From the NCBI GenBank assembly GCA_013538675.1, contig JACAFJ010000009.1:6640-38639 (forward strand): 32,000 bases of DNA. Reading direction: 5' to 3'. Both the position numbers and the translations under genes were made by a program. This document shows positions 1-32,000 of this stretch, piece by piece. Position 1 is the stretch's first letter; each line of letters begins with the position of its first letter. This DNA is from Candidatus Nitrosocaldus tengchongensis. Its GTDB lineage: Archaea; Thermoproteota; Nitrososphaeria; Nitrososphaerales; Nitrosocaldaceae. The notes under the pieces were generated by a model. The model had not been told where the DNA came from. It searched no databases and saw only the letters and a program-made list of their open reading frames with translations.

Positions 1-5
1 TACGG

Positions 6-788
6 TCAGACCTTTCTTACCAGCATATGTATCAATGGATCCTCCCTCCTGATCTCCAACAATTGCTGTCCTCTCTCCTCGCTCCATCTCACAATCTCTA
101 TATCCGCTGTAGGATCATCAGATACTACATGCACAACATCTCCCCTCTCTACCCTTGCTATCAACTCATCCAATTTTGGGATCACTGCAGCACACTCAAC
201 CCCTATCTCTACCATCTCATGGTCAGGGAATGCAGAGAAGCATCTCACATGCATCTCTCTTATCTTCTCAGCAAGTTTATCCCCGCACTTGTCTATTGGT
301 TCCAGTAGATTAAGATCTTTAGAATTATGATCATTAACTTCTAGCAGTGCTATCCAGCCATCAGTATAAGGATGGTCGTTAACTACCTTTGGTTTACTTG
401 CTACTAACCTGTTAATCTCGACTATCTTGCCTTTAAGAGGAGATCTCACTACCCCAAAGTACTTTAAACTCTCTATGCTTGCTATGCTCTTACCCTTCTC
501 TACCTCAGTGCCTTCAGGTCTTATCCTTACGCTGGTAAGCCTACCTGCAACATATGCAAGTATGCTTGTTATCCCTAACCTTACCTTGAGTGTCCCCCCT
601 CCTGTTGCACTACTACTACTTCCATAGCTGCCCTCCCCTTCTACTCCCTTACCTCCAACTACCCTTCTTCTTCCTTCCTTACCATCTTCCACTCTAACCC
701 ATACAAGATTCTCAAGATCATACAGCAGGGTATCATCAAATGCACAATTCTCTATCTTGATCATAACATGTAGCATTAACGGTATCAT
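6..788 (-). CDS. GcvH-like (lipoyl-carrier-type) domain fused to a TusA/SirA-like sulfur-carrier domain
   Basis: 260-aa ORF, stop at 6-8. The N-terminal half matches the glycine-cleavage H-protein pattern (LVWVRVE..GITSILAYVAGRLTSVRI..GKSIASIESLKYFG..PLKGKIVEIN..PYTDGWIALLE). ESLK sits where the lipoyl-lysine motif ESVK normally is. The C-terminal ~70 aa matches TusA (VEIGVECAAVIPK..GDVVHVVSDDPTADIEIVRWSEERG..IHMLVRK); the Cys is kept but CPxP is degenerate. A Gly/Ser-rich insert lies at aa 36-66 (nt 591-683). Confidence 0.6.
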   Translation of the reverse strand: MIPLMLHVMIKIENCAFDDTLLYDLENLVWVRVEDGKEGRRRVVGGKGVEGEGSYGSSSSATGGGTLKVRLGITSILAYVAGRLTSVRIRPEGTEVEKGKSIASIESLKYFGVVRSPLKGKIVEINRLVASKPKVVNDHPYTDGWIALLEVNDHNSKDLNLLEPIDKCGDKLAEKIREMHVRCFSAFPDHEMVEIGVECAAVIPKLDELIARVERGDVVHVVSDDPTADIEIVRWSEERGQQLLEIRREDPLIHMLVRKV

Positions 789-853
789 ATTTATCCTTCA
801 TCCATCCATCATGTATGTAGGAATGCTTTATTATTTACAATTGTATAAATATC

Positions 854-1699
854 TTGCAAGAGGTACCATGCTTGTATAGTATGGGGAAGAGAGATGCTAT
901 GCATATACTAATAAGCATAATAAGGTATCTACTCAACATCACTGGAGCATACAGGGTGTATGAGTGGTATCTGGAGAAGCAGTTGGATCCTAGCAGGATA
1001 CCCAACCATATCGGGATAATAATGGATGGGAATAGGAGATGGTCTGAATCATTCATGCTGGATAAGTTTGATGGCTATGCAATGGGTGCAGATAAGGTGT
1101 ACAAGGCTGTTGAGTGGTGTATGGATATTGGAGTAAGGCAGATAACCCTCTACGTACTCTCAACAGAGAATCTTAGGAGGAGCAAGGAAGATCTTGAATC
1201 GCTCTTCAGGGTACTTGAGGCAAGGTTGGATAACCTCTACCATGATCCAAGGGTGTATGAGAAGAGGATGAGGATAAAGGCCATAGGAAGGGTTGAGATG
1301 CTGCCTGAGAGTATAAGGGTTAAGATACATAGACTCTATGAGGCTACAAAGGATCATGATGGCTACTATATAACGTTGGCAGTAGCATATGGTGGGAGAG
1401 GAGAGATAGTTGAGAGCATAAGGAGGGTAGCAGAGAAGGTTAAGAGAGGAGAGATAGAGCCAGATGGGATAGATGAGAAGGTTATAGAGGAGCATCTCTA
1501 CACCAAAGATCTACCAAAACAGGAGCCAGATCTCATAATAAGAACATCTGGCGAGGTTAGGCTTAGTGGTTTCCTGCTCTGGCAGTCTGCATACAGTGAA
1601 CTGGTCTTCCTAGATGTTCTATGGCCAGAGTTCAGGAGGATAGATCTACTGAGAGCGATAAGGATGTACCAGAGTAGGAAGAGGCGTTATGGGTTATGA
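854..1699 (+). CDS. uppS: cis-prenyltransferase, undecaprenyl-diphosphate synthase family (archaeal UppS)
   Basis: Contains the diagnostic HIGIIMDGNRRW and RTSGEVRLSGFLLWQSAYSE motifs. TATA-like TTGTATAAATA at 839-849 suggests the true start is the in-frame ATG at 881 or 899 rather than 854. Confidence 0.9.
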   Translation: MQEVPCLYSMGKRDAMHILISIIRYLLNITGAYRVYEWYLEKQLDPSRIPNHIGIIMDGNRRWSESFMLDKFDGYAMGADKVYKAVEWCMDIGVRQITLYVLSTENLRRSKEDLESLFRVLEARLDNLYHDPRVYEKRMRIKAIGRVEMLPESIRVKIHRLYEATKDHDGYYITLAVAYGGRGEIVESIRRVAEKVKRGEIEPDGIDEKVIEEHLYTKDLPKQEPDLIIRTSGEVRLSGFLLWQSAYSELVFLDVLWPEFRRIDLLRAIRMYQSRKRRYGL

Positions 1700-1753
1700 A
1701 TGATCGATGGTTAGCAGTAGTTTGGTTAAACTTCCCTGACAGCCAGGTTAGAG

Positions 1754-2467
1754 TTGGTACTCTTTATCGTATATATTGCAATTAGCAGTTTTGGATCTGT
1801 GATTGTGATGCTCATACCTATCCTAGGGATAATATACATACCCTTCCTTCAATACTTCGATACCTCCATAGTGATAAAGGCAGCAGAGGCTCTGGCACCA
1901 TTAACATATGCAATGGTTATAGGTATAGGCACTACTCAAGGTCTTATAATAGGAGAGGCTATAGTTGAGAGGTTCCCAAGGTTAACATTCCATACTAGAG
2001 TAGCATCCATAATGCTCTTTGCCCTGTTTGCTTTAAATGCCATTGCAAACGTGATTAGGTTCATAAGCCCAAAGAAGATCCACACTCCTCCAATACTGAA
2101 TGGTAGTGAGGGCTTTGCCATGATAAGCAAGTTCATAGATATAAGCAATCCTACTACACTACTAACATTCTCTCTCAGCATACTGATATTTGCCTTGCTT
2201 AGCATGCTAAGGATCAGGGATTACAGGAGATCTTTCCTGCTTATAATAAGTATTGTAATGGCCTTCGTAACCTCTGCCCTTGTATTCTCAGACTACAAGC
2301 CATCCGAGTTTGAGGTACTCCTCTATGCTCTCTACCAAGCAGGTATAGTTGGTGGTGTAGCATTAGGGACAAGGAGGCAGTTCAGCAACAGAGAGATAAG
2401 GTTCAGGTACATGAGGGAGAGATGGATGGGCAATAGTGATAGCGATAGCAATGATTATTATTATTAG
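1754..2467 (+). CDS. polytopic membrane protein, function unknown
   Basis: 237-aa ORF with TTG start and several long hydrophobic segments. The C-terminal tail is low-complexity (GNSDSDSNDYYY). I recognise no family. Confidence 0.5.
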   Translation: MVLFIVYIAISSFGSVIVMLIPILGIIYIPFLQYFDTSIVIKAAEALAPLTYAMVIGIGTTQGLIIGEAIVERFPRLTFHTRVASIMLFALFALNAIANVIRFISPKKIHTPPILNGSEGFAMISKFIDISNPTTLLTFSLSILIFALLSMLRIRDYRRSFLLIISIVMAFVTSALVFSDYKPSEFEVLLYALYQAGIVGGVALGTRRQFSNREIRFRYMRERWMGNSDSDSNDYYY

Positions 2468-2520
2468 ATTAGAGATATACACAATAAGCACAGGTATAGC
2501 CTAATAGTAATGCCATGTTA

Positions 2521-3858
2521 TTATTTAGTAACAGTAGTAGTTCCAGCCCTTAAGCGAAGTACCATATAGAGAGGTATAATGACAACACCAACCAAGAACA
2601 TAGCAAGGTAGGGGGCATCTATGCTGAATGTATCAGCAACTATGCCAGAGGCTACTGGCCCTAGTGCCCATCCTACCCCAAATATGGTCTCGTATAGCCC
2701 TACCATACTGCCTATCATCATGCTAGGTACATTACGTGTAAGCATGGTAAGTGTTATAGGGAAGTAGATGCTGAAGGCAAAGCCTAATGCTAGCAGTGCT
2801 ATACCAAAGTGGTACGATGTTGGTGTAATATACATTATGAGCATGGATGATGCTATTGCAATACTAGCGATGATTATACTTATATGCTCATACCTTGCAA
2901 AGAGTTGGATGGAGAATAGGGTGAGCAACCTTGCTATCCCAAATATAAAGAAGAGCAAACCTATGAGTTGCTCATCTATACCATTATCCTTCATGTAACT
3001 TGGCACTATTGAGAGCAGTATTGCAAATGATGCGCTATAGTACATTATCATTGCTATTAGCATAACCCTGCCCCTGATCATGCTCATAAGGGCTAGATAC
3101 ATTGTGCTACTACTGCTGTTGCTTCTCCTCTTCTTCCTCTTTCTATCCCTTTCCTTCCCATTCATGCTCCTATAATCGGTTGGCATGGAACCTTGACCAT
3201 ACCTTCTTGATAGTAAGATGATAGAGCATATCAGTGCTGGTATGATCATCGTTGAGGAGTATATGAATAGTTGAATGTATCCTAGATGGAATAGCGATGA
3301 GCCTATCAGTGGACCTGCCATATAGCCAGAGACCCATGCCATAGTGAACCTTGATATAGATCTTACTGTATCTAAACTACTGCTACTGTTACTGTTGCTA
3401 CTGTTATCGTTCTTATTCTTACTAGTACTACTGCTTCTATCATCATTGCCATGCTCATCATCATCACCCCTCATACTTATCATTGCCTCTGCAGATGGCC
3501 AGAAGAACGCATGTGCTATGCCAGAGAACGCTCTTATCAGTGCAAGATCGAGTACGCTCCTTGATATGCTCAACATCGCTATAGATGCTAGGGCCATGCT
3601 CACCCCTACTAGAAGCATACTTCCTTTGTTCAGTCTATCTAGTAACAGGCCAACTATGAGAGGGAAGAATGCGTAAGGTAGATAATTAGCCATGCCTATC
3701 ATACCAACCTCCGTATATGTTGCATTAAGAACATCTCTAGCAAACACTGGTACCAATGGTACATGGGCACCATACGCTATACCCATGGAGAGTGCAGAGA
3801 TGTAGAGGAGTAGCGTCATACTGGTATTATTCTCCTTCTTATCTCTACTGTTACCCAT
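2521..3858 (-). CDS. major facilitator superfamily transporter
   Basis: 445 aa with about 12 hydrophobic segments and MFS motif A-like VGLLLDRLNKG after TM2. Two low-complexity inserts: aa 131-161 (DDDEHGNDDRSSSTSKNKNDNSSNSNSSSS) and the central loop (KERDRKRKKRRSNSSSS). Confidence 0.8.
   Translation of the reverse strand: MGNSRDKKENNTSMTLLLYISALSMGIAYGAHVPLVPVFARDVLNATYTEVGMIGMANYLPYAFFPLIVGLLLDRLNKGSMLLVGVSMALASIAMLSISRSVLDLALIRAFSGIAHAFFWPSAEAMISMRGDDDEHGNDDRSSSTSKNKNDNSSNSNSSSSLDTVRSISRFTMAWVSGYMAGPLIGSSLFHLGYIQLFIYSSTMIIPALICSIILLSRRYGQGSMPTDYRSMNGKERDRKRKKRRSNSSSSTMYLALMSMIRGRVMLIAMIMYYSASFAILLSIVPSYMKDNGIDEQLIGLLFFIFGIARLLTLFSIQLFARYEHISIIIASIAIASSMLIMYITPTSYHFGIALLALGFAFSIYFPITLTMLTRNVPSMMIGSMVGLYETIFGVGWALGPVASGIVADTFSIDAPYLAMFLVGVVIIPLYMVLRLRAGTTTVTK
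3376..3468 (-). repeat. in-frame triplet-repeat insert inside the MFS transporter gene
   Basis: Encodes GDDDEHGNDDRSSSTSKNKNDNSSNSNSSSS (aa 131-161). Confidence 0.8.
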
Positions 3859-3924
3859 GGATACGGTTAGAGGATTGTATATATTATTACTCCCTTTCTC
3901 TCATCCTGCTACCACTGCCATACA

Positions 3925-4638
3925 TCACTTGGATGCTATGAGTATGATAACAGCGCCAAGCATCCTTGATATAAGTTTGACACTACTAAACCGCTCTCTT
4001 AGCATTGCAAGTAACTCTGAGTTCTTGGGCAACCTCTTGTATGTATCGTATATTGCAGCAAACTTTAGCCCAAGTCTTCCAGCAGCAAAGAATGCTAGGA
4101 TGGCAAGTATGAACCTAAGGTATAACGATGCCCCAAGCCTAACCAATGGGGCATCTGGCTTACCTATATCAACTATGACAAGTCTGCCATCATCCTTAAG
4201 CACTCTATGGAACTCTCTTATAGCATGGCTCATGACCAGAGCGTCCCTGAATGAGTACCCGCATACTACTGCATCGAATTTACCATCATCAAAAGGGATG
4301 TACTCAAATATGCCAGATACGAATGATGCCCTATCCTTATCTTTATACTCAGCCATACTCTCACTTGCCAGATGAAGCATCTCTGCTATTGGGTCTAGCA
4401 TAACAACTCTAACGTTTGGGAATATCTTCAAGATACTCTTACTCATATTACCAAATCCAGAGCCAGCATCCAGCACAAGGTAACCGTCTTTGATACCCTC
4501 AACTATGCCTATCATCCTCATCTCTTCTGCCTTGCCCAGAGAGATAACCCTGTTAACCCTATCATATACAGGGATTACTTCCCTGAGCACTCTTATTATA
4601 CTACTCCACTCATCCCTTAACCCCATCTGCCAACTCAC
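3925..4638 (-). CDS. ubiE: UbiE/MenG-type class I SAM-dependent methyltransferase (probable demethylmenaquinone methyltransferase)
   Basis: Has the N-terminal VIPVYDRVNRVISLG pattern typical of UbiE/MenG, SAM motif I (VLDAGSGFGNMS) and a later LKDDGRLVIVD motif. Confidence 0.75.
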   Translation of the reverse strand: MSWQMGLRDEWSSIIRVLREVIPVYDRVNRVISLGKAEEMRMIGIVEGIKDGYLVLDAGSGFGNMSKSILKIFPNVRVVMLDPIAEMLHLASESMAEYKDKDRASFVSGIFEYIPFDDGKFDAVVCGYSFRDALVMSHAIREFHRVLKDDGRLVIVDIGKPDAPLVRLGASLYLRFILAILAFFAAGRLGLKFAAIYDTYKRLPKNSELLAMLRERFSSVKLISRMLGAVIILIASK

Positions 4639-4646
4639 CTCTATGA

Positions 4647-5009
4647 TTAGAGTAACTTGAGTTCTCCAGTAACCCTATCCACCATCTCCGCTGGAGCAGG
4701 GCCTATTGCTATACATGTTGTTGTTCCAGGCTCAAGCTGTGTTAGTCCAGCATCATCAACCTGAACAACTGGTAGATTAAGAGATTCAGCCTTGCGCTTT
4801 ACTTGCATCAATTCATCCTTACCCTTGACCTTGAGCACTATCTTTGCTTGTCCATGCACCATCCATGACTCAAACCATTCTCTCCTTATTGCTCTAACCT
4901 TCTCTGCACCAAGTACTGCAGCATGTGCAACCTGTGCAGCAAGCTTCCCAGTACCCATATGTATATCTCGCCTAACTACTATAGCCTGTTTTATCATAGC
5001 ATACACCAC
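4647..5009 (-). CDS. pth2: peptidyl-tRNA hydrolase, archaeal/eukaryotic Pth2 type
   Basis: 120 aa. Motifs KQAIVVRRDIHMGTGKLAAQVAHAAV..KIVLKV..LPVVQVDDAGLTQLEPGTTTCIAIGP are the canonical PTH2 pattern. Confidence 0.9.
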   Translation of the reverse strand: MVYAMIKQAIVVRRDIHMGTGKLAAQVAHAAVLGAEKVRAIRREWFESWMVHGQAKIVLKVKGKDELMQVKRKAESLNLPVVQVDDAGLTQLEPGTTTCIAIGPAPAEMVDRVTGELKLL

Positions 5010-5043
5010 TCAAGCTTAAATAGATAGGGATATCATCTTTCCT

Positions 5044-6294
5044 GTGCAACATGATGCTATAGTTATAGGAGGTAGCATAGCAGGGCTACTCACTGCAAGG
5101 GAGATAGCAAAGAGGGGGTTCTCAGTGCTTGTGCTTGAGGAGGATGCTGAGATAGGTACACCAGAACACTGTGGAGGCTTAGTTAGCAGGAATGCACTCA
5201 AGGCATTGGGTATAGATGAGTACACCATACTAAGTAGGATCAGGCATGCAACTGTAAGCGTACTCAACACAACAATAAGCATAGATGCTGAGAGGCAAGA
5301 TGTAGTAGCAGTAGATAGAAGGGCTCTAGACAAGCATGTTGCAAAACAGGCTAGCAGGAATGGTGCTGATATCATGCTCATGTGTAGGGCAAGATCATTT
5401 GCAGTTAAGGGTGAGCAAGTTAAGGTAGATACTAGCAGGGGTGCTATAGAGTGTAGAGTGCTTGTAGATGCTAGGGGGTGCTCTGTACCTGCAAGTAGTG
5501 GTAAGGGCTTCTTTCCATCTGCACAGTATGAGGTTGACTCTGCATCTTGGATAGATGCTGACAGGGTTGAGGTTTACATAGACCAAGAGAAGTATCCAGG
5601 GTTCTTCGCATGGATAATACCTAGTGGTAAAGGGAGGGGGAGGGTAGGTGTATCTGGTAAGGGTATAAACGTCATGGATAGGCTTGAAAAGTTCATAGTA
5701 ATGAAGGAGATGTTAAGAGATGATCATAACAGCAGCAGTAGTAGTAATAGTGGTAATGATGATGGTAATAGCAATGGTGATGGTTATGTTAGTAGTAGTA
5801 GTAGGTGTGTTGTACTAAGGAAGGTATTCGCACCAATATGGGTTGATGGGCCACAGAGACCGTTCATAAGTAATGGGGGAAGGGTTGTAATGGTAGGTGA
5901 TGCTGCTGGTCAAGCAAAGCCTACAACTGCTGGAGGAATATACACATCTGGCATGGGGGGAGTCCTTGCTGGTAATGCTATAGCAGATGCACTAGCATAT
6001 AATAACCTCAACATGCTGAACAGGTATGAGGATGGATGGCTCGACCTATTTGGTAAGGAGTTTGAGAGGATGATCATGCTTAGAAGAATATTTGAGAGGC
6101 TTGATAACAAGGCCATAGAGAGGATACTGCTAGCCATTAGATCACAGATCGATAAGATATCAGTATCTGGTGACTTTGACTTCCACTCCTCTGCTATGGC
6201 AAGGATGCTCGTGAGTAGGGATGGCTTGAGTATAGTTAAGACCATGCTTGGGAGCGAGTTTAGAAGGTTTCTTGCTAGCGTTGCAAAGATATAA
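5044..6294 (+). CDS. FAD-dependent geranylgeranyl reductase family (digeranylgeranylglycerophospholipid reductase-like)
   Basis: GTG start. N-terminal FAD fold (DAIVIGGSIAGLLTAREIAKRGFSVLVLEE), HCGG, and C-terminal GDAAGQAKPTTAGGI. A 28-aa Ser/Asn/Asp/Gly insert lies at nt 5719-5802. Confidence 0.8.
   Translation: MQHDAIVIGGSIAGLLTAREIAKRGFSVLVLEEDAEIGTPEHCGGLVSRNALKALGIDEYTILSRIRHATVSVLNTTISIDAERQDVVAVDRRALDKHVAKQASRNGADIMLMCRARSFAVKGEQVKVDTSRGAIECRVLVDARGCSVPASSGKGFFPSAQYEVDSASWIDADRVEVYIDQEKYPGFFAWIIPSGKGRGRVGVSGKGINVMDRLEKFIVMKEMLRDDHNSSSSSNSGNDDGNSNGDGYVSSSSRCVVLRKVFAPIWVDGPQRPFISNGGRVVMVGDAAGQAKPTTAGGIYTSGMGGVLAGNAIADALAYNNLNMLNRYEDGWLDLFGKEFERMIMLRRIFERLDNKAIERILLAIRSQIDKISVSGDFDFHSSAMARMLVSRDGLSIVKTMLGSEFRRFLASVAKI
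5719..5802 (+). repeat. in-frame AGC/AGT/AAT/GAT/GGT triplet-repeat insert inside the geranylgeranyl reductase gene
   Basis: Encodes DDHNSSSSSNSGNDDGNSNGDGYVSSSS between conserved blocks of the enzyme. Confidence 0.8.
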
Positions 6295-6319
6295 ATTAGA
6301 TCTGCTAGGGTAGCAACTC

Positions 6320-6502
6320 ATGTCACAGAGGACTATAGCATTACCATCATGCGTATCGTGCAATAGAGTGATAATGCCTAATGATAGATGCGTTAAGTTC
6401 AACTGCCCAAGATGCAATAGGTTTTTGATATGGAGGTGTGAGTCATGCAGGGAGTTCGCAAGGATATACAGGTGCAAGGAGTGTGGGTTCGAAGGACCAT
6501 AA
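6320..6502 (+). CDS. small zinc-ribbon protein (four CxxC pairs) of the type found upstream of aEF-1beta in archaea
   Basis: 60 aa with CVSC..CPRC..CESC..CKEC. It sits immediately upstream of aEF-1beta, the conserved archaeal arrangement as I recall it (COG2888-like). Confidence 0.7.
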   Translation: MSQRTIALPSCVSCNRVIMPNDRCVKFNCPRCNRFLIWRCESCREFARIYRCKECGFEGP

Positions 6503-6536
6503 CCATACCATCACATTGCATGTGCTGTTTGTGTAG

Positions 6537-6827
6537 GTGAACAAGGGTATGGGTAGACTGATCACAAGGGTAAAGATAATGCCTGCTGACGTTGATGTTA
6601 ACCTTGATGCTCTGGTAGAGAAGGTTAAGGATAACATGCCAGATGGTATACAGGTTAAGAGGTATAGCAAAGAACCAATAGCATTTGGGATAAGTGCACT
6701 AATACTCGATATGGTGATGGATGAGGATACTGCTAGTACTGATTCCCTTGAAGAGAGGTTAAGGAGCATAGATGGTGTTGGTGAGGTTGAGGTAGTGAGC
6801 ATGAGTAGAGAGTCAGCTAGGCTATGA
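6537..6827 (+). CDS. ef1b: translation elongation factor aEF-1 beta
   Basis: The pattern VKIMPADVDVNLDALVEKVK..KEPIAFGISALILDMVMDE..LEERLRSIDGVGEVEVVSMSR is the aEF-1beta pattern. The likely start is the ATG at 6549; the ORF opens at GTG 6537. Confidence 0.85.
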   Translation: MNKGMGRLITRVKIMPADVDVNLDALVEKVKDNMPDGIQVKRYSKEPIAFGISALILDMVMDEDTASTDSLEERLRSIDGVGEVEVVSMSRESARL

Positions 6828-8992
6828 AGCACGTACTTGAACCAATACAGTTGAGGGTAGCAGAGGCAAAGGCTAGGGATGTTGGTAAGAGGAGAGCAAG
6901 GGTTAGCAGTAGCGTGTTGGAGATGCTACAGGCATCTGCTGGGGATGTTGTGGAACTTGTAGGAAAGAGGAGTACTGTAGCAATAATATGGAACGATGAT
7001 GATATAGATGATCATACCATAAGGATAGATGGACAGACTAGGAAGAATGCTGGAGTAAGCATAAACGATATGGTAACTGTTAGGAGGGTTGAGGCTAGAG
7101 CAGCAAGGAGCATAACCCTTGTGCCTTTAAGCTTCAAGATGAGCATAGACAAGGAGTTCTCTGAGTTTGTTAAGAATAGACTAAGATGCATACCAGTTGT
7201 AGAAGGCGATGAGATCTCAGTAGTCATACTTGGTAGTTCGATGGACTTCAAGGTGCAGAAGGTAACACCAAAGGGTGTTGTTAGGGTAGAGCAGACAACG
7301 AGGCTAAGCATACTATCGAGCACTGCTGTAGAGAAGAAGCCTAGGGTTACATATGAGGATATTGGAGGTTTGAGAGTGCAGATAGAGAGGCTTAGAGAGA
7401 TAGTTGAACTACCATTGAAGCATCCAGAGGTATTCCAGCGCTTAGGTATAGAGCCTCCAAAAGGAATTCTGCTGTATGGTCCTCCAGGGTGTGGAAAAAC
7501 GCTGATAGCAAAAGCACTTGCAAGTGAGGCTGAGGCAAACTTTTACTCCATAAATGGACCCGAGATAATGAACAAGTACTATGGTGAGACTGAGGCAAGG
7601 TTAAGGGAGATATTCAAGGAGGCAAAGGAGAATTCTCCAGGAATAATCTTCATAGATGAGATAGATGCGATAGCACCAAAGAGGGAAGAGGTATTTGGGG
7701 ATGTTGAGAAGAGGGTTGTAGCACAACTACTAGCATTGATGGATGGGTTGGCAGATAGGGGTAATGTTATAGTTATAGGAGCGACGAACAGGCCTGAGAG
7801 TGTTGATCCAGCATTAAGAAGGCCAGGAAGGTTCGATAGGGAGATAGAGATAACAGTACCAAATGCTGAAGGAAGGCTTGAGATACTCCAGATACACACA
7901 AGAGGGATGCCTCTAGCAGAGAGTGTTAACCTGAGGAGGCTTGCTTCAGAGTTACATGGCTACACTGGTGCAGATATCAAGGCGTTATGCAGGGAAGCAG
8001 CAATGAAGGCATTGAGGAGATACCTACCAGAGATAGACCTTGAGGGTGAGAGCATACCTCCAGACTTGCTTGAGAAGATGGTTGTAACGAATAAGGACTT
8101 CCATGATGCTATGAAGGAGATAGTACCTACAGCACTGAGGGAGTTCTATGTTGAGGGTCAGAAGGTAACATGGGATGATGTTGGAGGGCTTGGTGGTGCA
8201 AAGAAGATACTCTATGATAACATAGTCAAGGCATTGAATGAACCTGAGAGGTTTGAGGAGATGGGTATAACCCCGCCAAGAGGTGCACTGCTTTATGGCC
8301 CTTCAGGGTGTGGCAAGACACTCCTAGCATTGGCATTGGCAAATGAGAGCAATGCCAACTCAATAAAGGTCAAGGGTCCTGAGATACTGAGCAAGTGGGT
8401 TGGTGAGAGCGAGAAGGCTATAAGGGATATATACAAGAAGGCTAGAGCATCATCACCATGCATAGTCATCTTTGATGAGTTAGATGCGATAGCAAGGCCT
8501 AGGGCAGGATCTGAGGGTTCTGAGGTTAACGATAGAGTGCTCAGCCAATTGCTCACTGAGATGGATAACCTTGTGAATGGTGTTATAACCATAGGCATAA
8601 CCAATAGGCCAGATCTAATAGACCCCTCACTGCTCAGACCTGGGAGGCTTGATATGATAGTGTATGTGCAACCTCCAAACAAGGATGAGAGACTTGAGAT
8701 ACTCCAGATACTAACTAGGAGGATGCCCATACAAGATGGTGAGATAAACCTTGAGGAGATAGCAAGCATAACAAATGGCTACACTGGTGCAGATCTAAAC
8801 GCTCTCTGCAGGGAGGCAGCAATAAATGCGATGAGGAGTGGGAGGAAGAGCATAGACAGTGAGGACTTTTATTATGCACTGAAGCAGATAAGGCCCTCGA
8901 TAACGCCCCAGATAGAGGGCTGGTACAATAGCATAAGTAAGAATGTAACCTATGCCATGCCAAAACCAATAGATAAGGTATTCTATGGGTAA
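6824..8992 (+). CDS. cdc48: CDC48/VCP-type AAA+ ATPase (two AAA domains)
   Basis: 722 aa with an N-domain and two Walker A sites ([16 protein letters not shown]), two Walker B sites ([16 protein letters not shown]) and second-region-of-homology motifs. The ATG overlaps the aEF-1beta stop (ATGA at 6824-6827). Confidence 0.95.
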
Positions 8993-9009
8993 GTTATGAT
9001 GATGATAAG

Positions 9010-9306
9010 ATGATGACTCCATTAAGGAATATAATATATGAGAAGATAAGGAGTGCGAGGAGCATAACCGATGTAGAACTCATGAATATGCTAGGCAAGG
9101 AAGGGTTGGAATTCACAAGGGCTGAACTCAACAAGATACTGCTTGATCTTGAGATACTTGGACTTGTAAGGGTTGGATGGATAAGCAAGGATAAGAGGAG
9201 GATAGAGGTTAGAGAGGTTGAAGAGAGGGAGAGAGGAGGGAAGGGAAGGGAAGAGATGGTAGGCGAGGATGTAGAATCAGTTATGGAGAGGGATGGAGAG
9301 GTTTAG
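9010..9306 (+). CDS. small winged-helix-like protein with acidic/basic tail, function unknown
   Basis: 98-aa ORF. The segment ITDVELMNMLGKEGLEFTRAELNKILLDLEILGLVRV looks like a wHTH. The C-terminal tail is E/R/G-rich. Confidence 0.45.
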   Translation: MMTPLRNIIYEKIRSARSITDVELMNMLGKEGLEFTRAELNKILLDLEILGLVRVGWISKDKRRIEVREVEERERGGKGREEMVGEDVESVMERDGEV

Positions 9307-9350
9307 CATATAAAGTCACATGTGTAATATATTATGTATGTGGTATAGAA

Positions 9351-10262
9351 TCATGGGAGAGATGCTAGGATAGGTAATGGATAATAGTATATGGAGTCAA
9401 GCATCAATGCTATAAATATTATCGCAAGGTATGGGCTTGAGAGCTTGTATGTACGCCATGCAACCTCCTTGCTTGTATTCCTAACAAGTCTAAGGTTGTA
9501 GTGTAGGAGCATCATACCAGCAACTATGGATGCTATCAGATACACTAACCCTAAGCCTAGAAATGCTACTGCGATGGAGTATGGTACAAGTACTATGGTA
9601 TTCACAAGTATGTACATTGCAGCCCTCTTATCCCCTACAAGTACAGGGAGCATAGGTACTCTAGCATTTGCGTACTCTTCCCTCCCAACTATGGATAGAC
9701 ACCAGAAGTGAGTTGGTGTCCATAGGAAGACTATGAGCCCAACTAGGAAGCCCAATGGGTCAAGGCTACCAGTTGCTGTTGCCCAGCCAGCGTATGACGC
9801 ACAGCTGCCAGCAAAGCCCCCTATCACTATGTTGGATGTATGCCTCCTCTTTAACCATACAGTGTATATTAGTACATAGAAGAGTATGCCTAGAGCGATG
9901 AAGAACGCTGCCATCATATTTAATGTGAATACTGCTATAACTACTGATGCTATGCTCATACTTAAACCATAGATTAGAGCATTCCCAGCCCTCATGATGC
10001 CAGAGGGTATTGGCCTCTTGCTAGTCCTAAGCATAAGGACATCTATATCCTTATCATAGTAATGGTTGAGTGCGCTTGAACCCATTGATGCCATGCTCCC
10101 AGCAAGGAGTAGAAAGGCTACATCCCATGAACTAACATTCCCCTTACTTGCTGCTAGAAGGGATGTTATGGCTACAAGATTCAGTACAGCAACTATCCTC
10201 AACTTTGATATTGCAAGGTAGCCCTTTAACCCCAACTTGTATAGCATTGAATACTCTAGCAT
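9351..10262 (-). CDS. ctaB: protoheme IX farnesyltransferase (heme O synthase), UbiA superfamily
   Basis: 303 aa and polytopic. Has NHYYDKDIDVLMLRTSKRPIPSG (the heme O synthase version of the UbiA Asp-rich motif) and a later FLWTPTHFW segment. Confidence 0.85.
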   Translation of the reverse strand: MLEYSMLYKLGLKGYLAISKLRIVAVLNLVAITSLLAASKGNVSSWDVAFLLLAGSMASMGSSALNHYYDKDIDVLMLRTSKRPIPSGIMRAGNALIYGLSMSIASVVIAVFTLNMMAAFFIALGILFYVLIYTVWLKRRHTSNIVIGGFAGSCASYAGWATATGSLDPLGFLVGLIVFLWTPTHFWCLSIVGREEYANARVPMLPVLVGDKRAAMYILVNTIVLVPYSIAVAFLGLGLVYLIASIVAGMMLLHYNLRLVRNTSKEVAWRTYKLSSPYLAIIFIALMLDSIYYYPLPILASLP

Positions 10263-10368
10263 TTAATCGTTAAGTGTATTACATACACCCAGCAGTTAGT
10301 TATCATACTAACCTTTCTATATCATGCTATAAAGATTTTTTATCTCGGTTAGGCTATATATCTACAGG

Positions 10369-11331
10369 ATGCCAAAGAGTTATTCCCTTGAGGAGGTCAA
10401 GCAGAGGATAATAGATGTGCTAAGACAATCAGACTCTGGGCTCTCTGGTATAGAGATAGCAGAGAGGACTGGAATAAACAGGGTTACCATAACCAAGTAC
10501 CTTAACATACTCGAGACCATGGGTATAATAAAGAGGAAGAGTATGGGTCCTGTGAACATATGGTATATACAGCATGGTATAGACCTGAACAACAAGGATC
10601 TTCTCGAGTTACAGCAGATATACATGGATGCTCTCTTTGCGTATGATGAGGATAGAGCCAGAACCATACTGCTTAATGCAATACACTCCAACATAGATCC
10701 TATACTGTTGATGAGCGATGTTGTTATACCAACCATCAACACTGCTGGGGAGTTGTATATAAGAGGGAAGATGAATGCTATGGATGTAACACTTCTTACC
10801 AATCTGGCAATGGAGTCTCTAGATCTAATAAAGTTCAACTCTGCTAGAGGAGATATGAAGAGGGATGCTTATGCTGTATTCATAAGCATGCATGAGAAGG
10901 GTAGAGAGGTTATGAATATGAAGGCAGCATCAATAGCATTCTACATAAAGGGTTGGAATACATTCCTATTAGGTAATGTTGCATCAGAGGCAGGACTCTT
11001 CCTCGACATAGATCTAGTTAGATTCATCAACAAGATATTGAGGGATAAGGGGAAGGGTATGATCCTCCTCTACATATCTGCAGCAAAGGATGAACTCCCA
11101 ACATTGAATGAGTTGATAAGATCTGTAAAGGAGAGTCTCGAGAGAAGTATACTCGTTATGGTTGGTGGAGGTAGAGTACTTGAGAGCAGAGATAAGGATA
11201 AGGATGATGGAGATAAGAATATAGGCGAGGGTGTAAAGGATGCAACGCCTCCATACATAGATTACTATGCAACGGATATAGTGAAGGCTATAGAATGGGC
11301 TGAGAGGATGTACAGGAGCCTAAAGTTCTAG
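10369..11331 (+). CDS. winged-helix DNA-binding domain fused to a putative cobalamin (B12)-binding module; transcription regulator candidate
   Basis: The N-terminus is wHTH-like (LSGIEIAERTGINRVTITKYLNILETMGIIKRK). The middle matches the B12-binding_2 helical-cap pattern (DEDRARTILLNAIHSNIDPILLMSDVVIPTINTAGELYIRGKMNAMDVTLLTNLAMESL). A Rossmann-like part follows, with SMHEKG at the DxHxxG position, ISAA at the SxL position and VMVGGG at the GG position. Confidence 0.5.
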   Translation: MPKSYSLEEVKQRIIDVLRQSDSGLSGIEIAERTGINRVTITKYLNILETMGIIKRKSMGPVNIWYIQHGIDLNNKDLLELQQIYMDALFAYDEDRARTILLNAIHSNIDPILLMSDVVIPTINTAGELYIRGKMNAMDVTLLTNLAMESLDLIKFNSARGDMKRDAYAVFISMHEKGREVMNMKAASIAFYIKGWNTFLLGNVASEAGLFLDIDLVRFINKILRDKGKGMILLYISAAKDELPTLNELIRSVKESLERSILVMVGGGRVLESRDKDKDDGDKNIGEGVKDATPPYIDYYATDIVKAIEWAERMYRSLKF

Positions 11332-11372
11332 ACCGTAATAATATTTAAAAAGAGACTATATGATAGAGATTT

Positions 11373-11867
11373 ATGCCTTACTGGCCGTATGGTAATGGAG
11401 TATTTGATAAATTCCTCAAGCGGTATAGACAAGTCATCCTCTTCAACAAGAACCTGCTCATATCTGGCACTGGAGGTTTCTTTGCCAGTGCGTACATCTC
11501 TCAGATGCATCTTGAGCATTATGCTGATAAACTTACAAACTCTATACTTGCATTAATGATGGAGTATGTAGCGTACATCCCGCTCTTTGTGCTACTATTC
11601 TACATTGATAATAGGAACAGGTATACAGATTCAGTAACTGGTAAGAGGAACTCAAAGGTAATAAAGGAGGATGTGAAGAAGCTCTTTGCAACATTCTCCG
11701 TTGCAGAGATCGTGTTTTCAGTAACCAGATTTGCAAGCCAGTATCAACTACTGCAAGTAGGAGGAGTAGAAGCGTATCAAGCATCCATGATGGGCTCCAT
11801 GATAGCTTGGGTAGCATTCTTTATAGCTATAAATCTTATGGTAAAACTGGTAAGATTGTTCAGATAA
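11373..11867 (+). CDS. small membrane protein (about 4 TM), function unknown
   Basis: 164-aa ORF with four hydrophobic segments. TATA-like AATATTTAAAAAG lies 21-33 nt upstream of the ATG. Confidence 0.5.
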   Translation: MPYWPYGNGVFDKFLKRYRQVILFNKNLLISGTGGFFASAYISQMHLEHYADKLTNSILALMMEYVAYIPLFVLLFYIDNRNRYTDSVTGKRNSKVIKEDVKKLFATFSVAEIVFSVTRFASQYQLLQVGGVEAYQASMMGSMIAWVAFFIAINLMVKLVRLFR

Positions 11868-11935
11868 GATGGATAGATAGATAGGTTGATGGTATAGATG
11901 GTTCTTATGTATATATCATAATAACCCTTTCTAAG

Positions 11936-13708
11936 TTATGTATTCTCATTCTCCTTAACCAATATATCGATAAGGCTCTTCTCTATCCTCTTGTTAACTA
12001 CTATGAACGTATCTAGTAGGAGGTATACGAATACTGCAACTGCTATCATCGATGCTGGCAATATTATATCCATGTTACCAAATGCTAGAGAGGGTATTAC
12101 GAATGATGTTATGATAAGCACTACTATGCTAAGCACTATGTTCCTCACCACTCTATGTAGGTGATCCATCCTACGTGTTACAACTGGATATCTTGCTATC
12201 CTCCTCTGTATCGATTCGAATATGGTATCTATCATCTCCCCTGCCCTACCGAATATGTTAAGTAGAGGATAGGCTATTACACCAACCATGAACACAACCT
12301 TGAATATGCTGTAAGGTAAGATCTTGAGGGAAGAGAATGTGTTGTACAGTAGTGATATGAGACCATCACTGAATAGTATTATTGTTATCATTGCTACTAT
12401 TATTGCTATGTTTAGCAGTAGCCTTGAGAATATCCTTCCTATTCTCAATGCACTATCCTTCTGCTGTATATTCTGGAGTATTCCTCGTGTAACTCTTGCA
12501 GGAGCCTCCAGCATGTTGAGCAATCTCACGGGTATGATGCTACTTGGATCAACTATGGTTGGTAATATCTTTGCAAATAATGGTATGATGAATATGCTTG
12601 CTAGAGAGATGAGCGTTGTTATAGGCATTATAGCCTCTCTAGTTGCATTGAGATCTACGCCTTGCTTTGCCATCACGAACGATAACTCTCCTCTAGGCAT
12701 CATCATTATCCCAACTGTAGATGCGCTATCCCTACCATAACCAACTATGCTTGTAGCAATGAAGTTACCTATGAACTTGCTTAGTATAGCGATAACTACT
12801 ATAGGTAGAGAGATGATCAGATTATCCAGTATTGCATTTACACTTATCAGCATCCCTATAGATATGAAGAATACAGTTCCAAATAGATCCCTTAATGGTA
12901 CAACCTTCTCAGTTATCACACCTGCTCTAGGCGATGAGGCTATCATCATACCCATGAGGAATGCGCCTATTGCCATGCTTAAACCTAGATAGTTTGCTAG
13001 CAATGCTAGACTGAAGCCCATAACTATAGCAAGGAGCAATGGAGCTTCATCCAGATCAAGTCTTGATACATACTCTACCAACCTAGGCACTGCCTTTAGT
13101 CCTATAACAAGTGTTATGATGAAGAATGTTAAACTCTGCCCAATTATGAGACCTATACTGAATAGATCTGCTGTACCACTCTTCACTATACCTGGGAGTA
13201 TAACAAGCAGTATTATGGAGAAGATATCCTCAACTATGCTTACTACTATTATGAACTCCCCTTCTCTTGTGTGAAGTATACCAGCATCCTTGAGTAGTTT
13301 AAGCACTATGGCAGTGCTAGTGATGCTTACTATCCCTGCAAGATACAGTGCTTCTATACTGCTGAATCCTATAGCAACTGCAACCATGAAGCCTAGGAAG
13401 AACGCTACGCCTATCTCAACAACAGCGCCGATTAACGCTACACCTCCTACCCTTCTGAACCTGTTTATATTCAACTCCAGTCCAACAACAAATACGAGCA
13501 GTATAACACCGATATCTGCTAGTAGATTGACTATCTGCACATCTGTAACAACCTTGAAACCATGTGGCCCTATAACCATACCAACAAGTATGAAACCTAT
13601 TACAGATGGTAGCCTAGCCTTCCTTGCTAATAGACTACCAAGTATGGCAGAGCCTAATAGGATGGTAAGCATGAGCATGAACTCCACTGATGATATGATG
13701 CTAACCAT
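11936..13708 (-). CDS. cation:proton antiporter (CPA2/Kef-type Na+/H+ exchanger family) with an extra C-terminal membrane domain
   Basis: 590 aa. The N-terminus (LGSLLARKARLPSVIGFILVGMVIGPHG) is typical of the sodium/hydrogen exchanger family, with many TM segments. The C-terminal ~200 aa is also hydrophobic rather than a TrkA-type soluble domain. Confidence 0.8.
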   Translation of the reverse strand: MVSIISSVEFMLMLTILLGSAILGSLLARKARLPSVIGFILVGMVIGPHGFKVVTDVQIVNLLADIGVILLVFVVGLELNINRFRRVGGVALIGAVVEIGVAFFLGFMVAVAIGFSSIEALYLAGIVSITSTAIVLKLLKDAGILHTREGEFIIVVSIVEDIFSIILLVILPGIVKSGTADLFSIGLIIGQSLTFFIITLVIGLKAVPRLVEYVSRLDLDEAPLLLAIVMGFSLALLANYLGLSMAIGAFLMGMMIASSPRAGVITEKVVPLRDLFGTVFFISIGMLISVNAILDNLIISLPIVVIAILSKFIGNFIATSIVGYGRDSASTVGIMMMPRGELSFVMAKQGVDLNATREAIMPITTLISLASIFIIPLFAKILPTIVDPSSIIPVRLLNMLEAPARVTRGILQNIQQKDSALRIGRIFSRLLLNIAIIVAMITIILFSDGLISLLYNTFSSLKILPYSIFKVVFMVGVIAYPLLNIFGRAGEMIDTIFESIQRRIARYPVVTRRMDHLHRVVRNIVLSIVVLIITSFVIPSLAFGNMDIILPASMIAVAVFVYLLLDTFIVVNKRIEKSLIDILVKENENT

Positions 13709-13751
13709 ACTCTTAATAAGTAGAAGAGGATATAAAAGTTAGGTAATTTGG

Positions 13752-14585
13752 ATGAACAGGTTCAAGCATATATATATTTACATGCTATCAGACAAAGTTG
13801 ATTACAATTCGATACTTACTTACCTTACTAGCATGATAAATTGTAATATAGAGAGTAGAGGTGCAGACGCATTGTACAAGTACGATCTGCGTGATGTTGC
13901 AAAGATGTATGCTAGATGCAAGGTTAATGATGTATTCAGGGAGACTGCTTATTCCAATGTATTAATAAGCGAAGATGATATAGAGTATGAATTGTCTATG
14001 CTTGATGGTTATCTTCAACCTAAGCCCAATACAGTATACGATGGGTTTTGTCTACAGGGCATCTATTCTAGCATGATCGATGTAGAGGAGAGTTCGCTGG
14101 ATAACGTGCATATAATCATGACAGATAGGTTGATAGCAACTTACAGTGAAGAGGATATGAGATACCATCTTAACACTGTAGTTCTAGGATATCCTAGCAT
14201 AGTGAGCATCAGTGGAATAGTTGAGGCACCAGCAAAGCCAAAAGAGTTCTACACACTATACTACTATTACTTGTCACAAGGAATAACCATTAACGTGGAT
14301 GAACTCAAGAGCATATTCAAGGATATGATACTTGAGCATGATGATCCAAGGCTAACAGACATAGTAAAGGGATACGTGATGCAAGCAGTATTCTACAGCA
14401 TATTGAATGATACGCCATTCTGTAATGAGAAGAGGTGCATACTTTATAATGCTCATTGGCAGGATGAGGTCATAGGGGCTCAGATAAGAGATGGAGGAGG
14501 ATTATGCAGAAAGCATAGGGAGGTGTTGGATGAATTCAATAGACTGCATAATACTGCCAATAGCAACAGTATCTTGACTAATTAA
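13752..14585 (+). CDS. hypothetical protein with archaemetzincin-like C-terminal region lacking the HExxH motif
   Basis: 277-aa ORF. The segment VMQAVFYSILNDTPFCNEKRCILYNAHW..GGLCRKHREVL lines up with the archaemetzincin signature HExxHxxGxxHC..x..C.M...C..C. The His/Glu positions are replaced and the Cys positions are partly kept. TATA-like GGATATAAAAG at 13728-13738 suggests the start may be the ATG at 13782. Confidence 0.4.
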   Translation: MNRFKHIYIYMLSDKVDYNSILTYLTSMINCNIESRGADALYKYDLRDVAKMYARCKVNDVFRETAYSNVLISEDDIEYELSMLDGYLQPKPNTVYDGFCLQGIYSSMIDVEESSLDNVHIIMTDRLIATYSEEDMRYHLNTVVLGYPSIVSISGIVEAPAKPKEFYTLYYYYLSQGITINVDELKSIFKDMILEHDDPRLTDIVKGYVMQAVFYSILNDTPFCNEKRCILYNAHWQDEVIGAQIRDGGGLCRKHREVLDEFNRLHNTANSNSILTN

Positions 14586-14603
14586 TCTACTAGTATAAAT
14601 CAT

Positions 14604-15428
14604 CTATACCACACTATCATCATCTTCATCCATTACTCCCCCTTCTTCTCCTCTTCCTCCTCTTCCCTTCCTATCCCTATCCTCATCATCTCTTCTCTCC
14701 CTTCTCTTTGCAAAGTTCTCATCAATACTCTCAGCAAGCCTATCCAATTCATCTAGGTTACCAAACTTGAGATAGGTTAACCTCTCCAATGCTTGTATAA
14801 TATTCTTTGCTGCTCTATACTGTGGTATCCTAGGATCGTCTATCTCACCATAGAGTCCTATACCATGTATACCGTTCATCTTAGCAAAGCCTAGTATGAG
14901 ACCATTGAATCCAGTTATAAGTGATGAACCGTGTGTAGGATACAATCCAACCCTTGCTATACTCTCTGTTAGCATAGGACTTGTTGTGGTTACAAGAACC
15001 CTAGGGTTCTTGCCTACAGTTCCATCTACGAGGAATGCACCAACTGTATACATGAACTGCACTGAGTACATCTTTGCAACATCTATCACATCTTGGCATA
15101 GTATGTATAGGTCACTGCTAGACTCTGGCTGGCCTACAGAACCTCCAAATACTATTATCCTCTCAGCATGTCTATACTCCCACATAACCTGCTCAAACTC
15201 TATGTATCCTCCCTTATCTATAACATATGGAGGGTAATGTGCATGTACAACCCTGAACGGTCTTGTCTTGAGTGTCTTGTTTATAAAGTCTATCACTATA
15301 CTGCCTACATTACCCATATCCTGCATAGCTGCCATCATTATTGGATTTTTACCTGCAAGGTCTGGCTCTTGCAGATTCTCAAAGTGCATAGCATAATTTT
15401 GTTTGTGCCAATAATAACTCTTTCCCAT
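14604..15428 (-). CDS. PAC2-family proteasome assembly chaperone homologue
   Basis: 274 aa. The layout and motifs (NPIMMAAMQDMGNVGSIVIDFI..VVHAHYPPYV..GLILGFAKMNGIHGIGLYGEI) fit the archaeal PAC2/COG1938 family as I remember it. The C-terminal tail is highly charged. Confidence 0.6.
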   Translation of the reverse strand: MGKSYYWHKQNYAMHFENLQEPDLAGKNPIMMAAMQDMGNVGSIVIDFINKTLKTRPFRVVHAHYPPYVIDKGGYIEFEQVMWEYRHAERIIVFGGSVGQPESSSDLYILCQDVIDVAKMYSVQFMYTVGAFLVDGTVGKNPRVLVTTTSPMLTESIARVGLYPTHGSSLITGFNGLILGFAKMNGIHGIGLYGEIDDPRIPQYRAAKNIIQALERLTYLKFGNLDELDRLAESIDENFAKRRERRDDEDRDRKGRGGRGEEGGVMDEDDDSVV

Positions 15429-15509
15429 CGTGTTATATCTGCTCTATACCTATATCTCGCTAGATAGGTATAGATAATTACATCATACAACTAGATTAAA
15501 TCAAATCAA

Positions 15510-16340
15510 TCAAGTACCTAACTCCATACTCATGAACTCAAGTATATTCCTCATCCTCAAACAATCAAGCTCAAGTAATGGGGATTCACATATTATAGTT
15601 ATACCTAACCTTCTTCTTACTATCTCTAACGCTAATGGCTCGAACTGTGGCTCCCCTATCGGTCTATGAACATCAACGTATCTATAGCCTTTCCTTGCAA
15701 GTCCTGTAAAGTGTGCATTTATGTACTCTAACCCAGCATCAAGCAATCTATCTATTATGTGTGCATAGTCTATCCTGCCATTGTTCCTAGCAAATATGTG
15801 TGCAAAGTCCACATATGGTCTAACCCAACCATTCAGATCCTTGTAGAGCCTCAATACCTCATCCAGTGTCCCAAACTGGTTCTTCCTTGCCATGGTCTCA
15901 GCTCCAAGCCTTACATTCCTTATACCTATGCTCCTCATCTCATCCACTATGGACTCGTAACCTGCTCTAACCATTGCATACGCCTCTTCCCTACTCCTCT
16001 TCCCGTAGAATGCAGAGTGTACTGCTACTATATCAGCATGCATAGCCTCTCCCCTCACTACACACTCGAGTATCCTACGCCTAGATCTCCTTATCACATC
16101 TGTATCCTCCGAGCATAGGTTTATGTAGTAGGGTGCATGTATCGATAACCTTATGCCCAACTCCTCTGCTAATCTCCCAAGGTATCTACTCTCCTCCATG
16201 TTAAGGTATATGCTATTAGCGAAGTCAAGTTCTAGAGCGTTGAGCCCAAGCTCGCTAAGCCTCTTCAAACCAGCTTCCAAACCATGACTCCTGCTAGAGA
16301 CTGGGAAGCCTTGGGTCCCTATGTATACCCTCATGTACAT
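15510..16340 (-). CDS. xylose-isomerase-like TIM-barrel protein, endonuclease IV (AP endonuclease 2) family-like
   Basis: 276 aa. Has SIHAPYYINLCS, ADIVAVHSAFYG, RLGAETM, VDFAHIFA, INAHFTG, VDVHRPIGE and IICESP. These correspond to the spaced metal-ligand motifs of Nfo-type enzymes. Confidence 0.6.
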   Translation of the reverse strand: MYMRVYIGTQGFPVSSRSHGLEAGLKRLSELGLNALELDFANSIYLNMEESRYLGRLAEELGIRLSIHAPYYINLCSEDTDVIRRSRRRILECVVRGEAMHADIVAVHSAFYGKRSREEAYAMVRAGYESIVDEMRSIGIRNVRLGAETMARKNQFGTLDEVLRLYKDLNGWVRPYVDFAHIFARNNGRIDYAHIIDRLLDAGLEYINAHFTGLARKGYRYVDVHRPIGEPQFEPLALEIVRRRLGITIICESPLLELDCLRMRNILEFMSMELGT

Positions 16341-16447
16341 AAATAAGTACTCGCTCGCATATTTACGATTCTACCACCATGAAGGCATATTGTGCCTTTC
16401 CACATTCCATAGCAGTAATACCTCCAGAATATAATTAATTAATAACC

Positions 16448-16861
16448 TCACCTCATCCCTCCTATCATACCAGGAGCCTTGGGCATACTCCTGTACTCCT
16501 TCATTATATGTATGCTTGGTTCTGCAGTAACAACAACGTACTCCTTGTTTGCATCATCTCTAGGAGAGAGGGATACCTTCTCTCCAGGCTTTATCCTTGG
16601 TATGAAGTCCTTGTATGTACCATAATCAACCACAACGTTTGTAATATCGTTCCTACCAGTGTTTGTAATGATAACCCTGTATATGTCCATGACGTCTATC
16701 CTATCCTTGAACGCATCAACCTCGAGTGCATAATCCTGGTTAGAGTAGGGTATGAGCATCAAGAATGCTGTTAGCATAGCAGTGCCCATGGCAGCAGCAC
16801 CTACTATTAGGTAGAGCAGCATAACATTATAATCCATAAAGTTAGATTTAACATTTATCAT
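16448..16861 (-). CDS. N-terminally membrane-anchored protein, function unknown (weak CARDB-like beta-sandwich pattern)
   Basis: 137-aa ORF with a TM segment (LLYLIVGAAAMGTAMLTAFLMLI) followed by VIITNTGRNDITNVVVDYG..IKPGEKVSLSP. The start could instead be the internal ATG at 16837. Confidence 0.45.
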   Translation of the reverse strand: MINVKSNFMDYNVMLLYLIVGAAAMGTAMLTAFLMLIPYSNQDYALEVDAFKDRIDVMDIYRVIITNTGRNDITNVVVDYGTYKDFIPRIKPGEKVSLSPRDDANKEYVVVTAEPSIHIMKEYRSMPKAPGMIGGMR

Positions 16862-16937
16862 CTTGGAACAAACATACCCTCATATTCTATCTGACCTAAC
16901 CATTATAGTTATATTTAAGTTAGTTTTAGTATATGTG

Positions 16938-17135
16938 ATGATGAAGAACTACAGTATGCTTGCAGTACTAGCCATAGTAGCTGTAGCAGCAATAGCAGCA
17001 GTTATGCCAAGTGCATATGCCCAGACATGGGGTAGGCCTGACTCTATGATAATTGCAGGGTTACCACTGATAGTTGGTCTAGGCACTGGCATAGTGTACT
17101 TTATAGTACTATCTGCAAGAAGATCTAGGAGGTAA
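16938..17135 (+). CDS. 65-aa membrane peptide: signal-peptide-like N-terminus, one TM helix, RRSRR tail
   Basis: In-frame ATG at 16938 within track ORF 16863..17135 (TTG start). TATA-like TTATATTTAAG at 16908-16918 lies 20-30 nt upstream of 16938. The sequence is MMKNYSMLAVLAIVAVAAIAAVMPSAYA/QTWGRPDSM/IIAGLPLIVGLGTGIVYFIVL/SARRSRR, and a T-rich tract follows the stop. Confidence 0.4.
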   Translation: MMKNYSMLAVLAIVAVAAIAAVMPSAYAQTWGRPDSMIIAGLPLIVGLGTGIVYFIVLSARRSRR

Positions 17136-17341
17136 AGAACTGGCTTATTTATTTATTATATTTCTTATTTTGTTATCCTCTTCCATTATGAGTAGAGATG
17201 GTGAGTTATAAGTATGCATATATCATCTTTTGGTGGTAGTGCTGGTATCAACTATGCTACACTATTCTATATGATGGAATAACAGTAGAATAATAGTAGT
17301 TATATTAAATAACAAAAAGATGGTGGGTATTATTGTTATCT

Positions 17342-17995
17342 TTAATCCCACTTGCTCCACGCAGCGGCCCATCTGTACGTCCATGTATTCAGCTTTGCTC
17401 CCAAGGCTGCCATTGGAACGCTTATAACAGCACTAATACCTGCTGCTAGGGCTACTGGACTGTTGTAGAACTTGCCTACCTGAGGCTCGATTGGTGTTAG
17501 GTATGCTGGTAGTGTTGGTCTTGGGTACTTGAATGCCATCTCTAGAGGATCATGCACTGTTAGCAGGTTTATCATGTTGAAGAGTGGCATTGATAGACCA
17601 ACTAGAGATCCTCCTATGAGTATCGCTGCATGCTTGTTCCTTCTAGTTGCCCAGTATGATAGATCCAATAGCATAGCACTTGGTATCCATACTGGAACTA
17701 TCATGAAGTCGTATGGGTAGCCTAATCCTCCAATCCAGGCCCACTTTGCAACCCAGGTGTAGATGGTCATTATCGTTGCATAGTAAGTTGCTGTGCCAGG
17801 TACTCCTGTGAATAACATGTAGTATATGGCACCAACTACGAGCATGGTTGACTGGCTCAGATTGAAGATCACAAAGGATGTCCACATCCAGTCAGAGTAG
17901 AATATGTAGTCCCCAGCATTGATGGTCAGCAGCGTTGAGTTCACTGCAACTACCACTATGAACAGGTAGTGTATTGTGCGCCTAATCCAGACCAT
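17342..17995 (-). CDS. amoA: ammonia monooxygenase subunit A (archaeal)
   Basis: 217 aa, near-identical over long stretches to archaeal AmoA as I know it (HYLFIVVVAVNSTLLTINAGDYIFY..SQSTMLVVGAIYYMLFTGVPGTATYYATIMTIYTWVAK..WIPSAMLLDLSYWATRRNKHAA..EMAFKYPRPTLP..IEPQVGKFYNSPVAL..ALGAKLNTWTYRW). Confidence 0.98.
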   Translation of the reverse strand: MVWIRRTIHYLFIVVVAVNSTLLTINAGDYIFYSDWMWTSFVIFNLSQSTMLVVGAIYYMLFTGVPGTATYYATIMTIYTWVAKWAWIGGLGYPYDFMIVPVWIPSAMLLDLSYWATRRNKHAAILIGGSLVGLSMPLFNMINLLTVHDPLEMAFKYPRPTLPAYLTPIEPQVGKFYNSPVALAAGISAVISVPMAALGAKLNTWTYRWAAAWSKWD

Positions 17996-18014
17996 TAGAA
18001 TAATGTACTATACC

Positions 18015-18027
18015 CATATATATAAAA
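18015..18027 (-). promoter_or_regulatory. putative amoA TATA box
   Basis: The minus strand reads TTTTATATATAT, ending about 20-25 nt upstream of the amoA ATG (17995). Confidence 0.4.
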
Positions 18028-18057
18028 CTTACTCTAGGTTAATGCTAATAAATTATT

Positions 18058-18082
18058 AGAATAAAAATAAAATTAAGAAATA
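18058..18082 (-). terminator. putative amoX terminator (T-rich tract)
   Basis: The minus strand reads TATTTCTTAATTTTATTTTTATTCT just after the amoX stop. Confidence 0.35.
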
Positions 18083-18091
18083 TTTATAATT

Positions 18092-18352
18092 CTAGGGGAT
18101 GGCTGGCTTCTCCATGGCAACTTTCCAGATGAAGATGAATCCAAAGGCAATTATGACCGTTAGCACAGTCAGCGCATACATCCCAGAACTGAATGGGTAT
18201 GCCCATGAATAGTATGTAAACCCTACCCAGACACCAAATGCTGTTGCTGCCCACGCCATTATTGCCCCAATTATGTACAAACCCTTCATATGCTCTGTTC
18301 TCTTGCCTATCATCCTCTCTATCTCATCCTTGGGCGCCTCTTTCTTTGACAT
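18092..18352 (-). CDS. amoX: AmoX, small two-TM protein conserved between amoA and amoC in ammonia-oxidising archaea
   Basis: 86 aa with two TM helices. Its position between amoA and amoC is the conserved place of amoX. It has its own TATA-like box and T-tract. Confidence 0.8.
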   Translation of the reverse strand: MSKKEAPKDEIERMIGKRTEHMKGLYIIGAIMAWAATAFGVWVGFTYYSWAYPFSSGMYALTVLTVIIAFGFIFIWKVAMEKPAIP

Positions 18353-18374
18353 TAAGAATAATAAAACATATGCA

Positions 18375-18382
18375 TTATTAAA
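18375..18382 (-). promoter_or_regulatory. putative amoX TATA box
   Basis: The minus strand reads TTTAATAA, 23-30 nt upstream of the amoX ATG (18352). Confidence 0.35.
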
Positions 18383-18408
18383 GTTTACTTTTGATCTCTT
18401 GCTAGGTA

Positions 18409-18441
18409 ATAAAAAAAGAAAAGGAGTTGCCCATTAGGGCA
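18409..18441 (-). terminator. putative amoC terminator (hairpin plus T-tract)
   Basis: On the minus strand, downstream of the amoC stop, TGCCC-TAAT-GGGCA is followed by ACTCCTTTTCTTTTTTTAT. Confidence 0.45.
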
Positions 18442-18486
18442 GTTGCAATTTGTTTACCTTACTTGCTATGTTACACGTCGTGCAGT

Positions 18487-19050
18487 TTATGGTATGCTTC
18501 TGCTGTACAGCTTACCCTCTAGTGCAAGCTTGTACATCTCTGCAACGTATGGGTTGCTTGGTGGTGTCTCCATTCCTAGCTCTACCATCCTAACGTAGAG
18601 CCTAACCACATAGGCTAGGGCACCTATGAATGCTACAACAACACCCATGTTGAATGACCAGTGGTTTGGAACTGCGAATACCTCCTCAACGAACCAGAAG
18701 TGCCACATCTCATTTATACCTATTGTGAACATTGTACCTAGGTAGCCTATGATGGTCATCTTTATACCAGTGTTGACACTGTTGTTTGGACCCCTCATCA
18801 GTGGCACCCTTCTGTCATATATCATTATTGCACCCCAGCCTAATGGTAGGGCTACGAAGTGGGAGTATAGCCACCAGTGTGCTGGTGTGAATGCGCTATC
18901 CCTTATACTGGTCTGATGAAGTGAGCCATCTACGAAGTTATCAACCTCAACACTTGCTGCAACTGAACCCATCACTATGACCATTATCAGTATCTTCTTC
19001 AGCCTCTGCATCTCAACTTCTTTTGGTAGTAGTGCTGGCATCTGAGCCAT
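18487..19050 (-). CDS. amoC: ammonia monooxygenase subunit C (archaeal)
   Basis: 187 aa. The pattern DSAFTPAHWWLYSHFVALPLGWG..GPNNSVNTG..INEMWHFWFVEEVFAVPNHWSFN is the archaeal AmoC pattern. Confidence 0.95.
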   Translation of the reverse strand: MAQMPALLPKEVEMQRLKKILIMVIVMGSVAASVEVDNFVDGSLHQTSIRDSAFTPAHWWLYSHFVALPLGWGAIMIYDRRVPLMRGPNNSVNTGIKMTIIGYLGTMFTIGINEMWHFWFVEEVFAVPNHWSFNMGVVVAFIGALAYVVRLYVRMVELGMETPPSNPYVAEMYKLALEGKLYSRSIP

Positions 19051-19080
19051 ACCGCTTCATCTTCTGCTACCAGAGAGCAG

Positions 19081-19088
19081 TATATTTA
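19081..19088 (-). promoter_or_regulatory. putative amoC TATA box
   Basis: The minus strand reads TAAATATA, 31-38 nt upstream of the amoC ATG (19050). Confidence 0.35.
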
Positions 19089-19326
19089 CCTTATGATAGG
19101 AAATATCAAATGAAATCTGTATATATCCTAAAGCTAACAGGCTTTATCTTAATTAAAACATATTAAAAGAGTCCATATCCTGAATTATTCTGATGTCAAT
19201 ATGATGAATAGAAATGATTAACAACGGAATTGAATATAACATAAACATCATTAGGAGAGTAGATTTATTGTTTATAAGTATGATTAGATATTAATCTATA
19301 TATAAATCAAAAGTAGATCACCAATG

Positions 19327-19339
19327 TAAAAATATATAT
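19327..19339 (+). promoter_or_regulatory. putative amoB TATA box
   Basis: AAAAATATATAT, ending about 24 nt upstream of the amoB ATG (19364). Confidence 0.4.
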
Positions 19340-19363
19340 CTGTGTTAGTACAAGATTCTAATA

Positions 19364-19993
19364 ATGAAGGTAACGCATGTAGCATTGCTGACTGCAGTAG
19401 CGGTAGTACTGGTCTTTGGCTCATTTGCGCCCATGATGAAGGATGCGTTTGCACATGGTGTTCAGGCGCAGTTACAGAGTAGGTTCATAAAGATAGAGGA
19501 TGAGACTTTCTCAACATTCAGAGTTATCACGAAGCAGGAGTATGCAAACAGAACAGGGTTGACACTTGAGCAGGTAGATGCCATGGGCTGCGACCCAAGG
19601 AGACAGGATATACTGATAGTTACTGGAAGGCTTGTAAGCCAAGTCAACAAGGATCTTAGGGCATGGATATCCCTCTTCAACGAGTCAACCAATGCAGGTA
19701 ACAGATGGGAGTTCATATCAAGGGAACCTCCAGGTAATGTATTCGATATACCTGCAGGTGGAGAGGTTCCATACAGGCTATGCCTATCAGCACTTGAGCC
19801 TGGAACATATCATTCACATACACAGTTGAATGTAGCCACAGTTGGACCTGGTCTTGGTCCAGGAGCAACAATAGTAGTAGAGGGAGAACCAACGATGAAG
19901 CCAATGTCAGTAGGCAATGTGATATACCAGAGCATACTGATAGCCATAGGCTTAGCAATAACATTCGCAACAAGACCATGGCAGGTTATATAA
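19364..19993 (+). CDS. amoB: ammonia monooxygenase subunit B (archaeal)
   Basis: 209 aa. A signal peptide is followed by HGVQAQLQSRFIKIED, a cupredoxin-like domain and a C-terminal TM helix. It is divergent from amoC. Confidence 0.95.
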   Translation: MKVTHVALLTAVAVVLVFGSFAPMMKDAFAHGVQAQLQSRFIKIEDETFSTFRVITKQEYANRTGLTLEQVDAMGCDPRRQDILIVTGRLVSQVNKDLRAWISLFNESTNAGNRWEFISREPPGNVFDIPAGGEVPYRLCLSALEPGTYHSHTQLNVATVGPGLGPGATIVVEGEPTMKPMSVGNVIYQSILIAIGLAITFATRPWQVI

Positions 19994-20016
19994 CAGCATA
20001 ATACATACCATATACC

Positions 20017-20033
20017 CTCCTTTCTTTTGTTTG
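20017..20033 (+). terminator. putative amoB terminator (T-rich tract)
   Basis: CCTCCTTTCTTTTGTTT begins 24 nt after the amoB stop. Confidence 0.4.
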
Positions 20034-20248
20034 ATCTACAAACAAGCAGTTTATACTAAAGATCTTGCCCGTATCAGATCAATAATTCTTTGTAGTGTGT
20101 TATGTTACTATCTGTCGTATGATCTGGCTATATTGAGAGATTTACAGTATGTATTACCTGTCTATGATACAGCCTATACACATGCTAAGCAAGTTTAAGA
20201 CAATCTAATGAGCATAATATAAAAAAGGGGATGTTACCTGCCTTGATA

Positions 20249-20518
20249 TTACCTTCTCCTCTCCTCTGGCAACAAACCTATACCTTCCCTCTCGTAGTAC
20301 CTCTCCAGCTCCTGTACCCAAGTCTCTCTGGCAGTGCCTCCTATACCCTTGTGCCTTAACCAGTATGCTATAACACTCAGCAGGAATATACCGAACATCA
20401 TTGTACCGAATATGTAGATCATCACATCGTAGAAGAGTGGGTCATATGCTGGGCCTATCTGCAGCACTATGCTCTTTATACCCATAGCCAGCGTTGCAAG
20501 ATCCATTAGTATAATCAT
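20249..20518 (-). CDS. small membrane protein next to amoB; candidate additional AMO subunit (AmoY/AmoZ-type), unverified
   Basis: 89-aa ORF with one strong TM helix (VMIYIFGTMMFGIFLLSVIAYWL) and a charged tail (ETWVQELERYYEREG..EERRR). TATA-like TGTATATATT at 20530-20539 favours the second ATG (20506). A T-tract follows the stop (20221-20232). Confidence 0.5.
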   Translation of the reverse strand: MIILMDLATLAMGIKSIVLQIGPAYDPLFYDVMIYIFGTMMFGIFLLSVIAYWLRHKGIGGTARETWVQELERYYEREGIGLLPEERRR

Positions 20519-20771
20519 CTAACACCATGAATATATACATTTCCGTTTTGCCTTATAAAAAATTTAGTCGCTTTGTGATTCGCTGATATCATTCATCCAT
20601 AGCGTTACAGTATTACTGCTCATTATATCTACATCGTTCGCATAATACAATCATTTCATACAGTATCTACACAAATGTTGTCTGCATGGGCATTTGATGG
20701 TTGTAATACTAGTTACTACGGTATGACTAAGTTGTATAGAATAATAAAAAGTGATGGGAGTTGTATTACAA

Positions 20772-21140
20772 CTATGCGCTCTTCTGTATCTTTGGCTTCC
20801 TTAGTGCCATTGCAAAGAATGCTGCAGATATGCCTCCAAATATGGCACCAAGAGCAGCAACATATATGCCTAGTTCACCGAATGTCTTTGCTACCATTGA
20901 TGTACCAGAGCCATATGCTCCCTCTTGCTGTGCTGTTGTGAGCCTCTTCTTTGCTAGTATGGAGTGCTGTGTGCATGCAAACTCTGGTATGCCAAGCTGC
21001 TTGCACTCCTCCAACTGCTCTGGTGTAGCAGTTATATCACCAACACCCTCACCATACAGCTGTGCCATCGCTACTGAGCTACCTCCTACCCACATTGCAA
21101 TTACTCCAGCCACAACCGCTAGAAGTGCAAACTTATTCAT
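20772..21140 (-). CDS. secreted/membrane-anchored small protein near amoB; candidate additional AMO subunit (AmoY/AmoZ-type), unverified
   Basis: 122 aa with a signal-peptide-like N-terminus ending VAMA/QL, a Cys pair (EECKQLGIPEFAC) and a C-terminal TM helix plus KPKIQK tail. TATA-like GATTATATAC lies 23-32 nt upstream of the ATG. The antisense ORF 20761..21144 was rejected on composition and protein plausibility. Confidence 0.55.
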   Translation of the reverse strand: MNKFALLAVVAGVIAMWVGGSSVAMAQLYGEGVGDITATPEQLEECKQLGIPEFACTQHSILAKKRLTTAQQEGAYGSGTSMVAKTFGELGIYVAALGAIFGGISAAFFAMALRKPKIQKSA

Positions 21141-21238
21141 GTAAGTCTTAATGGGCAGATGATGTATATAATCTTTCTCCCTTTCCTTTTAAATTATACA
21201 GGGCAAAGACTTTAATTTATCACCTGCAGAGTCTATGC

Positions 21239-21682
21239 ATGGCTAGGATACATGCACATAGGAAGGGTAAGTCCCACTCGATCAGACCCATGCAGGTGAA
21301 TGCCCCATGGGTTAACATGAGCAGGGAGGAGATAGTTAACCTTATAGTTAATATGGCAAAGGATGGACTGAAACCCAGCGAGATAGGCTTGAGGCTGAAG
21401 GATGAGTATGGCGTTCCTCTGGTTAGGAAGGTTATAGACAGATCAATAACAGAGGTGCTGGAAGAGCATGGTATAAAGACTCTACCTGAAGATCTAAGCA
21501 ACATGCTTGAGAAGGCAATTAGGCTGCAGAAGCACCTCAACGTGCATAGGAGTGATAGCAATAATATAAGATCTCTAGAGCTTATAGAGGCAAAGATACA
21601 TAGACTAGCAAAGTACTACAAGAGAGAAGGGAAGATACCCCAAGACTGGAGGTACAAGACTGTAATAGCAAGCCTTGAATGA
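21239..21682 (+). CDS. rps15: 30S ribosomal protein uS15 (S15P/S13e)
   Basis: 147 aa. The N-terminus MARIHAHRKGKSHSIRP and the C-terminal S15 helical domain (LEKAIRLQKHL..D..N..SLELIEAKIHRLAKYY) fit uS15. Confidence 0.9.
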   Translation: MARIHAHRKGKSHSIRPMQVNAPWVNMSREEIVNLIVNMAKDGLKPSEIGLRLKDEYGVPLVRKVIDRSITEVLEEHGIKTLPEDLSNMLEKAIRLQKHLNVHRSDSNNIRSLELIEAKIHRLAKYYKREGKIPQDWRYKTVIASLE

Positions 21683-23165
21683 GTATAGGTTAGCTGATAA
21701 CCTTGATATGAGTAGCCCTAATCTTAATCTGAACCTTGAATCATTCCTGCATGAACTCTCTGGCAGGGTACATGATGCTATAGCATCAAGGAAGAGGATA
21801 ATGGTTGTAACACATTCAGATGCTGATGGTCTGGTCTCTGGCAGTATCATTGCCAAGGCAATAATGAGGAAGGGTGGGAGATGCCTTGTTAGAGTTGTGA
21901 GTGATCTTAACCCCAATGTGTTGATGAAGGCTGCTGGAGAGGATCACGATTTCTACATAATCACTGATATGGGTGCTGGTCTAGCAGGGATGATAGATGA
22001 GCATATAGGCAGCAAGGGTAAGGGCAAAGAATGGATTGTTATAGACCATCACCAACTCCCACCAGAAGAGGTCGAGGATGTTAGGGTATGTAATGCCTGG
22101 AAGTTCGGTATAGATGGAGGGGTGGAGGCTTGCGCTGGTACGATGGCATACAAGGTTGCCAATGCGCTAGATGAATCAAACAAGGATCTATCAGCACTCG
22201 CAGTTGTTGCCATGGTTGCAGATAGGCAGGACCAAGGGGAGAGGAAATCACTGCTAGGCTTGAATGCAGAGGTTGCAGATACTGCTAGAGAACTTGGGTT
22301 ACTGAGCATAGATCTTGATCTCATGCTTGTTGGGAGGGAGACTAGAGCGGTGCATGAAGCGCTAGCCTACACATCTTACCCATACATAGATGGGCTAACT
22401 TGGAACGTTGACTCCTGTTATTCACTGCTCAACTCTACAGGGTTGAGACTGAAGGATGATGGTAGATGGCGTACTCTAGCAGAGATGAGTAGTGAGGAGA
22501 AGAGCAAGATAGTTGATGCTATAGCCATCTTCTCTTCCTCATCACCATCATCACCATCCAGTTCTGGCAAGAAGGACGCAAACATGATAGTTGATGAGTT
22601 GATAGGCTATGTATATACACTACTGAGAGAGGATAAGAGGAGCATGCTTAGAGATGCTAGGGAGTTCAGCCTAATGCTCAATGCATGTGCAAGGATAAGG
22701 AGATCTGGAGTTGGGATAGCAATATGCTTGGGTGATAGGAATGCTATGCTTATTGAGGGTGAGATGATAGTGAGTGAGTATAGGAAGACACTTAGAGGTT
22801 ACATAAGTACGATAATGGGTGAGAGATGGAGGGTGATGGATGATGGTACCCTAGCCATAGTTAACGGGGATAACCTAATAGCACAGGATATGCTTGGAGC
22901 AGTCTCATCACTACTTAGTGGGTCTCAAGTATTCCAAGGCAGGATTGTAGTTGTAAAGACTAGGACTGATGATGGGATGTACAAGTTCTCCTGCAGAAAA
23001 GGCTTGAACTGCAGCATCGATATTAACCTTGGCCTACTTATGCGTGAATGCTCAAGTAGATGCAAGGGTGTTGGAGGAGGGCATAGTGCTGCTGCTGGTG
23101 CAAGGATAAGTGCTGATATGCTTGATGAGTTCATAAGATGCATTAAGGAGAGTGTGCAAAGATAA
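21675..23165 (+). CDS. DHH-family phosphoesterase, archaeal RecJ/Cdc45 (GAN)-like
   Basis: Has DHH motifs (VVTHSDADGLVSG, ITDMG, VIDHHQ) and the DHHA1 motif GGGHSAAAGARI. The TTG start at 21675 overlaps the rps15 stop; an alternative ATG lies at 21708. A Ser/Pro insert lies at nt 22533-22565. Confidence 0.8.
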   Translation: MNEYRLADNLDMSSPNLNLNLESFLHELSGRVHDAIASRKRIMVVTHSDADGLVSGSIIAKAIMRKGGRCLVRVVSDLNPNVLMKAAGEDHDFYIITDMGAGLAGMIDEHIGSKGKGKEWIVIDHHQLPPEEVEDVRVCNAWKFGIDGGVEACAGTMAYKVANALDESNKDLSALAVVAMVADRQDQGERKSLLGLNAEVADTARELGLLSIDLDLMLVGRETRAVHEALAYTSYPYIDGLTWNVDSCYSLLNSTGLRLKDDGRWRTLAEMSSEEKSKIVDAIAIFSSSSPSSPSSSGKKDANMIVDELIGYVYTLLREDKRSMLRDAREFSLMLNACARIRRSGVGIAICLGDRNAMLIEGEMIVSEYRKTLRGYISTIMGERWRVMDDGTLAIVNGDNLIAQDMLGAVSSLLSGSQVFQGRIVVVKTRTDDGMYKFSCRKGLNCSIDINLGLLMRECSSRCKGVGGGHSAAAGARISADMLDEFIRCIKESVQR

Positions 23166-23170
23166 GAGGG

Positions 23171-23482
23171 ATGGATAAGGCTAAGGTTAGAGTAACCATA
23201 AGGATAGAGATGGATGAGCAGAGCAAGGCTACCTCTATGCTAGAGTCACTGCTACCAGATAACGTTGATATCCCAGAGGGGCTCTCTGTAGACTTTCATG
23301 TAGATGAGAGGATTCTAGTGTTGGTGTTTGAGGCTTTGCTTGATGTTACTGATGGTGAAGGAAGTAGTAGCAACAGCGCTAGTAGTAGTAGAAGGATGGC
23401 ATCGCTCATACATACAATAGATGAAGTACTGGATCATGTTAATACAATGGCTAGGGTTATGAACGTTGGTATCAATGAATGA
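23171..23482 (+). CDS. Pcc1/CTAG-like small protein (possible KEOPS subunit)
   Basis: 103 aa. The layout (alternating beta-strands VRVTIRIEM, LSVDFHVDERILVLVFEA, then a C-terminal helix ASLIHTIDEVLDHVNTMARVM) resembles Pcc1. It is interrupted by GEGSSSNSASSS. The assignment is tentative. Confidence 0.4.
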   Translation: MDKAKVRVTIRIEMDEQSKATSMLESLLPDNVDIPEGLSVDFHVDERILVLVFEALLDVTDGEGSSSNSASSSRRMASLIHTIDEVLDHVNTMARVMNVGINE

Positions 23483-23493
23483 ATGAATGAATG
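23474..23493 (+). repeat. (AATG)5 tetranucleotide microsatellite spanning the stop codon of the Pcc1-like gene
   Basis: Five perfect AATG units read directly from the sequence, followed by a degenerate AATAATG. Confidence 0.9.
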
Positions 23494-23538
23494 AATAATG
23501 ATATGGTATATTAAAGATCCATTGTGATATGTGTGCGT

Positions 23539-24831
23539 ATGATAGACCCAAAGATATTGAGGGAGCAGCCTAGCATAATAGCAAAGATGCTTGAGAGGAG
23601 GGGTATTACATTCCCACTTGACGAACTTCTGGATATTGATAGAAGGAGAAGGATGCTCATGAAGGAGGTTCAGGAACTTAACCATAGGAGGAATGTAGTT
23701 GCACAGCAGATAGCAGGGAAGAAGAGGCTCAAGCAGGATACAGCAATGGAGGTTGAGGAGATGCAGGTATTGAGTGAGAAGATAGACCTGCTAGATAAAG
23801 AACTCAACATGCTTGAGAAGGATTACAATAGGATGCTCATGATGCTACCCAACCTAGTACATGAGTCTGTACCAGATGGCAAGGGTGAGGAGGATAATGT
23901 TGTAGTTAGGAGATGGGGTGAACCAAAGGCACTCAACAATGCAAGAGGACATGTTGAGTTAGGAGTATCTCTAAACCTTCTTGACCTTGAGAGAGCAGCA
24001 AGGATCTCAGGCTCTAGATTCTACTTCCTCTTGAATGATCTAGTGCTACTAAACCATGCGCTCATACAGTTCGCACTTGAGTTCATGAAGAGTAAGGGCT
24101 TCACATTGGTGCAGACACCATACATGATAAAGCGTGATGCAATGGAAGGAGCAATAATGCTTAGCGACTTTGAGGATGTGATATACAAGGTTGAGGATGA
24201 AGATCTCTACCTCATAGGCACTGCTGAGCATGCAATAGCAGCGATGCATATGGATGAGATACTTGATGGCAATAGATTACCATTACGCTACGTTGGTATA
24301 TCGCCATGCTTCAGGAAGGAGGCTGGTGCACATGGTAAGGATACCAAAGGTATATTCAGGGTTCACCAGTTCGAGAAGGTTGAGCAGTTCGTATTCTGCA
24401 AGCCAGAGCAGTCATGGGATGAGCATGAACTATTGCTTAGAAATGCTGAGGAGTTCTTTCAGGCACTGGAGATACCATACAGGGTAGTGTTATTATGCTC
24501 AGCAGAACTAGGCAAGGTATCGGCAAAGACATACGATATAGAGGCTTGGATGCCAGTACAGAATGCATATAGAGAGGTTGTGTCATGTTCAAACTGCCTT
24601 GACTTCCAAGCAAGGAGGCTAAAGATAAGGTATAGGGATAAGCCCAATGAAGATACTAGATACGTTCATACACTCAACTCAACACTGGTTGCTACTGAAA
24701 GAACGCTAGTTGCTATAATGGAGAATAACCAGACAGAGGATGGAAAGAGAATAATAGTACCAAAGGCATTAAGACACTATATGAATGGTATTGAGAGCAT
24801 ACCATCATCATTATTATTATCATCGCCATAA
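23539..24831 (+). CDS. serS: seryl-tRNA synthetase
   Basis: N-terminal coiled-coil arm (MIDPKILREQPSII..RRRRMLMKEVQELNHRRN) and class II core (GSRFYFL, TAEHAIAAMH, FRKEAGAHGKDTKGIFRVHQFEKVEQF, NSTLVATERTLVAIMENNQ). The ATG at 23539 is preferred over the GTG at 23524. Confidence 0.95.
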   Translation: MIDPKILREQPSIIAKMLERRGITFPLDELLDIDRRRRMLMKEVQELNHRRNVVAQQIAGKKRLKQDTAMEVEEMQVLSEKIDLLDKELNMLEKDYNRMLMMLPNLVHESVPDGKGEEDNVVVRRWGEPKALNNARGHVELGVSLNLLDLERAARISGSRFYFLLNDLVLLNHALIQFALEFMKSKGFTLVQTPYMIKRDAMEGAIMLSDFEDVIYKVEDEDLYLIGTAEHAIAAMHMDEILDGNRLPLRYVGISPCFRKEAGAHGKDTKGIFRVHQFEKVEQFVFCKPEQSWDEHELLLRNAEEFFQALEIPYRVVLLCSAELGKVSAKTYDIEAWMPVQNAYREVVSCSNCLDFQARRLKIRYRDKPNEDTRYVHTLNSTLVATERTLVAIMENNQTEDGKRIIVPKALRHYMNGIESIPSSLLLSSP

Positions 24832-24982
24832 CCATCGCAGTTAATTGAATATTGTTGATGGCTGATCGTTAGAACTTTATCCAACAGTAACGACACTGAC
24901 TAACTATGTTATCGGAGCAGTTGAAATGGCAACATATTTAAACTAATTATATGGATAGTAGTAGGTAATAGGTTGGTTAGAT

Positions 24983-25303
24983 ATGGCTAGGTCTAGGGGG
25001 TTCAGGAGGAAGACTAGGCAACTATTAACAAAGGATACTATTAGAGGTCTCTCTTATCTCTTACATGAGTACAGGATAGGGGATAAGGTGGTTATAGATA
25101 TAGATGCTAGGGAGCATAAAGGAATGCCACATAGACGCTTTCAAGGCAAGGTTGGTATTGTGGAGGCTATAGGTAGGAGGGCTATTAGGGTAAGGGTTAG
25201 GATAGGCGAGAAGGACAAGGTAGTTATGGCAAGGTTGGCGCATGTTAAACCTTTAACTCTAGGCAGTGTTGCTACTAGCAGTAGTAATAGTGCTAATGGG
25301 TGA
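24983..25303 (+). CDS. rpl21e: 50S ribosomal protein eL21 (L21e)
   Basis: The pattern MARSRGFRRKTRQLL..GDKVVIDID..HKGMPHRRFQGKVGIV is the L21e pattern. The C-terminal tail is low-complexity (SSSNSANG). Confidence 0.9.
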   Translation: MARSRGFRRKTRQLLTKDTIRGLSYLLHEYRIGDKVVIDIDAREHKGMPHRRFQGKVGIVEAIGRRAIRVRVRIGEKDKVVMARLAHVKPLTLGSVATSSSNSANG

Positions 25304-25644
25304 TTGTAATGACAGATATAGTAAGCAGGAAGGTCATAACTCTACCAGAGGTTAAGGAGATACTTGCAAGGATAGATCCAGATAAGATGGATCAGATACA
25401 GAGATGGACCTACAACTACGTTACAAAGTTTGCAAAGGTGAGCAAGGATAAGGCTAGAACGATGAAGGCTAGGCTAATGAATGAGTGTGGGTTGACTGAG
25501 GAGGAAGCGGTAGAGATAATTAACATAATGCCTTCAAGCATAGAGGAGTTGAGGACCTTTGCCTTTGGCTGGAAGAAGTTGATATTAACAGAGACGCTAG
25601 AGAAGATGCTTAAGATACTGAATGAAGGGAGAGGCATAGAGTAG
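25300..25644 (+). CDS. rpoF: DNA-directed RNA polymerase subunit Rpo4 (RpoF)
   Basis: 114 aa. It lies after rpl21e and before a DUF655 gene, the conserved archaeal order. Has LTEEEAVEIINIMPSSIEELRTF, typical of Rpo4/Rpb4-like proteins. The start is GTG 25300 (overlapping the L21e stop) or ATG 25309. Confidence 0.75.
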   Translation: MIVMTDIVSRKVITLPEVKEILARIDPDKMDQIQRWTYNYVTKFAKVSKDKARTMKARLMNECGLTEEEAVEIINIMPSSIEELRTFAFGWKKLILTETLEKMLKILNEGRGIE

Positions 25645-25647
25645 CAG

Positions 25648-26214
25648 TTGGAGCATACAATGCAGCAGAAGAAGTACGAGGAGTATGCGTATGTATTGAG
25701 TGTAGAGCCTAGAGGCAAGTCTATCAGGGTTAGGGGTAGAGAAGGCATAATAGTGCAGGCTATAGGGGAGGAGCGGTTAACCCTGCTCGAGCTTCTAGGC
25801 ACTCCAGGGATAAGCATAGATGTTGGTGAGAGGGTCTACATAGGAAGGGAAGGAAGAACGAAGATACTCAGCGTTCTGGGCAAGTTGGAGTACAGTGAGT
25901 TGAGTCCATATGCTAGGGATGAGTTACCAAATGTTGTAGAGAGTATTGTGAAGAGTAACGAGCATAGGTTCGTAGAGTTCATAAATACAGCAGGACCGAT
26001 AAACCCTAGGATACATAAACTGGAACTGATCCCAGGTATAGGTAAAGTCATAATGATGAACATATTAAAGGAGAGGGATATCAAACCGTTCAAGAGCTTT
26101 GAGGATCTTCAGAAGAGGACCGGTCTAAGGGAACCTCATAAACTAATAGCGAAGAGGATACTTCAGGAGATAAGTGGGGATGAGAGGATAAACATATTCA
26201 TAAAGAGACTCTAG
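25648..26214 (+). CDS. DUF655/COG1491 predicted RNA-binding protein
   Basis: The N-terminus (YEEYAYVLSVEPRGKS..) and C-terminal helix-hairpin-helix-like part (LELIPGIGKVIMMNILKER..FKSFEDLQKR) fit DUF655, and the synteny with rpoF is conserved. The probable start is ATG 25660. Confidence 0.7.
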   Translation: MEHTMQQKKYEEYAYVLSVEPRGKSIRVRGREGIIVQAIGEERLTLLELLGTPGISIDVGERVYIGREGRTKILSVLGKLEYSELSPYARDELPNVVESIVKSNEHRFVEFINTAGPINPRIHKLELIPGIGKVIMMNILKERDIKPFKSFEDLQKRTGLREPHKLIAKRILQEISGDERINIFIKRL

Positions 26215-26325
26215 ATGTGTGATAAGAATATTGTATTACAATACATGTCAATGGTCTATCAGCCTTCCCTTACAAACTTGTATTATTATGATAATAATAT
26301 AAAAATTAGAGGTTAATACAATAAC

Positions 26326-26341
26326 GGATGGATGGATGGAT
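26326..26341 (+). repeat. (GGAT)4 tetranucleotide microsatellite covering the start codons of the HemK-like gene
   Basis: GGATGGATGGATGGAT read directly. The same GATGGATGGATG string occurs on the minus strand at about 798-809, in the 5' leader of the GcvH/TusA-like gene. Confidence 0.9.
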
Positions 26342-26924
26342 GACATACATGAATCATGATGGTATCTACAAACCAGCAGAAGATACATTCATGCTTGCTG
26401 ATGCAGTATATGGGCTGCAGGGTAATAATGCATTAGAGATAGGTACTGGTAGTGGTTATATAGCAGCCATACTGGGCAAGAGATTCAATAGGGTTGTAGC
26501 AACAGATATCAGCCTTGAGGCGCTCCTATATGCTAAGAACAATAGCAATAGCAGAAATGTAGAGTTTGTATGCTGTAACTGTGCTGATGCAATATCAAGC
26601 AAGTTTGATCTCATAGCAATAAACCCGCCTTATCTACCATCTGAGCGTATAGAGGATGTTACAGTGGATGGTGGCAAAAAGGGGATAGAGGTTGCCATGG
26701 AGATGCTCAAGAGTACTTCAGGACTACTCAAGGAAGATGAGGGCAGGATAGTTATGATAGCCTCGTCGCTAGCAGGTTATGATGAGTTGTTATCCTCACT
26801 GCACAACCTTGGATTATACGGTAATACTGTTGCGAGGAAGAGGTACGGGTTTGAAGACTTAATCCTACTTGAGATCAGACCTCTCAAGTATGCAACTCGA
26901 CAACATCAAGATCATCAAGTATGA
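26328..26924 (+). CDS. HemK/Mtq2-like N5-glutamine (NPPY) SAM-dependent methyltransferase
   Basis: Has YKPAEDTFMLAD, SAM motif LEIGTGSGYIAAIL and the catalytic AINPPYLP motif. The start region lies in a (GGAT)4 repeat; in-frame ATGs are at 26328, 26340 and 26349. Confidence 0.8.
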   Translation: MDGWMTYMNHDGIYKPAEDTFMLADAVYGLQGNNALEIGTGSGYIAAILGKRFNRVVATDISLEALLYAKNNSNSRNVEFVCCNCADAISSKFDLIAINPPYLPSERIEDVTVDGGKKGIEVAMEMLKSTSGLLKEDEGRIVMIASSLAGYDELLSSLHNLGLYGNTVARKRYGFEDLILLEIRPLKYATRQHQDHQV

Positions 26925-27951
26925 AATCTTTGCCAACCTTTATCACACTTCCTCGCCTCCACACCCGTGCGTATCTGAACTCTCTAGCAAAGTCCTTATG
27001 GATCCTCTCTGCAAGTTCTATTACTTTAGAGCCCTTGTGCAACAACAATGGTTCATCGACAGGATCAGAGCCTACCTTCTTTGTGAATACCCTTATAAGT
27101 CTAAGATGCTTGAGTAGATCAAGCATGAATGAATCGTTGTTACCATTGAATTGAATAACATCAAGACCATTAAGCAGAGCACTTGCATCATCTGTAAATG
27201 CTACAAATACAGCATCTTTGCTGACCCTCCCGAATATTGCATCCTCAACATCCTCTAAAGTTGTGTTGGAGTAGAGCCTCACAATGGCATTCTTTATACC
27301 ATAACTCTTTACCAGGTTGAATACACTGCTCTCATCAACATCATCAGATCTACCAACTATCCTTATACCTCCATGGGGAGTGTACTCTATCTCAGCCCTT
27401 GATCTTGCCAATATATTCAGGTTCCTAGCCTCGAACCACTTGCATGCATCATCAATATACCTCTTGGAGTCAACCACAACTACTATGGCATCGGCATTCC
27501 TTGCTATGCTTATGAACTTATCAAGTCTATCCTCTCCTATAATGTAATCCAATGGAGTTAGTACAATCTGAGTCCTTATGTTCAGTGCAGAGAATACACC
27601 TACTTTAGGCTTCATTAGGGCATCGTACATGCTAACACTTAATCTAGTGAGCATCCCGAATAGCCTAATAGATGAGTTCAGTGTACCAACAAGTGCAATC
27701 TGAAGAGAGCCTTCCTTCTTAACTGTCCACTCCTGTCTTGTACTACCCTTCTTCCTACTCCTCCTATACTCTACCTCTTCCTCTAGTGCTGCTATCTGCC
27801 TCTTTATGCTCATCTCAAGCTTCTCTGTTGCCTTGTGCTTTGGCATGAGGGAGTAGAACTCTCTGAGTAGTCTAAGTTTAACCTCTGGATCTCTGGTTGC
27901 TATGGCTTCGGCCCACTTTGCTTTTGCCTCTTGTGTTAGGTTAGTGACCAT
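26884..27951 (-). CDS. DRG/Obg-family homologue with C-terminal TGS domain but degenerate GTP-binding motifs
   Basis: 355 aa with the DRG architecture. The N-terminal helix carries KHKATE (DRG has KNKATE). The central domain has IALVGTLNSSIRL where G1 GxPxxGKS is expected, and no clear DxxG or NKxD. A TGS-like C-terminus follows (IRVFTKKVG..PLLLHKGSKVIELAERIHKDFAREFRYARVW..VGKDFILDDLDVVELH). The 3' end overlaps the convergent methyltransferase gene by 41 bp. Confidence 0.7.
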   Translation of the reverse strand: MVTNLTQEAKAKWAEAIATRDPEVKLRLLREFYSLMPKHKATEKLEMSIKRQIAALEEEVEYRRSRKKGSTRQEWTVKKEGSLQIALVGTLNSSIRLFGMLTRLSVSMYDALMKPKVGVFSALNIRTQIVLTPLDYIIGEDRLDKFISIARNADAIVVVVDSKRYIDDACKWFEARNLNILARSRAEIEYTPHGGIRIVGRSDDVDESSVFNLVKSYGIKNAIVRLYSNTTLEDVEDAIFGRVSKDAVFVAFTDDASALLNGLDVIQFNGNNDSFMLDLLKHLRLIRVFTKKVGSDPVDEPLLLHKGSKVIELAERIHKDFAREFRYARVWRRGSVIKVGKDFILDDLDVVELHT

Positions 27952-28064
27952 CCTCTGATCCTAATCTATATTATAGGAGTTGATACTTATTAAAATAACA
28001 TAGCAGTAGCCTAAGCTGATAGTTGGATTGGAAGATAACAGCATGACATACAATTATTTACTGC

Positions 28065-29081
28065 TCATCTGCCAAGCATCTTCACCGCCCTTGCTGCTAT
28101 CTCTTCAGCCATCCTGCTAGTTGTTGTACTACCTCCAAGGTCATAGGTAACATATTTACCTTCGTTTATGACATCCCTAGTTGCATCGAATATTGCCTTT
28201 GCTATATCCTTCTCCCCGAGATACTCGAGCATCCATGCACCAGAGAGTATGGTTGCTGTTGGGTTCATCTTGTTCAAACCTTTATACTTGGGGGCAGAGC
28301 CATGTGCTGGCTCGAACATGGCATAACTGTCGCCAAGGTTTGCTGAGTACACATTGCCTATCGAGCCTAGATGTGCACTTGCAGTCTCTGATACAACATC
28401 CATGAAGAGGTTAGTACTTACCAGTATGCACCCGTTGAACCTCTCTGGGTTCTTGACCAACTGCTGGCACATGTTATCTATGTAGTACTCCTCAACCTGT
28501 AATCCCTTGCTAGAGCATATAGAGGTTACAACATCTATGAATATACCATCTGTCTCTTTGAGTATGTTCCTCTTCGTTATCGCTATAACCCTGCTGTAAC
28601 CCTTCTCTAATGCTATCTCTGCTGCCTTCCTTGCTATCCTCTCGCATCCCTTGCGTGTTATCTTCCTTATTGCTATTGCTGCATCATCACCAATCTTGAA
28701 CTCTATTCCAGCATAGAGCCCTTCGGTTGCCTCCCTAACACATATGAAGTCCAACTGCTTTGCTGAGCGCTCATATGTCTTTATTGGCCTTATGTTTGCG
28801 TACAGGTCGAATGTCTGCCTCAACGTTACTGCAACGCTCCTAGGTGCCTTTGGCGATGGTATAGTTGTTGTTGGTCCCTTGAAGCATGCATTACTCTCTC
28901 TAAGTATCTTCCATGTACTCTCTGGTATGTATGAGTCACCATCGTGCCTCTCCCACCACTCAGCCCCAGCCTCGCATGGTATGAGTTCAACTTGGGTATT
29001 GCAACTCTTTAGAACCAAGAGCATGGCATCTACAAGCTCTGGTCCAACACCATCGCCACGTATAACTGCAGCCTTTGGCAT
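28065..29081 (-). CDS. isocitrate/isopropylmalate dehydrogenase family (beta-decarboxylating dehydrogenase)
   Basis: 338 aa. Has RGDGVGPELV, FKGPTTTIPS..RSVAVTLRQTFDLYANIRP, REATEGLYAG, NLFMDVVSE and MFEPAHGSAPKY. The substrate (isocitrate, homoisocitrate or 3-isopropylmalate) cannot be decided by eye. Confidence 0.85.
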   Translation of the reverse strand: MPKAAVIRGDGVGPELVDAMLLVLKSCNTQVELIPCEAGAEWWERHDGDSYIPESTWKILRESNACFKGPTTTIPSPKAPRSVAVTLRQTFDLYANIRPIKTYERSAKQLDFICVREATEGLYAGIEFKIGDDAAIAIRKITRKGCERIARKAAEIALEKGYSRVIAITKRNILKETDGIFIDVVTSICSSKGLQVEEYYIDNMCQQLVKNPERFNGCILVSTNLFMDVVSETASAHLGSIGNVYSANLGDSYAMFEPAHGSAPKYKGLNKMNPTATILSGAWMLEYLGEKDIAKAIFDATRDVINEGKYVTYDLGGSTTTSRMAEEIAARAVKMLGR

Positions 29082-29155
29082 CCTGCATGCATCTCATCTA
29101 AGAGTATTTAATCTTATCTTATCTTACTTCTTAATAACATCAACTTTCCTTCAGG

Positions 29156-29665
29156 TTACCTACTTCTCAGTTCAAGCCTTATGCTTAAACCATCCTCTAT
29201 AGCAACCTTGGCAGGATCATTGCCTATGTTGATGAACTCCTGCTGCCCTTTGCCCTTAACCCATATACTCATATCATAACCCTCTGTATTCAAATTCCAC
29301 AACCTTAACAGATCAAGCAGTGTGAACCTTATTGGTCTTGAGTAGATCACATATACATTGCCATCCTCTCTAGTATGCAATGGCCTTGTGCAGTTCTCAT
29401 CCCTCCCAATGTCTGCTGGTACCTCTACTGGCCTATCATCTATGGTAACGCTAAGCATAGCATGTAACTTGAATGATAGATCCTCGCTAGTTATGCATTG
29501 CTGTAGTGGTGGTTTGCCAGATATGAACTGGCTTATGATGAATGCTACACCAGTACCTACACCTAGGAGTATGACTGGCATTATCAACTGCCATTTAGTT
29601 ATCCTCTTCTTATCCTCACCTGGTGCCTTTCTAGGCTTTACCATACAAGAGTAAGAGAAGAGCAT
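29156..29665 (-). CDS. membrane-anchored conserved hypothetical protein
   Basis: 169-aa ORF with an N-terminal TM segment (LIMPVILLGVGTGVAFIISQFI). The domain LHAMLSVTIDDRPVEVPADIGRDENCTRPLHTREDGNVYVIYS resembles a widespread uncharacterised family (..HxH..I..nG..v.iPa.iGi...C..PLHTHD..G.ihve). The start may be the ATG at 29644. Confidence 0.5.
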   Translation of the reverse strand: MLFSYSCMVKPRKAPGEDKKRITKWQLIMPVILLGVGTGVAFIISQFISGKPPLQQCITSEDLSFKLHAMLSVTIDDRPVEVPADIGRDENCTRPLHTREDGNVYVIYSRPIRFTLLDLLRLWNLNTEGYDMSIWVKGKGQQEFINIGNDPAKVAIEDGLSIRLELRSR

Positions 29666-29680
29666 ACATTAATACTTAAG

Positions 29681-29688
29681 TTTATTTA
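29681..29688 (+). promoter_or_regulatory. putative tRNA-Ser TATA box
   Basis: TTTATTTA ends 25 nt upstream of tRNA position 1. Confidence 0.4.
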
Positions 29689-29712
29689 TCCAGTGCGGGA
29701 AGGATACATGAT

Positions 29713-29829
29713 GCCGGGGTGCCCTAGCCTGGTAGGGGGCAGGCCTGCTAAATAGCAGGTTATAGATGCTATGCAGCAAGTCTGTGGCCCGTATGGGCCG
29801 CACGGGTTCAAATCCCGTCCCCGGCGCCA
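29713..29829 (+). tRNA. tRNA-Ser(GCU), class II, with a 28-nt intron at the canonical 37/38 position and encoded CCA
   Basis: Hand-folded. Acceptor stem GCCGGGG (29713-19) pairs with CCCCGGC (29819-25). D arm is CCCT/AGCCTGGTA/GGGG. Anticodon stem is CAGGC (29740-44)/GTCTG (29780-84) and the loop is CT-GCT-A.A with anticodon at 29747-49. The intron is about 29751-29778, and its TAGCAGG pairs with the exon CCTGCTA. The long variable arm is GGCCC-GTAT-GGGCC. T arm is ACGGG/TTCAAAT/CCCGT. Discriminator G is followed by CCA. A TATA-like TTTATTTA lies 25 nt upstream. Confidence 0.85.
29751..29778 (+). other. tRNA intron (archaeal splicing-endonuclease type), boundaries +/-1 nt because of flanking A residues
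   Basis: The sequence between anticodon-loop position 37 and the 3' half of the anticodon stem contains TAGCAGG, which is complementary to the anticodon-stem/loop sequence CCTGCTA. Pairing of this kind is expected for a bulge-helix-bulge substrate. Confidence 0.6.
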
Positions 29830-29841
29830 TTATATATTGGT

Positions 29842-31200
29842 ATGGACGTGTATAACATACACAATTACAAGAGGATAACAGAGTACTGGCTTAAGCGTAT
29901 AAAGGAGGCAGAAGAGGAGAGGAAGAGGGAGGAGGAGGAGGAGAAGGAAGGGGAGGAGAGGGGGAAGCAGAAAAGGGAAAGGAAAAGGAAGGATATAGAT
30001 ATGATTATGTATGATCTTGCTTGTAGGTTCATAACTGCATTAAGGTTAGCAGGTGTAGGAGAAGGCAAGGTTAAGGACTATGCTCAGTTCACATATAGGA
30101 TAATGGTGGAGATAATGCATGAAGTAGGGATACATAAAGAGATAGCAGAACTAACAAGGGAGGATATAGATAGGATAGCAGGTGTAATAGTCAAAAAGAA
30201 GGAGGAGGGTCGTTGGAGTCTCTCTACCATAGCAATAGCATTACGAACATTGAAGAGGTTAGTCCATTATGCTAAGCATAAAGAGATAGCAGAAGGAGAG
30301 GGTAACTACTGCAAGGAGGTAGAGCATATACACCCAGATAGGTACAAGAGCAAGGCATTGAAAGAGGATAAGGTAAGAGCAACTGATCTTCTTACAAGAG
30401 AGGAGTTCCTCAGAATGGTAGAGGCAGTAGCAAAGGTAAGTAGATACCCAGCAAGGGATAGAGCATTACTATACGTTATGTATGAGTTTGCTGCTAGACC
30501 TAGTGAGTTATTAAACATGAAGGTAGGTAATCTTGTATTCCATGAAGGATATGCAGAGATAACAACAGAAGGGAAGACTGGTGTTAAGACCCTAACTTTG
30601 GTACTCTCTTACAATGCATTAAGGGAATGGTATGAGCAACACCCATTAAAGGAAGAACCCAATGCGTATTTATGGTATAGTAAGCAGAAGAATAAGCAAG
30701 GTGAGTATAGAGTATCATACGATAGGCTAAGAATATTCTTGAAGAGATTAGCAGAAGTAGCAGGGATAAGGAAGAGGGTATGGCTATATCTGATAAGGCA
30801 TACAGCATTAACGCATGTAGAAAAGGAGTATGGTTCCTCCATTACTGAAATGTATGGGAACTGGAGGAAGGGTTCTCCTATAAGGAATAGGTATATACAC
30901 TTAGCAAATTCAGATCAGAGGGAAGCAGTACTGAAGAGGTATGGGTTGTTGAAGGAAGGAGATAATAGTAGTAATAGTAATAGCATTATTGAACCAAAGC
31001 GTTGCTATCGTTGCAATACCCTTAACGAACCTAATGCTAGGATATGCAAGCATTGTGGTCTCGTTATAGATCCTAGATATGCTATGCAGATCCATAGCGA
31101 GAGAGAGGGAAAGATAAAGGAGTTAGAAGAGAGACTAGCAAGGGTAACAGCAATAGTAGAAGAACTGCTTAGGAGGCAAGAGAGGGGAGATCAGCATTAG
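29842..31200 (+). CDS. tyrosine recombinase / integrase (intact, tRNA-adjacent) with C-terminal zinc ribbon
   Basis: 452 aa. Has an N-terminal E/K-rich tract, a SAM-like core-binding region and a catalytic domain with ARPSEL (Arg I), EGKTGVKT (Lys), YLIRHTALTH (Arg II-His), GNWRKGS and NRYIHL (Tyr). These are followed by CYRCN..x..CKHCG and a coiled-coil tail. It starts 13 bp after the tRNA-Ser CCA. Confidence 0.9.
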   Translation: MDVYNIHNYKRITEYWLKRIKEAEEERKREEEEEKEGEERGKQKRERKRKDIDMIMYDLACRFITALRLAGVGEGKVKDYAQFTYRIMVEIMHEVGIHKEIAELTREDIDRIAGVIVKKKEEGRWSLSTIAIALRTLKRLVHYAKHKEIAEGEGNYCKEVEHIHPDRYKSKALKEDKVRATDLLTREEFLRMVEAVAKVSRYPARDRALLYVMYEFAARPSELLNMKVGNLVFHEGYAEITTEGKTGVKTLTLVLSYNALREWYEQHPLKEEPNAYLWYSKQKNKQGEYRVSYDRLRIFLKRLAEVAGIRKRVWLYLIRHTALTHVEKEYGSSITEMYGNWRKGSPIRNRYIHLANSDQREAVLKRYGLLKEGDNSSNSNSIIEPKRCYRCNTLNEPNARICKHCGLVIDPRYAMQIHSEREGKIKELEERLARVTAIVEELLRRQERGDQH

Positions 31201-31459
31201 TATTAGCAGTAGTAGGAGGAGTAACAGAAGCAGAAGTAGCAGTAGGAGTATTAGCAGTAGCAATAGTAGTAGAGGTAGGAGTAGGTGTATTAGTAGCAGG
31301 AGTAGGTGTATTAGCATTAGTAGCAGAAGTAGTAGGAGGAGTAATAGTAGGAGTACTGGACTTCAACCCCTCTATTATCTCTTTTATCTTTTCGATCTCT
31401 TCCTTTACCATTAAGAGTAGTTCCTTATTACTCTTATCCCTAAGGTCTATCATTATCAT
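31169..31459 (-). CDS. small protein: short coiled-coil N-terminus plus Thr/Pro/Ala/Asn-rich tail, function unknown
   Basis: Shortened version of track ORF 31169..31738, starting at MIMIDLRDKSNKELLLMVKEEIEKIKEIIEGLKSS followed by TPTITPPTTSATNANTPTPATNTPTPTSTT... The minus strand is purine-rich here. The upstream part of the track ORF looks non-protein-like and overlaps a better plus-strand ORF. The 3' end overlaps the integrase stop by 32 nt. Confidence 0.35.
   Translation of the reverse strand: MIMIDLRDKSNKELLLMVKEEIEKIKEIIEGLKSSTPTITPPTTSATNANTPTPATNTPTPTSTTIATANTPTATSASVTPPTTANTNADLPSLAS
31201..31347. repeat. imperfect GTA/GCA/GGA triplet-repeat tract, open in several frames
   Basis: About 145 nt built from GTAGCA/GTAGGA/GTATTA units. 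It reads Thr/Pro/Ala-rich or poly-Leu on the minus strand and Val/Gly/Ala-rich on the plus strand. Confidence 0.8.
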
Positions 31460-31535
31460 ATTATAAAGGAAGGATATAGCTAACAGAGAGTTTGATAATA
31501 GAGACGTATATATGTTAGGGTGTAAATATTCATCC

Positions 31536-31772
31536 ATGAACATGGATGTACCAAACATAAAAGTAAAGAACGGGAGCTCTGGGAGGAAGCCCGTTCTTCC
31601 CTCCTTTAAGGAGGGTAGTGTGCCTCCCATAAGAGGAGTAGAGAAGCCTATAGCAAGCACAAAGAAAGCGAAGCAATTCACCAGAGCGCTACTTTCTAGC
31701 GATCTTGTACGTAAGCAGTACAATGAAGCATATCTCATACTATCACAAAGAAAGAAGGGAGGGAGGAGGTGA
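31536..31772 (+). CDS. small basic protein, function unknown (element-borne)
   Basis: In-frame ATG within track ORF 31512..31772. TATATAT at 31507-31513 lies 23-29 nt upstream of 31536. The plus strand is purine-rich and the product is K/R-rich (..KPIASTKKAKQFTRALL..SQRKKGGRR). An alternative start is GTG 31618, preceded by AAGGAGGG. Confidence 0.3.
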   Translation: MNMDVPNIKVKNGSSGRKPVLPSFKEGSVPPIRGVEKPIASTKKAKQFTRALLSSDLVRKQYNEAYLILSQRKKGGRR

Positions 31773-31790
31773 TAAGCAAAGTAAGCATAC

Positions 31791-32000
31791 TCATTCTTTC
31801 TTCTCCTTACTTACCTTAGGCTGCTTGAAACCTCTCTCTACCAACACTTTATTCACTTCCCTTATAGCAAAGCAGAACCCTACGTGAAGACAATCGTCTC
31901 TCTCACAATACCTGCAGTAGAGGAACTTTCCCTTCGGTACTACTTGAACCTCAACTATTCTGTCTATGAAGTAGTCTGCTATATCTATTATATTATCGTA
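31791..32000 (-). CDS. C-terminal fragment of a protein of unknown function (N-terminus outside the window)
   Basis: Own translation of the minus strand, open from the window edge to the stop at 31791-31793: YDNIIDIADYFIDRIVEVQVVPKGKFLYCRYCERDDCLHVGFCFAIREVNKVLVERGFKQPKVSKEKKE. It has a Cys/His cluster (CxxC..C.H..C). It is absent from the ORF track because it has no start in the window. Confidence 0.4.
   Translation of the reverse strand, partial: YDNIIDIADYFIDRIVEVQVVPKGKFLYCRYCERDDCLHVGFCFAIREVNKVLVERGFKQPKVSKEKKE

Follow-up and report, generated by a model that had tools for sequence, protein, structure and literature searches.

The region around amoA in Candidatus Nitrosocaldus tengchongensis is the canonical, fully syntenic six-gene amo cluster of a Nitrosocaldus genome, including AmoY and AmoZ, and the two further small ORFs beside amoA, S1 and S2, are genuine genes that most probably do not encode stoichiometric AMO subunits. 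The window analysed here is a 32,000-nucleotide stretch of this genome.

All eight ORFs of the first-pass annotation, the four amo genes and four small neighbours, were confirmed at the coordinates reported there, as was the AT-rich spacer between amoC and amoB (Table 1). The window amoA is 99% identical to that of a Nitrosocaldus MAG, and amoX and amoB share 90% clusters with A0A2K5APX5 (NCAV_0491) and A0A2I7UGI0 (NCAV_0489), respectively. Pfam assigns amoA, amoB and amoC to families and leaves amoX and all four small ORFs without one; S1 and S2 match no NCBIfam family either. The gene order equals the published A-X-C-B-Y-Z arrangement of Nitrosocaldus, described as 'fully syntenic', in which amoA, amoX and amoC share one strand and amoB diverges from them, followed by amoY and amoZ, each gene having an archaeal TATA-like promoter of its own. 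TATA-like runs are found in the amoC/amoB spacer upstream of both genes. The protein features ascribed earlier to the small ORFs can be read from the translations and agree with a hydropathy scan, namely the signal peptide, about nine exposed residues, TM helix and RRSRR tail of S2, the one TM helix and charged tail of the ORF next to amoB, the Cys pair and C-terminal TM helix of the outermost ORF and, with additional support from an AF2 model, the N-terminal anchor and beta domain of S1. The fallback wording 'uncharacterised AMO-neighbourhood membrane proteins' is a correct description of S1 and S2.

Table 1. Features of the amo region and of one distal gene, in window coordinates
Feature	Position	Strand	Description
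S1	16448-16861	-	Membrane-anchored small protein; N-terminal helix and Ig-like beta-sandwich; orthologue of NCAV_0494
S1/S2 divergent spacer	16862-16937		76 bp, 29% GC; sequence read directly
S2	16938-17135	+	65-aa pre-protein, convergent with amoA; orthologue of NCAV_0493
amoA	17342-17995	-	217 aa; PF12942, E 2e-107
amoX	18092-18352	-	86 aa; 2 TM helices (hydropathy scan)
amoC	18487-19050	-	187 aa; PF04896, E 7e-14
amoC/amoB divergent promoter spacer	19051-19363		313 bp, AT-rich, 26% GC
amoB	19364-19993	+	209 aa; PF04744
amoY (AmoF in the 2026 cryo-EM preprint)	20249-20518	-	One TM helix, charged cytoplasmic tail
amoZ (AmoG in the preprint)	20772-21140	-	122 aa; signal peptide, C-terminal TM helix, basic tail
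Homologue of the gene that Nitrosopumilaceae carry between amoB and amoY	29156-29665	-	Orthologue of NCAV_0475

The two ORFs beyond amoB are identified by sequence as AmoY and AmoZ, as had been guessed, from their near-identity to experimentally investigated N. cavascurensis proteins and from the exact published synteny; both are already known subunits and not new candidates. AmoY shares a 90%-identity cluster with UniRef A0A2K5APV6/SPC33681.1, which is the NCAV_0488 AmoY (85 aa, 9.92 kDa), and has a computed mass of 9.89 kDa. It agrees with the known AmoY proteins (NVIE_004540, NCAV_0488, Nmar_1506) in length, mass (9.9 kDa), single TM helix, charged tail and position between amoB and amoZ. 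The difference is one of start-codon annotation and not of biology, the protein measuring 85 aa from ATG 20506 and 89 aa from 20518; orthologue annotations and distant homologues make 20506 the likely true start. AmoY has 155 homologues across AOA and occupies the expected position in 21 other loci. In the published N. cavascurensis BN-PAGE proteome NCAV_0488 is abundant (iBAQ 8.8e9) and co-migrates with AMO.

AmoZ matches the 130-aa gene that N. cavascurensis has at the NCAV_0486 position with 94% identity (116/124, E 1e-83); the two differ in length through the annotated start codon and an indel of 2 residues. It contains a helical segment with Cys46 and Cys56 and a Gly-rich linker ahead of the C-terminal TM helix. 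The signal peptide, the Cys pair in a soluble head, the C-terminal TM helix and the place directly upstream of amoY are all as in the known AmoZ proteins (NVIE_004550, NCAV_0486, Nmar_1507) and the published arrangement. The orthologues of AmoY and AmoZ together make up a clamp that sits between adjacent AMO protomers (published BN-PAGE, cross-linking, 2026 cryo-EM preprint on N. maritimus). By analogy with this literature on other species, both window proteins would act as single-pass subunits, a contact on the outer side between the disulfide-bonded helical head of AmoZ and the cupredoxin domain of AmoB is predicted, and the charged tails of AmoY and AmoZ may hold together the cytoplasmic face of AMO. 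A 44-aa ORF between amoZ and amoY, NCAV_0487, is not conserved in the window, which shows how a spurious ORF looks at this locus, in contrast to S1 and S2.

S1 is modelled by AF2 as an N-terminal helix followed by a sandwich of seven strands (pLDDT 78.5, above 90 in the domain) and ends in a conserved tail, ...PKAPGMIGGMR. Its true start is likely to be ATG 16822 (124 aa), where the conserved core begins, judging from orthologue annotations and distant homologues. S1 matches no Pfam family at threshold and no PDB entry by sequence, and it bears no resemblance to AmoY or AmoZ. Its architecture recalls CARDB, DUF11 and DUF7507-type Ig-like surface domains and FlaF/FlaG-type anchored beta-sandwich proteins: matches to DUF7507 are sub-threshold, fold matches to Ig-like domains, CARDB (3idu), TRAP-beta and archaeal pilins are weak, the profile also hits repeats of proteins longer than 1000 aa, and some family members carry the JGI label 'FlaF'. 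S1 differs from the FlaF/FlaG type in lying outside any archaellum locus and in its distinctive C-terminal PGMxG tail. The model suggests that the N-terminal helix serves as an anchor and that one Ig-like beta-sandwich would be displayed in the pseudo-periplasm. A profile search yielded 184 matches, Nitrososphaeraceae and marine members included. S1 is part of a broad AOA family and most likely belongs to the cell envelope.

S2 begins with a signal peptide (...PSAYA/Q), followed by a linker of 9 residues, a TM helix that is conserved (LPLIVGLGTGIVYFIVLS) and the tail ARRSRR. No homology to AmoY or AmoZ was found for S2, nor does it resemble the Nitrosopumilus genes in the AmoE and Nmar_1504 positions. 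An S2 HMM matches directly downstream of amoA in 15 of 29 amoA loci as well as in loci L120-L123. Nitrosopumilaceae encode a 33-aa micro-ORF of the family that lacks the signal peptide; its ATG lies about 25-30 nt downstream of a BRE/TATA element, which indicates a leaderless or short-leader transcript, and it occurs on hundreds of marine contigs, annotated only as hypothetical. Several AOA lineages share a micro-protein of about 35 aa with a single helix, of which S2 is the form that carries a signal peptide; its N-terminus lies putatively outside and its basic C-terminus inside, and its Gly-rich helix (GLGxG) probably packs against a larger membrane complex. In its length of about 37 aa, its one Gly-rich TM helix, its basic cytoplasmic tail and its probable N-out/C-in topology, mature S2 resembles the tiny single-helix subunits of membrane complexes, a class of roughly 30-40-aa proteins. 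The likeness to PEFG-CTERM-type thaumarchaeal anchors, for example the PEFG-CTERM protein at 10565-11464 of locus L038, is superficial, S2 having no PEFG motif, cargo domain or family match.

Conservation of gene neighbourhood, which had been proposed as a check, extends to both genes: S2 family members lie immediately 3' of amoA in the deep-branching Nitrosocaldales, Nitrosothermus, Nitrosomirales and three further lineages, and S1 orthologues adjoin amoA in Nitrosocaldus, Nitrosothermus, Nitrosomirales and the lineages of loci L008 and L120-L123. The genes for ribosomal protein S15, a DHH phosphoesterase and SerRS are equally conserved beside amoZ across AOA orders, and conserved adjacency at this locus therefore does not imply shared function. 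The most plausible reason why S1 and S2 sit beside amoA in deep-branching AOA is that the gene order was inherited.

That S1 or S2 might be chance ORFs in AT-rich intergenic DNA could be argued from their small size, the lack of a family match and their absence from the published proteome, but this reading has a negligible probability and is already refuted by the conservation data. For divergent pairs the pN/pS of S2 is 0.09-0.28, far below 1, and S2 is therefore a real gene; both families retain 30-55% identity and conserved motifs across order-level lineages, and the fold of S1 is confidently predicted. A rather unlikely, though less remote, reading holds that S2, which stays a candidate, is a further AMO-associated TM micro-subunit or assembly factor, ancestrally beside amoA and overlooked because gene callers and trypsin proteomics miss proteins of such small size and hydrophobicity. 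All family members found so far are from AOA, and in each lineage that has them they are linked to amoA at least loosely, be it adjacent or, as in 12 Nitrosopumilaceae loci, 4-9 kb downstream. The strong purifying selection, the strong TATA element and the single TM helix with a basic tail, an architecture like that of AmoY and AmoZ, also speak for it. Nitrosocaldus AmoX has two TM helices (86 aa) against three in Nitrosopumilus-type AmoX (120 aa), so the Nitrosocaldus complex could have room for an extra helix. NCAV_0493 is absent from an N. cavascurensis proteome table that reaches down to iBAQ ~1e4, which is uninformative because its expected tryptic peptides are limited to QTWGR and a hydrophobic one of 28 residues. 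The published neighbour analysis contains no apparent evaluation of S2, possibly because such short ORFs often go uncalled. Against a subunit role, the preprint attributes the TM helices of N. maritimus AMO, 51 in each trimer, to AmoA-G, even though Nitrosopumilaceae carry the 33-aa homologue, and it describes its sole unidentified chain, AmoH, as a loop-rich cytoplasmic element. Moreover, five loci labelled Nitrososphaeraceae lack an S2-like ORF at distances of up to 10 kb from amoA, and the unrelated S15 and DHH genes equal S2 in conservation of synteny.

The corresponding proposal for S1, that it is a lineage-specific periplasmic AMO accessory, is very improbable. In that role it would correspond in function to NmAmoE or to the AmoB cupredoxin-binding Nmar_1504 beta-barrel, or would deliver copper via its Met-rich tail. 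S1 and the NmAmoE of N. maritimus, by inference Nmar_1505, are broadly built alike, with a single TM helix and a beta domain outside the cytoplasm, and both lie in an amo cluster; S1 adjoins amoA/S2 in Nitrosocaldales, Nitrosomirales and L120-L123, and the C-terminal motif PGM(I/M)G, which contains MxxxM, is invariant in its family. However, in hhalign S1 reaches a probability of only 0.5% with the AmoE-position family and of 0.3% with the Nmar_1504-like protein, no His or Cys is conserved across the S1 family, and the window has its own AmoE-position homologue. In 80 marine loci (501 kb) neither amo genes nor an S2-like ORF occur near S1 homologues, which instead neighbour housekeeping genes such as MetRS and SAICAR synthase, and a paralogue of S1 lies elsewhere in the Nitrosocaldus genome. 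The S1 orthologue NCAV_0494 (A0A2K5AQ02) is also missing from the BN-PAGE membrane proteome of N. cavascurensis, listed down to iBAQ ~1e4, despite the several ordinary tryptic peptides that S1 would give. The label of candidate extra AMO subunit is thus unsupported for S1.

The AmoE-position homologue, missed by the first-pass annotation, matches the Nitrosopumilaceae gene between amoB and amoY (phmmer E 1.5e-14; BLASTP 29% identity over 146 aa, E 2e-20), which by its position would be Nmar_1505/'NmAmoE'. Its orthologue NCAV_0475 (169 aa) adjoins icd (NCAV_0476) and is detected in the BN-PAGE proteome, where it peaks in the lowest band and does not co-migrate with AMO.

A stretch of eight or more nucleotides consisting of A and T alone, present in 6% of random 30-nt windows, lies 15-45 nt 5' of the ATG of S2, AmoY, AmoZ and all four amo genes, and T-tracts follow S2, AmoY, AmoZ, amoA, amoB and amoX. 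The claim that each small ORF has its own TATA-like box and a T-tract after the stop thus stands for S2, AmoY and AmoZ; S1 is not among the genes with a T-tract and shares its sole TATA-like element with S2. This single quasi-palindromic element of the S1/S2 spacer (GTTATATTTAAG / CTTAAATATAAC) is located about 25 nt 5' of the start codon of S2 and about 50 nt 5' of that of S1 (ATG 16861).

The locus is the already known Nitrosocaldus amoAXCBYZ cluster, and an ORF read-out of the window recovered every amo-locus feature described in the first-pass annotation at its coordinates (see the table). The four amo genes are accompanied by S1 and S2, small membrane-protein genes on the amoA side, and by S3 and S4 beyond amoB; neither S1-S4 nor amoX was assigned to a family by Pfam or NCBIfam, small-ORF scans giving sub-threshold matches only. 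The amoC/amoB spacer is 313 bp in length with 26% GC. S2, S3, S4 and the four amo genes each have a stretch of 8 or more nt consisting solely of A and T 15-45 nt 5' of the ATG, a feature found in only 6% of random 30-nt control windows. Each small ORF had been credited with a TATA-like box of its own, which holds for S2, S3 and S4 but not for S1, which shares with S2 the single TATA-like element of their 76 bp divergent spacer. Most stop codons in the locus lead into a T-tract. An Rfam scan of positions 15500-22000 returned no match and no tRNA was found in the window. At the protein level amoA shares 99% identity with a Candidatus Nitrosocaldus MAG and 98% with N. schleperae, the proteins of the region are each present letter for letter in NCBI Nitrosocaldus MAGs, and the region shares 86-91% DNA identity with N. 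cavascurensis.

Features of the amo neighbourhood in the window and of the comparison loci (L handles) from ammonia-oxidising archaea (AOA)
Feature	Sequence	Positions	Strand	Basis or description
S1	window	16448-16861	-	ORF
S2	window	16938-17135	+	ORF
amoA	window	17342-17995	-	Pfam, E 2e-107
amoX	window	18092-18352	-	ORF; 86 aa, two hydrophobic segments; placed in no Pfam/NCBIfam family
amoC	window	18487-19050	-	recognised by Pfam
amoB	window	19364-19993	+	recognised by Pfam
S3 (amoY)	window	20249-20518	-	ORF and homology
S4 (amoZ)	window	20772-21140	-	ORF and homology
S15 to seryl-tRNA synthetase block	window	21239-24831		S15, DHH-DHHA1 phosphoesterase, Pcc1-like, seryl-tRNA synthetase
AmoE-position homologue	window	29156-29665	-	homology
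452-aa ORF	window	29842-31200	+	highly charged N-terminus
S2-like micro-ORF	L031	17765-17863	+	Nitrosopumilaceae; 33-35 aa, single TM
S2-like micro-ORF	L020	18435-18536	+	Nitrosopumilaceae; 33-35 aa, single TM
S2-like micro-ORF	L021	17966-18067	+	Nitrosopumilaceae; 33-35 aa, single TM
S2-like micro-ORF	L030	about 19190-19296	+	Nitrosopumilaceae; 33-35 aa, single TM
AmoX	L031	13009-13371		120 aa, extra C-terminal helix
NCAV_0487 ORF	L037	5807-5941		44 aa
P0105 (S1-like)	L038/L039	6001-6363		120 aa
Secreted protein beside rpoH	L038	10565-11464	-	299 aa

S3 encodes AmoY and S4 encodes AmoZ. AmoY was defined as NVIE_004540 / NCAV_0488 / Nmar_1506 and AmoZ as NVIE_004550 / NCAV_0486 / Nmar_1507, in Nitrososphaera viennensis, N. 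cavascurensis and Nitrosopumilus maritimus respectively (Hodgskiss et al. 2023, PMC10030591). S3 shares a 90%-identity cluster with UniRef A0A2K5APV6/SPC33681.1, which is NCAV_0488, a protein listed in the proteome table with 85 aa and 9.92 kDa (9.6 kDa for the N. viennensis AmoY; PMC10030591); read from its second ATG, at 20506, S3 is likewise 85 aa long with a mass of 9.89 kDa and one hydrophobic segment at residues 28-46. A large protein collection contains 155 homologues of S3 from across AOA, and 21 other AOA loci carry one at the expected position. At the NCAV_0486 position of the N. cavascurensis chromosome (LT981265.1, L037) lies a 130-aa gene whose product shares 94% identity with S4 (E 1e-83); the proteome table gives NCAV_0486 as A0A2K5APZ8 with 130 aa (PMC10030591), and phmmer matched S4 in 16 further loci with E < 1e-10. 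The S4 sequence contains a signal-peptide-like N-terminus, Cys46 and Cys56 and, at the C-terminal end, a hydrophobic stretch (residues 94-112); the helices and disulfide of AmoZ are taken from the published model (PMC10030591). S4 lies directly upstream of S3 on the minus strand, and the order amoB-amoY-amoZ is that of L036/L037. Locus tags were mapped using amoA (NCAV_0492), amoB (NCAV_0489) and the 591-aa CPA2 transporter (NCAV_0498) as anchors, and the amo gene order in the window is identical to that of N. cavascurensis and N. islandicus, both of which carry consecutive locus tags from amoA through X, C, B and Y to Z and are listed as 'fully syntenic' (Table S16, PMC10030591). The suggestion that the two ORFs beyond amoB are AmoY and AmoZ is thus borne out by the shared cluster, the 94% identity and the matching synteny. 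A 44-aa ORF annotated between amoZ and amoY in N. cavascurensis, NCAV_0487, has no counterpart in the window and was rejected as a gene, being probably spurious.

AmoY orthologues are physically part of the AMO complex according to BN-PAGE and cross-linking (PMC10030591). A September 2026 preprint describes a cryo-EM structure of the N. maritimus AMO with eight chains per protomer, in which the AmoY orthologue is AmoF and AmoZ is renamed AmoG, the two forming a clamp-like heterodimer between protomers (preprint 10.64898/2026.08.31.748207). Searching the PDB by sequence with AmoY and AmoZ gave no relevant chain in a copy that evidently lacks 9XJ2, the archaeal AMO entry cited in the preprint. 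Since both proteins were defined in 2023 and have been seen by cryo-EM, the identification of S3 and S4 is established knowledge; amoX, amoY and amoZ have been textbook members of the AMO cluster of this genus since 2023, so this main finding adds nothing new. The worth of the locus is that of a clean positive control, in which AmoY and AmoZ were recognised from sequence features alone.

S1 is a real gene, with orthologues of 38-54% identity flanking S2/amoA in L008, Nitrosothermus and Nitrosomirales, and called genes of 121-123 aa at the same position in L120-L123. Its conserved core starts at the ATG at 16822 (124 aa). AlphaFold2 predicts a beta sandwich of seven strands behind an N-terminal helix (mean pLDDT 78.5, >90 in the domain), for which Foldseek returned only weak Ig-like matches in the PDB (best E 5e-3), namely to TRAP-beta, to archaeal pilins and to a CARDB domain. 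A PDB sequence search with the S1 profile found no relevant chain. An exhaustive profile search collected 184 proteins, comprising about 70 small full-length homologues and a remainder that includes giant DUF11/CARDB-type repeat proteins. Nitrosocaldales, Nitrososphaeraceae and marine AOA all have members of the family; the named ones are from Nitrososphaeraceae and marine Thermoproteota, some of them labelled 'FlaF' by JGI, and 27 members scanned against Pfam and NCBIfam gave sub-threshold matches only, with no Pfam family at threshold. The C-terminal tail R-x-x-(P)-K-x-PGM(I/M)G is invariant. S1 adjoins amo genes only in deep-branching lineages. The marine subgroup, used because the diverse alignment is too variable, yielded 80 marine metagenome loci (501 kb) with an S1 homologue at the centre; neither an amo gene nor an S2-like ORF was present in them, and the neighbours are MetRS and SAICAR synthase. 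A second Nitrosocaldus S1-like gene, P0105, is 66-69% identical and resides in an unrelated region, in the vicinity of PadR, YHS/TRASH and SIMPL genes; it does not have the conserved PGMIGGM tail and ends in …AKMVKVH. The likeliest reading of S1 is an Ig-like protein of the cell envelope that is unrelated to AMO.

S2 is also a real gene, with pN/pS values of 0.09-0.28 between divergent pairs of Nitrosocaldus orthologues, and belongs to an uncharacterised micro-protein family that occurs in several AOA lineages. In its alignment the signal peptide, which ends in PSAYAQ, and the short linker after it are variable, whereas the core, (I/V)PL(I/M)VGLGxGxxYFxxISARRSRR, is strongly conserved. An S2 HMM match lies directly 3' of amoA in convergent orientation in 15 of the 29 amoA loci, namely all Nitrosocaldus-type loci, Nitrosothermus, one Nitrosomirales MAG and L014-L017, and four more contigs (L120-L123) also carry S2 beside amoA. 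In Nitrosopumilaceae the core takes the form of a 33-aa ORF without a signal peptide, such as MPSEEIAVFIPLIVGLAPGLVYWLAITAMKSKK, that closely follows tRNA-Ala(TGC) 4-9 kb 3' of amoA, preceded about 25-30 nt before its ATG by a conserved, near-identical AAGATGGATTTAAATA promoter-like element and followed by a T-tract after the stop. Gene callers mostly skip this micro-ORF in L031, L020, L021 and L030, and it is found on hundreds of marine contigs with hypothetical annotations only, for example NMSP_0267. S2 is predicted to have a cleaved signal peptide and an N-out/C-in topology, a reading supported by the correspondence between the signal-peptide-less form and the predicted mature part of S2. 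In five loci labelled Nitrososphaeraceae no S2-like ORF lies within 10 kb of amoA, and L034 has none next to its amoZ-amoY pair. The lineages with S2 are thus Nitrosocaldales, Nitrosothermus, Nitrosomirales, other deep lineages and Nitrosopumilaceae, and wherever it is found it either adjoins amoA or sits 4-9 kb away. A conserved single-helix micro-protein family tracks amoA across AOA orders while being annotated nowhere beyond 'hypothetical', and it is a cheap and specific candidate to seek in preparations and cryo-EM maps of archaeal AMO.

The view that all of the small ORFs are candidate extra AMO subunits is not supported for S1, which is unlinked in marine loci, has a paralogue elsewhere and is missing from the BN-PAGE data, whereas the fallback position, that ORFs other than AmoY and AmoZ would be uncharacterised AMO-neighbourhood membrane proteins, fits S1 and S2 as conserved hypothetical membrane proteins. 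Hodgskiss et al. required a subunit to be conserved in all AOA and exclusive to them, and the S1 family is not among the neighbour families that they list as conserved throughout AOA (PMC10030591). Neither NCAV_0494 (A0A2K5AQ02), the orthologue of S1, nor NCAV_0493, that of S2, is present in the published N. cavascurensis BN-PAGE table, in which AMO subunits have iBAQ values of 4-9e9 and other proteins are recorded down to about 1e4 (PMC10030591); the table jumps from A0A2K5AQ01 to A0A2K5AQ07. The absence of S1 is meaningful because it has several ordinary tryptic peptides, whereas that of S2 is uninformative because it gives only one 28-aa hydrophobic tryptic peptide. Profile comparison with hhalign revealed no relationship of S1 to the family of the AmoE-position gene, the Nitrosopumilaceae gene between amoB and amoY (probability 0.5%), or to an Nmar_1504-like protein (0.3%), nor of S2 to AmoY (0%) or AmoZ (11%, with the signal peptides alone aligned). 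Both were also rejected as AmoH, the lone chain without an identity in the cryo-EM preprint (10.64898/2026.08.31.748207): AmoH is described there as a loop-rich cytoplasmic element, whereas the S1 domain is outside and the cytoplasmic tail of S2 has about 6 residues, as judged from the charge distribution around the helices. An association of S1 with AMO is highly improbable.

For S2 it is conceivable, if rather unlikely, that it is an ancestrally amo-linked TM component or assembly factor of archaeal AMO, small enough to have gone unnoticed in gene calling, in trypsin proteomics and in the published analysis of neighbouring genes. ORFs this short easily escape the first two, and the linkage to amoA wherever S2 is found, the strong purifying selection, the strong promoter-like element and a membership so far confined to AOA are all consistent with such a role, as is the presence of two TM helices in the Nitrosocaldus AmoX versus three in a Nitrosopumilus-type AmoX. 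However, the TM helices of the N. maritimus AMO are accounted for by AmoA-G (preprint 10.64898/2026.08.31.748207), and the unrelated S15, DHH phosphoesterase and SerRS genes are as conserved beside amoZ across AOA orders, so that conserved adjacency is weak evidence here. The probability that S2 is AMO-associated is low, though above that for S1.

The AmoE-position gene has a homologue in the window that the first-pass annotation overlooked. Nitrosopumilus-type loci (L031-33) contain two genes between amoB and amoY, which by position and description would match Nmar_1504 and Nmar_1505/NmAmoE of the preprint, the text of which does not name Nmar_1505 (10.64898/2026.08.31.748207). The window homologue aligns over 146 aa with the 190-aa AmoE-position family at E 2e-20 (29% identity) and retains both Cys residues. 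The preprint calls the gene marine-specific (10.64898/2026.08.31.748207); the Nitrosocaldus homologue means that the family extends beyond marine AOA. In N. cavascurensis the orthologue, NCAV_0475, has an iBAQ of 5e7 in the BN-PAGE proteome, with its peak in the lowest-mass band (PMC10030591), an abundance about 100-fold below the AMO subunits (about 1%); in that organism it thus does not act like a stoichiometric subunit. A homologue in Nitrosocaldus whose orthologue does not co-migrate with AMO bears on the generality of the eight-subunit architecture. The 452-aa ORF beside it contains motifs that resemble a tyrosine recombinase/integrase (…LIRHTALTH…).

AmoX itself varies in length, the longer Nitrosopumilus-type protein carrying an additional C-terminal helix that has been likened to bacterial AmoD (preprint 10.64898/2026.08.31.748207). 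A homology-based proposal that S2 replaces this third helix was rejected, since its inferred orientation is opposite and Nitrosopumilaceae have both. The block running from S15 to seryl-tRNA synthetase is kept beside amoZ from Nitrosocaldales to Nitrosopumilaceae, with equivalents in L001, L020, L031, L036 and L120, and is a useful control in that its synteny is inherited and not functional. One Nitrosocaldus-like MAG group (L005, L006, L007, L123) has a rearranged amo cluster with S15 between amoB and amoZ and with amoZ and amoY inverted; amoC was not found between amoX and amoB in these four loci. The amo genes of Nitrososphaeraceae are described as scattered (PMC10030591); L009-L012, from Nitrososphaera/Nitrososphaeraceae-labelled MAGs, contain amoA-amoX … amoB-amoY-amoZ-S15-DHH within 6 kb. 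NVIE_013530 is a 271-aa AOA-specific protein reported in the literature to co-migrate with AMO in N. viennensis, and the idea that it harbours an S1 domain was dropped, as the Nitrosocaldus gene at the same position by rpoH has a PEFG-type anchor and no S1-HMM match. In L038 this gene encodes a secreted protein that ends in …VPEFG, a TM helix and SRRQ, an arrangement read by eye as a PEFG-CTERM-type thaumarchaeal sorting signal.

Follow-up and report, generated by a model that had tools for sequence, protein, structure and literature searches.

Close to one edge of the 32,000-nt stretch of Candidatus Nitrosocaldus tengchongensis DNA analysed here (the window), a gene for a tyrosine recombinase follows almost directly behind a gene for tRNA-Ser(GCU). 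This arrangement raises the question of whether the junction between the two genes belongs to the core genome or is the border of a mobile element that runs off the window, as the initial annotation proposed. Thermophilic ammonia-oxidising archaea are uncultured or hard to culture, and we know of no genetic tools for them. The evidence described below leads us to consider it probable (roughly 0.78) that a recently mobile element has integrated into the genome of a thermophilic archaeal ammonia oxidiser (Ca. Nitrosocaldaceae), with the junction, attL, as its left end, and that this element of more than 13 kb is most likely a thaumarchaeal integrative-conjugative element (ICE) related to NitIsl-E3, or a derivative of one that has shed its conjugation genes. 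It is a well-supported but ordinary case of a known element type. The features on which the analysis is based are collected in Table 1.

Table 1. Location of features at the tRNA-Ser/integrase junction, in window coordinates.
Feature	Position	Strand	Remarks
tRNA-Ser(GCU) gene	29713..29829	+	89 nt mature; 28-nt intron at 29751-29778; integration target (attL)
Putative attP/attB homology block (smallest element-borne stretch of the tRNA 3' portion)	29752..29830		Delimited by the allele at 29752 and the end of homology
12-nt spacer TTATATATTGGT, tRNA end to integrase ATG	29830..29841	+	Element-borne, family-conserved
Tyrosine-recombinase integrase, 452 aa	29842..31200	+	Pfam PF00589; predicted Xer/Cre-like two-domain fold
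96-aa gene	31169..31459	-	Convergent with integrase, 32-nt overlap; called in L011, L012, L024
Imperfect triplet-repeat tract	31198..31355		TRF periods 3, 6 and 27; 67-72% matches
78-aa basic ORFan	31536..31772	+	Divergent from 96-aa gene; gene call in related copies
132-aa gene, 3' part (C-terminal 70 codons)	31791..32000	-	Cut by window edge; full gene at L024 10256-10654, minus strand

The tRNA-Ser gene and the integrase

The tRNA gene is matched by the Rfam family RF00005 (29713-29826, 42.1 bits), and ARAGORN run with introns allowed (-i) calls tRNA-Ser(gct) at 29713-29829 with an intron after nt 38. The default ARAGORN call is missing because the gene contains this intron. In another species (contig L028) the exons of the tRNA-Ser are identical and the intron is very different.

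The start codon of the integrase is the 13th base past the CCA end of the tRNA, and the intact tyrosine-recombinase gene recognized there by the initial annotation is borne out by a complete reading frame with a Pfam match to PF00589 (Phage_integrase, 3.2e-17, residues 184-356). Across 19 homologues the residues R219, K245, (Y316)xxR319/H320, W341 and Y351 are invariant, which makes the catalytic set full, and C388, C391, C402 and C405 are likewise invariant. The protein carries a low-complexity insert rich in Glu and Lys at about residues 22-53, and it ends in a zinc ribbon (CxxC...CxxC) followed by a long helix. An AF2 model (pLDDT 77) found XerA as its best Foldseek match (3.4e-8), followed by IntI4, XerH and Cre. 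A role as XerA, the archaeal resolvase of chromosome dimers, was rejected: the score against the NCBIfam equivalog NF040815 is 57.4 bits, compared with a cut-off of 220, and the gene is missing at this site in 14 conspecific assemblies. Look-ups of the exact proteins returned no recorded match for the 452-aa integrase of the window or for a 189-aa ORF.

The gene can be regarded as complete because its N-terminus, MxVYNY..EYWLxRI, is conserved across the homologues. The integrase frame is open through the 3' part of the tRNA; no homologue has a conserved extension there, and the one that appears in P0015 is a gene-caller run-on. A split gene of the SSV1 type, where attP inside the gene leaves N- and C-terminal pieces at the two ends of the element, had been considered in view of this open frame and of a 40-nt stretch from the 5' region of the integrase that is repeated at the related locus L021. 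It was rejected, as the ORF is complete, homologues conserve the N-terminus, and that sequence is absent from the empty site. The earlier assignment to the type of integrase whose gene stays intact after integration therefore stands.

A tRNA gene on the same strand lies directly upstream at 20 of 80 loci of the integrase family. The short spacer between tRNA and integrase is also shared by the closest relatives: at five loci of this kind, which follow four other tRNA genes and one orthologous tRNA-Ser, it reads TTATTAATTG(G/A)T, with ATG next to it (ATT in L030), so that the 12-nt spacer is retained at six loci and five different tRNA genes. The published att of NitIsl-E3 has the same motif of tRNA end, spacer TTATAT..TGGT and ATG (PMC6563490).

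Empty and occupied sites

Fourteen conspecific MAG assemblies have an empty tRNA-Ser site, where a topoisomerase gene comes directly after the tRNA. Twelve of them were compared base by base and two by gene spacing, and their hosts are 99.8-100% identical; in one, the left flank is 100% identical to the window over 9091 nt. The loci of P0170, P0169 and P0172 are all empty sites. Homology between the window and the empty sites stops one base past the CCA, which places the junction at 29830/29831. The flank on the topoisomerase side carries TGTTAGTATTAATAAGTTG and TGTTAGTATTAATAAGTTGTATGG. The break thus falls exactly at the tRNA, as expected of the site-specific integration at a tRNA 3' end that had been proposed, and the comparison with empty-site relatives suggested at that time shows that the arrangement of integrase plus neighbours is not core genome, since 14 assemblies lack the element. 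This confirms the tRNA/integrase junction as the border of an insertion.

The same junction is common to three independent assemblies: the window, L007/L012 and L011. Between L011 and L012 the host flanks are 84-87% identical, whereas the tRNA and the element, compared over the first 3.3 kb of the latter, are 99.97% identical (1 mismatch in 3266 nt). An element this similar in hosts this different points to recent transfer across species.

These observations bear on the view that the locus is an immobilised remnant, a fixed island beside the tRNA whose polymorphism comes from deletions or from artefacts of assembly and binning. The MAGs are of mixed strains and their contigs break near the site, attR is not seen in the contigs read, L021 and L032 hold related integrases in a decayed state, and ICE-2 of N. 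cavascurensis sits in the same tRNA without an integrase. Set against this are the base-perfect empty site at the tRNA end in 12 assemblies, an integrase that is intact with all of its catalytic residues, the near-identical copy in a diverged host, and the recurrence of the junction in three assemblies. We give the remnant very little credence and prefer an element that moved recently.

A single position within the tRNA gene is informative about where the element begins. At base 29752, the second nucleotide of the intron, every occupied copy has A, the one in the other species among them, and 12 of 12 empty sites compared base by base have G. This correlation with occupancy suggests that the element brought in 79 nt or more of the 3' portion of the tRNA and that the crossover lies 5' of the intron, upstream of 29752. 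The border was initially drawn after the tRNA; it should be moved, as element-derived DNA probably starts inside the tRNA gene, at or before 29752.

A mechanism for integration can be outlined on this basis. The tyrosine recombinase would recombine attP, a site just in front of the recombinase gene, with the tRNA-Ser(GCU) gene in the chromosome. In this scheme, the final 79 nt or more of the tRNA would be duplicated in attP, with nearly the whole intron included, and strand exchange 5' of the intron would rebuild the tRNA with a 3' part derived from the element. The integrase gene would remain whole after integration, 13 nt downstream of the tRNA. We infer excision, conjugative transfer and the total size of the element. 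A more far-reaching suggestion is that the att of this element family covers most of the intron-containing tRNA (no less than 79 nt; the length might be about 105 nt if contig L019, described below, holds attR), that the host intron is replaced at each integration, and that, as the fixed 12-nt spacer could indicate, the 3' trailer of the tRNA precursor is the source of the integrase message in the integrated state. We regard this as doubtful; if true, expression of the integrase would be tied to transcription and processing of the tRNA.

Genes carried by the element

Within the window, the change of gene content noted downstream of the integrase was largely upheld. The triplet-repeat tract is present, with a length of about 158 nt instead of the 145 nt first given, and its minus strand codes for the low-complexity tail of the 96-aa protein. 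The two small divergent ORFs are supported by gene calls in related copies. The statement that they have no homologues does not hold for the 96-aa protein, since homologues lie downstream of the related integrases in L027 and L028. This protein has a coiled-coil N-terminus and a tail rich in Thr, Pro, Ala and Asn; the exact 78-aa protein was retrieved from no contigs but the two others that bear the element. The Cys/His-rich ORF that had been described as cut by the window edge is indeed the end of a longer gene, and its motif CxxCx4CxHx3C suggests that the 132-aa protein binds metal.

The expectation that most of the cargo lies outside the window was also correct, as a near-identical copy contributes about 13 kb of cargo, mostly ORFans, and extends the element by more than 11 kb beyond the window. 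The proteins of 78, 96, 132, 229, 368, 191, 150 and 323 aa found nothing in Pfam, PHROGs, NCBIfam, PADLOC or PDB sequence searches. The 229-aa protein, with a Cys/His motif in its N-terminal part, occupies the position of TFIIB in NitIsl-E3, as the 132-aa gene occupies that of its Zn-ribbon protein. The labels TFIIB-like and Zn-ribbon are applied because of position and sequence motifs, the Pfam, NCBIfam and PDB sequence searches being empty. Genes that could be assigned include a GmrSD-type nuclease (GmrSD_N, 8e-28, Pfam), a ParB-methylase fusion (ParB_N and MT-A70 together in L109) and a nucleotidyltransferase; PADLOC matches were to HEC-05, PDC-S09 and MTase_II. The nuclease, the ParB/MT-A70 methylase and the nucleotidyltransferase are read as defence or anti-defence cargo.

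A 709-aa membrane protein is 58% identical to WP_103287653.1, which is the VirB6/TrbL protein (arCOG07844) of NitIsl-E3 (PMC6563490). Foldseek comparison of its model (pLDDT 68) with TrwI/VirB6 of R388 gave probabilities of 0.66-1.0 and TM scores of 0.34-0.49, with weak E-values of 0.25-1.3. Thaumarchaeal ICEs encode a VirB6/TrbL-type integral membrane protein and a TFIIB homologue whose gene usually lies upstream of a ParB-like gene, and VirB6 alone occurs in NitVie-E4, which is not an ICE (PMC6563490). Neither VirB4 nor VirD4 was found in the approximately 13 kb of element read.

The profile search proposed for the downstream ORFs thus produced the defence genes, as GmrSD_N and PADLOC matches, and no capsid. 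In a provirus, the structural genes would have to lie past the readable sequence, which is conceivable in that the right part of the element is unseen and the cargo consists mainly of ORFans without a Pfam or PHROG match. We nevertheless consider a provirus very improbable: there was no signal for capsid, portal, terminase or packaging ATPase in about 13 kb (Pfam, PHROG), scans of IMG/VR yielded no relative of either the integrase or the 709-aa protein, and the sole large conserved cargo protein is VirB6-like.

The right end of the element

The counterpart of attL was sought on the contigs that extend furthest. No repeat of the tRNA 3' end of at least 10 nt was present in 11.6 kb downstream (L011/L024), every contig ending inside the element, nor in 10-11 kb downstream of L011, L021, L030 and L032. 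A 37-nt pattern from the right flank had 0 matches in the genome-contig collection. The sequence CCATTATTAATTGGTATG had 45 matches in metagenome contigs, none of them beside a tRNA or an integrase, and these were set aside as chance matches. In L019, from a MAG that also bears the element, the right flank is preceded by 105 nt of tRNA with the G allele; this could be attR or a co-assembled empty site. The contigs L019 and L020, both reached through P0167, stop inside the tRNA. Contig L013, reached through P0046 on the topoisomerase side, ends 93 nt past the gene, and unrelated sequence is joined to it 11 nt after the tRNA end.

In L011, the stretch 15640-15675, CCCCATTATATTCCTAGTATGG, resembles the tRNA end, spacer and ATG of attL and of the NitIsl-E3 att. 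A search for an RNA-like element at 15566-15656 gave nothing credible in Rfam at a loose threshold. Further along the cargo, L109 and L024 match only from 13293 rightwards (95.6%), the gene left of that point being divergent, and this one-sided match indicates that modules recombine.

Both observations are compatible with a composite structure, in which a cryptic element of about 5.7 kb, from the integrase to the 150-aa gene, lies beside a separate, older island with the GmrSD, VirB6-like and methylase genes. The conjugation-type gene would then be foreign to the element that borders the window. Tandem reuse of tRNA sites is documented for such elements (PMC6563490). However, the att-like remnant is not accompanied by a copy of the tRNA-Ser 3' end, the likeness extends over only about 20 AT-rich bases, and NitIsl-E3 is one element with the same left-end gene order and VirB6. 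We think the composite unlikely, and a single ICE-related element remains our preferred reading.

Implications

Empty, occupied and cross-species copies of this site are all known, which makes it a population-level case of an element that is at present on the move, both inside species of thermophilic ammonia-oxidising archaea and across their boundaries. Defence genes travel on such elements among hot-spring populations. If the integrase is active, an enzyme with a defined tRNA target could seed genetic tools for these archaea. The known picture of how such elements work is unchanged.

Comparison with known elements

The elements at tRNA sites in Thaumarchaeota that the initial annotation mentions are covered by Krupovic et al. 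2019 (PMC6563490); one of them occupies the same tRNA-Ser(GCT) gene in Nitrosocaldus. The closest parallel is NitIsl-E3 (Krupovic et al. 2019, PMC6563490), an ICE of 40.6 kb from Ca. Nitrosocaldus islandicus 3F. Its left end reads int / Zn-ribbon(-) / TFIIB(+) (PMC6563490 supplement 1). Both elements have a tRNA-Ser target, an integrase directly after the tRNA, the same att motif and empty-site evidence of recent mobility. By gene size and strand, the left end in the window follows the NitIsl-E3 order of integrase, Zn-binding gene (-), TFIIB-type gene, hypothetical gene and regulator-sized gene, and both have VirB6/TrbL with a DNA methylase nearby. They differ in the target, which is tRNA-Ser(GCU) in the window and tRNA-Ser(UGA) in NitIsl-E3, and in the att homology, which is probably at least 79 nt and intron-spanning as compared with 34 bp. 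In the window element, the GmrSD gene and the ParB-MT-A70 fusion flank a VirB6 module of inverted orientation; ParB_N is fused to MT-A70 and located elsewhere in the element than the 229-aa gene; and VirB4, VirD4 and the primpol replicase of NitIsl-E3 are not seen in the part read.

The orthologous tRNA-Ser(GCT) is the target of NCAV2-E2 / NitIsl-E2 (ICE-2 of Ca. Nitrosocaldus cavascurensis; Abby et al. 2018, PMC5797428). Its 24-bp att is the 3' end of the window tRNA. ICE-2 has no integrase and is held to be immobilised, whereas the window element has an intact integrase and is polymorphic, and the cargo of ICE-2 is different, with topoisomerase IA, metabolic genes and metal efflux.

In the non-split integrases of the pNOB8 type, reportedly set out by She et al. 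in 2002/2004, the gene is said to stay whole after integration, with attP beside the gene and the 3' part of a tRNA as target, the SSV1 type being split. By this description the window integrase is alike in all three respects. Its family has, as further features, a zinc ribbon at the C-terminus and a coiled coil at the very end, and among solved structures XerA, IntI and Cre come closest to it.

The tRNA-Ser site and its occupancy

A single tRNA was identified in the 32-kb window (29713-29826, 42.1 bits, Rfam). It was not detected by a default ARAGORN run on the window; with introns allowed, ARAGORN reads it as tRNA-Ser(gct) with a 28-nt intron at 29751-29778. A whole integrase gene follows, starting 12 bases past the tRNA CCA, which confirms the tRNA-Ser/integrase junction reported in the initial annotation. 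The triplet tract, divergent small ORFs and edge-cut Cys/His ORF reported 3′ of the integrase were likewise found as described. The G + C content drops slightly across the junction, from 0.44-0.46 just upstream to 0.39-0.40 downstream. Host genes of AmoC type (187 aa) and AmoB type (209 aa), assigned because their lengths exactly equal those of genes in related loci, lie at 18487-19993; they identify the archaeal host as an ammonia oxidiser. The label on related contigs is Ca. Nitrosocaldus sp.; among named genomes, Ca. Nitrosothermus koennekii is the closest that shares loci.

Features at the tRNA-Ser/integrase junction and order of the readable cargo
Feature	Position	Strand	Remarks
tRNA-Ser(gct)	29713-29829	+	Rfam; ARAGORN with introns
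Integrase gene, 452 codons	29842-31200	+	Pfam Phage_integrase
Triplet tract	31198-31355		minus-strand reading is the Thr/Pro-rich tail of the 96-aa gene
96-aa gene		minus	includes the tail encoded by the triplet tract
78-aa gene			divergent from the 96-aa gene
132-aa Cys/His-motif gene			only 3′ part in window, cut by the edge
L024 order, first part			integrase; 96 aa (minus); 78 aa; 132 aa (minus); 229 aa; 368, 191, 150 aa
L024 order, second part			670-nt gap; GmrSD-type nuclease; 323 aa; 709-aa multi-pass membrane protein; nucleotidyltransferase

The junction had been read as the border of an integrated element, and the relatives support this through empty sites and a break at the tRNA end. 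MAGs labelled Ca. Nitrosocaldus have 23 contigs that encode the adjoining isocitrate dehydrogenase protein without change; most of these contigs continue from the tRNA through 24 nt into a type IA topoisomerase gene. Homology of the empty-site contigs to the window ends at 29830, one base past the CCA (blastn). The proposed comparison with relatives having an empty tRNA-Ser site found 14 such assemblies (12 compared base by base, 2 by gene spacing). Over up to 10.7 kb, the left flanks of these assemblies match the window at 99.83-100% identity, and one empty-site locus, L026, has 0 mismatches in 9091 nt. The element is present in two other assemblies. In one of them (loci L007/L012) the host flank is 99.98% and the element 98.7% identical to the window; in the other, from a different species (L011/L024), the host flanks are only 84-87% identical, and the tRNA plus element differs from that of L012 by 1 base in 3266. 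With near-identical copies in two diverged hosts and empty sites in near-clonal relatives, recent movement of the element, including transfer between species, is the only simple reading.

Other variation occurs nearby. At a contig end of GCA_038880195.1 (L013, 11795-11887), the topoisomerase flank of the same tRNA-Ser site meets 80 nt of unrelated sequence 11 nt downstream of the expected CCA (...GGTTTGTTTTTG|ATAAGTTGTATGG). This junction has no tRNA piece and no match at any other locus, and may be another insertion, or else a deletion, at a tRNA-Ser hot spot. In the right flank (L001-L020), many of the MAG contigs stop in or near a polyprenyl synthase gene about 3-6 kb past the topoisomerase gene. 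The two genes beyond it are either 246/213 aa or 180/215 aa long, so that strains seem to vary at a second place near the tRNA site as well.

Crossover and att sites

The sole difference between occupied and empty tRNAs is intron base 2, at 29752: the occupied copies (window, L012, L011) have A there, and every empty site has G. Because this base is linked to occupancy, the SNP density of the flanks is low (0-0.13%), the A allele is also present in the cross-species copy, and the tRNA of a third species (L028) has identical exons with an intron differing in sequence and length, the tRNA segment 29752-29830 most likely came in with the element. If so, strand exchange would take place 5′ of the intron, and attP would hold at least 79 nt of tRNA, differing from attB by one base.

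A repeat of the tRNA 3′ end was not found in 11.6 kb downstream, and all contigs end inside the element, whose size is >13 kb. L019, from the MAG with the occupied site, carries the topoisomerase flank with 105 nt of G-allele tRNA ahead of it, at the contig end. This attR-like arrangement is not decisive, as it would equally be given by a co-assembled empty-site strain.

The integrase and its family

The integrase matches Pfam Phage_integrase (3.2e-17), with a weak zinc-ribbon match at residues 384-409. Nineteen aligned homologues all have R219, K245, R319/H320, W341 and Y351, together with the four cysteines C388, C391, C402 and C405. Homologues as distant as 55% identity share the N-terminus M-x-V-Y-N-Y..E-Y-W-L-x-R-I; this identifies the ATG at 29842 as the true start and shows the gene to be complete. 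The AF2 model of the protein (pLDDT 77) resembles two-domain Xer/IntI/Cre recombinases, the best being XerA (3.4e-8); identity as XerA was rejected, with 57 bits against an NCBIfam equivalog cut-off of 220. Outside a mosaic patch at 30690-30760 (residues about 283-307; SKQKNKQGEYRVSYDRLRIF in the window and SRTKGRVSYGRLRAF in L012), the protein is 98% identical to the L011/L012 copy. Three paralogous integrases (P0003, P0004 and P0009) have the window's version of the patch too, a sign that integrase genes may recombine with one another. Separately, low-complexity inserts between conserved helices of the N-terminal region (window 29903-29990) vary greatly across homologues P0003 and P0006-P0008: the window's is rich in Glu/Lys/Arg, and relatives have poly-Asn/Ser reaching about 80 residues.

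Five of the closest readable homologues lie directly 3′ of tRNA-Gly(CCC), Gly(GCC), Val(GAC), Val(CAC) and, in another species, Ser(GCU), and a same-strand tRNA adjoins the predicted integrase start in 20/80 family loci from GTDB species genomes. The spacer in the five loci is TTATTAATTG(G/A)T followed by ATG (ATT in L030); in the window it is TTATATATTGGT, then ATG. The attP therefore lies beside the integrase gene and not within it. The split-gene (SSV1) arrangement was tested and is rejected, bearing out the earlier claim of an integrase type left intact by integration.

Two family loci can be described further. In Ca. Nitrosocaldus sp. SKYG19 (L028, 9627-11257), a 66%-identical integrase sits at the orthologous tRNA-Ser(GCU); the host genes are syntenic and 81% identical, and the contig stops just past the integrase. 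The other, a paralogous integrase with 76% identity and a decayed N-terminus, lies behind tRNA-Val(GAC) in GCA_038890015.1 (L021, 4052-15000), with further cases in L022 and in L023 of Ca. Nitrosothermus koennekii; it is followed by a defence-type pair of 1227-aa Eco57I/N6_Mtase and 1282-aa SNF2-helicase/PLD-nuclease proteins. A 40-nt stretch of the integrase 5′ region is repeated perfectly in direct orientation (4139-4178 and 14897-14936, 10,758 nt apart), without any tRNA repeat.

Cargo

The cargo is readable in L024 to 10.3 kb past the integrase, where the contig ends, and L109, 95.6% identical to L024 over 6.3 kb, contributes 1.6 kb more. The profile search proposed in the initial annotation for the downstream ORFs recovered a defence-type gene, the GmrSD-type nuclease (PF03235, 8e-28; PADLOC HEC-05, 2.7e-42), and no capsid or other virion genes in the readable cargo (PHROGs, Pfam). 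The 229-aa protein has an N-terminal Cys/His motif. Past the 709-aa gene, L024 has the nucleotidyltransferase (PF01909, 2.2e-19), and L109 has a gene of 93 aa and a fusion of ParB_N with MT-A70.

At L011 14798-14899, between the 191-aa and 150-aa genes, clustered overlapping palindromes of 39-50 nt (TAATTAATTACTCACAGA...GTGTCAAAGTTTGA) may serve in regulation or resemble an origin of replication. Within the element, a 91-nt sequence at L011 15566-15656 (L024 13887-13977; 99% conserved in L109) forms a long closed stem-loop (-40.5 kcal/mol, z = -4.0, 0/200 shuffles as good), with no Rfam match and no recognisable tRNA; it is followed by CCATTATAT..GTATGG, similar to the attL spacer.

Relation to known elements

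The 709-aa protein shares 58% identity with WP_103287653.1 from Ca. Nitrosocaldus islandicus, listed as the VirB6/TrbL (arCOG07844) of NitIsl-E3 (Krupovic et al. 2019, supplement 1, PMC6563490). The only high-probability matches of its AF2 model (pLDDT 68) are to TrwI/VirB6 of plasmid R388, with weak E-values. NitIsl-E3 is a 40,625-bp ICE in tRNA-Ser(TGA), whereas the window's element is in tRNA-Ser(GCU); the att published for NitIsl-E3 consists of the tRNA end, a spacer TTATAT..TGGT and ATG (PMC6563490). Its gene list opens with integrase, Zn-ribbon(-), TFIIB(+), hypothetical(+) and HTH regulator(+), and farther on has VirB4, VirD4, VirB6, a DNA methylase, a type I R-M system and a primpol replicase (PMC6563490). 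The left-end genes agree with those of the window's element in order, size and strand. Given the VirB6/TrbL identity, these matching genes and the similar att/spacer, the best reading is a NitIsl-E3 relative, whether complete as an ICE or a cryptic element derived from one, read here to ~13 kb, with neither VirB4 nor VirD4 in that stretch, on contigs that end inside it. Less probably, an att-like stretch at L011 15640-15675 could mean that two elements form a composite here; L109, with the right module as its sole shared part, would fit that too.

The orthologous tRNA-Ser(GCT) of N. cavascurensis and N. islandicus is occupied by ICE-2, with a 24-bp att, and one element with VirB6 alone was considered probably a degraded ICE (Krupovic et al. 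2019, PMC6563490). The window's element adds another case to an element type that is already known; less ordinary are the probable att block across the tRNA intron, the constant spacer between tRNA and integrase start, and the direct evidence for cross-species transfer among hot-spring ammonia oxidisers.
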